Shown in pieces: positions 1-64,000 of a stretch of DNA of 64,000 bases. Made by a program: the position numbers and the translations under genes. Where the stretch lies: assembly GCA_943354005.1 (NCBI GenBank), contig CALRBE010000001.1, positions 147-64,146 of the forward strand. Reading direction: 5' to 3'. Numbering within the stretch: the first letter of the stretch is position 1; each line of letters opens with the position of its first letter. The DNA comes from an uncultured Candidatus Saccharimonas sp. (GTDB lineage: Bacteria > Patescibacteriota > Saccharimonadia > Saccharimonadales > AWTP1-31). The notes below the pieces were generated by a model, which saw only the letters and a list, made by a program, of their open reading frames with translations, searched no databases and was not told the DNA's origin.

Positions 1-1
1 T

Positions 2-490
2 GCTGCGACAGTTGGACCTGCCTCGATATTAACCCGTGGAGCAAATCTAAGATTTTATGATTGGCAAAACGGGTGTACATCAAATAAAGTTAACGATGGT
101 TCAAAGAACGCTGTAGTAATGAATGTCTCTTGCCCTCCATCTAGATTTTGGTCTGCGGGCAGCAGTAGTGGCACACAGTCAGTAAGATGGCCCCAAGGAA
201 CTTACATAAACTGCGTTATGGCAAAAGGTTTTGGAAGTTTTGGTGTTACGCAAGGTGGTAGTACAGATTGGAATGGCTATGGGGCAAAATACTACACCAT
301 AAACGATTCAAATTATAAAGAATACTGCTCTTATGCAGTTGCTATTGGAAGTGCCGGGATTACATTTCGACAAAATGATGGTGGAGATTTAATAAGTGGA
401 CGTAAAGCACAGTCAACCCTCTTAACATTTTCATCCATGACTAAACGATGGTATGCTCCCGGAGTTGCACCTGCCCCTAGCGGCAAGTAG
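2..490 (+). CDS. hypothetical protein, 5' end cut by window edge
   Basis: Frame 2 is open from base 2 to the stop at 488-490, so the listed ORF 119..490 is only the part after an internal Met. The protein is Cys/Gly/Ser-rich with no domain I recognise. Confidence 0.4.
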   Translation, partial: AATVGPASILTRGANLRFYDWQNGCTSNKVNDGSKNAVVMNVSCPPSRFWSAGSSSGTQSVRWPQGTYINCVMAKGFGSFGVTQGGSTDWNGYGAKYYTINDSNYKEYCSYAVAIGSAGITFRQNDGGDLISGRKAQSTLLTFSSMTKRWYAPGVAPAPSGK

Positions 491-575
491 TCAGGCACTT
501 GCCAGGAAAGCGTAGCGTGATGAATCGTGAAGCCTCAATACCTGCGCTCATAGAAAAGGATAATGGACAATAACT

Positions 576-1166
576 ATGGATAATAATGGCATCGAAATTA
601 ATCCTGGTAGATCAATACTACGATCCCGTTGGGTTCTAGTCGCTATTTTAACGACAGCCTTCCTAGTAACATTTTTTATTAGCTATTCAGTAACTAGTTT
701 TGCCCTAAATCGTAACTCAAAAAATACGAGTATTGCTAAATCTGGTGACTCCAAACAAACCGACCCCACACAAAATCCTAATACTGACCAGCCCTCCAAT
801 AACAACAATGAGACTCCGTCGCCGGCTCCGACTCCGTCACCAGCTCCGGCTCCGGCTCCGACTCCGTCACCATCAACACCAGCTGTATATTGTGGTGTAT
901 CAGGGATGCCTGAAGGCGTGTGTAATGCAATTAATTCAATTGAAAAGAATGGGCTCAAAAACAACCCTTACGTTAGCGCATCTACCAATGATGTACCTAC
1001 TGAATTAAAAGTTACCGTCAGTAGATCTACCTGGAAGCTAACCAATGCAGACACTGGCAGTGTAAGCTTCGACGCTAGTCTCGATGGCACGAATTATAAG
1101 GGCAGTGGTATATTTACAAAAAGCGGCAACGATTGGAAAGTTTCAAGCTACACTCTAAGCAACTAG
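576..1166 (+). CDS. membrane-anchored hypothetical protein with Pro-rich linker
   Basis: One N-terminal hydrophobic helix (WVLVAILTTAFLVTFFISYSV) is followed by a PAPTPSPAPAPAPTPSP linker and a small C-terminal domain. Confidence 0.6.
   Translation: MDNNGIEINPGRSILRSRWVLVAILTTAFLVTFFISYSVTSFALNRNSKNTSIAKSGDSKQTDPTQNPNTDQPSNNNNETPSPAPTPSPAPAPAPTPSPSTPAVYCGVSGMPEGVCNAINSIEKNGLKNNPYVSASTNDVPTELKVTVSRSTWKLTNADTGSVSFDASLDGTNYKGSGIFTKSGNDWKVSSYTLSN
824..872 (+). repeat. 19-bp perfect direct repeat, 30 bp apart, encoding the PAPTPSP linker
   Basis: GGCTCCGACTCCGTCACCA occurs at 824-842 and again at 854-872. Confidence 0.8.
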
Positions 1167-1180
1167 TCCTAGAATTCGGG

Positions 1181-1663
1181 TTAGTATGAATATATATACC
1201 AACTACGATTTTTACGTAATGGCTTCTTCTTAGGGATAGGGAATATATAGCTTAATAGCATAGATCCTTTTTTCATTTCCTTATCGGCTTTTTTACCTAA
1301 TCTAGGCATAGTACGCGGAACTAAAAATGCCATTACAACGTCAGCCTTAGATATGTCTTTAGTCCAAAAGTTTCCTAAACGTATCTTTACATTATCTTCT
1401 CCTATCGAACGCGCCCAAGCATATGCCCATAAAATTGGATTAAGCTCATAGCCAATAGCCTTAGCACCTCGCTTGGCGGCACCTCGCACCAGACGACCGT
1501 CCCCACAGCCCAATTCTATATATACACTGCCTGGCTTAATTTTTGCGTCGTCAAATAGCGCCTCAATATCATATGCTCGAGCTGGAACCCACGGCGCTCC
1601 TGAAATACTACTAACCGTAAAACCTAGAAGCAAAACCGATATTACTACAAAAAATATAATCAT
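1181..1663 (-). CDS. class I SAM-dependent methyltransferase with N-terminal membrane anchor
   Basis: Motif I ELGCGDGRL is followed by an acidic residue in GYELN. The N-terminus is hydrophobic. Confidence 0.7.
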   Translation of the reverse strand: MIIFFVVISVLLLGFTVSSISGAPWVPARAYDIEALFDDAKIKPGSVYIELGCGDGRLVRGAAKRGAKAIGYELNPILWAYAWARSIGEDNVKIRLGNFWTKDISKADVVMAFLVPRTMPRLGKKADKEMKKGSMLLSYIFPIPKKKPLRKNRSWYIYSY

Positions 1664-1758
1664 TCCTTTAGGGTATACTATCAGGCTGTGGTTTAACAGT
1701 AGGCTTGCTTTAACGATATAGCTTAATTTAAGCTATACTATAAGAAAGGAAAACACAT

Positions 1759-3045
1759 ATGAAATTTGTCAAAAAGATTACTCGAAAAATACCAACACTT
1801 ACCATGAATCCTTTTTCTCTAGGAGACGTGCTCTTCCGAAAAGACAAACGTATTGAAACATTTTTAGCTCTTGATCAAGATAAGCGAGTCGACTTACTGC
1901 GTTCTGTTACAACAGGAGTTAAGAAAGATATCCTAAAGCGTATACCGGAATCCGATTTTGTCAGTATTCTTCAAACGATTGATCCTGATGAAGCAACTGA
2001 TATGCTTCAATTAGTATCTAAAATGAAGCGGGAAAAAGTTCTTAATGATCTTAGCGCCGAACTTAAAGATTCACTTTCTATTCTATTAGCCTTCGATCCT
2101 GAGACTGCAGCCGGTCTTATGACCCTAGACTATATTCAAGTAGATGAGTCCGAAACAATTGAAGGCGTAGCAGAGAAGTTTAAACATCACGAAAAGAAAA
2201 CTGGTCGACCTCCGGTTATCATAGTTCTAGAGAATAATAAGCTAAATGGTTTTTTGCCGGGGCATGTTCTTGGAATTGCTAGAAGAACAGAAAAAATTAA
2301 TAGCTATATAAAGCACATGCAATCAATATCCTATGCAGCCAAACATAAAGACGTACTTAACCTATTCCAATCTCATCCTCACACAAAAGTGGCTGTTCTA
2401 AATGATTCAGATGAAGTCGTTGGAATTATCTATTCAGATGATATGCTCCAACTAATTGAAAAAGAGCAAGGGTCATCACTCTATAACTTTGCTGGTATAA
2501 AGCAGGAGGAGAGCGTTACTGACACTGCTAAGAATAAAGTGAGGAACCGTTACCGTTGGCTGATCATTAACCTAGGTACGGCTTTTCTTGCAGCATTTAC
2601 GGTCAGTCTCTTTTCAAACACATTAGATAAATACGTGCTACTTGCTATATACATGCCAATTGTTGCAGGCATGGGAGGTAACGCAGCTACTCAGACATTG
2701 GCGGTTCAGGTACGTGGTATTAGTCTCAGGCAGATTGATCTAAGCAATGCTTGGATGTCATTACGTAATGAACTTGGCGCAGGATTAGTTAACGGTGTTA
2801 TTAACGGTATTATCGTCTTTAGCGTCGTCATGGTAGTTAACCATGACTTTAAAATCGCTATGGTACTTGGACTCGCCATGATCATTAACCTACTTGTGGC
2901 CAGCACCTTTGGAACGCTCGTTCCACTCATAATGAAACGTCTTGGAAAAGATCCGGCAACGTCTGCGACTATATTCATAACAACTGCAACAGATATCCTA
3001 GGCTTCTTAGCGTTCCTAGGCCTGGCTACTATTGTTCTTGGCTAG
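1759..3045 (+). CDS. mgtE: magnesium transporter MgtE
   Basis: There is an N-terminal MgtE-N-like region, a CBS pair region, and a C-terminal TM domain with GGNAATQ and DPATSATIFITTATDILGF motifs. Confidence 0.9.
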   Translation: MKFVKKITRKIPTLTMNPFSLGDVLFRKDKRIETFLALDQDKRVDLLRSVTTGVKKDILKRIPESDFVSILQTIDPDEATDMLQLVSKMKREKVLNDLSAELKDSLSILLAFDPETAAGLMTLDYIQVDESETIEGVAEKFKHHEKKTGRPPVIIVLENNKLNGFLPGHVLGIARRTEKINSYIKHMQSISYAAKHKDVLNLFQSHPHTKVAVLNDSDEVVGIIYSDDMLQLIEKEQGSSLYNFAGIKQEESVTDTAKNKVRNRYRWLIINLGTAFLAAFTVSLFSNTLDKYVLLAIYMPIVAGMGGNAATQTLAVQVRGISLRQIDLSNAWMSLRNELGAGLVNGVINGIIVFSVVMVVNHDFKIAMVLGLAMIINLLVASTFGTLVPLIMKRLGKDPATSATIFITTATDILGFLAFLGLATIVLG

Positions 3046-4277
3046 TTACCGATACGAAGGGCATCGATAGGATCTTTGCGGGCAGCTTTAACTGCTGGTA
3101 TGGTGCCAAATATAATTCCTACAGAAACTGAGACTACCGCAGCTACAACTACGACAGGCCAGGTGATGACTGGGGTTAGATCGGTAGTTACACGTATTAG
3201 GAAGTTCAGGACAAATGATGCGATTATTCCTATAATTCCTCCGAGCACACTCAGTACAATTGCCTCTGCCATAAACTGGTTACGAATCTGACGGTTAGTG
3301 GCACCTACGGCTTTGCGTACACCAATTTCGCGGGTTCTCTCACTTACAGAAACTAGCATGATATTCATGATTCCAATTCCACCTACTACTAGTGAAATAG
3401 CCGCAATAGCCGCAATAAAGCCAGTCAACTTATCAAGTACTGAGCTTGTGACTTGCAGGTTTTCACTTTGTAACAAAACAGTCGTATCGTCTTGACCGCC
3501 ATGAGAGTCTTTAATTGATGCGGTAATTTGTTTAGCTAACTCGCCAGCATTTTTAGGGTTCTGTGGTTTAGCTAATACTCTAACTACTGGTGCTGCGGTG
3601 CCAGCAACTTCTTTTAGGCTGGTAGTCGGTACAAAGATTGCCTTGTTAAGATCAATACCTTGACCAAGTGGGTTGTTATTAAACTTTTCAAAAACACCAC
3701 GTATTATAAAGTCTTGGCCTCGGATAGTTACTATCTGTCCAAGTGGCACATTTTCTTGGAATAGCTCTTCTGCTACTGATTTACCGATAACGGCAACCTG
3801 GCGAGATGTTTCTCCCGTAGTAAAGTAACTGCCGTACTCTAATTTCTGATTGATCAGGTTAGGGAGAGAAGGGTTTGTGCCCAGCACAAAGCCGTCACCG
3901 TACTCACGACCATCAGCAATAACGCTACCATTTAAAAGTCGAATAGCAGTGGCGTCCTTAACTCCTAGGCTACCTTCTACTATAGCAACGTCACGGTCAT
4001 TCAAAGTTCCACTACCAAACCCGTATACGAAATCGGGACTAATCTTTTGGATATTTCCATCAGCGTCTCTTTTTACACCTTTACCAGCACGAACTGTAAT
4101 AAGATCGCTTCCTACACTTTTTATTTCTCCGACAACCTGTCTCTTAATCCCTTGGCCCAGGCTAACTATAGTTACTACTGAGACAATGCCGACCACAATA
4201 CCGAACATAGTTAAAGAACTCTGCCATTTCGATTCACGAATTGTCTTATATGCAACTTTGAAATTACCGCTACGCAT
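3042..4277 (-). CDS. ABC transporter permease, MacB/FtsX family
   Basis: The layout is an N-terminal TM helix, a large periplasmic domain, then a C-terminal FtsX-type 3-TM bundle (RTREIGVRKAVGA). It overlaps the upstream ATPase gene by 8 nt. Confidence 0.85.
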   Translation of the reverse strand: MRSGNFKVAYKTIRESKWQSSLTMFGIVVGIVSVVTIVSLGQGIKRQVVGEIKSVGSDLITVRAGKGVKRDADGNIQKISPDFVYGFGSGTLNDRDVAIVEGSLGVKDATAIRLLNGSVIADGREYGDGFVLGTNPSLPNLINQKLEYGSYFTTGETSRQVAVIGKSVAEELFQENVPLGQIVTIRGQDFIIRGVFEKFNNNPLGQGIDLNKAIFVPTTSLKEVAGTAAPVVRVLAKPQNPKNAGELAKQITASIKDSHGGQDDTTVLLQSENLQVTSSVLDKLTGFIAAIAAISLVVGGIGIMNIMLVSVSERTREIGVRKAVGATNRQIRNQFMAEAIVLSVLGGIIGIIASFVLNFLIRVTTDLTPVITWPVVVVAAVVSVSVGIIFGTIPAVKAARKDPIDALRIGN

Positions 4278-5145
4278 TGTTAGTCCTTTTTTGTTTTACA
4301 CTAGAGCGTTTCTTAGCGGACTTCTTAGACGCTCGACGTTTCTTGGTGGTTGATTTTTCTGGTCTAAAATCCATCATGGCAGATACACCTGCAAGATCAT
4401 CTTCTTCAGTTTTACGAGGATAAACATACATTGCTTTTTTTGCTAGAGCAGGCACTTCACCAACAGGAGTCCGTTGGTCATGTACGATACAACCGTCATG
4501 CATATAAACAACCCGATCAGCGTAGCGTGTTATTTCAGGGTTATGGGTCACCATAATAATAGTATTCCCAGTGCGATGTAATTCACTTAGAAGTTCCATG
4601 ACAATAAGACTAGCTGCACTGTCTAAGTTTCCAGTTGGCTCATCGGCAATAATAATCTGAGGGTCACCGACTAATGCTCGAGCTATAGCCGCTCTTTGCA
4701 CTTGGCCGCCGCTAAGCGCCTTAGGCATGAAGTATTGGCGATCTTTAAGACCAACACGCTCCAGCACATCTTCGGCACGCTTTAGACGCTTTACGGTGCC
4801 TACACCGCGATACATTAAGGGCAGGGCAACGTTATCAAGCACACTTAGTTTAGGTAGCAGGTTAAATGACTGAAAAACAAAACCGATTTTGTCGCGACGC
4901 ATTTTGGCGCGCTGATTAGGTCGTAACTTCGAAACATAACGATTACTAAGTAAGTATTCTCCATGAGACGGACGGTCAAGTAGTCCGATAATATTCATTA
5001 GAGTCGATTTGCCTGATCCACTAGGACCCATTACTGCAACGAATTCACCAGCTTCAACATCAATACTGACTTCGTCGAGTGCTACCGTAGTGGCATCGCC
5101 AAAGCCGTACAGTTTACTGACGTCTTTTATAGAAATAATGGGCAT
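4270..5145 (-). CDS. ABC transporter ATP-binding protein (MacB/LolD-like) with Lys-rich C-terminal tail
   Basis: Walker A is GPSGSGKST, the signature is LSGGQ and Walker B is IIIADEPT. The tail is KSTTKKRRASKKSAKKRSSVKQKR. Confidence 0.9.
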   Translation of the reverse strand: MPIISIKDVSKLYGFGDATTVALDEVSIDVEAGEFVAVMGPSGSGKSTLMNIIGLLDRPSHGEYLLSNRYVSKLRPNQRAKMRRDKIGFVFQSFNLLPKLSVLDNVALPLMYRGVGTVKRLKRAEDVLERVGLKDRQYFMPKALSGGQVQRAAIARALVGDPQIIIADEPTGNLDSAASLIVMELLSELHRTGNTIIMVTHNPEITRYADRVVYMHDGCIVHDQRTPVGEVPALAKKAMYVYPRKTEEDDLAGVSAMMDFRPEKSTTKKRRASKKSAKKRSSVKQKRTNNA

Positions 5146-5293
5146 AGAATTTGAGGCTTCTCCGATCCTATATTTATTTATAGGAGTAGATACCTTTATT
5201 CTACGATGTTAATTTATGATAACGCAAGTAAATGCAGGTACTTTTGTCAAAGAAGTCTATAAAACGTTATACTTAGCAGGTAAATAGTAATAT

Positions 5294-5383
5294 GGAGGGG
5301 TCGCATAGTGGCCTAGTGCGCCATCTTGGAAAGGTGGTATGGGGGCAACTCCATCGAGGGTTCAAATCCCTCTCCCTCCGCCA
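5294..5383 (+). tRNA. tRNA-Ser (anticodon GGA), CCA encoded
   Basis: The acceptor stem is GGAGGGG/TCCCTCC and the anticodon stem is CCATC/GGTGG with loop TTGGAAA. It has a long variable arm, T-loop GGTTCAAATCC and a terminal GCCA. Confidence 0.9.
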
Positions 5384-5399
5384 AATAAATTTATAAGCT

Positions 5400-7214
5400 A
5401 TGAAGAATAAAGAAACCAAATCAAAACAATATACACTTCGCTATAACGCGTGGAGAACACTGAAGCTCAATTGGCAAATAGATAGGCTTTCTTTAATAAG
5501 CTACATATGCCTTATGTTGATACAGGTAACTTCAAGTATACTTAGTCTATTTTTTGCGAGCCGTATTATTGGCCAGCTGGCTCAGGCAGCTCAAAAGCAA
5601 CCAGTTTCAGCTAACCACGTCTACATATTACTCGGGGCCTCTACCCTAGCGATACTTTGTGAACGATTTGCATGGCACTGGATATCATTTATTGAACGTA
5701 AAACATGGATTAAATGGTACGTACGTATAGCAGTTGACTATAATAAAGCCGTTTCTGGACTAGACATGGCATGGCACCATAATAATGACTTCGAGAAAAG
5801 GCTTCAGAAAGTACAGCAGGAATACCACTACACACCTCAAAAATTTTCAAATAGTATTTTGAGCTCTGTACATTCGTTAATCAGGCTTATGTCGACATTA
5901 ATAGTCGTTTTTACTTTTGCGCCATGGCTAATAATCATTATGGTAGCGTCCTTACTGCCTGGATTCTTTGCAGAAAAAAGATTTAGTAAAATTAAATGGG
6001 ATCTTTGGGGAGAAAAAGGGGACAAGCCATTGTTGGCATATAAGACAGCTATTTTTCTTCAAGATAAGAAAAAGCTACAGGAAACCAAAATATTTGGCAG
6101 CAGAGACCATCTTATAAATATACTGAAGAGTCTGTACACCGATTTCTACGAACGACAGCTTAAATATCTTCGTAAATTCCAGGTTCATATGTTTGCTGGC
6201 CTAACAACTGAAGTTATTGTTGCCGCAGGAATTACACTTTGGCTCCTAAGAAAAGTATTAAGTGGTTCTCTAAGCCTAGCAAATTATAGTTTTTATAGTG
6301 GTATCATCCTGCAATTTGGCAGCTCGTTAAGCCTAATAGTATCCGGATTAAACTCTATATTCGACAGCAACGAGTACATGAAAGATCTGTATTGGCTTTT
6401 TGACGTAAAGCCTTATTTACCACAAAAAGAAAATCCCATCATAATAGAGAAAGCAGAGATACCTACACTAAGCTTTGAAAATGTGTCATTTAAATACCCC
6501 GGCAGCAGCACATGGGCGCTACGCAATATTAACCTGACAATAAAACCAGGAGATAAAGTTGCTTTTGTTGGGGAGAATGGAGCAGGTAAGACTACTATAG
6601 TTAAGCTTCTACTAAGGTTCTACGATCCAGATGAGGGCCGGATACTCGTAAGTGGGGTCGATGTACGTGATTTAGATATTGCTAGTTATTATAATCACAT
6701 AGGTGTTTTATTCCAGGACTTTAATGACTATCCATACTCGGTGCGCGACAACATAGCATTAGGCCGGGTAGATAACTTCAAGGATGAAAAGAAAGTATTT
6801 AAAGCAGCTAAGTTAGCGGACGCCGATTCATTCATTAAAAAATATCCTGAAGGATACGATCAGATCCTTGAGATTGGTTTTAAAAATGGTATTGAGCCGT
6901 CAGGTGGACAATGGCAACGTATTGCTCTAGCGCGTGCCATGTTTCGGGATGCAGGGATACTAATTCTTGATGAACCAACTGCCGCAGTAGATGCTAAGAG
7001 TGAGTACGAAATCTTTAAGACTCTTGAAGAGCATAGCAAAGATAAGACTACGGTTATTATTTCTCATCGTTTCAGTACCGTGCGTCAGGCTAATATAATC
7101 TACGTAATGAATCAAGGCAAAATAACCGAGCACGGTTCACACAAACTTCTGATGAAAAGTGAGAACGGTATCTATAGAGAGATGTTCAATAAACAAGCTG
7201 AAGGATATCGCTAG
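5400..7214 (+). CDS. ABC exporter, fused permease/ATPase (MsbA-like type I)
   Basis: The N-terminal half has multiple TM helices. Walker A is GENGAGKTT, the signature is SGGQWQR and Walker B is ILILDEPT. Confidence 0.9.
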   Translation: MKNKETKSKQYTLRYNAWRTLKLNWQIDRLSLISYICLMLIQVTSSILSLFFASRIIGQLAQAAQKQPVSANHVYILLGASTLAILCERFAWHWISFIERKTWIKWYVRIAVDYNKAVSGLDMAWHHNNDFEKRLQKVQQEYHYTPQKFSNSILSSVHSLIRLMSTLIVVFTFAPWLIIIMVASLLPGFFAEKRFSKIKWDLWGEKGDKPLLAYKTAIFLQDKKKLQETKIFGSRDHLINILKSLYTDFYERQLKYLRKFQVHMFAGLTTEVIVAAGITLWLLRKVLSGSLSLANYSFYSGIILQFGSSLSLIVSGLNSIFDSNEYMKDLYWLFDVKPYLPQKENPIIIEKAEIPTLSFENVSFKYPGSSTWALRNINLTIKPGDKVAFVGENGAGKTTIVKLLLRFYDPDEGRILVSGVDVRDLDIASYYNHIGVLFQDFNDYPYSVRDNIALGRVDNFKDEKKVFKAAKLADADSFIKKYPEGYDQILEIGFKNGIEPSGGQWQRIALARAMFRDAGILILDEPTAAVDAKSEYEIFKTLEEHSKDKTTVIISHRFSTVRQANIIYVMNQGKITEHGSHKLLMKSENGIYREMFNKQAEGYR

Positions 7215-7382
7215 ACATAGCACAATAGATCTATTACGGTCGGGTTTAATTGACCATTTATCTAAGGTCAGTATTCCTGCAACAGTTTCTAGGTCGAATG
7301 CATGGATAACGTATAGATGTTTTTTTAGGCTATCTGCAGTTCTGATATTCTACGTGCATGGAACTACTGTATTGCTAACTGG

Positions 7383-9161
7383 TTAAAAGATTAGGGTATT
7401 TAAGCCTTTGCGAGCAAGACCGCCCCATTCAACCAATGTGAATCCTTCGCGCTTTGGTGCGTTAAACTTCTGAGCAGGGAGACTTATTGGCTTTGATAAA
7501 CCTTCAAAGTCTAGAAATACACGGATTGATGTATTAGGACGCGGCGTAACCTGTAGTGGCGCGAGCTCATTAATCTGCGGTAGGGTGAGCCATGTTAAGC
7601 GAACATATGGATCCTTAGGAAGATTAGGCCTCCAGAAACTAATGAATTCAGTAATTTCTCGGCCTTGCAGACCTTGGCTAGCAAGCTGTTTTTCGATAGT
7701 TGCAAGCATGTCTTTCTGTGCCACAACTGTACCTTGAGTTATGGCAGGGTACTCACCATTTCCTTGTCCCTCCCAGAATAGAGAACCGTACTCTTGGCCC
7801 TGATAACGCAGCTGTCCGTTTGGTCGAGCTAGTACGTTCTTCCATCCACCAGTAGGGTATAGTGGGTCAGAAACCGTTACGTTAGCACCGACAGCTACTG
7901 ACACATTAGTATCAACCTTAGGGTAGAGATATATTACTGGCTTTCCACATCCGCCTTGTGCAATGAGACTTTCGTTTATGTATACCATAAACTCTCCAAA
8001 ACCATTTTCGATCAAGAAATAGCCATGTTTGTCATTGAATTGTTGGACAGAAAGATTCTTGTTGGCGGCATCTGCAAGGCTCAGAGCACTACCTTTATCA
8101 TAATCTTTAGTGTAGATTTCAGTTACTAATGGATTTGAAGGGTTCAGGCTATATACAGTTTGACCTTGCGGTGTTTTACCAACCTCTGTAAGATCTGACT
8201 TTTGGACATCTGCAACAACATAGGAGGATCCATACCCGCAACCGCCACCGCCCGATCTATAGGATGCAGACGTCTGTTCGCCTTTACTCCACTTAATTTT
8301 TTCATCTGCTTTGGAATCTTTTGCACCCAATTCGCCAGCGATAGTAACATCATAGCTAATAAGGTCGCCGAAGTATGCTGTGATCTTATTAAGGGAATAG
8401 TTAGTTTGCTCTTGTTTTTTGACGTAGTAATCAATGCTATCTTTAGTGTAGAGTTTTGTACCTTTTTCTGGAGGTCCATTTACAAGCTTACCCTTATCGT
8501 CGAAATTAAGGAAAGCAGCACCTGGGTAACCGTCAGAAGATAAAGGCTGTCCCTTTATCGTGATGCTACTGTCGGCAACCAGTTCATCAAGCTTTGTTGT
8601 TGAAGTTTTTGATACATTGCTATTAAAAGATACGTAGATCTTATCTTCGCTTGGCAGAACAACTTCGTAGTTTGTTCCTTTTTTAACGAGAATAATAGAC
8701 GCTTTACTTCCAGTATCATAATTCTGAAATAGGATTATATCTTCATTTGCTTTTGTTTTTCCAATTAGATAACTTAGAGCACTTGAAGAAACACCGTCTG
8801 TGCAATCCTCGCTACCGCTACATTTATAATCTTTTGCTAAGGCCAAGCCTTTTATAACAGTTGGATTCTTATAATAGGTGTTTCCATTAACAACGTAACC
8901 TTCTGCGGTCTCGGTAACTGAATTAGAGTTATTAGACCCATTGGTCGACTTTTCTTTATTTTTAGAAAGAAGGAAAATACTTACTCCAATAATCAGCACT
9001 ACTGCTAAAGCAATACCAATTAAGACTTTTTTATTCTTAAAAAAAGCTCCCTTACTTGGCTTAACCTCAGTATGCTCTGGTTCTACATGCTGCGGATGTT
9101 CAGCGGGACCTGTAGGTATCTGATCATTTTGATTTTGGTTCTGTGATTTATCGTCATCCAT
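7383..9161 (-). CDS. hypothetical N-terminally anchored extracytoplasmic protein
   Basis: A long uninterrupted ORF with a single TM helix (VLIGIALAVVLIIGVSIFLL) after an acidic/Gln-rich N-terminus. I recognise no domain. Confidence 0.6.
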   Translation of the reverse strand: MDDDKSQNQNQNDQIPTGPAEHPQHVEPEHTEVKPSKGAFFKNKKVLIGIALAVVLIIGVSIFLLSKNKEKSTNGSNNSNSVTETAEGYVVNGNTYYKNPTVIKGLALAKDYKCSGSEDCTDGVSSSALSYLIGKTKANEDIILFQNYDTGSKASIILVKKGTNYEVVLPSEDKIYVSFNSNVSKTSTTKLDELVADSSITIKGQPLSSDGYPGAAFLNFDDKGKLVNGPPEKGTKLYTKDSIDYYVKKQEQTNYSLNKITAYFGDLISYDVTIAGELGAKDSKADEKIKWSKGEQTSASYRSGGGGCGYGSSYVVADVQKSDLTEVGKTPQGQTVYSLNPSNPLVTEIYTKDYDKGSALSLADAANKNLSVQQFNDKHGYFLIENGFGEFMVYINESLIAQGGCGKPVIYLYPKVDTNVSVAVGANVTVSDPLYPTGGWKNVLARPNGQLRYQGQEYGSLFWEGQGNGEYPAITQGTVVAQKDMLATIEKQLASQGLQGREITEFISFWRPNLPKDPYVRLTWLTLPQINELAPLQVTPRPNTSIRVFLDFEGLSKPISLPAQKFNAPKREGFTLVEWGGLARKGLNTLIF

Positions 9162-9268
9162 ATGAGACCTCTTTTAAGTATTTAAGTGTATTGTATGCCC
9201 TGATAAGCATAATCACAATAGAACCTTACATGATTAGTCATTTCTTGAGGATAATATTTAATAAATTT

Positions 9269-9982
9269 TCAGGAGATCTTAGTGCCAATTTGTTCACCAC
9301 GAGAAGCACGAAGTAGGTTATCTTCTTTCATAGCGTCAAATACAATTACCGGCATCTTATGTTCCATAGCCAGTCCAAGTGCCGCCTTATCCATTACTGA
9401 GATTTCTTCATTCTCAACTGCCTCTTGGAAAGATATTTTTTCGAGTCTTTCTGCATCAGGGAATTTAGCAGGGTCTTTGGTATACACTCCGTCTACTTTT
9501 GTAGCCTTGAGCACGATATCGCAGTCTAGTTCAAGCGCTAGGCTAACTGCAGCAGTATCAGTTGTTAGGTATGGTCGACCAATCCCTCCAGCTACAACAA
9601 CAACGCGATGCTTCTGAAGATGTTTATTTGCTAACCTAAAGACAAAAGGTTCAGCGACTTGTTGGGCAAAGATATTACTCAAACAACGCGTTTCAAGTTC
9701 TTGGGCTTCAAAGATATCTGTAAGGGCTAGGGCATTTATCATGGTAGCTAGCATTCCCATATGGTCTCCGGTAACTCGTTGGATACCATGGCCAGCGATT
9801 TGAGCGCCGCGAACGAAGTTACCGCCACCAACCATAATTATTACCTGGCAACCACTTTGGCTTACTTTTTTAACTTCTAGAGCAAGCCAGGCGACAAGCT
9901 TAGGGTCGATTCCACTCTCAAATTCACCCGCTAATTGTTCCCCAGATAGTTTTAGTAAGATGCGGTTGTGTGAATCAGTCAT
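9269..9982 (-). CDS. pyrH: UMP kinase
   Basis: Motifs RILLKLSGE, MVGGGN and the TTDTAA region are present. I prefer the Met at 9982 (MTDSHNRILLKLSGE) over the ORF-track start at 10012. Confidence 0.9.
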   Translation of the reverse strand: MTDSHNRILLKLSGEQLAGEFESGIDPKLVAWLALEVKKVSQSGCQVIIMVGGGNFVRGAQIAGHGIQRVTGDHMGMLATMINALALTDIFEAQELETRCLSNIFAQQVAEPFVFRLANKHLQKHRVVVVAGGIGRPYLTTDTAAVSLALELDCDIVLKATKVDGVYTKDPAKFPDAERLEKISFQEAVENEEISVMDKAALGLAMEHKMPVIVFDAMKEDNLLRASRGEQIGTKIS

Positions 9983-10029
9983 TAGCAACCAGTCTAGCAG
10001 AGAAGGGTGCACCAGGCTATACTATTACT

Positions 10030-10827
10030 ATGAAACTATACTCATGGAACGTGAATGGAATTCGTGCGGTTATTAATAAAGGGACTTTTCAAAAGTTCAT
10101 CGAGGAACACAGCCCGGATATCTTGTGCCTTCAAGAAACCAAGGCAAGTCGTGAGCAAGTCGAAATAGATATGCCAGGCTATAAAGAGTACTGGAATTCG
10201 GCCGTCAAGAAGGGATACTCGGGAACTGCGATATTCTCTAAAGATAGTCCACTACAGGTTGTTAATGGATTCCCGGAAGAGATAATTAACAAATATGAAG
10301 TACACGGCGATACCTACGGAAATCCTAATGACGAAGGCCGCGTCATTGCAGCTGAGTTTGAAAAATTCTGGGTAGTCACAGTTTATACACCAAATGCTAA
10401 GGGGGATCTATCTCGATTAGAGCTACGTCACAAGCACTGGGACAAAGCTTTCCTGGCCTACGTCAAAGAACTCGAAAAGAAAAAGCCTGTCTTATTCTGT
10501 GGTGACCTTAACGTTGCTCATACCGAGGATGACCTTGCGAATCCGAAACCAAATGTTGGCAAGCACGGCTTTACTAATGAAGAGCGAGAAGGCTTTGATA
10601 ACTTTGTGAAAGCTGGTTTTATAGATTCATTTAGAATATTCACCCAAGGTAATGGACATTACAGCTGGTGGACACACTGGGCGAATGCTCGAGCACGTAA
10701 TGTTGGCTGGAGGATAGACTACTGGCTGGCTTCTAAGTCACTCAAATCGCACATCATTAAATCAACTATTCACCCAGATGTCATGGGCAGTGACCATTGT
10801 CCCGTTAGTATTGAATTGGATTTCTAA
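10030..10827 (+). CDS. xth: exodeoxyribonuclease III
   Basis: Motifs WNVNGIR, LCLQETK, GDLNVAH and SDHCPV are present. The start is taken at MKLYSWNVNG. Confidence 0.9.
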   Translation: MKLYSWNVNGIRAVINKGTFQKFIEEHSPDILCLQETKASREQVEIDMPGYKEYWNSAVKKGYSGTAIFSKDSPLQVVNGFPEEIINKYEVHGDTYGNPNDEGRVIAAEFEKFWVVTVYTPNAKGDLSRLELRHKHWDKAFLAYVKELEKKKPVLFCGDLNVAHTEDDLANPKPNVGKHGFTNEEREGFDNFVKAGFIDSFRIFTQGNGHYSWWTHWANARARNVGWRIDYWLASKSLKSHIIKSTIHPDVMGSDHCPVSIELDF

Positions 10828-10828
10828 A

Positions 10829-11551
10829 ATGTCTGATGCCCAAAAGCCTTTCGCAGTTTTCGATATAGATGGCACTTTAATTAGATGGCAGTTATACCAT
10901 GCAGTCGTACAGAAGCTTGCCAGTGCAGGGCATCTAGGACCAGACGCCAGACTTACTCTGCGCAACGCACGAATGAAATGGAAGAACAGGGAACACAAAG
11001 AAGCATTTCATGATTACGAGCGAACTCTCATTCAAACATATGAGGATGCACTACCAACTCTTAAGCCTGAAGATTTCGACAGGTACGTTGAGGAAGTCAT
11101 TACTGAGTATAAAGATCAGGTATACACCTATACTAGAGATCTCATTAAAGATCTGAAGGCCAAAGGCTATGTGATGCTTGCGATCTCAGGCTCACATCAG
11201 GAACTCGTCCGAGCCATTGCCCAGCATTATGGTTTTGATGACTATGTTGGAACTAATTATAATAGAACTACGGAAGCGTTTTCAGGAGAGAAACAACTAG
11301 GCAGTGCAGATAAGAAAAGTATTTTACAGAAACTGATTGCTAAGCACTCATTAGCAAAAGAAGGAAGTATAGCAGTCGGAGATAGCTTAAGTGATGCCGC
11401 CATGATGGAACTAGTTGAACAGCCAATAGCTTTTAATCCAGACCAGAAACTTTACGATCGAGCTCGCAGTGAATCTTGGAAGATTGTTGTTGAACGTAAA
11501 AATGTAATCTATGAAATGGAACCCCATGGCACCACGTACTTATTGGCATAA
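10829..11551 (+). CDS. HAD-IB family hydrolase (SerB-like)
   Basis: Motif I is FDIDGTL, with ISGS and a GDSLSD motif. The start is taken at MSDAQKPFAVFDIDG, directly after the xth stop. Confidence 0.8.
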   Translation: MSDAQKPFAVFDIDGTLIRWQLYHAVVQKLASAGHLGPDARLTLRNARMKWKNREHKEAFHDYERTLIQTYEDALPTLKPEDFDRYVEEVITEYKDQVYTYTRDLIKDLKAKGYVMLAISGSHQELVRAIAQHYGFDDYVGTNYNRTTEAFSGEKQLGSADKKSILQKLIAKHSLAKEGSIAVGDSLSDAAMMELVEQPIAFNPDQKLYDRARSESWKIVVERKNVIYEMEPHGTTYLLA

Positions 11552-12335
11552 ACAGGGAACTAAACCACTATATCCAGATGTTATTTGGAGTAAACCAGAG
11601 AACAAACAAGCATCTGGAAAGCTACTCATTATCGGCGGTCACGCCTATGGCTTCTCTGCGCCTGCAATTGCTTACCAGGAGGCTATAGCCGCTGGAATCG
11701 GTAGTGCCCGAGTTTTGATTCCTGACCATATTAAAAAACAGCTGGAACACTTTCAAGGACCATCTCTTGAGATATCCTACGCGCCAAGTACGCCAAGTGG
11801 TAGTTTTGCAAGTAACGCTCTGGCCGAAATGCATGATGCAGCATCATGGGCAGATAGTATTCTTTTAGCGGGTGATCTTGGAAAAAATAGTGAGACAGCA
11901 ATTGTTATTGAGAAACTACTGCGCGCAACACAGCGTGCCATAACAATAACTCAAGACGCTGCAGAATATGTAATTATGCATCCCGAGACAATTCTTAAGC
12001 GAAGTAATACTGCGCTAGTCCTTAGTATTACGCAGTTACAACGCCTATTTAAGAATAACAAGTCTCCTGTTGCCATTACGCATACCATGGACCTGATGCA
12101 CCTTATAGACGCGCTTCACGATTTCACACAAGATAATCCAGTTGCGGTTGTAGTACGCCATCAGGACACTATGCTTGTAGCCTATGGCGGGAATGTAAGC
12201 TCAACTATATACCCACACTACTCTGAGACAACCTGGCAAATTCCTGTAGCATCCCACATAGCAGTTTGGTGGTTACAAAATCCAACTAAAGTTTTTCAAG
12301 CAATGACTTCAGCACTCATACAAATCGACGAATAG
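11511..12335 (+). CDS. YjeF C-terminal / NAD(P)HX dehydratase-like carbohydrate kinase family protein (divergent)
   Basis: SGKLLIIGGHAYGFSAPAIAYQEAIAAGIGSARVL matches the family N-terminal signature. The C-terminal GxGD motif is degenerate and the start is uncertain. Confidence 0.55.
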   Translation: MKWNPMAPRTYWHKQGTKPLYPDVIWSKPENKQASGKLLIIGGHAYGFSAPAIAYQEAIAAGIGSARVLIPDHIKKQLEHFQGPSLEISYAPSTPSGSFASNALAEMHDAASWADSILLAGDLGKNSETAIVIEKLLRATQRAITITQDAAEYVIMHPETILKRSNTALVLSITQLQRLFKNNKSPVAITHTMDLMHLIDALHDFTQDNPVAVVVRHQDTMLVAYGGNVSSTIYPHYSETTWQIPVASHIAVWWLQNPTKVFQAMTSALIQIDE

Positions 12336-12349
12336 ATATTCTTTACAGC

Positions 12350-12436
12350 TGGTGCCGCAGGACGGACTTGAACCGTCACGAGATTGCTCTCACAGGATTT
12401 TGAGTCCGGCGTGTCTACCAATTCCACCACTGCGGC
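12350..12436 (-). tRNA. tRNA-Leu (anticodon CAA), CCA encoded
   Basis: The reverse complement reads GCCGCAGTGGTGGAATTGGTAGACACGCCGGACTCAAAATCCTG...GGTTCAAGTCCGTCCTGCGGCACCA. It has a long variable arm and one C-U mismatch in the anticodon stem. Confidence 0.8.
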
Positions 12437-12578
12437 TTCAGATATAAAGAATGTTATCTTTATGACAGGGGTAATTATACCATATTTGTAAGTATAATTA
12501 GTGATCTGTAACTTCACAGCATAAGCATTTTGTTCTCCGTTTTAGGTATAAAATAACGTATACTAAAAAGTAACGCAT

Positions 12579-13760
12579 ATGTCGAACACTACAGACCATA
12601 CCGATAGAAAAAAACCAGCAGATAGCCATTCAGGAAAAGCTGCAGATTTAATTCGTCAAAAATTAGATAGCCTGTATCAGAGCGAGCCTAGTGCTAGTGA
12701 AGAAATTGCTGAGAGTTTTGATCCAACCGTAGCATCCCACTCAAAACACCAACGCTTCATGCAACAGCTTACTACCTCCGGAAAATCGCTAGCAGACATA
12801 CAGACAGCCTGGCATCAATACTACGCGGCTCTGCCTGACAGTGAGAAGCATGACGTTTGGCAAGAATTCTATAACCAACATGGCAAACAAGATGTCTCTC
12901 AGTATGCGACCAAACCAGTGCCCCAAACGCCAGTTAGTCATAATACTCAGCAGACTCAATCTACTAAGCGATCTGTAAGTGATCTAAAGAAACAGTTACT
13001 TGCAGCACCTCGATCAAAGTCCCGAGGGTCCCTTAAGGCAAAGCAGCACTTTCAGTCACTTCTGTTCGGCCTGGCTATGGGAGCACTGGTTGTATTCATC
13101 ATGTTATTTGGATTATTCAATGACCGTTTTATAGCTCCTTTCATAAGTCCAAGCAAGCAGGTTAGTAGTACTCCAATCCTTATAGATAGCGCAACTACAG
13201 CAGTGGGAGCTACGCCAAAAATTATTATTCCTAAAATAAATGTTGAAATACCGGTCATTTACGATGAGACGTCGCTTCAAGAAGAGGCTATACAAAAAGC
13301 TCTTGAAAGGGGAGTAGTACATTACCCCAACACACCAAATCCAGGCGAACTAGGTAATGCAGTAATATTTGGTCACTCTAGCAATAATATTCTTAATAAG
13401 GGTCAATATAAGTTTGCATTCGTACTACTTAATAAAATGGATATTGGTGATGTATTCTTCCTGACTAAAGATGGAGTACGCTATTCGTATAAGATATATG
13501 ACAAAAAAATAGTTAAGCCCAATGACATTAGTGTCCTTAATGCCACGGCCTCAAAGCCTGCTACGGCTACACTAATTACCTGTGACCCTCCTGGTAGTTC
13601 CTTGAATCGACTTGTTGTAGTTGGTGAGCAAATTAACCCCGATCCAAAGAACAATAAAGCAAGCACGATAGCGCAATCTACTGAACAGGTAACGACTATT
13701 CCGAGTAACGCACCTAGCGTTTGGCAGCGATTTACCGACTGGATCAGCGGGCTATTCTAG
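12579..13760 (+). CDS. sortase family transpeptidase with long N-terminal cytoplasmic extension
   Basis: One TM helix is followed by the catalytic His (VIFGHS), the TLxTC motif (ATLITCDPPGS) and a conserved Arg (NRLVVVG). Confidence 0.85.
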   Translation: MSNTTDHTDRKKPADSHSGKAADLIRQKLDSLYQSEPSASEEIAESFDPTVASHSKHQRFMQQLTTSGKSLADIQTAWHQYYAALPDSEKHDVWQEFYNQHGKQDVSQYATKPVPQTPVSHNTQQTQSTKRSVSDLKKQLLAAPRSKSRGSLKAKQHFQSLLFGLAMGALVVFIMLFGLFNDRFIAPFISPSKQVSSTPILIDSATTAVGATPKIIIPKINVEIPVIYDETSLQEEAIQKALERGVVHYPNTPNPGELGNAVIFGHSSNNILNKGQYKFAFVLLNKMDIGDVFFLTKDGVRYSYKIYDKKIVKPNDISVLNATASKPATATLITCDPPGSSLNRLVVVGEQINPDPKNNKASTIAQSTEQVTTIPSNAPSVWQRFTDWISGLF

Positions 13761-13767
13761 AATGTAC

Positions 13768-15246
13768 CTAGTTCTGTAGTGTAATCTTCAGGTTACTTCG
13801 CGAGAGTGAAGTCTTTGTTGCATCATTAGTAGTTGGCGCAAGTGCATACATTCGCGTGTAATCTCTATCGAAGTAAGCACGCGATCCAGGAATGATAGGA
13901 ACGAGAGTTTGCTGATTAATTCCATCATAATCGATCACAACAACCTTGTTATTGTTATTAATGACAATACGGTGTCCGTCCATCCATAGGGCCTTATAGC
14001 TTACTGGAATATCGAGTGGTGATTCAAAATATGTGCGACGAACTGTTTCAGCATCATAAAGCGCAAACTTCTTACCGCTCTGAGCCATGATAAAACGAGC
14101 ATTCGCAGAGAACGATATAAACTTTGGATCCTTAATAATAAGTGTCGTAAATAATGACGGGCTAGCCTTGGGATCAGTAGAAGGATCATTAGCAGGATCT
14201 TTGTATATATAGACCTTGCCCTGACTAGCAACACCAACAGCGGCATAAAAACGGTCGTCAAACTTAGCCATATCCAAAAGGTATGTTTCGTTACTAAGTC
14301 CATTTCTAATGACGAATCGCTTATCTCCATCTTTTAATGTAACGGTTGCTTTAGTAGGGTCTTTTTCATCAACAGCAGCATACAATATAATTTTTTCAGC
14401 GTAGGCCTTATAGCTCAAAACGTTTGAGAGTACAGGCTGAATATTCTTTTCTTTGGTATCAACAAAGCTGAGTTTCTTTGTCGTAACATCATAGAGGTAT
14501 AATTTATCAAATTTTTTATCACGTAATGTTACATTTGTTGGATTCACATTGAGAAGCTTATTAATATTTATTGAGCTCTTAGGCGTATCTCGATCAAGAA
14601 TAATGTACTCAAAAGTGTCACCATAATTATGTTTGAGCAGTACATGACGATTGTCTGAAGCCCACTCGACAAGTTCGTATCCTTGGGTAAGCGTTGTAGT
14701 AGTGAGCACACTCGAAGGCAAAGAGATTGTTTTCGTGGAAACGGTTGGATCTCCAGCATCGAAGACGTCAAATTCAGTCATCGAACCGGGTTGTAATGCC
14801 AGTATCCATTTGCGGTCTGGGCTTTGTGTTGAAAAGGCTGGAGCACTAGCATACGTTTTCTGATCCTTAGGTGTGAACTTAGATGGAAATAGGAACGGGT
14901 AGACTAATCGCTCGATTGTACTCCCTTCAAGATTGAAAGAACGAGTCCATGTTCGATAACCATCGCGCTTCAATTCAATCTTGTAAGGGCCGGCTGGTAC
15001 GGTCAGTCTCTTATCGGTAGTTCCAACATCCTTGCCATTCAATATGATCTGAGCAGGCTCAGGAGCAGCATCAGTAAATATAAGGCCGTTCTGAATTACT
15101 TCACCAGTTTTACGGTTAAAATCAAAACCGTAGGACTGAAGCGCCAATATTGCTGAAGTCATAAAAATAGCAATACCAATAAGCGTATAGCCTATAAACA
15201 GGCGACGCTGATGTTTTCTTTTTTTGTCGGGGTCTAGGAAATCCAT
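13768..15246 (-). CDS. PEGA domain-containing membrane-anchored protein
   Basis: An N-terminal TM helix is followed by a PEGA-like module (ILNGKDVGTTDKRLTVPAGPYKIELKRDGY) and a long beta-rich C-terminal part. Confidence 0.7.
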   Translation of the reverse strand: MDFLDPDKKRKHQRRLFIGYTLIGIAIFMTSAILALQSYGFDFNRKTGEVIQNGLIFTDAAPEPAQIILNGKDVGTTDKRLTVPAGPYKIELKRDGYRTWTRSFNLEGSTIERLVYPFLFPSKFTPKDQKTYASAPAFSTQSPDRKWILALQPGSMTEFDVFDAGDPTVSTKTISLPSSVLTTTTLTQGYELVEWASDNRHVLLKHNYGDTFEYIILDRDTPKSSININKLLNVNPTNVTLRDKKFDKLYLYDVTTKKLSFVDTKEKNIQPVLSNVLSYKAYAEKIILYAAVDEKDPTKATVTLKDGDKRFVIRNGLSNETYLLDMAKFDDRFYAAVGVASQGKVYIYKDPANDPSTDPKASPSLFTTLIIKDPKFISFSANARFIMAQSGKKFALYDAETVRRTYFESPLDIPVSYKALWMDGHRIVINNNNKVVVIDYDGINQQTLVPIIPGSRAYFDRDYTRMYALAPTTNDATKTSLSRSNLKITLQN

Positions 15247-15421
15247 GATGTTTGTTTTTTTATATCCGTACGCTCAAGTATACCACGCATAATATCTTTA
15301 TAGGCAATATTTACATCCGATTAATATACGTTAATTAATCCTTGTCAGGTAGGCTAGTAACAAGGTACTATTAATACATAAGCGTGAGCAGTAAAAGCAT
15401 AGGCATAAACAAGGATCATTC

Positions 15422-16546
15422 GTGAGTGCACAAAGGGATACAATAGTAATTAATGGCAAGATGTACAATGCGACGTCTGGCCTGCCTATTCACCAGCCAA
15501 TTGTAATAAAGCCCGGTAGTGCGCCTCATAAAGCAAAACATATTGACGGCATTATTCATAAGAAACCGGTAACACATTCAGTAGTTAAGAGTGAGGACAT
15601 GCCGAAACCAAAACCCCACGTATCACGCAGTGCAACAGTTTCATCAAGCAAAGTACACGGTGCTCCTGAGCGATCAAAGACACTTATGCGTCAGATACTT
15701 AAAAAGCCTGAAGTAGAGGCCGGGTCTAAAACGGTCTCTCTTACTAGTACCACTAGTCAGCCCGAAAGTATTGTGATGCGCGCAAAGAGAAATTCCGCCC
15801 GCGAAGATCGTGCTTCTCACACTCCACGTCATGCTAAAGTACACAAGTTTAAAAGTCACAATGGAGATCACATAGTAACGCGTGTTGAAGAAATAGCCGT
15901 GCAACCAGCGCCAGGCAGTCAACCAACGAAGACAGAGGATAAAACAGAAGACCTTTTAAGCGCTCCGCCAATGAGCCTACGGAGTTCAGCTCCTACTCAA
16001 AAGCGAAATTCATTTGAAACCATGCTACGTAATGCACCGGCTCCTGCTCCAGCTAACATCGGTGGACGAAAACATAAACGGAAGTCAGCACACCGTGGAC
16101 GTTCTGTCGTGGCGGCTATTGGAGTATTCCTAATACTTGGTGGATTCTTTACTTACTACAGCCTTCCAAGCGTGCGTATGCAAATTGCTTCACGAAAATC
16201 TGGATTCACTGCATCTGTGCCTCGTTATGAGCCAAGTGGCTTTGGCCTTAATACCGCAATCCAGTACCAACCGGGTAGAGTCATAATGCGCTACACCTCT
16301 GCAACCGATAATGGGAGTAATTTTACAATTACTCAAGAAAAGACAGCTTTAGATAGTGCTAGTATGGTTAATTCATACCTTGGCACAACGAAAGATAAGG
16401 CAGTAGAACAGAGTAGCAACGGACGTACTGTATATATCTACAACGGTTCTAATGCAACCTGGGTAGATGGTGGCATATGGTATAACATTCAGGCTAACGC
16501 ACAGCTTTCTACAGATCAACTATTGCGCATCGCTGCTTCAATGTAA
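15422..16546 (+). CDS. hypothetical single-pass membrane protein
   Basis: It has a GTG start, a basic low-complexity N-terminal half, a TM helix (VVAAIGVFLILGGFFTYY) and a small extracytoplasmic domain. Confidence 0.55.
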   Translation: MSAQRDTIVINGKMYNATSGLPIHQPIVIKPGSAPHKAKHIDGIIHKKPVTHSVVKSEDMPKPKPHVSRSATVSSSKVHGAPERSKTLMRQILKKPEVEAGSKTVSLTSTTSQPESIVMRAKRNSAREDRASHTPRHAKVHKFKSHNGDHIVTRVEEIAVQPAPGSQPTKTEDKTEDLLSAPPMSLRSSAPTQKRNSFETMLRNAPAPAPANIGGRKHKRKSAHRGRSVVAAIGVFLILGGFFTYYSLPSVRMQIASRKSGFTASVPRYEPSGFGLNTAIQYQPGRVIMRYTSATDNGSNFTITQEKTALDSASMVNSYLGTTKDKAVEQSSNGRTVYIYNGSNATWVDGGIWYNIQANAQLSTDQLLRIAASM

Positions 16547-16582
16547 TTGTCGCTCACGGCCAATCACTGTATACTAACAGGG

Positions 16583-18025
16583 ATGAACGTACGTACACGA
16601 TTTGCTCCAAGTCCAACAGGCTATATGCACGTTGGAGGTATCCGAACTGCATTATTTGCATGGCTTGTTGCACGCCAGAATAAAGGCTCCTTTGTTTTAA
16701 GACTAGAAGACACCGATAAAGCCCGCGAAGTTGCAGGCTCAGACCAGCATATTATGGATTGTCTTCGAGCTATTGGTATTGACTACGACGAAGGACCGGA
16801 TATCGGTGGAGAGTTCGCACCGTATAAGCAGAGCGAGAGACTAGGTCACTACCAGGAATGGGCGAAACAGCTCATAGAAAGCGGTCGAGCATATGCAGAC
16901 CCTTATACTTCTGAAGAAGTTGATACCTTTAGGCAAGAAGCACGTAGCAGTAAACAGCCATTTTTGTATCGTAACCATAGGCCAGAGAATCCACCCGTAT
17001 GGGATGGCACTCAGCCCCTCCGCTTTAAATCAGATCCGAAAAGCTATAACTGGCATGATGAAGTTATGGGTGACCTATCTACTGGACCAGAAGTCATTGA
17101 CGATATTATTCTTATAAAATCAGATGGCTATCCAACATATAACTTTGCACATATTGTTGATGATGCCGAAATGGAGATCAGCCATATCATCCGTGGACAA
17201 GAATTCTTAGCCTCTACTCCAAATTATCTAAACCTATACGAAGCATTAGGAATTGATCGACCAATTCTTGCAACTGTGCCACACATCTTAGGATCAGACG
17301 GCAATAAAAAACTTGGCAAACGAGATGGCGCAAAAGATATGCTTGATTACATCAAAGAAGGCTACATGCCTGAAACGCTACTTAATTTTATAGCTACAAT
17401 GGGCTGGAACGACGGGACAGAACAGGAAGTCTTTAGTGTAGATGAACTGATTGAAAAATTCAGTCTAGAAAGAGTACAGCGTAGTGGTGCACGCTTTGAC
17501 GATCGACGACTCCAATGGCTTAGCGGAGCACATATTAGGTCTCTTGATATATATACGCTTTGCGACTCGATTAAAGACTACTGGCCAAAGAGTAGTCATG
17601 GGGCACCTGAAGATTATAAGAGTAAGGTTGCGAGTCTTATACAAGAAAGACTTAAGTACTTTACTGAAGTCCCGGTGCTCACTGAGTTCTTCTTTAGTGA
17701 GCCAAAGGCTGAAGATGTACGAGATCTATTTAATGACCAGAAAAATAAGCAGCTTAAAAAACTTACCAACGAGGAAAAGTATGCCCAGCTAGCAGCAGCC
17801 CAAAAGACACTACAAGACTCAGACTTTTCATTAGCCGATATAGATAGTCGACTAAATGCACTACTCAGCGAACTAGATACCAAACCGGGAATACTATTCA
17901 GCATTATCCGTATTGCAATCAGTGGCAGCCCTGCATCTCCAGCACTATTTGATACGCTCGCAGTTCTTGGTAAAGAAAAATCCATGGACCGCATCAAGCA
18001 AGGGCTTGAATTGCTCGGTCAATAA
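16583..18025 (+). CDS. gltX: glutamate--tRNA ligase
   Basis: The HIGH region is RFAPSPTGYMHVGGIRTALF and the KMSKS-like motif is KLGKRDG. The start is taken at MNVRTRFAPSPTG. Confidence 0.92.
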   Translation: MNVRTRFAPSPTGYMHVGGIRTALFAWLVARQNKGSFVLRLEDTDKAREVAGSDQHIMDCLRAIGIDYDEGPDIGGEFAPYKQSERLGHYQEWAKQLIESGRAYADPYTSEEVDTFRQEARSSKQPFLYRNHRPENPPVWDGTQPLRFKSDPKSYNWHDEVMGDLSTGPEVIDDIILIKSDGYPTYNFAHIVDDAEMEISHIIRGQEFLASTPNYLNLYEALGIDRPILATVPHILGSDGNKKLGKRDGAKDMLDYIKEGYMPETLLNFIATMGWNDGTEQEVFSVDELIEKFSLERVQRSGARFDDRRLQWLSGAHIRSLDIYTLCDSIKDYWPKSSHGAPEDYKSKVASLIQERLKYFTEVPVLTEFFFSEPKAEDVRDLFNDQKNKQLKKLTNEEKYAQLAAAQKTLQDSDFSLADIDSRLNALLSELDTKPGILFSIIRIAISGSPASPALFDTLAVLGKEKSMDRIKQGLELLGQ

Positions 18026-18070
18026 AGGCATTTATACACTATATGCATAAGCGTTTGGTATACTAAAGGA

Positions 18071-19249
18071 ATGCCGAATGACAAAATAAAAAAACAATTG
18101 AGTGACGAAGAGTTACTTAATGCAATTGGGCCAGATGATGACTCATCAGATGATACCCCAAAAAAGAAAAGAGCACCCTTGAAAAAACTAAAAAAATGGC
18201 TTCACAACTTAACTAAAAAACAGAAGGTAGCCTTAATAGCTATTTCATTTATCGTTATAGCGGCGATTGCACTAGGCCTATTCTTTGTCTTTAAAGGTGA
18301 TAAAAAAATAGCACTGCCTGTAGCTAAGAAGACCGAAACTAAGAAAGTTGTTAAGCCAACGACTGAGCCAGGTCGTCTTACCGGTATTGCAATTACCCCT
18401 GAACTTAACCAGCGTGGTGTTGTTGGTATCATGATTGAAAATAGCCCAGATGCGCGACCACAGTCTGGTCTTAAAGATGCTGGGGTCGTCTTCGAGGCAA
18501 TTGCCGAAGGTGGTATTACTAGATTCTTAACTCTTTATCAAGAGGCTCAACCAGACTACATTGGACCAGTCCGTAGCGTAAGACCATATTATCTTGATTG
18601 GCTCCAGGGATTTGATGCTCCAATAGCACATGCCGGAGGAAGCGCAGATGGTCTAGCTAAAATACGAAATGAAAATATACCGGACCTTGATCAATTCGCT
18701 AACGGCGGCAGCTATATGCGCGTCAATACTCGTTATGCTCCACATAACCTGTATACAACTATGGCTAAACTCGATGAGCTTAGAGCTGCTAAAGGCTTCA
18801 CAAAAAGTACCTTTGAGGGTTTCGCTCGTAAGGCAGAGGCAGCTGTGAATACGCCTACGGCTCGATCTATTGATTTTAATATCTCGTCATTCCTCTACAG
18901 CCCACATTACGACTATGATCCAGCAACAAATACTTACAAGCGAAGCCAGGGAGGCAGACCCCATACTGATGAACGAAGTGGCATACAAATAGCCCCTAAG
19001 GTCATTATTGCTAACGTCATGTCTTACGGTATTGCATCCAATAGAGTTAATAGCAACTACAATACTATTGGTAGCGGTAAGTCTTATATCTTCCAAGATG
19101 GCACAGTAACAATTGGAACTTGGGAGAAGACAGGATCTAAAAACCAAATGGTCTTTAAGGACGCTGGTGGTAAGGTTATTAAACTCAATCCTGGTCAGAC
19201 ATGGATTAGCGCAGTTGGATCCGCGAGCGGTGTAAGCTACAAACCGTAG
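18071..19249 (+). CDS. DUF3048 (YerB-like) domain protein
   Basis: A TM anchor is followed by NSPDARPQSGLKDAGVVFEAIAEGGITRFLTLYQ, which I recognise as the DUF3048 signature. Confidence 0.75.
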   Translation: MPNDKIKKQLSDEELLNAIGPDDDSSDDTPKKKRAPLKKLKKWLHNLTKKQKVALIAISFIVIAAIALGLFFVFKGDKKIALPVAKKTETKKVVKPTTEPGRLTGIAITPELNQRGVVGIMIENSPDARPQSGLKDAGVVFEAIAEGGITRFLTLYQEAQPDYIGPVRSVRPYYLDWLQGFDAPIAHAGGSADGLAKIRNENIPDLDQFANGGSYMRVNTRYAPHNLYTTMAKLDELRAAKGFTKSTFEGFARKAEAAVNTPTARSIDFNISSFLYSPHYDYDPATNTYKRSQGGRPHTDERSGIQIAPKVIIANVMSYGIASNRVNSNYNTIGSGKSYIFQDGTVTIGTWEKTGSKNQMVFKDAGGKVIKLNPGQTWISAVGSASGVSYKP

Positions 19250-19526
19250 GCAACACAAATACTTTTCGTTATACTAGTTAATAGCGATGTAGTTACTGGG
19301 ATTAATATCACTTTCATCTGCAGGCTTTATATTTTATACAAAACCGTTTATTGATTATCTGTGGACGCAGTAGGGCCTCAATGGCACCTCGGTCATTAAT
19401 CGCAGCATATTTCAAGCGTCAAGAGTACGTATCATCTTGGCAATCTCTCTTTTATACAATAAGTCAGGTAGCGCCTCTAGAGGAGGGCTATTTGTGAATT
19501 CTGCGTTTGCAGAGTAAGGATACGAT

Positions 19527-19793
19527 ATGCGCGAAAAAATTAACGAATCAGTGAGTGTCGTCATGTATTATAGTGCTACAAAACGCGTTGCAGCACCCCA
19601 TACAATCAGCTGGCGCAATACGGAGTACAGAGTAGGGAAGATAGGCTATCACCACACTATTACTGAAGGCAAGATACTCCATCACATCTATGAGCTAGTC
19701 GATACTCAAGAATCTTTATGGTTTAGGCTTAATCTTAATACTAATACACTTCAGTGGAACCTTGAGGCGGTGCATGATGGAAATACCCATTAA
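19527..19793 (+). CDS. small hypothetical protein overlapping the dinB start
   Basis: An 88-aa ORF whose stop lies 20 nt inside the downstream Y-family polymerase gene. I recognise no domain. Confidence 0.4.
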   Translation: MREKINESVSVVMYYSATKRVAAPHTISWRNTEYRVGKIGYHHTITEGKILHHIYELVDTQESLWFRLNLNTNTLQWNLEAVHDGNTH

Positions 19794-21015
19794 CTATAAC
19801 CCTCCACAAGTAATGCACATCGATCTTAATAGTTGCTTTGCGATTATTGAACAACAAGCTAACCCATTACTGCGAAATAAGCCGGTGGCTGTTGCCGCCT
19901 ATGACTCTCCAGGAGGTATGGTCATAGCGTCTTCATATGAAGCGAAAGCGCTGGGCATTAAGCTGGGCGTTAACGTCCGTGAGGCTCGACTCTTATCTCC
20001 AGACGTTCATGTTATGACGCCAGACCCTGAAAAGTACTTTAATGCCCATAAACGGTTTAAAGAAGTGCTCCTAAAGTACACGAGCGATGTGACTCCTAAA
20101 TCTGTCGATGAATTCGTTATCGACTTTCGGGGTTCACGGGCATTGCAGGCGGGACGCAGCCTTGAGGACATTGGTATGCAAATCAAACAGGACATTAAGG
20201 ATGCGCTGGGAGAATATGTAACAGTCAATATCGGCATTGGACCCAACCGCTTTCTTGCAAAACTAGCAGCAGGTCTAAATAAGCCAGACGGTATGGACCG
20301 AATAGACGGGAATAATCTCAGGGATGTATACGCCGGACTAGTACTAACTGATCTGCCCGGCATTAATGTCCGCTACGAAGCACGGCTTAATATTGCTGGC
20401 ATCTACACTCCAATCCAGTTTCTAGATGCTCCCGCTCTTATGCTCCGTAAACGAGTCTTTAAGAGTATTGTTGGATTCTATTGGCATTTGAGGCTCCACG
20501 GCTATGAAGTCGACACGATTAAATTTGGCCGAAAATCTTTCGGTCAGCAGTACGCACTTTCTAAGAAGACACGAGATAAGCAAGAACTTTCGCGTTTACT
20601 CATGAAGCTCTGTGAGAAAACAGGCAGAAGACTCCGAGGACAAAATTATATTGCATCCGGTATTCATCTATGGCTTGGATTTGAAAATAGAATGCACTGG
20701 TCCAAAGGCAAGCGAGTACGGGCCGATATCTATTCTACGCAGGACATTTACTTGCATGCTCAAAAACTTTTAAACGAAGTCCTGATACCTGCGCGAGTCA
20801 CCAACATTGGCATTACAGTATTTAACCTACGTCCATCTAATCCGCAGCAAATGGGCCTCTTTGACGATAGCCGGCTTGATACAAAATCGCTTGCTCGAGC
20901 TGCAGATATAGTAAATGACCGCTACGGTGAGTTTACGATCGTACCAGCCTCTATGGCTAATATGCAGGACGTTATTATTAAACGTGTGGCCTTTGGTAGC
21001 ACGAACGACCTATAA
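19774..21015 (+). CDS. dinB: DNA polymerase IV (Y-family)
   Basis: Motifs MHIDLNSCFA and SVDEFVID are present, with a little-finger region. The ATG at 19774 follows GAGGCGG; the ORF-track TTG at 19762 is less likely. Confidence 0.9.
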   Translation: MMEIPINYNPPQVMHIDLNSCFAIIEQQANPLLRNKPVAVAAYDSPGGMVIASSYEAKALGIKLGVNVREARLLSPDVHVMTPDPEKYFNAHKRFKEVLLKYTSDVTPKSVDEFVIDFRGSRALQAGRSLEDIGMQIKQDIKDALGEYVTVNIGIGPNRFLAKLAAGLNKPDGMDRIDGNNLRDVYAGLVLTDLPGINVRYEARLNIAGIYTPIQFLDAPALMLRKRVFKSIVGFYWHLRLHGYEVDTIKFGRKSFGQQYALSKKTRDKQELSRLLMKLCEKTGRRLRGQNYIASGIHLWLGFENRMHWSKGKRVRADIYSTQDIYLHAQKLLNEVLIPARVTNIGITVFNLRPSNPQQMGLFDDSRLDTKSLARAADIVNDRYGEFTIVPASMANMQDVIIKRVAFGSTNDL

Positions 21016-21034
21016 AGGATAGAATGGGAGCATT

Positions 21035-21463
21035 ATGAAACTACATATCGTTACCATTGGCAGCCCTAAACTAGACTACGCGCAAACAGGCTGGAAGCTC
21101 TACATAGATCGGCTACAGCGCTACCATACGGTACGTGTTACGCATATTGCAGACAACAAGAATGATAGTAATCACATAGAAGCTGCAGTCGGTTCAGGCT
21201 ATAGCGTTGCACTTGTTATTAATGGACCGCAAATGAACAGCGAAGCACTAGCAGCTTTCATCGATAAAAGAGCCAACGTCGCTCAGGAGCTCTGCTTTAT
21301 AATTGGTGGCCCTGATGGACTCCCACAAAAAGTAATTGACTCAGCCGACAGACAATGGGGATTGTCTGAACTGACATTCCCACACGACCTGGCTATGGTC
21401 ATACTTGCGGAAACATTGTACCGAGCAAGCACCATCTCAGCAGGACAACCGTATCACCATTAA
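21035..21463 (+). CDS. rlmH: 23S rRNA (pseudouridine1915-N3)-methyltransferase RlmH
   Basis: The SPOUT fold signature is present: MKLHIVTIGSPK...IIGGPDG...LSELTFPH. Confidence 0.9.
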   Translation: MKLHIVTIGSPKLDYAQTGWKLYIDRLQRYHTVRVTHIADNKNDSNHIEAAVGSGYSVALVINGPQMNSEALAAFIDKRANVAQELCFIIGGPDGLPQKVIDSADRQWGLSELTFPHDLAMVILAETLYRASTISAGQPYHH

Positions 21464-21711
21464 AATTTGTGTACGCCCTTAGAGTTCTGAGGATTAACTT
21501 TGGATAGACGAATCGAAAGGCGATAACGAAAAATTGGAATTGTCACGACTGCTATGTGGTGGAACAAGCTGTAGTTAACGTTTGGGTCAACGCTTAGTAA
21601 TGGCTTTTTGTGTCTCCGGTAATCTATATAGACGTATACCATTACAGCAAGAACGATAGCAATAAGAATGGCAAGTATAATAAATATTTTCATGATTGTC
21701 ATATACATCAT
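21460..21711 (-). CDS. small hypothetical membrane protein
   Basis: An 83-aa ORF with one strongly hydrophobic helix (IFIILAILIAIVLAVMVYVYI). Confidence 0.4.
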   Translation of the reverse strand: MMYMTIMKIFIILAILIAIVLAVMVYVYIDYRRHKKPLLSVDPNVNYSLFHHIAVVTIPIFRYRLSIRLSKVNPQNSKGVHKF

Positions 21712-21838
21712 ATCATCTGTTGTTATATTTTTTCATGTGATGCGATCAAAAAGTAAGCTAAAGAATAAATGGACGAGTATAATAAATAATGTTCGTATAA
21801 ACATAGACTATACTACTTATAAATAATAAAGGGATGAT

Positions 21839-23467
21839 ATGAGCACAGAGACAATACCGCGACCAGATATACAACCTATAAAACCTGAAGATATTAATCC
21901 AGAAGCCATGCATGCCCCCATTAACCCTGAGGTAGCCGAAGATGTAGGTGAAGTAGCAGTAGATTCGGCGGCCAATGCAGCAGAAGGTCCAAACAACCTA
22001 GAAGTTTCGGGTAGGGAACCCATTAACCCTGAGGTAGCCGAAGATGTAGGTGAAGTAGCTGTCAATTCTACACTCGATACATTACGGAGCCCTGAAGCTA
22101 TTGAGAAAAGAGTAGGAGAGGCCTTAGCCAAAGTTGACTTCGAAGAGACACCTCAAATGAAAGAGGCACTGACTCAATATTTTGAAACAAATTATGCTTT
22201 GGCATCAACAATAGATAAAAGTATCGCAGAAGATCCTAAGACTTTGTCTGAAGAGCAAAAAACCGAGCGACAGGCTGAACTACAGTCTATTATTGAAGCA
22301 AGTAAAGATGGTGGCCTAGACACTCAGCATCTGTATGAGGCTATGGTTGAATATGGCAACATGCCTCCTGCCATCACACGAATTGCCACACCATTACTTG
22401 CAAAAGTACGCCTCGAGAGAATAGCCAATCCAGAAGATTCAAAGCTTGAGTGCGTAGAGCAAATGCTGCTCGTACAATGCGGCATCTCTTTATTTAGTGA
22501 AGCGAGTGTTGGCGTTACTTCGGTTGGTGAAGAAGAGATTGAAATAGTCAAAGATATATCTTCTCGTGTAAAAAGTGTCGTTACAGAATCACCTCATTTT
22601 GATAGAACCGGAAAAGTTGTACATCCTAGTTTTATAAAAAGAAACATACCAATAGGTTTACTGGACAATCCTACTGTCTCAATAGATAAAGCGACTAAGC
22701 TTTTCTGGGAAGATGTTCGCCACTCGGGGCAACTTTTATTTCACAATTCTGGCGATATAAATAAGACACGGGGAAATGGTGAAATCCTAACTAGGAGAAT
22801 GCAACAACAAAGAAATAAAGAAGTAAAGCTACAAACTGCTGAATCTCTAAATGGTCATATACATTCACCTACGGTACATTGGAGCGAGAAATATGATCCA
22901 AGAGGTTATAAAGGAGGGGCTGGCACTGGAGGTACGATAGCTCTTCCTATTCGCGAAGTTATTGCTACAGCTCCATTCGCAAGAGATGCTGAATACGGCG
23001 TGCTCCGTATGAAACAGGATCGTAAAGCTCAAGTTATTGATCGCGTAACAAGCTCACGTAGTACAGGAGATATCTATGGAGGAGCTGCAGACTATCAAGG
23101 TGCACTGGGAATAGATCGCACATTTTATTCTTCTCCAATCGATTCAAGCCCTGGTGAGCCACTAGAGCAAGCCCCTGATGCCCACGGATTTAGACTATCA
23201 AAGAACGATTTCGCTATAGCAATAAGTGAACAAGAGTTACAGACTGCTCAACTGTCTGGAGTAGGGGAAAGCTTTCCCCAGATCGTAAGATTAGATCCTG
23301 AATCTCTTGATACAGGTATAGATGCCCTACAGCAAACTAGCATAGATCGTTATCCAGATGAATTCGTTATTCCTGTAAGAGCGGGTGGAGTATTTAACTT
23401 TTTCGTTCCAGACGATAGCGTAAGCCAAGGAAGACAGCATGCGCAATTTACTAAAGTTGTAGGTTAA
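21839..23467 (+). CDS. acidic orphan protein with N-terminal 34-aa duplication
   Basis: A 542-aa uninterrupted ORF preceded by AAGGGA. It has no TM helix, no signal peptide and no domain I recognise. Confidence 0.6.
   Translation: MSTETIPRPDIQPIKPEDINPEAMHAPINPEVAEDVGEVAVDSAANAAEGPNNLEVSGREPINPEVAEDVGEVAVNSTLDTLRSPEAIEKRVGEALAKVDFEETPQMKEALTQYFETNYALASTIDKSIAEDPKTLSEEQKTERQAELQSIIEASKDGGLDTQHLYEAMVEYGNMPPAITRIATPLLAKVRLERIANPEDSKLECVEQMLLVQCGISLFSEASVGVTSVGEEEIEIVKDISSRVKSVVTESPHFDRTGKVVHPSFIKRNIPIGLLDNPTVSIDKATKLFWEDVRHSGQLLFHNSGDINKTRGNGEILTRRMQQQRNKEVKLQTAESLNGHIHSPTVHWSEKYDPRGYKGGAGTGGTIALPIREVIATAPFARDAEYGVLRMKQDRKAQVIDRVTSSRSTGDIYGGAADYQGALGIDRTFYSSPIDSSPGEPLEQAPDAHGFRLSKNDFAIAISEQELQTAQLSGVGESFPQIVRLDPESLDTGIDALQQTSIDRYPDEFVIPVRAGGVFNFFVPDDSVSQGRQHAQFTKVVG
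21917..22059 (+). repeat. 41-bp perfect direct repeat, 102 bp offset (in frame)
   Basis: CCCATTAACCCTGAGGTAGCCGAAGATGTAGGTGAAGTAGC occurs at 21917-21957 and 22019-22059. Each copy encodes PINPEVAEDVGEVA. Confidence 0.9.
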
Positions 23468-23512
23468 CAATCAGTAATAATAATTATTGGAAAAATTTAT
23501 ATATATTTTGTT
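23429..23512. repeat. left copy of ~80-bp direct repeat (3' end of the 542-aa ORF plus downstream)
   Basis: GGAAGACAGCATGCGCAATTTACTAAAGTTGTAGGTTAACAATCAGTAATAATAATTATTGG... recurs at 28480-28561 with a few substitutions and one 1-nt indel. Confidence 0.85.
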
Positions 23513-23532
23513 ATAAATATTTATTAACTGAA

Positions 23533-24627
23533 TTAGCTTGGCATATAGGTAGCTGTAACGTTCTCGATTTTTCCAAGAGCCAACAAATTGTCTCCCGTTC
23601 GAGCCATCAAAACTTGGTCAGGAATTAATAGGGGTCTTAGTTGTCCAGGTACCTCAGCACCGCCACCTGTATAATCTTGCCAACCTCGACTAATTACGAA
23701 TCGATCTTGGAAGCGTAATGGTACTGACTTGTTTTCTGCTGAACTATTAAGTGCAAGAAGTTGGTTTTGATTCCACTCAGAGGAAGTGTAAAACTTACGA
23801 AGAAGCTGATTAACCGAATCTTCTTCTAAGCACCCGGCCAGATCAAGCTTGAATTGCTCGGTTGGTTTAGTCTGTAAGAAACTCTGAAGAGTTCTTTGCT
23901 CTCCAATGCCTCGAACCGAATGCCAGCCGTTGCCAAGATTGGTTTCTTGCAAGAAAACTTCGCCACTATCATCGATATAGGCAAGTTGTCCATTTTCTAC
24001 ATAACAATCTAGTTTAAGTTTATCTGCAGGTAACTTTAGCCCCGCCGGAACATCAATGGTTTGTGGGTTGTCTATTGTAGTAATAAAGGCTAATCCTCCA
24101 TCTATTACCAGACTTTGTAGTGGTAAGTTCTTATTTTGCTTGACCATTGAAGTCGGTCGAAGCAGCACAAAACCTCTTTTAACTCTCGAAATGGACTCTG
24201 GCGACATCAAGTCATCAATATATTCTGATGATTTGGTCTGTGACCGTTCAATAAGTCGGTCTGTTTCGCTGGGTACCTGATTCTGGCCAGCCGCCTCTCT
24301 GGTCGCCCGACTAAGCCTAGCCCCAGGTTTTTTTGTAGATACAATACTCTGTCTTATGCCACTTATTGTATCTGGTGTTATTGAATCGTAAGATTGCTGA
24401 ATCCGTTGAAGTCGATCAGATTGTGCCGACGAAGAGCCAGCCTTATCAGGATGAAGTTGGATCTGAAAGGCTCGATACAATCCCCTAACTGCAACAATCA
24501 GGGCCTCTGGCTGCAATTCTGTAGCCAACTCACGGGTAATACCCAAAACCTCTAAAGGGCTGGGCTGCCTTGCTGCTTGTGCGATTTCATTAAGTGCCTC
24601 GCGAATCGGGTCTTCCTGTTTAGGCAT
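23533..24627 (-). CDS. J-domain protein with uncharacterised C-terminal domain
   Basis: The N-terminus reads PLEVLGITRELATELQPEALIVAVRGLYRAFQIQLHPDKAGSSSAQSDRLQRIQQSYDSI, i.e. helix II, HPD, helix III. The remaining ~270 aa are unassigned. Confidence 0.7.
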   Translation of the reverse strand: MPKQEDPIREALNEIAQAARQPSPLEVLGITRELATELQPEALIVAVRGLYRAFQIQLHPDKAGSSSAQSDRLQRIQQSYDSITPDTISGIRQSIVSTKKPGARLSRATREAAGQNQVPSETDRLIERSQTKSSEYIDDLMSPESISRVKRGFVLLRPTSMVKQNKNLPLQSLVIDGGLAFITTIDNPQTIDVPAGLKLPADKLKLDCYVENGQLAYIDDSGEVFLQETNLGNGWHSVRGIGEQRTLQSFLQTKPTEQFKLDLAGCLEEDSVNQLLRKFYTSSEWNQNQLLALNSSAENKSVPLRFQDRFVISRGWQDYTGGGAEVPGQLRPLLIPDQVLMARTGDNLLALGKIENVTATYMPS

Positions 24628-24628
24628 A

Positions 24629-25264
24629 TTAAAACACCCGTCCAGTTGTTATATCCCGCAAACTTGCACCTTCACGGATCAGAGCAAGTAGCTCTTCTGC
24701 ACCACTGTGCCTAAATGAAAGTTCACGGCGTTCTTGTATAATTTCTAAAGCATCGTCTAGCTGATTTAGATCTTGTTCGTCGTCCAAACTAAATCCTAGT
24801 ATGCGGTAAATCTCATCAGTCTGACTAAGGGTAATGCCCAGTGTATCCTTAACGTCATATAGAAAAGCACAGCCTTCAGCAGTGTATCCATGCTCCTTTA
24901 TGTATTTAGTAACCTCGCTCATTTTAGGGTTTCGTTCGACTATCAAAGAAGTTAATTCAAAAACATCCTTCATAGTTGGCAAACGTCCAGCATTATAAAG
25001 ATCGATTATACGATCAATTCCTGCTTCTAGGCGTTTCGCGCCAATTAACTTTTCTTCGTCTCCGCTATATTGAGCTTCAATTAGCTCATTACCAATAAAA
25101 GCCGCTACTAATTCTGCATCGGTACCCATAACCATTAAACCATTCCAGTCAGTGACCTGTTGGCCCTCGGCATTGGTAGTTACTGGGATCAACGATAATA
25201 GATCTCTGGGAACTATCGCTTGTACAGGAAGATCGCTTGTTTGTGTTTCGTATTCGTGTGTCAT
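24629..25264 (-). CDS. acidic orphan protein, immediately upstream of the J-domain gene
   Basis: A 211-aa ORF whose stop at 24629-24631 lies 1 nt from the J-domain gene start at 24627. Confidence 0.55.
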   Translation of the reverse strand: MTHEYETQTSDLPVQAIVPRDLLSLIPVTTNAEGQQVTDWNGLMVMGTDAELVAAFIGNELIEAQYSGDEEKLIGAKRLEAGIDRIIDLYNAGRLPTMKDVFELTSLIVERNPKMSEVTKYIKEHGYTAEGCAFLYDVKDTLGITLSQTDEIYRILGFSLDDEQDLNQLDDALEIIQERRELSFRHSGAEELLALIREGASLRDITTGRVF

Positions 25265-25382
25265 ATGACTCCTTAATTAAAATGTCAGTGAACAATAGCT
25301 TTAATATTTATAATGTGCAAACTATTTATGACGAAGTTATACTTAACAGATGTAAATTAACATTATATTTGTCAATATTTAT

Positions 25383-25410
25383 TTGACTATATATTTATAT
25401 AAGGTATAAT
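25383..25410 (+). promoter_or_regulatory. sigma-70-type promoter, TTGACT-N16-TATAAT
   Basis: TTGACT is at 25383-25388 and TATAAT at 25405-25410. The ATG of the TrmB-like gene starts at 25417, about where transcription should begin. Confidence 0.5.
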
Positions 25411-25416
25411 TCAAAT

Positions 25417-26151
25417 ATGATTTCATCACTTAAAGACTTAGGTATTAACGATACACAGCAGCTTTGTTACTTTGAACTTGTTAAAAGTGGCCCTGTGAGC
25501 GCAACCGAATTAGCCAGTAGTATAGATCTCAAGCGAACGACAGTACATATGGCATTAGAAAAACTTACCGAACTAGGACTTGTCGAAAAGACTGCCGAAA
25601 AGGGAGTATGGCAAGCCAATAACCCCACCGAGCTAAAAAGACTTCTAGCACAAAGACAAAACGAATTAAAACAATCGGCACAAGAACTACAGTCCAGCCT
25701 ACCGGCTATAATTTCTCGCTATCGACTGAGTCATCAACAACCAGGCGTTCTTCATATAGAAGGCAAGAACGGAATTAAGTATCTTCACGATGACATTATT
25801 CGTAATAATAAAGAAGTCCTAATTTTTACAAGCTCAAAAGACCGTGATAATCCAGAAATCGCTCTAGCAATCGATGCCCAAATAACTCGGCAAGAAATTG
25901 CCGGAATAAAAGTCAGGGCTCTATCGTCAGTCACGTTAAAGGACGACAAGACACTAATCTCAATCAGCAATAAGCGAATTACCGAAAGATTCTTTGGCGA
26001 CGAACAACAGTCTTCCCAAACAATTATCTACGGAGACAACGTTGCTATAAGTACATTCGGTGAAACAATGTACACAACGATTATCACTTCACCTGAGATA
26101 GCCGATTCTTATAGAAGTATGTTCGAAAACCAATGGATTTTAGCCATCTAA
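25417..26151 (+). CDS. TrmB-family winged-helix transcriptional regulator
   Basis: The N-terminal wHTH is YFELVKSGPVSATELASSIDLKRTTVHMALEKLTELGLVEK. The C-terminal part is a TrmB-like effector-type domain. Confidence 0.7.
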   Translation: MISSLKDLGINDTQQLCYFELVKSGPVSATELASSIDLKRTTVHMALEKLTELGLVEKTAEKGVWQANNPTELKRLLAQRQNELKQSAQELQSSLPAIISRYRLSHQQPGVLHIEGKNGIKYLHDDIIRNNKEVLIFTSSKDRDNPEIALAIDAQITRQEIAGIKVRALSSVTLKDDKTLISISNKRITERFFGDEQQSSQTIIYGDNVAISTFGETMYTTIITSPEIADSYRSMFENQWILAI

Positions 26152-26192
26152 CTACCAAACTGTTCATTTGCTTCTTGTATAAGTTCGGGCGT

Positions 26193-28430
26193 TTAAGTGA
26201 CTGGTGGTGCTTTATTCAATTTCTCCATAACATCGAAAATTCTAGTAATACGCTTTAGTAGTCTTCCGAAGCTCTCTGGATTTGCCGATTCTGGTAAGAA
26301 TTCACTTTTAATATGGTTATTTGGAAGCTCATCGACCGATTCGTCTTCAATTCGAGCCATTTCGGCAGCACCGGCACTAATAACTGTAGCCAATAAGTAT
26401 CCAATTGGTTCTTTTGCGGGCTTTCTAGTGCTCCCAATATCAAAACTAAGTTCGTGCTGGCCATAGTTTTCTAGGTCTAGACGCATACTAAAAGTGCGCA
26501 TTCTTTTACCTTTTTTGTTGTTAGCTAAAAAGGTATTTTCATCGAATCTATCACCTAGTAGTTCTCTCAAAGCTGGCACCATATTTCTAGCATCTTCAAT
26601 AGATATTGTTCTAGTCAGACCTAATCTGGCCTCTCCCTCTGTGTCTGCTTCGTTCCGAATGCTAATTAGGGTCCTACTTCTACCGTTTGATAGATTTTGG
26701 TCACCTTCGTTACTAGTTGCAAATGGAAAATCTTTTATCGGTTTGCGCTCAAAGGTAGCCCGATTATCCTTTGCCTGGGAATCATTTAGTATTACCCGGC
26801 TGGGAATCTCGCATATAATACTGGCTTCATTTAGGGCGTCAGTAACAATCGCTAGACTAAGAATTACTTGATCAAGACTAGTTACAGTTGATTCTGCCGT
26901 TGTTGGATGACCTTCAGCGTCATAGCCTGTCACAAGTACGGCACTGGCTGCGCCACGCTGTAAAAGCGAGTGCATAGCGGCAATTTGCTCGGTCAATCTT
27001 AGTTGAATACTCTTATAAATACCGTCGGTTATTTTCTTTTCTTCTGGGAGATTATTCATTTCGTCCTGAGTCAAATATTCGTCCATAAATACGGGACCAT
27101 AAACCAGCCTAATAGAATAGTTTCCAGCGTTTTTTGTAGCCCGTAAAATATTGGACATGACCTGGTGCATATCTTTTGTGTCGGCTACTTCCATGATGTC
27201 GACTAGCATTTCTGCCAAAATACCTTGAGTTCTTGGCATTTTCATTAGTTCAACAAAATTACGCATAAACTCAGGGTGTTGATCATCAACCATTTGGCTA
27301 ACATCTTGAAGGCGTTTAAAATTTGCTACAGGGTCGTTTTTTAGATAATCTATCATCTCTTTATCGATTTCTTTACCAGTGCTGCCGTGATAACCCCTGA
27401 TTAGGTATGAGTAACGGCTCTCTTGTTCTTCGTACTGAATCGGTAATAGTTTATGTCTGGCATCAACCAGGTGATCTATTGCGACAATATCATCTGGAGT
27501 CATTGATTGACTTTCAAATATCTGACTGAAGGCCCTGATATAAGTTGGGTCATCCAGATTGCTAATTGCGCCAAATGATTGACCGTAGTAGTTCATGAAA
27601 TAAAATCCGTCATCCAGAATGTCCGATTCATCTCGCAGCGGAGCAATGCCCAATTCATCTCGCAGCGGAGCAATAATGTATTCGACATCAGTAGTTTTTG
27701 GCATAGAAGCAGAAATATCGGCCATAATCTTCATAGCTTTGATAGAACAAATTGTCTGCATATCTAGGGCAAAATTGTAAACGTCGATATCTTCGGTTTG
27801 TGTGGCGAAACCTGCTAGTTTATCGTTAAGTTTTTGAGCGTACATTGCAGCATGAAGACGTATTGGATCAGTTGCGATTCTTGTGCTTACGTCGACCAAT
27901 CTCTTCTGATGAGCCAGACTTTCTTGTTCATCTATACCTTTTTCAATTCTTACCCTAAGTCGGCTAATTAGAATGTCCGTGGTTAACCCTTCAGCTATCC
28001 TAATTTCAGGCATCTCCTGTAAACCATGTTGAATTGCCAATGAGGTGCTTTCAACTTCTAGAAGGTCACAATAAGTAGTAAGGGCCGCCATAGTCACAAC
28101 TTGTTCTTCAGCATTAAGAGACCCCATGTACTCAAAACTTCTGGCTAGCATTTGAGAATCACGAAACTCCAGAAGCTTGCTCCGATCAGCATCTGGATGC
28201 TCGTGAACAAATACTGCAATATCCTCAGCAATCAAGGGGTCAATGACTTCTTTTAGTGTATCGGGCAACAAAGGATGACTAGGTTGATTGTCGCCAAATT
28301 CCCAAGCGGGCCTAAATATATCGTCCTGAAGAGTAAAATCTGAAATACTTCCGTCCAGCTCACGAGGTAGTTTAAGCGTATGCTGATCACCCTGGAGTTT
28401 ATCTATATTAGAGTTGTCCATTTTGATCAT
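26193..28430 (-). CDS. large acidic orphan protein
   Basis: A 745-aa uninterrupted ORF with no TM helix, no signal peptide and no recognisable motif. Confidence 0.6.
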   Translation of the reverse strand: MIKMDNSNIDKLQGDQHTLKLPRELDGSISDFTLQDDIFRPAWEFGDNQPSHPLLPDTLKEVIDPLIAEDIAVFVHEHPDADRSKLLEFRDSQMLARSFEYMGSLNAEEQVVTMAALTTYCDLLEVESTSLAIQHGLQEMPEIRIAEGLTTDILISRLRVRIEKGIDEQESLAHQKRLVDVSTRIATDPIRLHAAMYAQKLNDKLAGFATQTEDIDVYNFALDMQTICSIKAMKIMADISASMPKTTDVEYIIAPLRDELGIAPLRDESDILDDGFYFMNYYGQSFGAISNLDDPTYIRAFSQIFESQSMTPDDIVAIDHLVDARHKLLPIQYEEQESRYSYLIRGYHGSTGKEIDKEMIDYLKNDPVANFKRLQDVSQMVDDQHPEFMRNFVELMKMPRTQGILAEMLVDIMEVADTKDMHQVMSNILRATKNAGNYSIRLVYGPVFMDEYLTQDEMNNLPEEKKITDGIYKSIQLRLTEQIAAMHSLLQRGAASAVLVTGYDAEGHPTTAESTVTSLDQVILSLAIVTDALNEASIICEIPSRVILNDSQAKDNRATFERKPIKDFPFATSNEGDQNLSNGRSRTLISIRNEADTEGEARLGLTRTISIEDARNMVPALRELLGDRFDENTFLANNKKGKRMRTFSMRLDLENYGQHELSFDIGSTRKPAKEPIGYLLATVISAGAAEMARIEDESVDELPNNHIKSEFLPESANPESFGRLLKRITRIFDVMEKLNKAPPVT
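27626..27674 (-). repeat. 22-bp perfect tandem duplication at 27-bp (9-codon) offset
   Basis: ATTCATCTCGCAGCGGAGCAAT occurs at 27626-27647 and 27653-27674. It encodes IAPLRDELG-IAPLRDESD. Confidence 0.85.
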
Positions 28431-28479
28431 TATAGCCTAACATATAGGAAAAGTTTAACTTGAAATAATGACCTCATTC

Positions 28480-28561
28480 GGAAGACAGCATGCGCTATTT
28501 ACTAAGTTGTAGGGTAGCAATCAGTAATAATAATTATTAGAAATTATTTATATATTTTCTT
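28480..28561. repeat. right copy of ~80-bp direct repeat (degenerate 3'-end remnant)
   Basis: GGAAGACAGCATGCGCTATTTACTAAGTTGTAGGGTAGCAATCAGTAATAATAATTATTAG... still reads GRQHALFTKL-stop. The left copy reads GRQHAQFTKVVG-stop. Confidence 0.85.
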
Positions 28562-28637
28562 GCTTTCTTTTAATATCAATAATTGATGTATACTTTTTAG
28601 GAAGGTAAGCGTAAAAAATTACACTTTTATTAAAATT

Positions 28638-29858
28638 ATGAAAAATCAAAAAGATATTAAGCGAAATAAAAAATCTCCAGTAGGATCATCCAAAAAAATA
28701 GTTAAGAGCAACAAGGAAGGAAGTAAGTCGTTCCTGGCAACGTGGCTTCTTTCATACTTTCTTGGCAATTTTGGAGTTGACCGTTTCTATCTGGGTAAGA
28801 AGAAGACTGGAGTTCTCAAGCTAATAACTTTAGGTGGCCTTGGTTTCTGGACATTAATCGACTTCCTTATAACAGGTCTTGGTACGCGTCGGGATAGTAA
28901 TGGATTGATACTTGAGGGTTTTGCAAAGTATCGTAACAGAATACGTTTTTTTACTTTTATTTTTATAATTATCAATATAGCTTACCTGGCATTTATTGGT
29001 TTATACATTATTCCTCAAAGGCAAATGATCATAAATGATACCAATCGTGAAAATGATATAAAGGGTATTTCTTCATCAATTAGAAATTTTGAGATAAATT
29101 TAAGCGCTTTTTTGCCAGTTGCTATTAGTACAGGAAACGAACCAAACGTAGTTAGGTTTTGCGATACTTCTAATTGTCAAAATGCCTTTTCCGAAATTGA
29201 ACTCCAAACCTATAAGCCCGAAAACGTTAGCCTACAAAAGTATAGTCCAAACTTACAAGTACCTGACTTAGACAAAGTTTATGTAGTTAATGATGCAGAG
29301 TGTAACAGTACCAATAACGGACTCGGGGGCGTAAAAGTTCATTCGGTAGCAATTCTGTCAAAGTCCGAAAAAAGCTTCAATGGCTCTAAAACAAGCTGTA
29401 CTACAGTTGCATCGGAAAAGTTTATCAATATTAACGCATCTCCTTTCTGTGGGGCAATGCCCACTGCTGGCATGTCGGATACGGCAGTCAAGTATCTTCA
29501 AGCCCTTGTAGACTTTAACAAGGGAAGAGAACGAGTCGAAAAAGATTACGTGGATTCTGGAAGTAATGGTGTGACCGTGCAAATGATAACCGATCAGTTA
29601 GTTGCCGATAAGCGACTGATTATAAGTTTGCAAAATATAACATTCCCTAAAGACTTACAAAACCAAGCAAATAATGCAGTTATTGCAATCCAGAAATACG
29701 ATTCGTTGATACTGAAAGAATCCGCGAACGTTGATGCCGTACCACAATCACTGTTCGCTGAAATTACAGTGGCTCGAACAAACTTATTTGCATCCTTAGA
29801 AAATCTACGAACAGAGCTTAATTTACCTGAATCAACCTGTAAGTACATAATTCCTTAG
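28638..29858 (+). CDS. TM2 domain-containing membrane protein with large C-terminal domain
   Basis: WLLSYFLGNFGVDRFYLGKKKTGVLKLITLGGLGFWTLIDFLI is a TM2 domain signature. There is a third TM helix, then a ~280-aa Cys-containing extracytoplasmic part. Confidence 0.7.
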   Translation: MKNQKDIKRNKKSPVGSSKKIVKSNKEGSKSFLATWLLSYFLGNFGVDRFYLGKKKTGVLKLITLGGLGFWTLIDFLITGLGTRRDSNGLILEGFAKYRNRIRFFTFIFIIINIAYLAFIGLYIIPQRQMIINDTNRENDIKGISSSIRNFEINLSAFLPVAISTGNEPNVVRFCDTSNCQNAFSEIELQTYKPENVSLQKYSPNLQVPDLDKVYVVNDAECNSTNNGLGGVKVHSVAILSKSEKSFNGSKTSCTTVASEKFININASPFCGAMPTAGMSDTAVKYLQALVDFNKGRERVEKDYVDSGSNGVTVQMITDQLVADKRLIISLQNITFPKDLQNQANNAVIAIQKYDSLILKESANVDAVPQSLFAEITVARTNLFASLENLRTELNLPESTCKYIIP

Positions 29859-30032
29859 TAGATTAATTAAAGTTATAAATAGCAAACATAGAATTTACTT
29901 TAGAAGTCGTATTAATCGGATTCTGAAAAATCAAATATAACAAGATTAAGAAGATGATCGCAAAAATTTGATTACTGGCTAATTCCAAATTTTGTAAGGG
30001 ATTGAGTCAATGTAGTCTACCTATTGGCCATT

Positions 30033-30108
30033 TGGTGACCCCGGCGGGATTCGAACCCGCGATCTTCTGGATGAGAACCAGATATCCTAACCACTAGACG
30101 ACGGGGCC
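30033..30108 (-). tRNA. tRNA-Glu (anticodon CTC), CCA encoded
   Basis: The reverse complement reads GGCCCCGTCGTCTAGTGGTTAGGATATCTGGTTCTCATCCAGAAGATCGCGGGTTCGAATCCCGCCGGGGTCACCA. The anticodon stem is TCTGG/CCAGA with loop TTCTCAT. Confidence 0.9.
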
Positions 30109-30216
30109 ATTGTCGTATGTGAACGTGCAAATTCTAACAGATTTACAGAGATACGTCCAGATCAATAACAGTGGTTGTGACTATCACATGAGTCTGTCAT
30201 AATTGCTTATGGTAAT

Positions 30217-31686
30217 ATGCCAAATTCAGTAAAACCTACCACAAATCCACCCAGTTCTGCCGAAAAGATAGGGTGGGTACTATTCGTGTTTATAAGCCAA
30301 TTTGTGGTAATTTTCTTGCTGTTTAATATTGGTTCAAAGGGTAGCAGTACTGCAATAGGCATAATCTTTGCATTATTTGCGGCTATATTGTTATCCGCAA
30401 TAAGCTTAGGTATTTCACAAGCTCGGCTTTCTCTTCCTGGTCAAACAACTTCTAGAAAGACATCAGACAAGAGCCCGGTGCATTCGATCTTAAGCGCCCC
30501 ACAGAACCAATCAGATAATATTTTGGAATCCGTTTCGGATGGTATTGTGGTCACTGACGAAACTGGCAAAATAACAATGCTAAACAATAGTGCTGCACAA
30601 ATTGCTGGATGGAATCCCCAAGATGCCCTAAACCTTGACTACCATTCAGTATTTGCATTCTCTGACACTAAAGGTAACCCATATACAGAGCAGCAAAACC
30701 CTTTTAAGAAAGTCTTTGATACCGGTAAGCCGATTAAGGATGATGCTGCTTTTGTAACGACACATAGTAGTAAGAAAAAAATAGCTGTGAGCATGAGTGT
30801 ATCTCCAATGCTAGATGAGATGGGAGCAGTAGTTGGTACGGTTTCTATTGTTCGTGACGTAAGTGAGGAACGGGAAGCTGCTCGGCAACGTGCTGAGTTC
30901 ATAAGCACTGCAAGTCACGAAATGCGTACTCCAGTTGCAGCAATAGAAGGATACTTATCCCTTGCACTTAACCCTAACGTTTCCAAAGTAGACGATAAAG
31001 CAAAATCATACCTTACCAAAGCTCATGATGCAACACGACACCTTGGAGATCTCTTCCAAGACCTTTTGACCAGTTCCAAAGCAGATGACGGCAGGCTTAC
31101 AAACAACCCTGAAATTATTGAAGTAGGATCTTTCATATCGAAACTAACTGAAGACCTTCGTTTCGTTGCTCAAAAGAAAAGTCTTACCGTCGAGTACGTT
31201 CTCGGTACAACTGGAGCCTCTGTAGGTAGTTCTAGTAAGTTAGACGGGAGCACTAAGGTTATTCAACCACTCTACAATATCTACGCCGATCCAGAACGAC
31301 TTCGTGAAGTTATTACAAACTTGTACGACAATGCAGTTAAATACACCAATTCAGGAAAGATATCCATCGGTCTAACGGGAGATACTAACGTCGTACAAAT
31401 ATATGTCAAGGATACTGGAGTAGGTATGGCGCCAGAAGACGTACCACATCTATTTCAGAAGTTCTACCGTCTAGATAATAGCTCTACTCGTACAAGCGGG
31501 GGAACTGGGCTTGGGCTTTATATATCACGCAAAATTATTGAGCTATATAATGGTCAAATCTGGGCCGAGAGTGAACTGGGCAAGGGAAGTACGTTCTTTA
31601 TCAACCTACCTCGACTTAGCAACCAGCGGTACGCTGAGCTTAGTACTAAAATGACCCCAACCGCAGGACAAATCAGCAAAAAGTGA
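30217..31686 (+). CDS. sensor histidine kinase (2 TM, PAS, HisKA, HATPase_c)
   Basis: The H-box is FISTASHEMRTPV, the N-box is NLYDNAVKYT, G1 is DTGVGM and G2 is GGTGLGLYI. Confidence 0.9.
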   Translation: MPNSVKPTTNPPSSAEKIGWVLFVFISQFVVIFLLFNIGSKGSSTAIGIIFALFAAILLSAISLGISQARLSLPGQTTSRKTSDKSPVHSILSAPQNQSDNILESVSDGIVVTDETGKITMLNNSAAQIAGWNPQDALNLDYHSVFAFSDTKGNPYTEQQNPFKKVFDTGKPIKDDAAFVTTHSSKKKIAVSMSVSPMLDEMGAVVGTVSIVRDVSEEREAARQRAEFISTASHEMRTPVAAIEGYLSLALNPNVSKVDDKAKSYLTKAHDATRHLGDLFQDLLTSSKADDGRLTNNPEIIEVGSFISKLTEDLRFVAQKKSLTVEYVLGTTGASVGSSSKLDGSTKVIQPLYNIYADPERLREVITNLYDNAVKYTNSGKISIGLTGDTNVVQIYVKDTGVGMAPEDVPHLFQKFYRLDNSSTRTSGGTGLGLYISRKIIELYNGQIWAESELGKGSTFFINLPRLSNQRYAELSTKMTPTAGQISKK

Positions 31687-31749
31687 AATTCATTACAAGC
31701 CAGTTATGCTACAATGTAATTAAAATAAGCATATAAGGGAATACACTAC

Positions 31750-32571
31750 ATGGCAAAAATAATGCTCGTCGAAGACGATACAAATCTCTTAGAAATATAT
31801 GGCGCACGACTTCTTGCAGAAGGCTATGAAGTAGTATCGGCTAAAGATGGAGAAGAAGCATTAGCTATGGCAGTCAAAGAAAAGCCAGACCTAATAATTA
31901 GCGACATAATGATGCCAAAGATCAGTGGCTTTGATATGCTAGATATCCTTCGTAGTACACCTGAGACTAAGAATACTAAAGTAATTATGATGACCGCCCT
32001 TAACCAAGCAGAAGATAAAGAACGTGCTGACAAGCTTGGTGCAGATCGTTACTTAGTAAAATCTCAAGTTACCCTAGAGGATGTAGCGCAGGCAACTAAA
32101 GAAGTTCTTGGAGATTTAGCGCCAGCACCAGCTGAGCCAGTGACGCCAGCACCTGCTGAGCCTGCTGAGAAAGCTGAACCAGCTGCGCCAGCACCTGCTG
32201 AGCCTGCTGAGAAAGCTGAACCAGCTGAGCCAGCACCTGCTGAGCCTGCTGAGCCAGTGACGCCAGAAGTACTTACACCAGCGACTGAAACGGCTCAATC
32301 AGTACCCGCCGAAATGCTACCGCCCGTTAAAACTGATTCCAACAATTCTTCTCCAGGACATACAAAAGTAATTAAACCAATTAATGACATTAATGAGCGG
32401 AGCGACGGCCTGAAGAAACTCATAGCTGAGGCGGAGGCGGAGGATAAAGCTCAGACATCCTCAATGCCTGAAGTCTCACCTCCAATGGTTCCTGCTATGC
32501 CCACACCAGCTGAGCCAGTTCAAATTCCTGTAATAGTGCCACCAGTTACGCCACCTACTCCTCAGGCCTAA
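31750..32571 (+). CDS. response regulator receiver with Pro/Ala/Glu-rich tail and no recognisable output domain
   Basis: The REC residues are canonical: LVEDD, IISDIMMP, MMTA, LVKS. About 150 aa of PAPAEPAEKAE-type low complexity follow. Confidence 0.85.
   Translation: MAKIMLVEDDTNLLEIYGARLLAEGYEVVSAKDGEEALAMAVKEKPDLIISDIMMPKISGFDMLDILRSTPETKNTKVIMMTALNQAEDKERADKLGADRYLVKSQVTLEDVAQATKEVLGDLAPAPAEPVTPAPAEPAEKAEPAAPAPAEPAEKAEPAEPAPAEPAEPVTPEVLTPATETAQSVPAEMLPPVKTDSNNSSPGHTKVIKPINDINERSDGLKKLIAEAEAEDKAQTSSMPEVSPPMVPAMPTPAEPVQIPVIVPPVTPPTPQA
32146..32266 (+). repeat. 42-bp tandem repeat (about 2.6 copies) encoding PAPAEPAEKAEPAx
   Basis: CCAGCACCTGCTGAGCCTGCTGAGAAAGCTGAACCAGCTG(C/A)G occurs at 32146-32187 and 32188-32229. 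A partial third copy follows. Confidence 0.85.
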
Positions 32572-32590
32572 TCTCTAGTACACTAGTACA

Positions 32591-33250
32591 ATGCGAATCA
32601 ACAAATATGTAGCCTTAGCAACAGGCATATCTCGAAGAGCTGCGGACCAGGCAATAACCTGGGGCCGTATTTCGGTCAATGGACAGCCACCTTTATCTGC
32701 AGGCTATTCAGTCCAGGAGAACGACGTTGTTTGCCTAGATGGTAAGCCATTGTCTATTCAAGAAACATTTACTACGATCATGCTCAATAAACCAACTGGG
32801 TACGTCGTAAGCCGTGATGGACAAGGCAGTAAATCAATTTATGAACTTCTTCCCGAAGCATACCACTCACTTAAGCCAGTAGGCCGTCTAGATAAAGCTT
32901 CTTCAGGCCTATTATTACTAACGAATAATGGTGAGCTTGCTAATCAACTTACTCATCCTAGCTATAACAAAGATAAGGTATACGAAATAGAACTATACGT
33001 GCCATTAAAGCAAGAAGATAAGCGAGCCATAGAAAAAGGTATCGAACTAGAGGATGGCAAGAGTGCGCTAAGGCTTACTGGATCAGGTACTGCGTGGACT
33101 GTAACAATGTCGGAAGGCCGTAATCGACAGATTAGACGTACATTCGGTGAGCTAGGCTATACAATCTCTAAGCTCCACCGAATTCAGTTTGGGGATTACA
33201 TGCTCAAAGGCACAGCTGTCGGTACTAGTAGACTCGTTAGCGAAGACTAG
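32591..33250 (+). CDS. pseudouridine synthase, RsuA/RluB family
   Basis: The N-terminal S4 domain is MRINKYVALATGISRRAAD. The catalytic motif is GRLDKASSGLLLLTNNGELANQLTHPS. Confidence 0.88.
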   Translation: MRINKYVALATGISRRAADQAITWGRISVNGQPPLSAGYSVQENDVVCLDGKPLSIQETFTTIMLNKPTGYVVSRDGQGSKSIYELLPEAYHSLKPVGRLDKASSGLLLLTNNGELANQLTHPSYNKDKVYEIELYVPLKQEDKRAIEKGIELEDGKSALRLTGSGTAWTVTMSEGRNRQIRRTFGELGYTISKLHRIQFGDYMLKGTAVGTSRLVSED

Positions 33251-33284
33251 CCAACAGAGGTATTTTGTGGTAAAATAAGCGACA

Positions 33285-34745
33285 ATGGCAAAGAAATTAC
33301 CAATCGTCGCTATTGTTGGCCGCGCCAACGTAGGTAAATCGACGTTATTTAATAATATTCTACGACGCAGAGAAGCTATCGTTGCAAATGAAGCGGGTAC
33401 AACCCGAGACAGCATCATGGCAAAAGCATCGGTCTATATTGACGTACCAAAAGAGATCACCGAAGAAGAAGAAAAACCTTCTCGAAAAGTCCGCCGTACT
33501 GATGGTTCCCAGCAAAAATGGCGCACAAGCATCGAGCGTGAAAGACAAGATTTCTGGCTCGTCGATACGGCAGGAATGAAAGATGCTGAAGATGATTTTG
33601 AGTTTACTATTCAAGAGCAAATCACACAGGCTGCAGATAGCGCAGACGTTATCTGGGTAGTTATTGAAGGAAGCACGATTATCACAGAAGAAGATCGTCG
33701 TGTTGCAAAAATGGCACTGAAGACAAAGAAGCCCGTCATGCTTGTTGTAAACAAGATGGACAAGGCCGGACACAAGACGCACAGCGACTTTCAACGACTT
33801 GGCATCAAAGAAATTATTCTGATTAGTGCTTCACAAAACGCTGGAATAGATGAGCTCTTAGAATGTCTAGTAGAGCATATCGGTAAAGCTAGACTCGAAG
33901 AAGATCCAAATCGCTTACACATAGCAATCCTTGGCCGACCAAATGTTGGTAAGTCTCAGCTGTTTAATACGCTTGCTAAGAAACAGCAGGCTATAGTTGC
34001 CGATAGAGCAGGGACAACCCGAGATATTAACCGCACGATCGTGAAATATCAAGGTCGAGAAATCGAACTCTTAGATACAGCAGGAATTAGAAAAAACGGA
34101 AAAATTGAAGTTGGCATCGAACGCTTTAGCGTTATTCGTAGCCTAAGTGCAATTGAGCAAGCTGACGTATGTGTCATGTTGATGGATGTTAACGAACTTA
34201 ATGTACAGCTTGATCAGAAGATTGCTGGAATGATTAAAGAAGCAGGTAAGGGTCTCATACTAGTAATCAGTAAATGGGACAGTATTGAAGACGATAAAAC
34301 TGCCTTTACCCGCGACTCGATGGCTGCCCAAATTCGTAATAACTTTGCCTTTGTACCATGGGCTCCACTCGTTATCACAAGCTCCGTAACAGGCCAGAAT
34401 GTAACTAAACTCTTTGAATTAGCTCTCGAAATTGATGAACGACGAAAACAAAAGTTCACGACTAGCGAGCTAAACAGGTGGCTACGTAAAGTTGTCAGCA
34501 TGCACCCACCAGCTGGACTTAAGAACCGAACACCTAAACTTAATTACATTGTGCACGAAGACGATAATTCTATCCCAAGCTTTAAAGTTTTTGGTTCTCA
34601 TACGAAGTTTCTACACTGGAGCTATAAGCGTTTCATGGAACGTAATCTACGTGAGTCATATAATTTCGAGGGTAGTGCAATACATTTCTGGTTTATCGAA
34701 AAACACGTGACCCACAAACACGGTACACGCCCAGAAGAAGAATAA
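33285..34745 (+). CDS. der: ribosome-associated GTPase Der (EngA)
   Basis: There are two G domains (GRANVGKST..DTAG..NKMD and GRPNVGKSQ..DTAG..SKWD) plus a KH-like C-terminus. A charged insertion lies in G domain 1. Confidence 0.9.
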   Translation: MAKKLPIVAIVGRANVGKSTLFNNILRRREAIVANEAGTTRDSIMAKASVYIDVPKEITEEEEKPSRKVRRTDGSQQKWRTSIERERQDFWLVDTAGMKDAEDDFEFTIQEQITQAADSADVIWVVIEGSTIITEEDRRVAKMALKTKKPVMLVVNKMDKAGHKTHSDFQRLGIKEIILISASQNAGIDELLECLVEHIGKARLEEDPNRLHIAILGRPNVGKSQLFNTLAKKQQAIVADRAGTTRDINRTIVKYQGREIELLDTAGIRKNGKIEVGIERFSVIRSLSAIEQADVCVMLMDVNELNVQLDQKIAGMIKEAGKGLILVISKWDSIEDDKTAFTRDSMAAQIRNNFAFVPWAPLVITSSVTGQNVTKLFELALEIDERRKQKFTTSELNRWLRKVVSMHPPAGLKNRTPKLNYIVHEDDNSIPSFKVFGSHTKFLHWSYKRFMERNLRESYNFEGSAIHFWFIEKHVTHKHGTRPEEE

Positions 34746-34789
34746 ATATTGCTCCATAGGGCATTAATACGCCATAATACAGTTTAGTT

Positions 34790-35437
34790 ATGGGATTATT
34801 TCAAAAGAAGATACATTCAGACGTCAAACATGCTCCTCTATACACCATAGGAGGCCAGCAGACGCTGTTGATCGTCGGACTTGGTAATCCAGGTGATTCT
34901 TACGCAGGAACGCGTCATAATGCCGGATTTGACTGCTTAAACGCTTTTGTCGCTGGTCATGATGAATTTGGAAAGTGGGTAACCAAAAAAGACTTATCTT
35001 GTGATATTGTCAGTGGTATTTTTGGCGGGACTAGAGTCATAGTCATTAAACCTACAACTTTCATGAATGATAGTGGGCGAGCAGTACAAGCAGTACAGTC
35101 ATTTTATAAAATTGCTAATACTCAAACTATCGTTGTTCATGATGAGCTAGCGCTACCGTACGGTCAGATCCGCACCAGCATTGGCGGTAGTTCGGCAGGG
35201 CATAATGGCATTAAATCGCTTATCTCTCATTGTGGTGAAGATTTTGGACGAGTTAGAATCGGTATTGATAATCCAGACAAGCCCAATGGTGACACCAAAG
35301 ATTTCGTCCTAAAACCGTTTAATAGTAGCGAAAAAGCTCACACATCTGCGCTCCTACGAGAAACAGAAAGTATTCTTATTGAATCAGTTTTCCAGCACAA
35401 ATTGCCTACTGAAACTAGATCATTTATTATCGGTTAG
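34790..35437 (+). CDS. pth: peptidyl-tRNA hydrolase
   Basis: Motifs LIVGLGNPGDSYAGTRHNAGF and GGSSAGHNGIKS are present. Confidence 0.9.
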   Translation: MGLFQKKIHSDVKHAPLYTIGGQQTLLIVGLGNPGDSYAGTRHNAGFDCLNAFVAGHDEFGKWVTKKDLSCDIVSGIFGGTRVIVIKPTTFMNDSGRAVQAVQSFYKIANTQTIVVHDELALPYGQIRTSIGGSSAGHNGIKSLISHCGEDFGRVRIGIDNPDKPNGDTKDFVLKPFNSSEKAHTSALLRETESILIESVFQHKLPTETRSFIIG

Positions 35438-36010
35438 TGATTCTCTTACCGCAATATGATCACTAAGATAATCAATAGTTACTAGAGTCCTGTGTGCGGA
35501 AGCAACTCCCATATGCCATGCCTGGTTAAGGCTACGTGGTTCTTGGTTTACGGAGTTAATATTTTGTCGTAAAAGTATTGCATCGCCAGGTCCATAAGTC
35601 GTTTGAAAACGCGGCGTATTATTAATGTCATACTGTTCAGTATCGCAAGAAAATAGGGCCCGTGATCCTAAATATGGAACTAGTAGTGATACACCTTTTC
35701 GAGCAGTACTATCTACATGAGCCTCCATGGCTGATCCAATATTGGGATACGGGTCGATAACGTCAACAACCAATTTGCTATCTTCAAGGTCTCTGATATC
35801 CAAAAGGTTCAAAAAACCTACAATCTCGGGTATTCTTGTCGATAATAGAGCGGGGGATTGAGGAACGCCTTTGTCTCTTAGAAGATTGAGAGATTCTTCT
35901 GAAATAATTCGTGATAATTTGGCGGCGCCGTATTCTAGGCAACACTCAAGGGCGTCCACACTAAAGCCAGTGAAGGCGATACGTGATTCAGGCAAGGTAT
36001 GGTCTGTCAT
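35420..36010 (-). CDS. hypothetical protein, possibly Fe(II)/2OG-dioxygenase-like
   Basis: A 196-aa ORF with an HxD (AHVDS), a distal His (AWHMG) and an Arg (HRTL) spaced as in cupin-type dioxygenases. This is a weak, by-eye call. Confidence 0.4.
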   Translation of the reverse strand: MTDHTLPESRIAFTGFSVDALECCLEYGAAKLSRIISEESLNLLRDKGVPQSPALLSTRIPEIVGFLNLLDIRDLEDSKLVVDVIDPYPNIGSAMEAHVDSTARKGVSLLVPYLGSRALFSCDTEQYDINNTPRFQTTYGPGDAILLRQNINSVNQEPRSLNQAWHMGVASAHRTLVTIDYLSDHIAVRESLTDNK

Positions 36011-36033
36011 CCATATTAGATTGCCATACTTTT

Positions 36034-36081
36034 ATGAAAACAAAAAGAGCCTCTAGAGGGGGTGGGCACCGCTAGAGGCTC
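36034..36081 (-). terminator. Rho-independent terminator (minus strand)
   Basis: The minus strand reads GAGCCTCTAG-CGGTGCCCACCCCCT-CTAGAGGCTC, a 10-bp perfect stem, followed by TTTTTGTTTTC. It ends about 25 nt before the start codon at 36010. Confidence 0.6.
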
Positions 36082-36385
36082 ATTACACCCTTCAACCCAC
36101 CCGAGCGAAGCATCAGAACCTAAAATATATAATGGCCTGTGCCGCCTCGATTAAAAATCGAGATCATCTGTTCGACTCACTTTGAAATCGGGACCACCAG
36201 CTGTAAACAGTAGGTGGGTGCTAGTTAAAGGGGTTAGTTTGTTTTAGAGCGTGAACTTGGTAAACCAAGAACAACGAAATATAAGTGGAGGGTAACAACT
36301 TATGGCTCTAACGCTCTAAAACAATCTAACAATTGTTAGAATTTGGGGTAGAAGGTACGTAAAACCTAAAAAATAGGAATTACAA
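36082..36385 (-). ncRNA. candidate structured RNA of unknown class (cis-leader or sRNA)
   Basis: No ORF lies between a good minus-strand promoter and the terminator. There are multiple hairpins and mutually exclusive GGTGGG/CCCACC pairings. See findings. Confidence 0.35.
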
Positions 36386-36391
36386 GTTGCA

Positions 36392-36420
36392 ATAATAACA
36401 AAAATATTTCATAAAGTCAA
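36392..36420 (-). promoter_or_regulatory. sigma-70-type promoter, TTGACT-N17-TATTAT with TG extension (minus strand)
   Basis: The minus strand reads TTGACT (36420-36415), a 17-nt spacer ending in TGT, then TATTAT (36397-36392). Confidence 0.45.
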
Positions 36421-36596
36421 TACCATTATGCATTATTGTGTATTTCGCAATATAGTGTTTTTCTATGTATAAAGATAAGCAGTATGCTAAGACGAGACCA
36501 GAACAGTGTAAATTGATTGAATAAATTTGCATTTGTTATCTAATTCATATAATCTTACGCTTTGTAATTAATAAAGAAACGTTATACTTAAGCAAT

Positions 36597-38891
36597 ATGT
36601 CAAAGAACCTTGTTATCGTAGAGTCCCCAGCAAAAGCTAAAACTATCGAGAAATACCTCGGTAGTGACTTTGTCGTTAAAAGCAGCATGGGCCACATTCG
36701 TTCGTTACCAAGCAAGAATGGTAGTATCGATGTTAAAAACAAATTCGAACCTATATTTGAGATCAATCCAGACAAAAAGAAAACTATTGCTGAACTTAAA
36801 AAACAGGCAAAGACAGCCGATACTATCTGGCTCGCATCTGATGAAGACCGAGAAGGAGAGGCTATTGCTTGGCATCTAGCAGAAGTATTGAAGCTTGACC
36901 CTAAAACAACCAAACGAATTGTATTTCATGAAATTACTAAAAGTGCGCTCGATCACGCTATTAAGAATCCTCGCACAATAGACTTACCGCTTGTTGAAGC
37001 TCAGCAAGCTCGTCAAGCTCTAGATTATCTTGTAGGGTTCGAATTAAGTCCTGTGCTATGGCGAAAAGTACGCCCTCAGCTAAGTGCAGGAAGAGTCCAG
37101 AGCGTTGCCGTAAGACTTGTCGTCGAACGAGAGCGGGAAATCGAAAAGCATGATGCAGAGTCATCTTATAAGGTAACTGCTGAATTAAAACTTAAAGATG
37201 GCACAGAGCTACTCGCGGAAGCTAGTAAAAAATATCAGGATGCGACCTCAGTACTAAAAATTCTTGAAGCTTTTAATGAAAGTGAATTTAGTGTATCCGA
37301 TATCAGTCGCAAGCCAAGCATCCGAAACCCATCGGCTCCATTTATAACTAGTACATTGCAGCAGGAGGCGAGTAATAAGATAGGCTTTAGCCCTCGTACG
37401 ACCATGCAGCTTGCCCAAAAGCTATATGAAGCAGGATTAATCACTTACATGCGTACCGACTCTGTAGCGCTTTCTAAAGTAGCGACAGATGCAATGAGTG
37501 AATATATAATTAAGCGCTACGGCCAAGATTACTACCAATTTAGAACTTTTAAATCTAAAAGTGCCGGTGCGCAAGAAGCTCACGAAGCGATTAGACCAAC
37601 GAATATTAAAGTAGAAGAGGCTGGTGCCGATGCACAGCAGTCGAAACTATATAGTCTTATCTGGCGTCGAACTATTTCTACTCAGATGCAGCCAGCAAAA
37701 CTTGAAAAGACAACTATTAGCGTAACTGCCTCAAAAACCAAAGAAGTCCTTGAGGCCAAGGGAGAAGTAGTAATTTTCGATGGTTATCTAAAAGCTTATG
37801 GGCGGAGTAAAGATGATTCTCTTTTGCCACCACTCGAAGCAGGTGACCCCCTAACATTAGTCAGTGCAGATGGTCTAGAAAACCTTAGCCGTGGACCAGC
37901 ACGCTACACAGAAGCGTCACTAGTGCGCAAACTCGAGGAAATGGGTATCGGACGTCCAAGTACATATGCAAGCACTATTAGCACCGTCCAGACACGTGGC
38001 TATGTTGAACGCAGCGATCTTGAGGGACAAGAAAGAAATATCCAACGTATTACGCTTAAGAACGGCAAAGTTCTCCAAACTGAAGAGAAAATAGCTTACG
38101 GAAAAGATTCCAATAAACTGTTCCCAACAGACACAGGGAAAGTTGTAACTGATTTTCTAGTTAAACACTTTAGTGAAGTTATGGATTACGATTTTACTAA
38201 AACAGTAGAGCAGGATCTTGATGAAATAGCTGAGAACAAGAAAAACCGTGTCGAAGTACTTGAAAAGTTCTATGGACCTTTCCATAAGCTAGTAGAGGCA
38301 AGTGCCGATATTTCCAGAGCAGAGGCAACGCAAACGCGCCACATTGGAGATGATCCAAAAGGTAAAGTACCAATTTTTGCACGATTTGGGCGCTACGGAC
38401 CAATGTTGCAGCGAGGAGAGCAGTCAGATGATCCAAAGCCTACGTTCGCTCCGCTACCTACAGGAACAAAGATAGAGACAGTAACACTCGAAGAAGCACT
38501 TGAAATGTTTAAGCTACCGCGTTTAGTAGGTGAGACCAAAGAAGGTTTACCGATTAAAGCCAACATTGGACGATTTGGTCCATATATTCAAATAGATAAG
38601 CTATTCGTATCAATAAAGCCACTTGATCCAATGAAAATTACACTAGAAGAATCATTAGATCTATACGCCGAAAAACTTAAAAAAGAAGCCGAAAAGAACA
38701 TAAATGACTTCGGTGACGGAGTAAAAGTTCTTAATGGTCAATACGGACCATATATTACTGATGGGAAGAAGAACGCTAAGATACCGAAAGATGTCGAGCC
38801 CAAGGACATTACCCACGAACAAGCAATAAAGCTACTCAAAGAAGCTCCAGATAAAAAACGCTTCACTCGACGCAAAAAGAAAGCTGCCTAG
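36597..38891 (+). CDS. topA: DNA topoisomerase I
   Basis: The Toprim motifs are LVIVESPAKAKTIEKYLG and ASDEDREGEAIAWH. The active-site Tyr region is ITYMRTDS, and the C-terminus is Lys-rich. Confidence 0.95.
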   Translation: MSKNLVIVESPAKAKTIEKYLGSDFVVKSSMGHIRSLPSKNGSIDVKNKFEPIFEINPDKKKTIAELKKQAKTADTIWLASDEDREGEAIAWHLAEVLKLDPKTTKRIVFHEITKSALDHAIKNPRTIDLPLVEAQQARQALDYLVGFELSPVLWRKVRPQLSAGRVQSVAVRLVVEREREIEKHDAESSYKVTAELKLKDGTELLAEASKKYQDATSVLKILEAFNESEFSVSDISRKPSIRNPSAPFITSTLQQEASNKIGFSPRTTMQLAQKLYEAGLITYMRTDSVALSKVATDAMSEYIIKRYGQDYYQFRTFKSKSAGAQEAHEAIRPTNIKVEEAGADAQQSKLYSLIWRRTISTQMQPAKLEKTTISVTASKTKEVLEAKGEVVIFDGYLKAYGRSKDDSLLPPLEAGDPLTLVSADGLENLSRGPARYTEASLVRKLEEMGIGRPSTYASTISTVQTRGYVERSDLEGQERNIQRITLKNGKVLQTEEKIAYGKDSNKLFPTDTGKVVTDFLVKHFSEVMDYDFTKTVEQDLDEIAENKKNRVEVLEKFYGPFHKLVEASADISRAEATQTRHIGDDPKGKVPIFARFGRYGPMLQRGEQSDDPKPTFAPLPTGTKIETVTLEEALEMFKLPRLVGETKEGLPIKANIGRFGPYIQIDKLFVSIKPLDPMKITLEESLDLYAEKLKKEAEKNINDFGDGVKVLNGQYGPYITDGKKNAKIPKDVEPKDITHEQAIKLLKEAPDKKRFTRRKKKAA

Positions 38892-39031
38892 AACAACCAA
38901 CCATTGTATTTTTTTCTATGTTTTTCCACATATTTGTATCTATTCCAAGTCGATTTTACAGTAATACAAACAGATAACTTTTATGCGGAATATGCTACTA
39001 GCTGATAGAATATGGTTACGAGAATACATAT

Positions 39032-39060
39032 TTGACTTATACCCAGTATAGTTATATAAT
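39032..39060 (+). promoter_or_regulatory. sigma-70-type promoter, TTGACT-N17-TATAAT
   Basis: TTGACT is at 39032-39037 and TATAAT at 39055-39060, 48 nt upstream of the ATG at 39108. Confidence 0.5.
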
Positions 39061-39107
39061 TGTATAGATATTTGTTAATAATTCTAACAGGTTAGGGAAA
39101 CACCATA

Positions 39108-40148
39108 ATGGCAGAAACAGTACAAACCGAAACAACTACAATGGAGCAGATGGTTAAAGACGTCATCGCAACCATTGAACGTGAACGAGAGCGAGAGATT
39201 ATCGAGCGTCGTTTTGGTCTTTTTGATCGAAAAGAAACACTCGAACAAATCGGTGAATTACTTGGCATTACAAGGGAACGCGTCCGTCAGCTTGAAAAAT
39301 CAGTTGTTATAAAGCTAAAAGCTGCTTCTGAATCTGACCTACCACACATAAAAGACTTTCAGGAAAAGCTAAAGAATCACCTAAATACAGTTGGTGATAT
39401 TTCTCGAATTAAAGTTCTAACAAGCCTTTATGCCGGAGATAACGATAAGCTAACTCAATCTAGAATCTCATTCTTGTCACATTTGAGCCCTTCACTACAT
39501 GTTATTGAAGATAACGATCACTTCCATCACGCTGTTAGCATTAAAGCTACTAATGATGCAGCGCAAGTAAAAGCTAGCTTAGATAACATTATTACTTCTA
39601 TAAAGAAGCTCGGTAAACCAGCTAAGATAGATGCTATAGCTAACGAAGCATCTATTAAAAGCGTCAAGAACGCAGCAGCTCTCGCAAGTACAAGCAAGCA
39701 GCTTGCTACCCTTAACGGACTATGGGGCCTCATCAAATGGCCACTCGTAAACCCTAAAAACATTCGCGATAAGATCTACGTTATCTTAAGTGTTAATGGT
39801 AAGCCTATGCACTTTAATGAGATCGCTAAAGCGATTAAGGGTTCAGAGTTTAAGCGGAAGAACGTAACTACTCAAGCAATTCATAATGAGCTAATCAAAG
39901 ATGGACGCTTCGTACTTATCGGCCGTGGTATCTATGCTCTTAAAGAGTGGGGATACGCTAAAGGTACTGTAGCTGACATCATTACTGATGTATTGAAAAA
40001 AGCCGGTGAACCTCTTCATCGTGAAGAAATAGTCAAAAGAGTACTTGAAAGTAGGCACGTTAAGGAAACTACAATCCTTCTGAACCTACAGGGCAAGACT
40101 CAGTTCAAGCGAGTTGCAAAAGCAACATATACTCTCAGCGAAGCTTAA
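39108..40148 (+). CDS. sigma-70 region 4 / HARE-HTH domain DNA-binding protein
   Basis: The N-terminus RRFGLFDRKETLEQIGELLGITRERVRQLEKSVVIKLK is sigma region 4. The C-terminus MHFNEIAKAIK...VTTQAIHNELIKDGRFVLIGRGIYALKEWGY is HARE-HTH-like. Confidence 0.7.
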   Translation: MAETVQTETTTMEQMVKDVIATIEREREREIIERRFGLFDRKETLEQIGELLGITRERVRQLEKSVVIKLKAASESDLPHIKDFQEKLKNHLNTVGDISRIKVLTSLYAGDNDKLTQSRISFLSHLSPSLHVIEDNDHFHHAVSIKATNDAAQVKASLDNIITSIKKLGKPAKIDAIANEASIKSVKNAAALASTSKQLATLNGLWGLIKWPLVNPKNIRDKIYVILSVNGKPMHFNEIAKAIKGSEFKRKNVTTQAIHNELIKDGRFVLIGRGIYALKEWGYAKGTVADIITDVLKKAGEPLHREEIVKRVLESRHVKETTILLNLQGKTQFKRVAKATYTLSEA

Positions 40149-40171
40149 AAACAGTTAAAAAAGGATACTCC

Positions 40172-40690
40172 ATGTCCGAAATCCAAAACGATACCAGTTT
40201 ACCAATTTTTGAAGTACAAGAACGCCGGCTGCTTATTAGTTCTGAAATGCAGCTTAGCTCCGCAGTTCAGGATGGAGAAGATAGGTTTTTGCGTCCAGTT
40301 TACACATCTGGTCCAATCAATAGTGACCTTGAGTCTAGACTTGAAAGTGCACAGCATGAATTTAAGCTTCTGGCATGTCAAACGCAGACCGAAGTAGTCC
40401 CTCATAGGTTTGGACTATATCCAGCAGACAAAGTTCTAGAAAACTACTATAGAGCCCATGGTCAAAATGGCCTCATACCAAGCGGATACATTCTAGCAGC
40501 AGAAGTAAAGATAATACCGCACGAAGATTCAAGGATGCTAAAATTACGTCCCCATTCAATAAGGCAGGGGATTAAGCTATATAGACAGACATCAAATAAA
40601 CTAGCTAACTTAAGCGCTAGACAGTTTATACAAAACAGTGAAACTGGAGCTTGGACTTACCTGGGCATTGAACCACGATTACGCGGGTAA
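40172..40690 (+). CDS. hypothetical protein
   Basis: A 172-aa ORF preceded by AAGGA. I recognise no domain. Its last ~10 codons lie in the left copy of a direct repeat. Confidence 0.5.
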   Translation: MSEIQNDTSLPIFEVQERRLLISSEMQLSSAVQDGEDRFLRPVYTSGPINSDLESRLESAQHEFKLLACQTQTEVVPHRFGLYPADKVLENYYRAHGQNGLIPSGYILAAEVKIIPHEDSRMLKLRPHSIRQGIKLYRQTSNKLANLSARQFIQNSETGAWTYLGIEPRLRG

Positions 40691-40717
40691 AAACTATAAG
40701 AACATTTTACGATTACT
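40660..40717. repeat. left copy of ~58-bp direct repeat (3' end of the 172-aa ORF plus downstream)
   Basis: Cores GAACCACGATTACGCGG (40670-40686) and GAACATTTTACGA (40700-40712) recur at 41599-41615 and 41629-41641 with identical 30-nt spacing. Confidence 0.8.
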
Positions 40718-40789
40718 CAACAAACATAAAACTTAAGAGCGAGTAATATGAGAAAAATAGTTGGAACTAAATAAGCATAAGATTGATTG

Positions 40790-40798
40790 TGCTATAAT
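40790..40798 (+). promoter_or_regulatory. extended -10 promoter element TGCTATAAT
   Basis: TGCTATAAT lies at 40790-40798, 43 nt upstream of the ATG at 40841. I found no convincing -35. Confidence 0.4.
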
Positions 40799-40840
40799 TT
40801 TAAAAAGAAATACCAATATCAACATAAGTTAGGGAACTCT

Positions 40841-41578
40841 ATGTATAAGCTACTAAAATACATTCTTGTATTTACTCTTTTTATAAGCGTACTTGCTAAA
40901 AGCTTTAGCAGAGGAGATTTAATAGCTGCCCCTTTAATAGTTCTATTAGCTGTCCTTTATTTAGATAGAGGAATTATGAAAAAAGCTAAGTTAAGTAATG
41001 AACGTAATTCTGTGGTTAATTCATACGAAACAAAGAAACATACTATACTAAAACTCGTTACATGGACATTAGTAGTATTAGCTTTGTTAATATTTCCAGT
41101 TACAGTATTAGATATACCTGCCGATGCTCCTTTGATACTACTTATAATTGTTATGGCTGTCCTTTATTTAGATAAAAGCATTATAAAAACCTCTATTTTT
41201 AATAGCAAACGTAATTCTATGGTTAATTCATACGAAAAGATGAAACATACCATACTAAAACTCGTTATATGGACATTAATAGTATTAGCTTTGTTAACAT
41301 TCCTAGTTACAGGATTAAATCTAGGGTCCGGAGTGCCTTTGATAAAATCCTTAGGTTCGGGATTAAATCTACAGTCCGGAGTTATTTTAGTAGGGGACTA
41401 TCGCACTCAGAATCTAGAGTCCGGAGTTATTTTAGTAGATAACGATCGCATTAAGACTCTATCGGTATGGGGCTTAATTTTTGTCATGGCAGTGTACTAT
41501 GAAATTCAATTAAGAAAAAAATATAAGAATGACCCTAGCAAATCAAAAACCAAAGATCAGACTGCAATAAATAAATAA
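40841..41578 (+). CDS. multi-pass membrane protein with internal ~70-aa tandem duplication
   Basis: The module SNERNSVVNSYETKKHTILKLVTWTLVVLALLIF... repeats as SKRNSMVNSYEKMKHTILKLVIWTLIVLALLTF... I prefer the ATG at 40841, since the ORF-track TTG at 40787 overlaps the promoter element. Confidence 0.6.
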   Translation: MYKLLKYILVFTLFISVLAKSFSRGDLIAAPLIVLLAVLYLDRGIMKKAKLSNERNSVVNSYETKKHTILKLVTWTLVVLALLIFPVTVLDIPADAPLILLIIVMAVLYLDKSIIKTSIFNSKRNSMVNSYEKMKHTILKLVIWTLIVLALLTFLVTGLNLGSGVPLIKSLGSGLNLQSGVILVGDYRTQNLESGVILVDNDRIKTLSVWGLIFVMAVYYEIQLRKKYKNDPSKSKTKDQTAINK

Positions 41579-41589
41579 TCCACTCAACT

Positions 41590-41646
41590 CCTGGATATGA
41601 ACCACGATTACGCGGATAAATACTTTACGAACATTTTACGAACACT
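41590..41646. repeat. right copy of ~58-bp direct repeat
   Basis: CCTGGATATGAACCACGATTACGCGGATAAATACTTTACGAACATTTTACGAACACT here compares with CCTGGGCATTGAACCACGATTACGCGGGTAAAAACTATAAGAACATTTTACGATTACT at 40660. Confidence 0.8.
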
Positions 41647-41960
41647 ATATATGGCATAAGGCAGGATAGTCCAGCCGTTAAGCCTTAAAGAACTAGGTAG
41701 ATGAGGGTGAGTAGGGTAAAGCACAATAAATACAAACAAAAAAACAGGGAGAAAACCAGGGTGAAATCGGTAGAGCGTTAAGGCTTAGATACATACATGA
41801 CGTCGCACAATGTATATTTTGCGACTCACATATAGGATATAAAGAGACCTACTGATACCACTACTGTAGGGCACTGCTAGTGAATAAACCCTAACTAACG
41901 TATAAAACTAATAATGGTGGGCTCGCTTACTACTCTATAAAAGCACCTATGCGGTATCCG
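41600..41960 (+). ncRNA. candidate structured RNA with RNase P RNA-like sequence patches (unverified)
   Basis: In order: AGGATAGTCCAGCC (cf. GAGGAAAGUCCGGGC), ACAGGGAGAAAACC (cf. ACAGAGAGCAAACC), AGGGTGAAATCGGTAGAGCG (cf. AGGGUGAAAGGGUGCGGUAAGAGCG), CTAGTGAATAAAC (cf. CUAGAUGAAUGAC). P4 pairing is not convincing. Confidence 0.3.
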
Positions 41961-42285
41961 TCCTAAGATCCATATCAACTATGCACATGTCGCAAAAAGT
42001 TTTCCACAACGTTATTTGCATTATTTGACTTTTGTTGCTTTATATATGCTTTTATACATGTCCTTTTATATATTCATTACCCCTCTTCTATTTGACTTCT
42101 ACCCTGTTTCATTATGGTTTTATACTAATTTGTAACACGCACTGAATTTACCAATTGAACAAAATACGAACATTCTTTATGAAAAAAGGAGGGGGAGGAG
42201 AAGACCAAAACATACGGCCTTAATGCGATCTCTCCCTTGCTTAATTGCAGTTTCGGATTGTGTGTTCTATTTCTACGCTTTATAT

Positions 42286-43191
42286 CTACTTGTAGAATAT
42301 CTTTTCTTCTACACGAGCATCGATGTATTCTTTCACTACTCCCTGCTCTGCCCGGAGCTTGTTATATATTGCAATAAACTGCCCTGCTGCAATTCTAGGA
42401 TCACTGATCAGACTGAACTTAACAAAGTACTTTTGACCAACAACTTCAACTCGTATCTCTGAAGCCTCCTTGGGCAGCTTAATACTTGATACTGTGATTT
42501 CTTTAGCATTCAATTGGTAGATTAGTGAGGTAATGAATGTGACGTCCTTTGTTGAAAGTACTCCCTTCCCTACTTTTATTGGGATGCTTGTTTCATCGTT
42601 TATGGTTGGCAGGTTAAGGCTGGAGACTCCTGGGACATCTTTCAATCGAGCAATAGCCTTACCGTTCTGGTTTAATACGAATACGCCGTCTTGGCTAGTT
42701 ATAAGAAGCTTAGGGTTATCTGAAACCAACTCTACTAATGGAGATCGGCCCATTATGGGTATAGTCATCGATACGACACCAAGTTCTGGGAATTCTTCTT
42801 TCATCCGATCTTCAAATTTGTCAGTACTGATAGTTAGTTTTGTTTTGTTTAAAATTGATTCATTCAAGATGCTATTTGCTTCATCCTGATAAACTTTTTG
42901 ATCTCTTAATAACGGGGTTTTTTTACCTAGAGTCTTAATTGTAACTCTGTTATTTAGCGTTAGTGCGTAGAGTACACTTATGCCAATTGCAATTGCCGCA
43001 ATTAAGGTCGGTATTTGCTTCCATTTGAACGAGACCGACCGTCGTCTAACAGGGGTCTCTTCCCTGCTCCGTGCACCGGATTCACTGGACCTGTTTGCAT
43101 GATAAGAAAAGAAGTTCTTCTGGGCTGAAGGGCTGGATACAGAGCGTCTTGAATTTGTGCCCTCTACTTGTTTTTTATTTCTTCCTAGCAC
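42286..43191 (-). CDS. ftsQ: cell division protein FtsQ/DivIB-like (POTRA)
   Basis: It has a basic N-terminus, one TM helix (IPTLIAAIAIGISVLYAL) and a POTRA-like region. It is the last gene of the dcw cluster. Confidence 0.7.
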   Translation of the reverse strand: MLGRNKKQVEGTNSRRSVSSPSAQKNFFSYHANRSSESGARSREETPVRRRSVSFKWKQIPTLIAAIAIGISVLYALTLNNRVTIKTLGKKTPLLRDQKVYQDEANSILNESILNKTKLTISTDKFEDRMKEEFPELGVVSMTIPIMGRSPLVELVSDNPKLLITSQDGVFVLNQNGKAIARLKDVPGVSSLNLPTINDETSIPIKVGKGVLSTKDVTFITSLIYQLNAKEITVSSIKLPKEASEIRVEVVGQKYFVKFSLISDPRIAAGQFIAIYNKLRAEQGVVKEYIDARVEEKIFYK

Positions 43192-44360
43192 TACGCTCTA
43201 GTTCCGTTCGCAGTACCTATAATAATATCCGCAAGCTTATTCGCAGCAGTAATGTCAGCGGTAGCGTGGAAAGCCTCAGCAAGCTTCTCACGAGCTTTAT
43301 CATCTTTTAGGAGATGCTCGATATCACGAAGAAGTAGTTCAGGATTTTTAACAATTTGAGAGTCAGAAATCACCATAATAGCTTTAGACTTCTCAAGCAC
43401 TTCAGCGTTCTTAGTTTGATGACCGCCTGTCAGCTGTGGGTTTGGAACGATAATACATGCCTTTTGTTGAGCAGCAAGTTCAGCCAAGGTATTTGCTCCA
43501 GCTCTAGAGATAACTACATCTGCAGCACCAGTATAAACATACATATCATCTATGAATGGTTTGATGATAACTCGCTGTGCTGAATCCTTTACGTTTTCAT
43601 ATTGTTTGCTTACTTGGTCTTCGTTACTAGCGCCAGTAATATGAACTATGTATAGCTGCGGATAACGGGACAATAACTGCTTTGATATTTTTGTTATTGC
43701 AGAGTTTAATCTTTGAGCACCTAAGCCACCGCCAGTTACGAGTATAAGCTGGGAGTTTGTAGGAATATCAATAGTGTGCAGGTATTGGGATCGCTTACTA
43801 GCACTAACTGGTCGATACTGATCACTTATTGGGACGCCTACCTGGATCATCTTATCGGCAGCGTAAGTGTAGTTTTCGATCGGCATTGCGACAGTATTTT
43901 TACGAGCCCAACGACTAATTATTCTATTAGCTAAGCCTGGAACTGCATCTGAATCATGAGTTGTATAAGGTATGCCACAGATTGCAGCAGCAAGGCCAAC
44001 TGGTACGCCTACAAACCCTCCCTTAATAAAGATAGCATCAGGACTTTCTTTACGGATCATGCTTAATGCCTGGAAAAAACCTATAATGACGTAGAAGAAA
44101 TCGCGAATGTTCTTTAGCAATGTTGGAATGTCGAAGATCTGCTTTATGCCTTCTCCATGATAGCGACGAAACTTACCTGACCTAATTGAAAATACCTTTT
44201 CAATTGCTGGATCATTTTCAGGCAGATGAATTAAGGAATCGTTCTTACCTATTGCATAGATAAGCTTAGACTTTGGATATTTATTCTTTATTTCAGTTGC
44301 GACCGCGAGCACCGGGATTATATGTCCCCCTGAGCCGCCGCCTGTCAGTAGTACCTTCAT
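43191..44360 (-). CDS. murG: undecaprenyldiphospho-muramoylpentapeptide beta-N-acetylglucosaminyltransferase
   Basis: Motif MKVLLTGGGSGGHIIPVLAV is present, with the GT28 C-terminal motif region VTGGGLGAQ. Confidence 0.92.
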   Translation of the reverse strand: MKVLLTGGGSGGHIIPVLAVATEIKNKYPKSKLIYAIGKNDSLIHLPENDPAIEKVFSIRSGKFRRYHGEGIKQIFDIPTLLKNIRDFFYVIIGFFQALSMIRKESPDAIFIKGGFVGVPVGLAAAICGIPYTTHDSDAVPGLANRIISRWARKNTVAMPIENYTYAADKMIQVGVPISDQYRPVSASKRSQYLHTIDIPTNSQLILVTGGGLGAQRLNSAITKISKQLLSRYPQLYIVHITGASNEDQVSKQYENVKDSAQRVIIKPFIDDMYVYTGAADVVISRAGANTLAELAAQQKACIIVPNPQLTGGHQTKNAEVLEKSKAIMVISDSQIVKNPELLLRDIEHLLKDDKAREKLAEAFHATADITAANKLADIIIGTANGTRA

Positions 44361-45534
44361 GACTCTGTCCTTCTACTTTTTGGGAGTTAACAACACTATA
44401 GCTAGTATACCTTGAAATTTGGAAGACGATACCAATTGCTGCCGTAATAAATACAAGACTGGTTCCACCATAACTTATAAACGGTAACGTTATACCCTTC
44501 AATGGCAACATTCCTGTCATGGCTCCTATATTTATAATTGTTTGTGTACTCAGCCAAGCCAAAACACCAACTACAAGTAATCGACTATATGCATCGGTCG
44601 TATGCACTATTACTTTTTTCAAGCGCGAAAAGAATCCCAGGAAAAGCCCTAGCAAGGCAGTGACTCCTAAAAAGCCAAACTTCTCTGCATAGATTGCAAA
44701 GATGGAGTCATTCTGTGACTCTGGTAGATAACCATATGCTTGGACCCCTTTACCAAGACCAAGGCCAGCGATACCACCGGAACCAACTGCAATGAGCGCC
44801 TGGCAAGCTTGGTAACCTTCAGCTTGACAATCCCTTGTAGGATTAAAGAATGTTGCAAGACGGCTCCTACGATAGGAGCTAGTGGACGTTAACAGCACTA
44901 TTCCGATAATAATAGCGATAGCCGTCTGAAATAAAAGCTTCTTTGGAGCACCTGCAATAAATACCATTGATGCAATCATTGCTACCATTACTGCACTAGA
45001 GCCTAGATCACTTTGCACGAAAGCTACTATAACGGCTATTAGGCCAAGGACGATAAATAAAGGCTTCTGAATCTTTGAGGTATCTTGTATCTCGTGATTC
45101 CTAATGCGATCGGCTAAAAAGCCAGCAAGCCATATGAGCAGTGCAAATTTTATTAGTTCTGCAGCCTGAAAAGACATACCACCGAGCTGAATCCAGCGAT
45201 ACGCTCCGTTTATCTGTTCGCCGACAACACGCACTGCAATCGCTACTACGAAGGCTGCTATAACTATTGGGCGTTCAAATTTACGCCACAAATTTACTGG
45301 AGTATTGGCAGTAAAAATAAATGCAGCTAGGCCAAGTCCTATGGCAGTCAGCTGCTTAATGACATAGTAGTTTTCTCCAACATTCTTTTGGGCACTAAGA
45401 CCAGGGCTAATTGAATATAATACGACTAGACCCATGGCGAGTAATCCAGCGCTCAGCAATAACAGCCAGTAGTCAGGCTTATGTTGACGTGCTACCTGGC
45501 TTCCAACTTCTCGACGCCGACCACCCGGTTGCAT
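44293..45534 (-). CDS. ftsW: SEDS family peptidoglycan polymerase FtsW
   Basis: It has about 10 TM helices and the motif LPLKGITLPFISYGGTS. The start is taken at the ATG at 45534, which overlaps the mraY stop as TAATG; the ORF-track start at 45600 is less likely. Confidence 0.9.
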   Translation of the reverse strand: MQPGGRRREVGSQVARQHKPDYWLLLLSAGLLAMGLVVLYSISPGLSAQKNVGENYYVIKQLTAIGLGLAAFIFTANTPVNLWRKFERPIVIAAFVVAIAVRVVGEQINGAYRWIQLGGMSFQAAELIKFALLIWLAGFLADRIRNHEIQDTSKIQKPLFIVLGLIAVIVAFVQSDLGSSAVMVAMIASMVFIAGAPKKLLFQTAIAIIIGIVLLTSTSSYRRSRLATFFNPTRDCQAEGYQACQALIAVGSGGIAGLGLGKGVQAYGYLPESQNDSIFAIYAEKFGFLGVTALLGLFLGFFSRLKKVIVHTTDAYSRLLVVGVLAWLSTQTIINIGAMTGMLPLKGITLPFISYGGTSLVFITAAIGIVFQISRYTSYSVVNSQKVEGQSHEGTTDRRRLRGTYNPGARGRN

Positions 45535-46577
45535 TATAGATACTTTCCAATTAGGAACAGCATTAGCCCAACAACAGCTGCTACTTGGCCAATTATCCAA
45601 AATCTCATTGTGACTTTAACTTCCGGCCAACCACTGGCTTCAAAATGATGGTGTATAGGCGATATCTTAAATAACTTCTTGCCGTTACGTAGCTTTTTGC
45701 TAGTAATCTGTAAAATGACTGATCCTGCTTCTGCTACAAATACGATACCAATGATAGGAAGTAGCACTACAGTGTCTGTAATCATAGCTACTACACCTAG
45801 TCCTGTACCAAGCGCGAATGATCCAACATCACCCATAAAGAAACGAGCTGGAAATATATTAAACCAAGTGTAGGACAATAATGTTCCTACGATAGTTAAA
45901 CAAAAAGCTGATACGCCATATCGTCCCTCTAAAAATGCTATGATCGCATAAGTTGCATAAGCCGTAGCAACAAGTCCACCGGCAAGCCCGTCTAGTCCAT
46001 CTGTTATGTTCACAGCATTTGCCGTAGATACAACCACCAGAATAAATAACGGAACAATTAGCCAGCCAATACTGATCGTACCCCAAAGAGGTATAAAAAT
46101 GCTTGTGACATCAAGTTTGGTGTAGAAGAATATACCCGCAGCTAAAGCAATGCTAAAAATGAAAAGGAATTTCAGCTTACTAGGAAGTCCGGCTACTCCC
46201 TGCCCTGTCCCTCTAATATTTATAATGTCATCTATAAGCCCTACCATACCAGCTCCGACAAACGCGGCTAATGGTAGCCATGTTTCAGATCTACTGAGGT
46301 TACCGGCGATTGTGATTAATGCGACGCTTAAAACAAAAATTATTCCTGCCATAGTCGGAATATTACGTCGGTGCTTGGCTGCATGCAGTTTTGTAAATAC
46401 TTTAGCCTGTTCACCAGTAACGGTAGTGGTTCTTGGCTTCTTCCATAGCTGATATTTATATGCCAGATTAGTGTAGATCGGAGTAATAAGCATGCTAAGT
46501 ACAAAACCTGCAAATGCTAATCCAACTATACGTACGAGGGTACTTATTTGAATTACTATACTGAGACTATCTGACAT
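45534..46577 (-). CDS. mraY: phospho-N-acetylmuramoyl-pentapeptide-transferase
   Basis: Motifs NAVNITDGLDGLA, FMGDVGSFALG and SPIHHHFE are present. Confidence 0.95.
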   Translation of the reverse strand: MSDSLSIVIQISTLVRIVGLAFAGFVLSMLITPIYTNLAYKYQLWKKPRTTTVTGEQAKVFTKLHAAKHRRNIPTMAGIIFVLSVALITIAGNLSRSETWLPLAAFVGAGMVGLIDDIINIRGTGQGVAGLPSKLKFLFIFSIALAAGIFFYTKLDVTSIFIPLWGTISIGWLIVPLFILVVVSTANAVNITDGLDGLAGGLVATAYATYAIIAFLEGRYGVSAFCLTIVGTLLSYTWFNIFPARFFMGDVGSFALGTGLGVVAMITDTVVLLPIIGIVFVAEAGSVILQITSKKLRNGKKLFKISPIHHHFEASGWPEVKVTMRFWIIGQVAAVVGLMLFLIGKYL

Positions 46578-46649
46578 TTTTATTTTCCTTTTACTGCTGT
46601 AAAGTATACGCCAATACTACTTCTTACGCTAGTAAGCTGAATTATCATA

Positions 46650-48425
46650 TTATCTAGTTTTTGGCGTAGCGTTAAAGTTATTAATGAGCATTTCTGTAAT
46701 GCTAGCAAATATTGGTGCAGCTGCCTTTGATCCTGCGTAACCCTTAATTCCTGGTTCGTTTACTCTGACAAAAATAACGTATTCTGGACTATCTCCGCCT
46801 AAAAATCCCATGAATGTTCCATTGAATTTATCTTCGTAATAACCGCCCGTGGGTTTAGTGATCTGCGCTGTTCCAGTTTTACCGCCAATAATGTGGCGTC
46901 CATCGGGCTTTTTCATTCCGTAAACTGCATAGTTTTTATTTACAACACCCTGCATTAGTCCTACCATTTCTTCACTGACTTTTGGACTAACTACATTTCT
47001 GCCAGATATTTCGGGCTTCTTTTTAGTAACTTTACCTTTTGAATTGGTAGTAGACTCTACAAGTCTTGGCTTATAGTATGTTCCCCCGTTTATTACAGCA
47101 CTCAAAGCTGCGCCCATCTGTAATGGAGTTGCGCTCATACCCTGTCCAAATGCCGTATTGGCATACTGGATATTAAGACCATATCCTTTATTGGGATCAG
47201 GAACTGTACCTGGCGACTCATAGCCCTGCTCTATACCTGTAATCTTGCCAAAACGATAATGATTAGTCATATAGTCATACCATGTCTCACGAGCCTTTTG
47301 GTTAATCTCCCCGCCGCCCATTTGCATGAGCAACCATGTAGCACCAGTATTTAGCGATAACTCTAATATGTCAGCGACGCTTCTAGTTCCTGCTCCACCA
47401 TCCTCTTCAATGTTAGTTACTGTAGCATCTCCGATTTTATACTTACTTGGATCGAAGTAAGTCGTGTTCTTACTAACGACACCTTTATCTAATGCGGCAG
47501 CGGCTGTCAGCGGCTTCATGATAGAGCCTACTTCAAGTGGAGATGAAACAACAGAATTATTAAAAGTGTCTCCATTTTCGACTTTGAAGTATTCGCCTGG
47601 GTTATATGTTGGGTAATTGGCCATGGCCTTTATAGCACCGGTGTAGGGATCCATGATAAATGCGCTACCGCTTTTCGACTTGGCTTTATCTAGTCCAGCC
47701 TTAAGTAAATCTTCCATTTGTTTTTGCATGGATACGTCGACTGTTAGCAGTACTCTATCTCCGTTTTGAGGGCGAGTTATGATATTGTCTTTATTCGCTA
47801 CTAGAGGTACTCCTCGTGCGTCTGTGATAGCTCTAAGCTGACCAGGTACTCCTTGGAGCTCTGTGTTAAGAGCTTGCTCTAGACCATACTTCCCTACTCC
47901 GTCATTATCTACAAAGCCAAGTATTTGCGCAGCCAGTTCTCCCTGGGGGTATGTACGATAACTCTCTTCACGAGTACCTATACCTTTAATATCTAGTTTA
48001 TCTATTTTTTCTTTTTGAGACTTATCTAATTTCTTTGCAAGGATAGCATATCGAGTATCAAGCTTCATTTGTTTCTCATAGGCACTTGCATCACCACCAA
48101 TTTCCTTTTGAATCTTAAATGCAGCCTTTTCAGATTCCGTAATATATTTAGGATCAACAAAAAGAGTATACTTTTTCTCGTTTAATACAATTGGAGTTAT
48201 TTGATCACCGTCTCTGGCTTCAATAATCCCCCGTTCAGCAGGCACTAAGTATTCTTTTAGTTGAGAAGAAAGTGCGGCTTTACGATAGTAGTCATGACGA
48301 ATAACCTGTAGATAGAATAAACGTATCCCAAATATACCGATTATAATTGCAAGACATATGAACCAGACCTGAACGCGCTGTGCAGGATTTATTGTTTTTT
48401 CATCATTATCAGTGCGTGGTCTCAT
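46650..48425 (-). CDS. ftsI: penicillin-binding protein 2/FtsI-type transpeptidase
   Basis: An N-terminal TM helix is followed by a dimerisation domain. Catalytic motifs are SxxK (GSIMKP), SxN (SLN) and KTG (GKTGTA). Confidence 0.9.
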   Translation of the reverse strand: MRPRTDNDEKTINPAQRVQVWFICLAIIIGIFGIRLFYLQVIRHDYYRKAALSSQLKEYLVPAERGIIEARDGDQITPIVLNEKKYTLFVDPKYITESEKAAFKIQKEIGGDASAYEKQMKLDTRYAILAKKLDKSQKEKIDKLDIKGIGTREESYRTYPQGELAAQILGFVDNDGVGKYGLEQALNTELQGVPGQLRAITDARGVPLVANKDNIITRPQNGDRVLLTVDVSMQKQMEDLLKAGLDKAKSKSGSAFIMDPYTGAIKAMANYPTYNPGEYFKVENGDTFNNSVVSSPLEVGSIMKPLTAAAALDKGVVSKNTTYFDPSKYKIGDATVTNIEEDGGAGTRSVADILELSLNTGATWLLMQMGGGEINQKARETWYDYMTNHYRFGKITGIEQGYESPGTVPDPNKGYGLNIQYANTAFGQGMSATPLQMGAALSAVINGGTYYKPRLVESTTNSKGKVTKKKPEISGRNVVSPKVSEEMVGLMQGVVNKNYAVYGMKKPDGRHIIGGKTGTAQITKPTGGYYEDKFNGTFMGFLGGDSPEYVIFVRVNEPGIKGYAGSKAAAPIFASITEMLINNFNATPKTR

Positions 48426-48493
48426 ATATTAAAGTTATTATACGTAATCAAATGCTCACTTTAGGATTAATTTAAGATTGTCTGTTGTAAAAA

Positions 48494-48841
48494 TTAGTTT
48501 GTAAGCGTTGATGAAGGTGCAACCGACACTAAGTTCTTTGTTGCATCACTGTTCTTAACTCGGTCTAGTGCTTGTAATCGTGCGGCAGATACTTCAAGTT
48601 CGCTGCGTTCTTGCTGTAATGCACTTGCTTGAGTCGAAAGCTCACTTATCTTGTAACCATAAGAGTTGGTTTTAGTAACCTGTGTAAGGTACAAAAGACC
48701 TAGTACGCACGCAAGTACGATAAGAATAATAGTGTTACTAACTGGACCGATGGCTCGTTCAGCGCTACGGAAAGATGTGGTGTTTTGGTTGCGACCGGCA
48801 AATTTTTGTCGGTTAGCTGCTAATGAGCTGGAATATGTCAT
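48494..48841 (-). CDS. ftsL: FtsL-like cell division protein
   Basis: A 115-aa protein with one TM helix and then a coiled-coil (SELSTQASALQQERSELEVSAARLQ). It sits between rsmH and ftsI. Confidence 0.6.
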   Translation of the reverse strand: MTYSSSLAANRQKFAGRNQNTTSFRSAERAIGPVSNTIILIVLACVLGLLYLTQVTKTNSYGYKISELSTQASALQQERSELEVSAARLQALDRVKNSDATKNLVSVAPSSTLTN

Positions 48842-48995
48842 AAATTTTTTCTTCTTTTTGTATTTGTTTTTTGTTTGTATGGATTTGGTCCCGCGTTATG
48901 CGGGACCATATTCCAGTGCTTACAGTACTCTTACTCGTACTTTGTATGCTCGGGATGTGCTTTTGACCCTGATAGGCATGCGTATCCCCTCTCTT

Positions 48996-49886
48996 TTATT
49001 TTTTTATTTTTGCTGCGACTCGTAATTTTGCACTACGAGAACGCGGATTAAAAACTAATTCATTTTTGTCAGCCGTTTCTGGTCGTTTTGTAAGTACAGA
49101 TAATTCGGCATCAAAACGATCTCCAGAACGTTCAGTAAAGGCTTTTTTAACGATACGGTCTTCTAAGCTATGAAAGCTAATGATACCGAGTCGTCCCCCT
49201 GGTTTCAATAAAGATACCCAGATAGGAATTGCCTTTTCGAGTTGCATAAGTTCATCGTTTACTGCGATTCGAAGACCTTGGAAGGTTCTCGTAGCAGGAT
49301 GAACTTTATGGTATCCCCTGAATTGTTTGGCGACAATGTCTGCAAGCTGCGAAGTTGTATGGATTGGTCGAGCGGTGATAATAGCTTTAGCTATGGATCG
49401 GGCTCTAGGTTCTTCGCCGTATTGTTTCAATATACGAATCAAATCGTCTTCACTGTAGCTGTTGACAATTGTCTCTGCTGTTAATGATTGACTTTGATCC
49501 ATTCGCATATCTAGAGGGCCGTCATATTTAATGGCGAATCCTCTGCTTGCTATATTAAGGTGCGGTGATGATACTCCGATGTCTGCCAATATGAGATCAT
49601 ACTTGTTTCCCTGCTCTGCAAGTTTTTGGCTTGCGCTTAGGAAATCGCTTTGCATGATCGTAACATTTTTATCTACAAATCTTTTTTGTAGATATGTTAC
49701 TGCCATATTGTCTCGATCTACGAGTACTGCGGGAGCGTTGTCAGTCATAAATCGAACTGCTTCTGCGTGACCTCCGTATCCAGCCGTGAGATCCAAATAT
49801 GTTTCATTTGGTTTTGGGCTTAGAAACGAAAGTACCTGCTGAAGAAGTACTGGCTCATGGTCTAACTGGTGCGCTTCTGCTTTCAT
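48996..49886 (-). CDS. rsmH: 16S rRNA (cytosine1402-N4)-methyltransferase
   Basis: Motifs HEPVLL, DLTAGYGGH, ADIGVSSPHL and SFHSLEDRIVK are present. Confidence 0.95.
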   Translation of the reverse strand: MKAEAHQLDHEPVLLQQVLSFLSPKPNETYLDLTAGYGGHAEAVRFMTDNAPAVLVDRDNMAVTYLQKRFVDKNVTIMQSDFLSASQKLAEQGNKYDLILADIGVSSPHLNIASRGFAIKYDGPLDMRMDQSQSLTAETIVNSYSEDDLIRILKQYGEEPRARSIAKAIITARPIHTTSQLADIVAKQFRGYHKVHPATRTFQGLRIAVNDELMQLEKAIPIWVSLLKPGGRLGIISFHSLEDRIVKKAFTERSGDRFDAELSVLTKRPETADKNELVFNPRSRSAKLRVAAKIKK

Positions 49887-50220
49887 CTTTGGTGTTTTTG
49901 TTTTTATCCTGTTTCTATATTCTAACAGGTTTTACAAGATCACCTAATCAGCAGCCAACTTTTTGTTTTTTTGGGGTTTTTGTTTTTGTTGTGATTAAAA
50001 ACCATTGAGGGAGTTGTTGTGTGTAGGTTGCCCTACAGAACGCTCCTTCGGTTTTTAATCTGTGAGAGACTTATGTGTGAGGTGGAGTTTTGGGAGGTGT
50101 TTTTTTTATGTAAAGTTCTAAGGTTTTTATAGTGGTGCCTTCAATCCACTTGTTGACTGCCGAATAGTTGACCTCGTAAAAATATTACGATTATTTTTCA
50201 ATTGTTAAAGTGCGGGTGGA

Positions 50221-50592
50221 TTATGCAGCCATAACACGCCAGTAGCGTCCTGCTCGTACTGCTACTACAGCTCGGTCTATGCCGGCGTACTCAAGTAATG
50301 CAGGTTCTAGTGTGATTCGCCCCTGCTTCTGATCAAGCGGACTTTCACACTTACCCATTCGGAACTTCACGTTGAGATCAGCTGTCTTTTCATCAAGGAT
50401 ATTTCCTTGTAACAGTGGTTCAACCTGTTCATCCCAAACTGATTTAGGGTATACATGCAGGTAGCGATCAAAGCCTTGTGTCACTACTACTCCGCTCGTG
50501 AACTCATTACGAATCTCCACAGGTATAGTTAACCTGCGCTTATCGTCGAGTTTACGTTCAAAATAGTCGACAGTAGCCATTGTCCCTTTCAT
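50221..50592 (-). CDS. mraZ: transcriptional regulator MraZ (short form)
   Basis: There are two SpoVT/AbrB-like half-sites, LDDKRRLTIPVEIR and QGRITLEPALLEY. It is the first gene of the dcw cluster. The true start may be the Met at 50580. Confidence 0.8.
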   Translation of the reverse strand: MKGTMATVDYFERKLDDKRRLTIPVEIRNEFTSGVVVTQGFDRYLHVYPKSVWDEQVEPLLQGNILDEKTADLNVKFRMGKCESPLDQKQGRITLEPALLEYAGIDRAVVAVRAGRYWRVMAA

Positions 50593-50657
50593 GTTGCTAT
50601 AACTGGTTTTTTTGTTTTATGTGCTGCGGTTTATTCATAGATTTCGCTTATTAGGCT

Positions 50658-50705
50658 TACCCACGATTACCCACTGAATTGAGCATACTACCCACTGCTA
50701 CCCAC
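50658..50705 (-). promoter_or_regulatory. four phased GTGGGTA boxes (putative MraZ operator)
   Basis: Plus-strand TACCCAC occurs at 50658, 50668, 50689 and 50699, so the spacings are 10, 21 and 10 bp. The boxes lie 66-113 nt upstream of the mraZ start. Confidence 0.6.
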
Positions 50706-50770
50706 ATGCAAGTACTTTTTATACATAATGGCCTATTTTGTCATAAGTTATCCACAGAAAATACTTTGGC

Positions 50771-50812
50771 TAAAAATAAACACAACATGTAGTGGATAAC
50801 TACATGTTGTGT
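50771..50812 (-). terminator. Rho-independent terminator after the GH1 gene
   Basis: A 13-bp perfect stem (ACACAACATGTAG/CTACATGTTGTGT) with a 7-nt loop is followed on the minus strand by TTTATTTTTA. Confidence 0.7.
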
Positions 50813-50833
50813 ACGCTACTGTGTATAAACTAT

Positions 50834-52126
50834 CTATTTCGAACTATGTTCATTTTTTGTCGGTAATTCACCGCGCTGCATAGCATCGATTTTATTTGCG
50901 AACCATTCTGAACTTGGACGAATAGTTCGCTTCATACCATGTTCGCGGTCAACGTGCACAAGACCGAACTTTGGCCACCAGCCATATTTCCATTCAAAGT
51001 TGTCCAGTAAGCTCCAATGGAAGTATCCATGCAGCTCAACTCCCTCACTCATTGCCCGTTCCATAGCGACGATTGTTTCTTCTATCCACCATTGACGATA
51101 TTCATCTCGATGGTCGGCAACTCCATTTTCAGTTATTATAATTGGTTTTTTATAGTGTGATTTTACTCGAACAAGAAGCGGATATAGACCCTCCGGTTCC
51201 ATGTACCATCCTAAGTCGTTACGCGGCGCTCCTGGGTTATCACGGCGAATTCCTTTGTAATAGTCCGTAAAGTAATAATTAAAGCCTATAAAGTCCTGCT
51301 GATTGCGAATCCTATTTAAGTACCACCAGTTCCATAAGTAGCGCATCCACATGGTAACCGTTACATCGATAATATTATGAGGTCTTTTTGCCTGTATGTT
51401 TGCAAGCTGAGAAGCGACACCAACCATCAGGGTCGGATTGTTTCGCTTTAATATCTTATAGGCCTGTTTGTGCGCCCGTATAAGATTAAAATAGACTGCA
51501 GCGGTAAGGCGTAAACTTCTTTTTTGCGGTACCCATTCGCCAGTATAGTAACTAAATGTCGCATATACGTTTGGCTCGTTAATAGTAATTACGTACATTA
51601 AGTCATGTCCGAATTCATTGGCAATCTTTTGCACAAAGCGACGCCAATATTTTAGGTTACGGCGTTTCTCAAATCCGCCTTTTTCTGCAAACCATGTTGG
51701 CATTGTCCAGTGCCAAAGGTTTAAGAATGGTTCGAGCCCACGTTTTTTTAGTTGCAGTATATACTCGCGGTAGTGCTCAATCTCATCAAGATTCCACTCT
51801 CCCTCGCTAGGCTCTAGTCTTGACCATTCAACGCCAAAGCGAAATGCATTAAGATTTAGTTTTTTTGCAATATCAAAATCTTCTTCATACCTATTGTAGT
51901 GATCTACTCCCTTACCAGAGACATAGTTTTCTGGTTTTTCGGCATGTTTTTTTATGTCCTGCCAGTCAGGAAGCGTATATGCAATACGTTCATGAGATGT
52001 TTTAGCAAGTTCTTGAGCATGGGATAGTTCCCATTCGCTCCATTGATTAACGGTGCCACCTTCTACCTGGTGACTTGCGGTACTTGCCCCCCAGAAAAAA
52101 CCTTTTGGAAATATATTTTTAGCCAT
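50834..52126 (-). CDS. GH1 family beta-glucosidase
   Basis: The N-terminal signature is FFWGASTASHQVEGG. The acid/base motif is ITINEPNV and the nucleophile motif is IIITENGVAD. Confidence 0.92.
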   Translation of the reverse strand: MAKNIFPKGFFWGASTASHQVEGGTVNQWSEWELSHAQELAKTSHERIAYTLPDWQDIKKHAEKPENYVSGKGVDHYNRYEEDFDIAKKLNLNAFRFGVEWSRLEPSEGEWNLDEIEHYREYILQLKKRGLEPFLNLWHWTMPTWFAEKGGFEKRRNLKYWRRFVQKIANEFGHDLMYVITINEPNVYATFSYYTGEWVPQKRSLRLTAAVYFNLIRAHKQAYKILKRNNPTLMVGVASQLANIQAKRPHNIIDVTVTMWMRYLWNWWYLNRIRNQQDFIGFNYYFTDYYKGIRRDNPGAPRNDLGWYMEPEGLYPLLVRVKSHYKKPIIITENGVADHRDEYRQWWIEETIVAMERAMSEGVELHGYFHWSLLDNFEWKYGWWPKFGLVHVDREHGMKRTIRPSSEWFANKIDAMQRGELPTKNEHSSK

Positions 52127-52177
52127 TAACGTATAGTATACTCGACTTTACAAAGCGTCGCACTGTTAATGCAATTC

Positions 52178-52750
52178 TCAATCAGTTGTTGGCTTTTTTA
52201 CTTTTGTAAAATGCCTATAGGCGAGTAGCTTGCGTTGCTTATCTATTCGGTCTATGTATTCTTCGTAGGCATTATAAAGATTTGAATACTGGCCGTTTGG
52301 AGCTAGCAAATTAAGTAGCTTGCCTTCTTTAGCAAGATATTCAACGAGACAATAAAAATCACCATCACCACTCACGACGACTGCCTTATCGTAGTTTTTC
52401 ATTTCTTTTACTGCCCAAAGAACAAGCTCCGCATCAACGTTCCCTTTTATAGCCTTCTTTTCTTCTACCTTGCCTTCTTCCTTGGTTTCTTTCTGGACTT
52501 CAGGCTTGAGGATTCGTGTCATATCGAAAGTTGGCTTTAAAACTACAAGATAGCCAAGCTCGTGCATCTTGTGATACATATCTTCATGCTCGGGCATATG
52601 CCCTATGAACATAAAGGCTTTTGTGACTCCATAACTCTCTTCTAGGAATTGGCGGAACTTCTTCCAGTCCATTTTCCAGCCTATCTTTTGTACCCCAAGA
52701 TTCAAGTTCTGGTTATCAATAAATGCGTAATTACCTTTTTTTGTTGCCAT
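52178..52750 (-). CDS. NYN (LabA-like, PIN-fold) domain protein
   Basis: Motifs YAFIDNQNLNLG and VVVSGDGDFYCLVEYL are present. A Lys/Glu-rich insert sits between them. Confidence 0.8.
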   Translation of the reverse strand: MATKKGNYAFIDNQNLNLGVQKIGWKMDWKKFRQFLEESYGVTKAFMFIGHMPEHEDMYHKMHELGYLVVLKPTFDMTRILKPEVQKETKEEGKVEEKKAIKGNVDAELVLWAVKEMKNYDKAVVVSGDGDFYCLVEYLAKEGKLLNLLAPNGQYSNLYNAYEEYIDRIDKQRKLLAYRHFTKVKKPTTD

Positions 52751-52759
52751 CTAGAAATA

Positions 52760-53770
52760 TCATACCACTTCTTGTTCACTATTTTCAGTGACCCGTAATG
52801 GTTTTTTATTCTTAATTTCATAACGTTTACCGGTCAGTGATGATTCAACGTAGTCATCGTTTAGTAGATTTACAAATTTTGTTAAATCTTTTACGTCCAT
52901 AATAATAATTGCCCCGTCGTTGTCGGTCATCAGGTTTACTCCGAGTTCCTCAGCGTGATCCATGAGTGGCCCCTGCTCTATTCCGGCAGGTTCGATTTTC
53001 TGTAATTTATTGACCAGACTTTTTTGTCCTTGTACTAGATTTTCCCAGCTTAAGCCAATATCAAAGTGAAACGTAAATTGAGCCTCAATCTCTTTAATCT
53101 TTCGAAGTGCAATACTATATTTTTTAGCATTATATCCAAACAGTTGTTCCAATCTAGTTTGACTAAATGCGTACAAGTCTTGATCCAATATAAGAAGCTG
53201 GTTATCGCCAGGAAAACGAAGGCTACCTTCAGCATCAAAAGGCACAAACTTTCCGTTACGTAGCATCCACGATGTCTGCCCTTTCATGACCATGCTACCT
53301 GGTAGTAGTTTAACTATATAAAATGGCCACGGTAGGTCTTTATGGGTACATCGCGCTAGTATTCCTTTTACACGCTTTAGATCATGATCTTCCTCGACAA
53401 ATGTCTCTATGACACTCTCTTGGGTTTTTACCCAATTCAGGAGTTCCTGGGCTTTTTGAACATTTTTTAGCTGTGTTCGCTGCAGAACATTCTCTTCCGC
53501 TTCGCCATCCTCAAAATCTCGTACTGTCATTCCCTCTGCTGAACCTTGTAATACTGTTTCGAGCAGGCCATCTATGAGTAATGGCTGATATGACTTTACT
53601 AGGTCCTTACTTACTTTCGTACGATAAACTACAAAATTCTTATTAAATAAAAATAGGTCTATTTCTAGTTCTTCTTTAATTGGTACAAGATTATTAGCCC
53701 ATAAGAAAATATCAGTTCGTTCTGTATCTTTTGGAGCATCAGCTATGTCTTTAACGGTCTCTTCGTCCAT
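52760..53770 (-). CDS. orphan 336-aa protein (size and composition reminiscent of DUF4868/KwaB, unverified)
   Basis: An uninterrupted ORF ending 9 nt before the NYN start. It has no TM helix and no catalytic motif I can name. Confidence 0.55.
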   Translation of the reverse strand: MDEETVKDIADAPKDTERTDIFLWANNLVPIKEELEIDLFLFNKNFVVYRTKVSKDLVKSYQPLLIDGLLETVLQGSAEGMTVRDFEDGEAEENVLQRTQLKNVQKAQELLNWVKTQESVIETFVEEDHDLKRVKGILARCTHKDLPWPFYIVKLLPGSMVMKGQTSWMLRNGKFVPFDAEGSLRFPGDNQLLILDQDLYAFSQTRLEQLFGYNAKKYSIALRKIKEIEAQFTFHFDIGLSWENLVQGQKSLVNKLQKIEPAGIEQGPLMDHAEELGVNLMTDNDGAIIIMDVKDLTKFVNLLNDDYVESSLTGKRYEIKNKKPLRVTENSEQEVV

Positions 53771-53863
53771 GGTAATTCCTCTTTTTCAATGTTAGTTTTT
53801 TGGCATACACATTATTCTAGCCTAAATTAGGCCTCTTGCATGCTGTAAAATTTTTTATTTTTC

Positions 53864-54283
53864 TTAAGCTTTAGCTTTTGTGATGCGAGCATCATTTGCC
53901 CAAACGTCAGCTAACTCGTTACCAGGGTTATTATTATGGCCACGTACCCATACCAGTTTCGCTTTACTGGCTCTGTAAAGTGGACATACCTCTTTAACTA
54001 TATCGAGATTCTTTATTTCACCTGATTTTTTCTTCCAACCATTTTTTTCCCATGAGATTGACCATTCAGTAATAACTTTAATCCAAAATTCACTATCTGT
54101 ATGTATCTCACATGGTGTCTGTTTAGCATCCTTAAGCGCTGCAATGATAGCAAAGCCTTCCATTCGAATATTGGTTGAGTCTGGCTCACTACCAAGAATA
54201 TGCGGCTTCATATCTTTAATGACTGCGAATCCACCAGGACCGGGATTCGGACTACAACTTCCGTCTGTATAATAAATTACCAT
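53864..54283 (-). CDS. rnhA: ribonuclease HI
   Basis: The DEDD set is present: YTDGS, MEGFAIIAAL, HTDSEF and NELADVWAN. Confidence 0.9.
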   Translation of the reverse strand: MVIYYTDGSCSPNPGPGGFAVIKDMKPHILGSEPDSTNIRMEGFAIIAALKDAKQTPCEIHTDSEFWIKVITEWSISWEKNGWKKKSGEIKNLDIVKEVCPLYRASKAKLVWVRGHNNNPGNELADVWANDARITKAKA

Positions 54284-54337
54284 TGCTTGATCCCCTTTTT
54301 TGTAGATACCTCATAATAGCATGCTGAAGCAGACCAA

Positions 54338-54853
54338 CTAGCTGATTTTGCCGGGTAAATGCTCCACAATTAGCGGTATGCCGATAATAGGAACGGCTAC
54401 ATATGGATAGACCGCGGAAACGAATCCATTGTATTTTTCGCCAATATCATAAGGCAATTCTTCTGGTTCAACTGTGTAAAAGAGTGCAGATAGAACTGGC
54501 ACCTCTTGGGTAGAAATATCGGGTAAAAGAAACGCTTCTTTTGGAGCAAACAACATAGTTACTTGCGCGAATAATCCAATAAAGCTTGCTGCGTAGCCGT
54601 CAACAGTTTCACCAGATCGCATATCTACAGAATCACAGCCTATGCAGTAAGAGGCATGAATTCCGCACACTTTACTTGATAGCTGTTGCTCGGCAACTAT
54701 CTGTAGTCGATCATATAGTTCATCAAATACGTCAAATTCATCCTCATTGAGATGTAGCGCAACTTCGGCAAGCGAACAGGCCATATCCTCAACTGGCGAC
54801 ATGTCGATTCGCCGTAGGCCTGATTCTTCAAACATAAAAGGATCTTGTTCCAT
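54338..54853 (-). CDS. acidic orphan protein
   Basis: A 171-aa ORF, 49 nt downstream of glyQS and 54 nt upstream of rnhA, on the same strand. I recognise no domain. Confidence 0.5.
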   Translation of the reverse strand: MEQDPFMFEESGLRRIDMSPVEDMACSLAEVALHLNEDEFDVFDELYDRLQIVAEQQLSSKVCGIHASYCIGCDSVDMRSGETVDGYAASFIGLFAQVTMLFAPKEAFLLPDISTQEVPVLSALFYTVEPEELPYDIGEKYNGFVSAVYPYVAVPIIGIPLIVEHLPGKIS

Positions 54854-54902
54854 AGTTACCCTATCCTATCAGCCATGACTGTAATCGTAAATTGGTTACG
54901 AT

Positions 54903-56267
54903 TTACGAGTTATTGATCTTACTCAGTAGATCCGCAATCGGAACACGAATCTGATTCGTAGTATCTCGGTCTCGTACAGTGACTGTATCGTCTTCAAGCG
55001 TCTGAAAATCGATAACAACACACTGCGGAGTACCAATCTCATCTTGGCGACGATAACGTTTACCAATATTTCCATTGTCGTCCCACAAAACAGAACCATA
55101 GTGCTTTTTGGCGGCTACGAAAACTTCGCGAGCTTTTGCAACGAGTTCAGGCTTATTCTTTAGTAATGGTGAAATCGCCATTTTTACTGGAGCTAAATGT
55201 TCAGGAAGCTTAAGGAAAGTACGGTCCTCTCCTTTTTGCTGGTCTACACTATACGCACTATCCATAACTGCCAGCACCAATCTATCTAGACCAAAGGTTG
55301 GTTCAATGACATGTGGGATATAAGGAACTGAGCCATCTTTCGGAATGTAATTGAGATTTTTACCAGATGCTGCTGAGTGAGCCTTTAAATCATAGTCTGT
55401 TCTATAGGCGCAACCACCCAACTCTTTTTGTCCAATTGCGAAATCGAATTCAGTATCTATAGAATGTTTACTGTAATGTGCACGGTCCTCTGCAGGTACC
55501 TCTATCTGATGAATTTTATCTTCTGGCAAGCCAAGGTAGATATAAAATTCCTGCTGTAGTTTTAGCCATATTTCGAATTGTTCTTTCCAGGAGTCTGGGT
55601 GTATGAATACTTCAAGCTCCATTAGTTCCATTTCACGTAAACGAAAAATAAAATCACGTGGAGAAATTTCGTTACGGAAGGACTTACCAACTTGTGCTAA
55701 AGCAAATGGCATATTAGGACTAAAGCTGTCTACGACATTTTTAAAGTTAACGAACATTCCTTGTGCGGTTTCAGGACGTAAGTAGCTAACACTCGTATCG
55801 TCTTCTGAAGCACCAACCTGTGTTTTGAACATCATATTAAACTGTCGAATATCACTTAGTGGATTTCCATCTGGGCTTTTGATGGCGTTCACTTTAAGTG
55901 CTTCATTCATTTGTTCTACACTCATTGCAGCTACATTCTCAATACCGGCGTCTTCTAATAAGTGATCCGCGCGATGACGTTTCTTATTTTTCATGTCTTC
56001 AACAAGAGGATCATTAAAACCATCAACATGGCCACTGGCCTGCCAAACTTTTTGATTCATAAGAATTGCAGCATCAATTCCATATACATCTTCTCGTGAT
56101 TCAACGAAAAATTTCCACCAAGCATCAACTATATTACGTTTAAGCTGAACTCCAAGTGGACCGTAATCCCATGTGCCTGCTAAACCGCCATAGATTTCAC
56201 TACCTTGATAAATAAAGCCTCTGCGTTTTGCAAGACTAACAATGTCTTCTAATTTTGTTTCACTCAT
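54903..56267 (-). CDS. glyQS: glycine--tRNA ligase (dimeric GlyQS type)
   Basis: Motifs RRGFIYQGSEIYGGLAGTWDYGPLG, FRNEISPR and GLDRL are present, with a C-terminal anticodon-binding domain. Confidence 0.93.
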   Translation of the reverse strand: MSETKLEDIVSLAKRRGFIYQGSEIYGGLAGTWDYGPLGVQLKRNIVDAWWKFFVESREDVYGIDAAILMNQKVWQASGHVDGFNDPLVEDMKNKKRHRADHLLEDAGIENVAAMSVEQMNEALKVNAIKSPDGNPLSDIRQFNMMFKTQVGASEDDTSVSYLRPETAQGMFVNFKNVVDSFSPNMPFALAQVGKSFRNEISPRDFIFRLREMELMELEVFIHPDSWKEQFEIWLKLQQEFYIYLGLPEDKIHQIEVPAEDRAHYSKHSIDTEFDFAIGQKELGGCAYRTDYDLKAHSAASGKNLNYIPKDGSVPYIPHVIEPTFGLDRLVLAVMDSAYSVDQQKGEDRTFLKLPEHLAPVKMAISPLLKNKPELVAKAREVFVAAKKHYGSVLWDDNGNIGKRYRRQDEIGTPQCVVIDFQTLEDDTVTVRDRDTTNQIRVPIADLLSKINNS

Positions 56268-56305
56268 ATATGTGACATTATAGCAGATCGCTACTCTGTT
56301 TATTA

Positions 56306-57001
56306 CTACATTACCCTGCTGTGTCTCTCGAGCATAGTACGCGTAAGTTGCACCAGCGGAGTCATTATCTCAGGAGTCACACTTACTTGAGATAATTTTT
56401 TTGCCGTTTCAAAAGTTATTCCTAAACGAAGATATGTAATGTGATGCTGCCCAAAAGGTCCTGAAGATTGCTTTACGAAAGACATATTATCAAAACTAAA
56501 ACCGTAGCGTTCATCGGCACTAAGCTTGTGGTCTTCAGTATCGGTCATTAGATTTGGTGTATGTCCTCCGAGCTTTAAGAGCTGTAGATGAAACCATGTC
56601 TTAATAACGTCTAGGGCAATTGTCTCGTCATTTAAAGCAGCAAGCATGTGCTCAAGCAGTATGAAATACTCTGGTTCTGGAGAGTCTTCAGTGATTTTAT
56701 GAATCATTTTTAAAGCGTCATAGGCGTACATAGTTCTATCTATATTCTTAACAATCGACCCATAATTTTTACGCAGACGAGATGATACTAAGGTGCCAAG
56801 TCCCCCCTTACCCGGAAGATACATTATGTCATTGGTACTAAAAAGTTCGATACCACCTGCCAGCTTGCTTCGTATCTTTCTGACTCCTTTAGCAACAAGT
56901 CGGATTTTTCCATTGTCTTTAGTTAGGACCGTAATAATACGATCTGCTTCCCCATAGTTTGTGCGAGTTAGTACGATACTAACTGCTGAATGTTGTTTCA
57001 T
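56306..57001 (-). CDS. recO: DNA repair protein RecO
   Basis: The OB-fold N-terminus reads VSIVLTRTNYGEADRIITVLTKDNGKIRLVAKGVRK. The start is taken at the ATG that overlaps the upstream stop as ATGA (56998-57001). Confidence 0.85.
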   Translation of the reverse strand: MKQHSAVSIVLTRTNYGEADRIITVLTKDNGKIRLVAKGVRKIRSKLAGGIELFSTNDIMYLPGKGGLGTLVSSRLRKNYGSIVKNIDRTMYAYDALKMIHKITEDSPEPEYFILLEHMLAALNDETIALDVIKTWFHLQLLKLGGHTPNLMTDTEDHKLSADERYGFSFDNMSFVKQSSGPFGQHHITYLRLGITFETAKKLSQVSVTPEIMTPLVQLTRTMLERHSRVM

Positions 57002-57381
57002 GAGTACTGCCGGGACATTATTTGATCGACGCTCTGGCATAGTTCCGATAAGGTTGTTCGCGGTTTAAATAAATACTTGTCAACGTCTAGTTGTGCCATG
57101 GTCTTACTTGTCATCATCTTTTGCTCTGGAACTGAACTGTGAATAATAATCCGAATTTTATTCCAGTCTACGTAGGAACGCATTTCATAGAGCAGTTCAA
57201 TACCATTATGCTGAGCTATCTTAAGCTCAAGAATCATAAGGTCAAATTGCTCAGCATCAAGCAGATTAACTGATTGAGCAACGGTACGTGTGACATTTAC
57301 GATATGCCCATTATGCTGCAATGCTGAACTATATATTTCAGCTAAATATTGGTCAGGCTCGACTAGTAGTATACGGTTCAT
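56998..57381 (-). CDS. stand-alone receiver-like domain lacking the phospho-acceptor Asp
   Basis: It aligns to CheY. DD becomes EP (LLVEPD) and D57 becomes E (DLMILELKIA). The T87 equivalent is S, and K109 is kept (YLFKPR). Confidence 0.75.
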   Translation of the reverse strand: MNRILLVEPDQYLAEIYSSALQHNGHIVNVTRTVAQSVNLLDAEQFDLMILELKIAQHNGIELLYEMRSYVDWNKIRIIIHSSVPEQKMMTSKTMAQLDVDKYLFKPRTTLSELCQSVDQIMSRQYS

Positions 57382-57384
57382 CTT

Positions 57385-58113
57385 TTAGACCAACGTCAAT
57401 TGCTGGCTCGGCATAAATGTCGCAGCAAGCCCTGATAATTTTTTATAATGCGATACGCGTAAACTTGACGACATAGTCTGAAGTAATGAATCGGCTATAA
57501 ATATGCCTGTTCCATTTTCAGATGTCAATTGAGATAAAGGCTGTGCGGCGGTCCCATACAATTTTCTAGACTTAGCAAATGTCGCAGCATCGAGGCCATC
57601 AATACTAGAGAATATTCCGGCTGCTATACCACGAGGAGTCTTCCTGGCAGCAAGCTTAAGTACAGGGCGTTTCGTAATTTCGCGTTCTGCATTTGCCGCC
57701 ATCAAAACCGTACCAATATTCATAAGTGCGGCGTGTAGTCCTGCAGGATGTGCCATTATGGGACCGTATTTCCCCGCAATATGCAGTTCTATATCAAAGG
57801 ACTGTGCTGACTGCAATTTCTGTAGAGAGTGAGCTACATCGTTAAGTGTTGCCGACAGTGATACTGATTGTAATTGAATATCTTCACCAGCCGCCTGAAG
57901 CTTTAGTGAGAGGATATAGCTATCTATTAAGTCTAGTCCCATGTCCGCAATATATTCAATTTCGTTAAGTCGAGTATTGTCTTGCATCATTCTTGCAAGC
58001 TCAGCAGTTCTAGATGCTTTAATTAGGGGCGTTTTCATCTGTTCAGCAAGCGCAATAAATAGACGTAACTTATCGTCTTCAATCTGTTGGTTATGGTAAG
58101 TTTGTGCAGTCAA
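57385..58113 (-). CDS. cytoplasmic histidine-kinase-like protein lacking the phospho-His
   Basis: The H-box-like FIALAEQMKTPL has Glu where SHELRTPL has His. It also has N-box-like ALMNIG...ANA and G2-like ENGTGIFIADSL. There is no TM helix. Confidence 0.5.
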   Translation of the reverse strand: MTAQTYHNQQIEDDKLRLFIALAEQMKTPLIKASRTAELARMMQDNTRLNEIEYIADMGLDLIDSYILSLKLQAAGEDIQLQSVSLSATLNDVAHSLQKLQSAQSFDIELHIAGKYGPIMAHPAGLHAALMNIGTVLMAANAEREITKRPVLKLAARKTPRGIAAGIFSSIDGLDAATFAKSRKLYGTAAQPLSQLTSENGTGIFIADSLLQTMSSSLRVSHYKKLSGLAATFMPSQQLTLV

Positions 58114-58170
58114 AAAAGTATCTACCCCCGTAATTACTTATGGGGGTAGTATAACTCACTTAACCTCTAT

Positions 58171-58833
58171 TTATGGAACAAAAACCAGATTCGGTAGGAT
58201 AATCGTGTTAAAGTCGGGTACAAATTGTGGTGATTCAGTCCATACCTGTAGTGTCTTGTCTCGTAATGGAACGATTATCATTGATCCCTGCTTGTCTCTA
58301 GATATCTCACCATCTAATCGGACCCCGATGACATTAGGTACTTTATCTGACTTGTAAGGTGTCACTTTAATCTTGCCCGCTTTAACTTGCGAATCAAAAG
58401 TCTTAACAATATTCGAATAATTTGAGCTAGACACTGTGAAGCGTAATGCCACTGGAAGATTAGATTGTAGTCCAGGTACAAAACTAGGATTTAATGATCC
58501 AGAAAGTGGTAGGTTGCTTTTAGCAGTCTCATCTACATATGCACTCCATGTTTTTGGATAACTAACTGAAAGGCTACCGTAGGTTGCAGGGCCCGTATAA
58601 GTGCGCAAAGGATTTTTGTCTTTTTCAGCAAATTCAGCTTCTTTTTTTAATGAGTTAGCTGTTTCGGCATCTGCAACAGCAATCGCCACCTTCTCGTCAA
58701 CTTTATTTTTGTATTCCTGTCTTCCAGAAAAAGCCCAAAGTCCAAAACCTAGTGCTATCAACGTAATCAATAGCGTAACAATAAAGGCTATTAGCCATGA
58801 GTTAATTGCACCTCTTTGATCAAGTCGTTTCAT
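58171..58833 (-). CDS. hypothetical N-terminally anchored protein
   Basis: A 220-aa ORF with one TM helix (WLIAFIVTLLITLIALGFGLWAF). I recognise no domain. Confidence 0.55.
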   Translation of the reverse strand: MKRLDQRGAINSWLIAFIVTLLITLIALGFGLWAFSGRQEYKNKVDEKVAIAVADAETANSLKKEAEFAEKDKNPLRTYTGPATYGSLSVSYPKTWSAYVDETAKSNLPLSGSLNPSFVPGLQSNLPVALRFTVSSSNYSNIVKTFDSQVKAGKIKVTPYKSDKVPNVIGVRLDGEISRDKQGSMIIVPLRDKTLQVWTESPQFVPDFNTIILPNLVFVP

Positions 58834-58884
58834 TGTACTTATGGTAACATAGCGATTACAACACTTCCAGTGCTAATGCATATA

Positions 58885-59076
58885 TTAGGCTTGCAGTTTT
58901 TTAATCGAATTCTCGGCTTTCTTAAGATACTCTTCAAGCTCTTTGGTCAATTTAAGTGCGTGTTCGTATTGGGTAATTGCCTTATCGACGTCAAGGTCAT
59001 CACCTTCAAACCAAAGCAAAGCTTCATCGAGCTCGGCCTTAAGTGTTTTGTAGTTTTTTGCTTCTTTCATAGTCAT
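58885..59076 (-). CDS. xseB: exodeoxyribonuclease VII small subunit
   Basis: A 63-aa helical protein with LKAELDEALLWFEGDDLDVDKAITQYEHALKL, located directly downstream of xseA. Confidence 0.85.
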   Translation of the reverse strand: MTMKEAKNYKTLKAELDEALLWFEGDDLDVDKAITQYEHALKLTKELEEYLKKAENSIKKLQA

Positions 59077-59093
59077 GAGTATATCCTACCTTT

Positions 59094-60209
59094 CTATTTT
59101 TTTACCTTTTCAACAACTGCTTCAATAGTGCCATCACTTAAACGTAGTGCGATGCGATCTTGAGGGGCAACCATTTCAATAGAGTTAATGGTGCGTTTGT
59201 TAGCATCCTGGATACGAGCGTAGCCTTTACGTAAGATAATCCTAGGATCATTGCCACGCAATCGTAGGATTTCTTGCTGTAGTCGATTTTTTTCCTGATC
59301 AATAACATCAAGCGCGCTACTAAGGCCCTGAGAAATTTGAAGCTCAATATCTTTTGAAAGTGCTTGCAACGTATAGTTTATAGTCTGCAGACAGCCTTTT
59401 AGGCGTGTTTTGTTTTGTGCAATCATAGCTTCCCTATCCGGAACCAATAGCTCGGCAGCGTTACTTGGAGTACTTGCTCGCTTGTCAGCTGCTCTTTCAG
59501 CTAGACTTACGTCAATCTCGTGCCCAATCGCGACCAATGTTGGGATACGGCTAGCCGCTATAGCTCGTACTACTGATTCAACGTTGAATGCCTGTAAATC
59601 ATCAGCGCTTCCCCCGCCACGTGTAATTATGATAGCTTCAATGCCCTCGCCTCGTGCGTTTAAAAGATCTAGGGCTTGTACTATCTGAGCAGGTGCGGCA
59701 CTTCCCTGCACTTGTGAATCAACATGAATAATTTCGAGTCCACCCCATCGGCTTGTAATAATCTTCATGAAATCAACGTATGCAGCAGACTCACCAGAAG
59801 CAATAAGCCCAATACGGGATGGAGGATATGGGATAGGCCTTTTTCGTTCTTCTGCGAAAAGACCTTCCTTGATTAGCTTAGCCTCAAGTAGAGCTGCAGC
59901 TTTCTTAATCGAGCCTTCGCCTACTGGAGTAATCGTTTGGGCAGTAATAGAAAAACCAAATGTCTGATGAAGACGAGGGATACCTTCTATTTGTAGCATC
60001 ATGCCGTCTTCAAGAGGGCCAGGCAGCATGTATACAGTGCCAAAAAAACGGACACTTGCCTGATCATCTTTAAGATCAAAATAGACCCACTTCCCTTTAC
60101 TAACCCGGAAGTTTGCAAGCTCTCCAGTTATAGTAACTGTTGGGTATGCGTAGGCTATAGTCTGGTTAAAGACAGCTACAAAATCGCTTACAGAAAAAGT
60201 GGGGTTCAT
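59094..60209 (-). CDS. xseA: exodeoxyribonuclease VII large subunit
   Basis: The OB-fold N-terminus reads VTITGELANFRVSKGKWVYFDLKD. The catalytic core includes IIITRGGGSADDLQAFN, and there is a coiled-coil C-terminus. Confidence 0.92.
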   Translation of the reverse strand: MNPTFSVSDFVAVFNQTIAYAYPTVTITGELANFRVSKGKWVYFDLKDDQASVRFFGTVYMLPGPLEDGMMLQIEGIPRLHQTFGFSITAQTITPVGEGSIKKAAALLEAKLIKEGLFAEERKRPIPYPPSRIGLIASGESAAYVDFMKIITSRWGGLEIIHVDSQVQGSAAPAQIVQALDLLNARGEGIEAIIITRGGGSADDLQAFNVESVVRAIAASRIPTLVAIGHEIDVSLAERAADKRASTPSNAAELLVPDREAMIAQNKTRLKGCLQTINYTLQALSKDIELQISQGLSSALDVIDQEKNRLQQEILRLRGNDPRIILRKGYARIQDANKRTINSIEMVAPQDRIALRLSDGTIEAVVEKVKK

Positions 60210-61237
60210 AATTTGTGTGATCGAAGATTCTTATTGTAGAAATAATAACCTGGTGGGAGCTGAATTCCGACGGAAAGAACACGGTACATGACAGTAACTG
60301 GAATACTAACTCCAGGACTAACTCCTGCAGCTGCAAGTACAGCCGTCATAAGAGCCTCGTATATTCCAATGCCACCAGGAAGGATTGAGAAGAAGCCGGC
60401 AAACGTAGCGACTGCATAGGCTAAGATTACTGCACCTGGATTCACCCATTGGCCAAAAGCTATATATACGACATATATGGTACCTATTTCAGCAGAACTT
60501 GCTAGTAATGACCAACCGAGCGGCTTAAGCAACACACTATAATCTTTCTTAATAACTAGAAAATCGTTATGTAACTCATCAAAAAGGTTGCGCACTTTAT
60601 TGGTATTAATGACCTCTGGACTCTTTGGTCGAAAGAAATGTACTATTCGATTCAAGAGTCGTGACAAAGTGACAAAGAAAATATTAATTCTTTTCTTGCT
60701 TCCGACTATAAATGCCGCGCCAACCGTAGCTACGACTACTAGAGTTGCTAGAGAACCTCCGACTAGAAGAACAAAGTTGTTGGCTCTTCCGTCAAGTGCC
60801 AGAAAAATCATTCCCACTACAAGTAATACTTGGAAAGAAATGAAAACAAGAATGTAACGTAGCAGATATACAAGTGAGGACTTTGACGCACTAACGTCTG
60901 CATCCTTCATGCGAATATTAAAGTAGGATAGTCCTGTAACTCCCCCGCTTGGAAATACCTGGTTTACGAAATTCATTTCTAGCATTAAGCGGAACATTGA
61001 TGAGTATCGAAGTCGCTCACCAAGAATTCGAAAGAGAGAACGTGCTTGATTAGTGTAGCCGTGGTAATTGAATAACTGCATTGGGATCATAAGGAACAAG
61101 GCGTAGGCATTAACTTTACCTAGATTTTCGATAGTATCTGCAATTTGCGTACGTAGTGCATACACAGCAATAGCCATGGCAGCTATTGTGCCTACGTTCA
61201 ATATAATTTTCCATCGTGCTCGTGCTTTATGACTCAT
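60206..61237 (-). CDS. lysylphosphatidylglycerol-synthase-TM-region / flippase-like (UPF0104) membrane protein
   Basis: It has about 8 TM helices. The N-terminal pattern and overall topology fit that family, and it overlaps xseA by 4 nt. Confidence 0.7.
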   Translation of the reverse strand: MSHKARARWKIILNVGTIAAMAIAVYALRTQIADTIENLGKVNAYALFLMIPMQLFNYHGYTNQARSLFRILGERLRYSSMFRLMLEMNFVNQVFPSGGVTGLSYFNIRMKDADVSASKSSLVYLLRYILVFISFQVLLVVGMIFLALDGRANNFVLLVGGSLATLVVVATVGAAFIVGSKKRINIFFVTLSRLLNRIVHFFRPKSPEVINTNKVRNLFDELHNDFLVIKKDYSVLLKPLGWSLLASSAEIGTIYVVYIAFGQWVNPGAVILAYAVATFAGFFSILPGGIGIYEALMTAVLAAAGVSPGVSIPVTVMYRVLSVGIQLPPGYYFYNKNLRSHKL

Positions 61238-61331
61238 AGTTGATTAGTCTAGTATATACTACTTTGCAAACAATATTATTACCCGTTGCCACCCTAGGCG
61301 AGTGGATTCATCTCTAGTATAATAAGGGGTA

Positions 61332-62507
61332 ATGCAATCTTCCCTTTTTATCCTTGGTAGACAACCGGCTCTTGGTTTAGCAGAACTAGAGAGTTTATTT
61401 GGCGCGGACAATATTACTCCAGTGGGAGATATTGCGGCTTTAGTTTCAGCCGATCCCGACACCGTGCCCTTTGATCGATTAGGCGGTAGTATAAAACTGG
61501 CCGCTGTTCTAACTTCAAGAAATACCACAAACTGGAATGATCTAGCTGAATACATCGAAAAGACTCTTCCCCAAAAATTAAATGATCTTCCTGAGGGAAA
61601 AATCAAGCTTGGAGTAAGTCTTTATGGTATTCGCACCAATATACAGCAGCTAAATAAAAGTACTTTGCAGATTAAAAAGGCTTTAAAAGCCTCTGGTAGA
61701 TCAGTGCGCGTTGTGCCGAATAATGAACTCGCTTTAAATAGCGCACAAGTGATTCATAATCAGCTTCTCTCACCTGTTGGCCTTGAGTTACTATTTATAG
61801 CCAATGGTGCACAGACTATAATTGCACAGACCGTTCGAGAACAAGATATAGAGGCATATGCCGCACGAGACCAAAAGAGACCGAAGCGAGATGCACGTGT
61901 TGGTATGCTACCTCCTAAGCTCGCACAGATTATAATCAATTTAGCTGTCGGTTTAGCGGCCCCTGGAACAATTCTTCTAGATCCCTTTTGCGGAACTGGA
62001 GTAATCCTACAAGAAGCAGGACTAATGGGCTACGTACCCTACGGCTCAGATTTAGAAAGTCGTATGGTTGACTACACTAAAGAAAATATTGAGTGGATAG
62101 AAAAAGTTTCAGGCCAGAACTTCGGTGCACGTTTCGAAACAGGAGATGCAACTGAGCTTAAGTGGGAACCAAAACCCTCTGCAATCGCCGGAGAGACATA
62201 TTTAGGTCGACCTTTTTCAAGCCTTCCAGACCGAGAAACTTTGAGCGGAGTCATGCAAGATGTAAACCTTATCCATAAAAGATTCTTACAAAATGTTGCA
62301 CGACAAACGCAGCCAGGATTTAATCTTTGTATAGCTATACCCGCTTGGAAAACGCCAGAAGGCTTTAAACACCTAAAACTCCTTGATTCTCTCGAGGAAT
62401 TGGGTTATACTAGACGAAGTTTTGTTTACGCAAACACTGAAGACCTACTCTACTATAGAGAGGGACAAATTGTTGCTCGTGAACTGGTAGTACTAATAAG
62501 GAAGTAA
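61332..62507 (+). CDS. putative SAM-dependent RNA methyltransferase (UPF0020/Trm11-like)
   Basis: Motif I is DPFCGTGVILQEAGLMG, followed by an acidic GSDLE. The N-terminal domain is of unknown type. Confidence 0.55.
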   Translation: MQSSLFILGRQPALGLAELESLFGADNITPVGDIAALVSADPDTVPFDRLGGSIKLAAVLTSRNTTNWNDLAEYIEKTLPQKLNDLPEGKIKLGVSLYGIRTNIQQLNKSTLQIKKALKASGRSVRVVPNNELALNSAQVIHNQLLSPVGLELLFIANGAQTIIAQTVREQDIEAYAARDQKRPKRDARVGMLPPKLAQIIINLAVGLAAPGTILLDPFCGTGVILQEAGLMGYVPYGSDLESRMVDYTKENIEWIEKVSGQNFGARFETGDATELKWEPKPSAIAGETYLGRPFSSLPDRETLSGVMQDVNLIHKRFLQNVARQTQPGFNLCIAIPAWKTPEGFKHLKLLDSLEELGYTRRSFVYANTEDLLYYREGQIVARELVVLIRK

Positions 62508-62508
62508 T

Positions 62509-62781
62509 ATGTCACACGTTAAAGCTGGTGGAACTAGTAAAAATAACAGAGATAGCCAAGGTCAAAGACTTGGTGTTAAGTTATTTGGTGGTCAAAAAGT
62601 AAATGTTGGACAAGTAATTGTACGACAAGTTGGATTAAACAAGCGTGCTGGTGAAGGCACTATGCTTAGTCGTAACTTTACTATCCACGCTACTAAAGAC
62701 GGAATCGTTACTTTCAAATCTCGAAAAGTACGTCTCTTTAGCGGTAGATCAGTTCGTCGAACTGAAGTTACTGTTCAATAA
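62509..62781 (+). CDS. rpmA: 50S ribosomal protein L27
   Basis: The sequence begins MSHVKAGGTSKNNRDSQGQRLGVKLFGGQKVNVGQVIVRQVG. Confidence 0.95.
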   Translation: MSHVKAGGTSKNNRDSQGQRLGVKLFGGQKVNVGQVIVRQVGLNKRAGEGTMLSRNFTIHATKDGIVTFKSRKVRLFSGRSVRRTEVTVQ

Positions 62782-62788
62782 GCCAGTA

Positions 62789-64000
62789 CTATTTTAAAAC
62801 TAGTACAGCCTTGTCATCCGATTTTCTTGATACCCTAAGTAAGGCACGTGCAGCTTCTTGTGGATTATCGCTAGTTTGCATAGCATTTATAATTTCTGAA
62901 TCAGTGAGTATGTCGGGAGGGTAATCACCGGTAATTCCATCACTACAAATAATTATTTCGTCCCCCTGCTGCATTTGAATGACACCACTTTGAAGTACGT
63001 CCATATATTGAACACCGATTGCATTAGTTATTACATTTGCTTGCTCTGGACTTAGAACCTCATCAACAGAGATACGAGTTAATGAGCCGCTATCTCTATT
63101 GAAAATCATAATGGGCGAATCACCGACAGAAGCCCAAGCAATATATTTTTGACCGTTATCTTCACCTACTTTTGCAATCGTGCCGGTAGTAACGCCCCCA
63201 GAAGCTTCTTGACTTACTGTCATATTAGCTGCTTTTAACGCTTCAGTAAGACCTATTCTCATTTCCTCTGGACTACTATCAGACGCAAGACTAGTCATAT
63301 ATTCAGACGATTTTTCTGAGGCTAGCCTAGATGCCTTATCTCCATTACCATGTCCTCCAGCACCATCAAAAATACCGTATAGATTAGATCCTGGTTCATT
63401 AAGGATTGTGTCTTCGCATGGATTTTTTTTACCTTCAATCACTTCACCAACCTCAACAATACTATGAAGTTTTTCTGAACTTTGTGGATTTTTATCGTGA
63501 GTGATATCATCAATACCTTCATGATTTTGAGTTCCAAAACGAATTTGAGTTCCGTTTTTTGAATCATTATCTTGAATTTCTAATTCTCCGTTTTCTAAAA
63601 GTGTTACAGAAAAATGATCTCTTGAAATAATTTCAGAAAGTTCAAATCGACTAGCTGCTACTTCATCGGCTCTACCAATCGTGACAGTTTCATTTTCACG
63701 GATTCCTTTAAAGCCTTGGGCACGTTGCATGTCAACTTTATCTAGGTCTGCGTCTACAAGTAAATATCTTGTGCTACTATGAACTAATGTGCCCTGGAAC
63801 CATTTATTTCCATGCTCATCGCCGGGAGCGGATTCGAGATCTACTATAATAAACTCATCAGTACTGGTATCGTTATTTGAACGATGACTTCTAGGTCTTG
63901 GATCATCCTCATAGCTTCGACCTATTTTAATTTCTGCCAATACGTTAAATTCGTCCCCTTCTTTTAACGGAAAATCAGGATTAATTCGAACCGGCTCGTG
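62789..64000 (-). CDS. FHA domain / PP2C-type Ser/Thr phosphatase fusion, 5' end probably beyond the window
   Basis: The FHA part reads TIGRADEV...ISRDHFSV...QDNDSKNGTQI. The PP2C part has YGIFDGAGGHGNGDKAS and IICSDGITG. The frame stays open upstream of the TTG at 63940 to base 64000. Confidence 0.8.
   Translation of the reverse strand, partial: HEPVRINPDFPLKEGDEFNVLAEIKIGRSYEDDPRPRSHRSNNDTSTDEFIIVDLESAPGDEHGNKWFQGTLVHSSTRYLLVDADLDKVDMQRAQGFKGIRENETVTIGRADEVAASRFELSEIISRDHFSVTLLENGELEIQDNDSKNGTQIRFGTQNHEGIDDITHDKNPQSSEKLHSIVEVGEVIEGKKNPCEDTILNEPGSNLYGIFDGAGGHGNGDKASRLASEKSSEYMTSLASDSSPEEMRIGLTEALKAANMTVSQEASGGVTTGTIAKVGEDNGQKYIAWASVGDSPIMIFNRDSGSLTRISVDEVLSPEQANVITNAIGVQYMDVLQSGVIQMQQGDEIIICSDGITGDYPPDILTDSEIINAMQTSDNPQEAARALLRVSRKSDDKAVLVLK

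Follow-up and report, generated by a model that had tools for sequence, protein, structure and literature searches.

A kinase-like protein and a single-domain receiver with altered phosphotransfer sites, encoded in a predicted operon with recO in Saccharibacteria

We describe a pair of adjacent genes whose products, a kinase-like protein (HKL) and a receiver (REC), derive from two-component systems and carry Glu on both phosphotransfer columns. In the window, by which we mean the whole 64,000-nucleotide stretch of DNA analysed, the pair lies directly ahead of recO. Given that the phosphotransfer residues have been lost, yet the pair has been kept before recO in more than 100 related genomes and the syntenic genes of a cultured relative are required for its growth, it most likely signals without phosphorylation. 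Our preferred reading, in which we place moderate confidence, is that a two-component system gave up phosphotransfer and would now act through protein-protein contacts, as a pseudo-kinase/pseudo-receiver complex. HKL-REC is a variant of kinds that are already known, the pseudo-kinase and the pseudo-receiver.

The layout of the locus is given in Table 1. HKL and REC are separated by 3 nt and the REC stop codon overlaps the next gene at an ATGA, and the coordinates, gap and overlap all agree with an earlier sequence-only reading of this DNA. The ATG within this overlap is likely the start of recO, since RecO_N begins at residue 14 of the longer open reading frame and homologues are 230-231 aa in length. 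The recO product matches RecO_N (67.3 bits), RecO_C (39 bits) and TIGR00613 (86.8 bits). A Pfam scan and the AlphaFold model reveal no sensor, PAS or transmembrane segment in HKL, and the 220-aa upstream neighbour has no Pfam match. The genes of the neighbourhood encode a PsbP-like protein, XseAB, RecO and GlyRS.

Table 1. Coordinates of the features discussed in the text (positions in the window)
Feature	Position	Strand	Description
HKL (kinase-like gene)	57385-58113	minus	242 aa, TTG start; DHp hairpin at residues ~3-78, degenerate CA domain at ~82-242; predicted cytoplasmic pseudo-histidine kinase
REC (receiver gene)	56998-57381	minus	127 aa; predicted single-domain pseudo-receiver (aspartate-less)
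recO	56306..57001	minus	231 aa from ATG at 57001
Upstream neighbour of HKL	58171..58833	minus	220 aa; N-terminal transmembrane helix and extracytoplasmic domain
HKL Glu24 codon (GAA)	58042..58044	minus	phospho-accepting His column of the H-box, LAEQMKTPL against SHELRTPL
REC Glu8-Pro9 codons	57355..57360	minus	in place of the Mg2+-binding acidic pair; align to E8-D9 of KdpE
REC Glu52 codon (GAG)	57226..57228	minus	phospho-accepting Asp column (MILELKIA)
REC Lys106 codon	57064..57066	minus	conserved active-site Lys (YLFKP)
REC stop codon (TGA)	56998-57000		shares ATGA with the likely recO start codon (ATG, 56999-57001)
-10-like promoter box TATACT	58148..58153	minus	34 nt upstream of the HKL start codon
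Hairpin	58122..58149	minus	CUACCCCC-(12 nt)-GGGGGUAG, then U6 run (58112-58117); 3' arm is the Shine-Dalgarno of HKL (GGGGG, 58125-58129)
Canonical PAS kinase	30217-31686		kinase of the canonical pair
Canonical kinase/regulator pair	30217-32571		contrast pair in the window

The expression signals ahead of HKL are conserved. Across 80 sequences (79 related loci and the window), a -10-like box was found in 79 and lies 20-37 nt from the HKL start codon in most loci, the box nearest the start being TATACT in 57, TATAAT in 15 and another variant in 7. TATACT itself occurs in 59 of the 80, as compared with 1.7% of random 80-nt windows. A Shine-Dalgarno-like motif precedes HKL in 75% of loci; recO has no Shine-Dalgarno of its own in the window, and such a motif is found ahead of it in only 12% of loci, leaving 88% with none. 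These signals show HKL, REC and recO as a single predicted operon with its own conserved -10 box and one ribosome-binding site before HKL, and they likewise show that REC and RecO would be made by translational coupling. The 220-aa upstream gene is probably a separate transcription unit; the conserved promoter box stands downstream of both xseAB and this PsbP-like gene, which places them outside the HKL-REC-recO unit. The hairpin that overlaps the HKL leader in the window (fold energy -25.2 kcal/mol, z = -3.4) is limited to the closest relatives and is not family-wide. A scan of the region for consensus terminators and promoters returned fewer sites than shuffles did, and missed this hairpin owing to its 12-nt loop.

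HKL alone has no Pfam match, even at E = 10. A profile of the HKL family matches CpxA at E = 2.8e-5 with Glu24 on the His248 column, and alignment with the canonical kinase P0231, which HMMER extends over the full length of HKL, also places Glu on the His column. In the P0231 alignment Ser, Val or Ala stands at the catalytic N-box Asn, the G1 DxGxG is absent and G2 is largely lost. The AlphaFold model (pLDDT 76.7, pTM 0.77) consists of helices at residues 3-43 and 47-78 followed by an alpha/beta domain, and its full-length Foldseek matches include EnvZ, HK853, DivL, RetS and ChpT, with E-values down to 3e-9 and TM-scores of 0.6-0.72, as well as YycG and CpxA. HKL is therefore kinase-related, as the sequence-only reading had proposed from the letters of the gene, and its ATP boxes are degenerate, as that reading had also proposed.

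The same losses extend through the family. Among 276 members the His column holds Glu in 240, Gln in 12, Asp in 11 and His in 4, with Asn, Ala, Leu, Arg or Tyr in a few others. The catalytic N-box Asn is found in none of the 276, the column being Val, Ser, Ala, Thr or Gly, and the G1 Asp is missing from all of them; the columns where the G1 Asp and first Gly would stand are variable, and of the G2 box one or two Gly remain. The phosphatase motif is gone as well: the H+1 position, where an acidic residue is expected, is Gln in 189 of 276, and H+4, where Thr or Asn is expected, is Leu or Val in 183 and Thr in 20. Only 2 of 43 members of the family alignment reach HisKA (best E = 0.0097), and none of 8 further members passes a Pfam scan for HisKA and HATPase_c. 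By comparison, the canonical kinase/regulator pair in the window, which the earlier reading had singled out as a contrast, scores 110 bits against HATPase_c, 52.5 bits against HisKA and 83.9 bits against Response_reg. Thus, HKL keeps the fold of a HisKA-type kinase, while the sequence determinants of ATP binding, autophosphorylation, phosphodonor function and phosphatase function are all missing. The term pseudo-histidine kinase, in the sense of Collins and Childers as relayed in PMC12632262, denotes a kinase-like protein without at least one kinase function. Where an HKL retains His, its ATP boxes are degenerate all the same and its partner is of the Glu type. In a rough neighbour-joining tree, in which the order of loss is not settled, two of the His-bearing members lie near the root and two are nested.

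REC is recognised as a receiver by profile, scoring 50.8 bits against PF00072 (cutoff 30.2), and its family profile matches KdpE, RR468, CheY and DivK at E-values of 1e-14 to 1e-11. With the columns set by alignment to CpxR, KdpE and others, Glu52 aligns to the phospho-Asp of CpxR and to that of KdpE (Asp52), and Ser82 occupies the conserved T/S position. Across 77 species, in which REC is 30-46% identical, E8, E52 and K106 are invariant and S or T is always present at position 82, and P9 is found in 76. The retained Lys, the Glu8-Pro9 pair, and Glu on the phosphotransfer columns of both window proteins are all as had been read from the sequence, and profile alignment places neither His nor Asp on the catalytic columns. 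In a wider set of 103 paired loci the phospho-Asp column holds Asp in 17 and Asn in 1, and the Mg2+-ligand position is Pro, Ser or Thr. With the Asp and the second acidic residue missing and the Thr/Ser and Lys kept, REC is a receiver by profile but predicted not to be of the phosphorylatable type.

A pseudo-receiver is defined as a profile-recognised receiver in which the Asp, or one or another of the five active-site residues, is missing (PMC12632262, PMC4395418), a description that REC fits. In aspartate-less receivers, the missing Asp is most often replaced by Glu; as a rule such proteins retain acidic residue 1 and the Lys and have lost acidic residue 2 (PMC4395418). Considered alone, REC is an ordinary aspartate-less receiver. 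The invariance of E8, E52 and K106 and the constant Ser/Thr at position 82, at 30-46% overall identity, indicate that the dead active site is probably under purifying selection. Because the REC columns are kept in 76-77 of 77 species and HKL E24 in 240 of 276 members, the substitutions in the two proteins are, judged from these alignments, not due to chance.

The pair is inherited together. Among 117 Saccharibacteria loci, the order PsbP-like membrane protein, kinase-like protein, receiver and RecO is kept wherever contigs are long enough, so that the proposed linkage to recO is borne out at every related locus where it could be checked. The 220-aa membrane-protein gene lies directly upstream of HKL in all 80 genome loci, and REC follows HKL in 78 of them, the remaining two (L003 and L057) ending at or just past HKL. 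The HKL-REC gap is -4 to +6 nt in 78 of 102 loci. The residues on the His and Asp columns were also compared in 103 HKL/REC pairs, giving Glu/Glu in 77, Asp/Asp in 12, His/Glu in 5 and Asn/Asp in 3, with Glu/Asp and Asp/Glu in 2 each and Gln/Glu and Asn/Glu in 1 each. Glu at both columns, as had been claimed for the window, is therefore the majority state of one large clade, but it is not fixed, the other combinations occurring at the same syntenic position; Asp or Asn at the REC column is found in one sub-family. His and Asp occur together in none of the 103 pairs, which makes a phosphorylation-independent module the best fit to the comparative data. The 50 inter-protein residue pairs with the strongest mutual information include 13 that link the DHp with helix 1 or the active-site face of REC, where 4.7 are expected, an excess that is confounded by phylogeny, since the two-clade split dominates, and that gives weak support to a canonical HKL-REC interface. 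A metagenome scan used a 3-sequence alignment. A broader-profile protein search brought up no sequences from outside the family and a RecO search only close RecO relatives, and neither reached oral Saccharibacteria.

The sequence-only reading had also suggested a partner-switch. A switch of the anti-sigma type (SpoIIAB/RsbW with STAS) was considered and rejected: HKL has a DHp hairpin, which SpoIIAB/RsbW-type kinases lack, its ATP boxes are lost, and its neighbours are the PsbP-like, XseAB, RecO and GlyRS genes, with no STAS, anti-sigma or sigma-factor gene nearby.

Published Tn-seq of the cultured relative Southlakia epibionticum bears on the function of the pair. The syntenic kinase-like and receiver genes of that organism, SEML1_0246 (GD/GD/ES) and SEML1_0247 (NE/GD/ES), are essential by the last time point (PMC10633639 Table S1), which suggests that growth depends on them. 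SEML1_0245, the orthologue of the 220-aa neighbour, is Mog1p/PsbP-like and is called essential throughout the time course (PMC10633639 Tables S1 and S2). A purely polar effect is argued against by the tolerance of insertions in RecO, which lies closer to the essential glyS. The Southlakia pair scores better against Pfam than any member scanned here (c-E of 1.1e-9 for HATPase_c, 5.3e-8 for HisKA and 6e-22 for Response_reg), and thus the Tn-seq evidence may come from a less degenerate orthologue of the pair.

These data also bear on the proposal, made in the earlier reading, that the pair is functionally tied to recombinational repair. On such an account REC, with or without HKL, would control or assist RecO, for instance its loading or activity, and the coupling to recO would exist for that reason. 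The receiver/recO overlap is 4 nt (ATGA) in 79 of 99 loci, recO mostly lacks a ribosome-binding site of its own, and most loci have xseA and xseB a short way upstream, all of which speak for it. However, the promoter box separates xseAB and the PsbP-like gene from the HKL-REC-recO unit. Moreover, recO occurs in mixed operons elsewhere too, such as era-recO. In Southlakia, the pair becomes essential while RecO and RecF are each NE/NE/GD and XseAB is NE (PMC10633639 Table S1). Since the pair is essential and RecO only growth-defective, the link to recO is operonic and a function in repair is left unsupported, and we regard this explanation as unlikely.

We find it decidedly unlikely that HKL is a decoy of the RetS type. 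Such a protein would form a DHp heterodimer with the canonical PAS kinase, or would titrate that kinase's regulator, and so tune a real phosphorelay, with REC as a co-decoy. RetS kinase regions are among the Foldseek matches of HKL (E about 2e-7), a canonical PAS kinase/regulator pair is present both in the window and in Southlakia, and such competition for binding has been suggested as a role of pseudo-kinases (PMC12632262). Nevertheless, the HKL DHp aligns poorly with the window's own PAS kinase; an hhalign comparison of the HKL family with the core of that kinase, entered as a single sequence, gave a probability of 0.15 and is uninformative. In addition, the canonical kinase of Southlakia, SEML1_0318, is non-essential (NE) and its regulator, SEML1_0317, is growth-defective only at the last time point (NE/NE/GD) (PMC10633639 Table S1), whereas the pseudo-pair becomes essential, a pattern that would fit a decoy only if loss of the decoy were toxic.

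There is a slim chance that the chemistry has been altered and not lost, with Glu or Asp carrying an acyl-phosphate, Glu being methylated, or a His or Asp retained in some lineages passing on phosphate, and with ATP bound in a non-canonical manner. Ser/Thr82 and Lys106 are invariant, and these residues ordinarily hold the phosphoryl group in place; some members retain His and others Asp, and the possibility of Glu modification has been mentioned for aspartate-less receivers (PMC4395418). Against this, no member combines His with Asp, the Mg2+ ligand is replaced by Pro, Ser or Thr, and neither the N-box Asn nor the G1 Asp is present in any of the 276 members examined. A methyltransferase neighbour is found in some lineages only, is not conserved, and is non-essential in Southlakia.

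It is very unlikely indeed that the pair is a decaying relic kept only for the promoter and coupling that it supplies to recO, as the loss of all catalytic motifs and the faster evolution of REC than of RecO (30-46% against 39-63% identity among loci) might suggest, since both frames are intact in every locus examined with several positions invariant class-wide, about 260 clusters at 50% identity score at E <= 1e-30 and the 150 listed are full-length, and the Southlakia orthologues are needed for growth.

Returning to the pseudo-kinase/pseudo-receiver complex, we propose that Glu52, held by the invariant Ser/Thr and Lys, would mimic phospho-Asp and lock REC in an active-like state. Homology and co-inheritance lead us to infer that REC binds HKL, and REC would remain docked at all times on the DHp helices of an HKL dimer, by analogy with the pseudo-kinase DivL, which binds phospho-DivK, or with ChpT and its docked receiver. 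Neither protein carries an output domain, and the complex may act on a process essential for growth, as its adaptor or regulator. Coupling to recO would fix relative expression and would not imply a RecO-dependent role in repair. An acidic residue is not a strict requirement, and a single phosphomimic account cannot cover all members, because the His column also shows Gln, Asn, His, Ala, Leu, Arg and Tyr in a few members and the REC column Asp or Asn in one sub-family; in the D-type sub-family, the retained Asp of REC could in principle be phosphorylated by another donor.

Among the closest known systems is DivL-DivK of Caulobacter crescentus, in which DivL has a kinase fold without the phospho-accepting His (Tyr in DivL) and its DHp-CA region binds a single-domain receiver rather than phosphorylating it (PMC4211667, PMC5361649). 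The kinase region of DivL ranks with the best structural matches to HKL (TM-scores 0.68/0.72), and DivK is among the PDB receivers matched by the REC profile (E = 2.9e-11). However, DivL is large, membrane-anchored and equipped with PAS domains, whereas HKL is a bare 242-aa DHp-CA protein, and DivK is a true receiver for which phosphorylation matters, whereas REC appears to have no phosphorylatable Asp. DivL-DivK also has a downstream kinase, CckA, and none is known for HKL-REC. ChpT and Spo0B resemble HKL in being small cytoplasmic proteins that dock receivers and consist of a DHp and a degenerate CA-like domain without ATP-binding boxes, and ChpT structures match the HKL model at E about 6e-7 (Foldseek). 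Unlike HKL, they keep the His and shuttle phosphate; HKL has Glu and so does not qualify as a phosphotransferase of this kind, and the HKL relatives that keep His differ from ChpT and Spo0B in being paired with Glu-type receivers. RetS, like HKL, uses a kinase fold for binding and not for catalysis, forming a DHp heterodimer with GacS, but it also carries sensor and receiver domains, and the kinase that it targets is known. REC, for its part, resembles the aspartate-less receivers ChxR, the plant PRRs, FrzS, RitR, NblR and others, in which Glu replaces Asp, acidic residue 1 and Lys are kept and acidic residue 2 is lost (PMC4395418; PMC12632262). Most of the characterised bacterial examples are orphans with output domains, while REC is a single domain with a dead, co-encoded kinase-like partner.

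A further, speculative extension, possible but in our view rather unlikely, is that the pair constitutes a class-wide, growth-essential pseudo two-component module that works without phosphate. In it, a receiver fixed in the "on" shape would stay bound at all times to a His-less, ATP-blind kinase scaffold, with the side chains at the former phospho-sites facing each other and co-varying (Glu with Glu, Asp with Asp). Such a module would govern the asymmetric mother/swarmer budding cycle, a role comparable to that of DivL-DivK in Caulobacter, and recO would be tied in to place repair capacity under the same programme.

Neither pseudo-receivers nor pseudo-kinases are rare. In the present case the two cognate partners are both dead, yet they are co-encoded and translationally coupled, and conservation of the pair extends through an entire class of ultrasmall episymbionts. 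According to a 2025 review, the switching of bacterial pseudo-receivers is still a mystery and nearly all studied cases are orphans (PMC12632262). Southlakia epibionticum is transformable, and the idea of a phosphomimic pair is thus open to direct genetics. A PADLOC scan gave only weak receiver-type matches and no link to a defence system. The present assignments also correct the annotation of these proteins, which public sources leave unnamed, call "hypothetical" or list under generic kinase names.

As a single sequence, the 242-aa kinase-like protein (HKL) had no match among Pfam families or solved structures, and none of 48 close HKL clusters carried a Pfam domain. A profile of these 48 clusters matched CpxA (E = 2.8e-5), with the family Glu aligned to His248, and a larger HKL-family profile aligned over its full length with a canonical kinase. 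In that alignment, Glu lies opposite the His, the N-box carries Ser, Val or Ala in place of its catalytic Asn, the Asp and first Gly of the G1 box fall on variable columns, and the G2 box is down to one or two Gly. Column counts from 276 HKL members bear out these losses; none has Asn at the N-box column, and H+1 is mostly Gln and H+4 mostly Leu or Val, indicating that the phosphatase motif is also lost. Thus, the CpxA alignment and column counts confirm the sequence-only reading of a Glu on the phospho-His column and vestigial ATP boxes. HKL has no sensor or membrane segment, and its AlphaFold model (pLDDT 76.7, pTM 0.77) comprises a pair of long helices plus an alpha/beta domain, with whole-length structural matches to EnvZ, HK853, YycG, DivL, RetS and ChpT. 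By contrast, the other kinase-regulator pair in the window is fully canonical, as had been claimed.

The 127-aa receiver-like protein (REC) scores 50.8 bits against PF00072 (gathering score 30.2). Using pairwise and profile alignments to the solved receivers CpxR, KdpE, RR468, CheY and DivK, we placed Glu8-Pro9 at the acidic pair, Glu52 at the phosphorylated Asp, Ser82 at the Thr/Ser position and Lys106 at the conserved Lys, in agreement with the earlier reading of an E-P pair, an acceptor Glu and a retained Lys. E8, E52 and K106 are invariant in 77 REC orthologues (30-46% identity), position 82 is Ser or Thr in all 77, and P9 is present in 76. This is the pattern usual for aspartate-less receivers, in which Glu is the most frequent substitute; as a rule they keep acidic residue 1 and the Lys but lack acidic residue 2 (PMC4395418).

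Features of the locus and of the canonical pair (window coordinates)
Feature	Position	Strand	Description
PsbP-like membrane protein	58171-58833	minus	220 aa; one N-terminal transmembrane helix; no Pfam hit
Hairpin and U6 run	58112-58153	minus	CUACCCCC, 12-nt loop, GGGGGUAG; -25.2 kcal/mol, z -3.4
HKL	57385-58113	minus	242 aa; TTG start
REC	56998-57381	minus	127 aa
recO	likely start, ATG at 57001	minus	third gene, downstream of REC
Acidic ORF	54338-54853	minus	171 aa; between RNase H and GlyRS; no Pfam hit
Canonical PAS kinase and response regulator	30217-32571		
Canonical response regulator	31750-32571	plus	273 aa; normal receiver, 83.9 bits

We tallied the two column states (HKL/REC) in 103 paired loci and observed E/E in 77, D/D in 12, H/E in five, N/D in three, E/D and D/E in two each, and Q/E and N/E in one each; His with Asp did not occur. 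Glu at both sites therefore holds for the majority and for the large clade that includes the window, but not as a general state. Four His-bearing HKLs have equally degenerate ATP boxes and Glu-type REC partners; in a rough tree two lie near the root and two are nested. The minor residues at the His column, Q and D, are by the genetic code one-step codon intermediates between His and Glu. From one sub-family to another the two columns change together (E is paired with E, D with D), which could reflect contact between the side chains or merely common ancestry. Pfam does not recognise the D-type sub-family either. In one sub-family among the metagenome loci L086-L117, the H-box is ALSDDLSLPLL, with Asp at the His column, and REC retains its Asp while Ser, Thr or Pro takes the second acidic position.

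An exhaustive HKL profile search gave about 260 clusters (50% identity) at E <= 1e-30, the best 150 of which are 178-256 aa long, nearly all about 230-250. Scanning one genome per species, we found the family in at least 181 species, nearly all labelled Saccharibacteria or Saccharimonadales; among public genomes the nearest is that of an uncultured Candidatus Saccharimonas, whose proteins from this locus are 93-100% identical. Gene order across the 80 retained loci runs LPG-synthase-like membrane protein, XseA, XseB, 220-aa membrane protein (adjoining HKL in 80/80), HKL, REC and RecO, usually with GlyRS farther along, and it recurs around more distant members. REC directly follows HKL in 78 loci, the other two stopping at or just past HKL, and RecO was detected in 76, so that the proposed linkage to recO is upheld among relatives.

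The 3-nt HKL-REC gap and the ATGA overlap between the REC stop TGA and an ATG were also borne out. That ATG is the likely recO start, since in the longer ORF the Pfam RecO_N match starts at residue 14, and homologous RecO proteins are 230-231 aa long. HKL and REC lie -4 to +6 nt apart in 78/102 loci, and REC and recO share 4 nt in 79/99. A -10-like box lies 5' of the HKL start codon in 79/80 sequences, mostly 20-37 nt away, and is TATACT in 59/80 (1.7% of control windows); a Shine-Dalgarno-like motif precedes HKL, REC and RecO in 75%, 9% and 12% of loci. Together, these features indicate that the transcription unit begins at HKL, with REC and recO relying on translational coupling, and the PsbP-like gene, upstream of the conserved box, probably forms a unit of its own. 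The HKL start codon is GTG or TTG in 44% of 114 loci, while REC and RecO use ATG in >90%; this may keep expression of the entire operon low. The hairpin between the PsbP-like gene and HKL, confined to the closest relatives, overlaps the -10 box with its 5' arm and has the HKL Shine-Dalgarno as its 3' arm and the TTG start inside its U-run. One possible role is termination of the upstream gene, and in transcripts that read through, it could mask the ribosome site of HKL.

Published Tn-seq calls for the cultured relative Southlakia epibionticum (Table S1 of PMC10633639) cover a locus with the same gene order and 4-nt overlaps, where SEML1_0245 is called Mog1p/PsbP-like and flagged as Patescibacteria-enriched. 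SEML1_0246 and SEML1_0247 are assigned to HKL and REC by synteny only, and their Pfam scores are better than those of any family member scanned.

Tn-seq calls in Southlakia epibionticum (PMC10633639)
Gene	Protein	T0/T1/T2
SEML1_0245	220-aa PsbP-like protein	ES/ES/ES
SEML1_0246	kinase-like, 708 bp	GD/GD/ES
SEML1_0247	receiver, 366 bp	NE/GD/ES
SEML1_0248	RecO	NE/NE/GD
SEML1_0242, SEML1_0243	XseA, XseB	NE
SEML1_0003	RecF	NE/NE/GD
SEML1_0318	canonical PAS kinase	NE/NE/NE
SEML1_0317	regulator of the PAS kinase	NE/NE/GD

Insertions in RecO, nearer the essential glyS, are tolerated, making polar effects an unlikely cause of the SEML1_0246 and SEML1_0247 calls.

Judged from its sequences, the HKL-REC pair is incapable of canonical phosphotransfer, under strong purifying selection and co-expressed with recO from one predicted promoter. 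HKL lacks the hallmarks of a functional kinase and of a phosphotransferase and by sequence classes as a pseudo-kinase; REC lacks those of a phosphorylatable receiver and classes as a pseudo-receiver. We propose that Ser/Thr82 and Lys106 would hold Glu52 in place as a mimic of phospho-Asp, that REC would then be constitutively bound to the HKL DHp, and that the complex would serve as an adaptor for some process essential to growth. A functional tie to recombinational repair, beyond the co-expression suggested earlier, fared poorly: a role in RecO function is unlikely, given that the syntenic Southlakia pair reaches ES while RecO does not. We consider a RetS-like decoy function of HKL toward the PAS kinase slightly less probable still. 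Residual non-canonical chemistry in the pair is improbable, and decay is hardly credible in view of the conservation. The pair is no new category, being built from known kinds, with its closest parallels in DivL-DivK, ChpT/Spo0B, aspartate-less receivers and RetS, and it appears in the literature we found only as table rows in PMC10633639. What is new is a cognate pair with both partners apparently dead, conserved class-wide and probably required for growth.

Three minor features were also observed. After its receiver, the canonical response regulator has a Pro-, Ala- and Glu-rich tail of ~150 residues in which no output domain is recognisable. The 171-aa acidic ORF occurs in 3/80 loci, a few closest relatives only. 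In some lineages, xseB is separated from the PsbP-like gene by a gene for a small class I SAM-dependent methyltransferase (related loci L082, 1118-1615, and L083, 3235-3732); its Southlakia counterpart at this position, SEML1_0244, is non-essential (PMC10633639).
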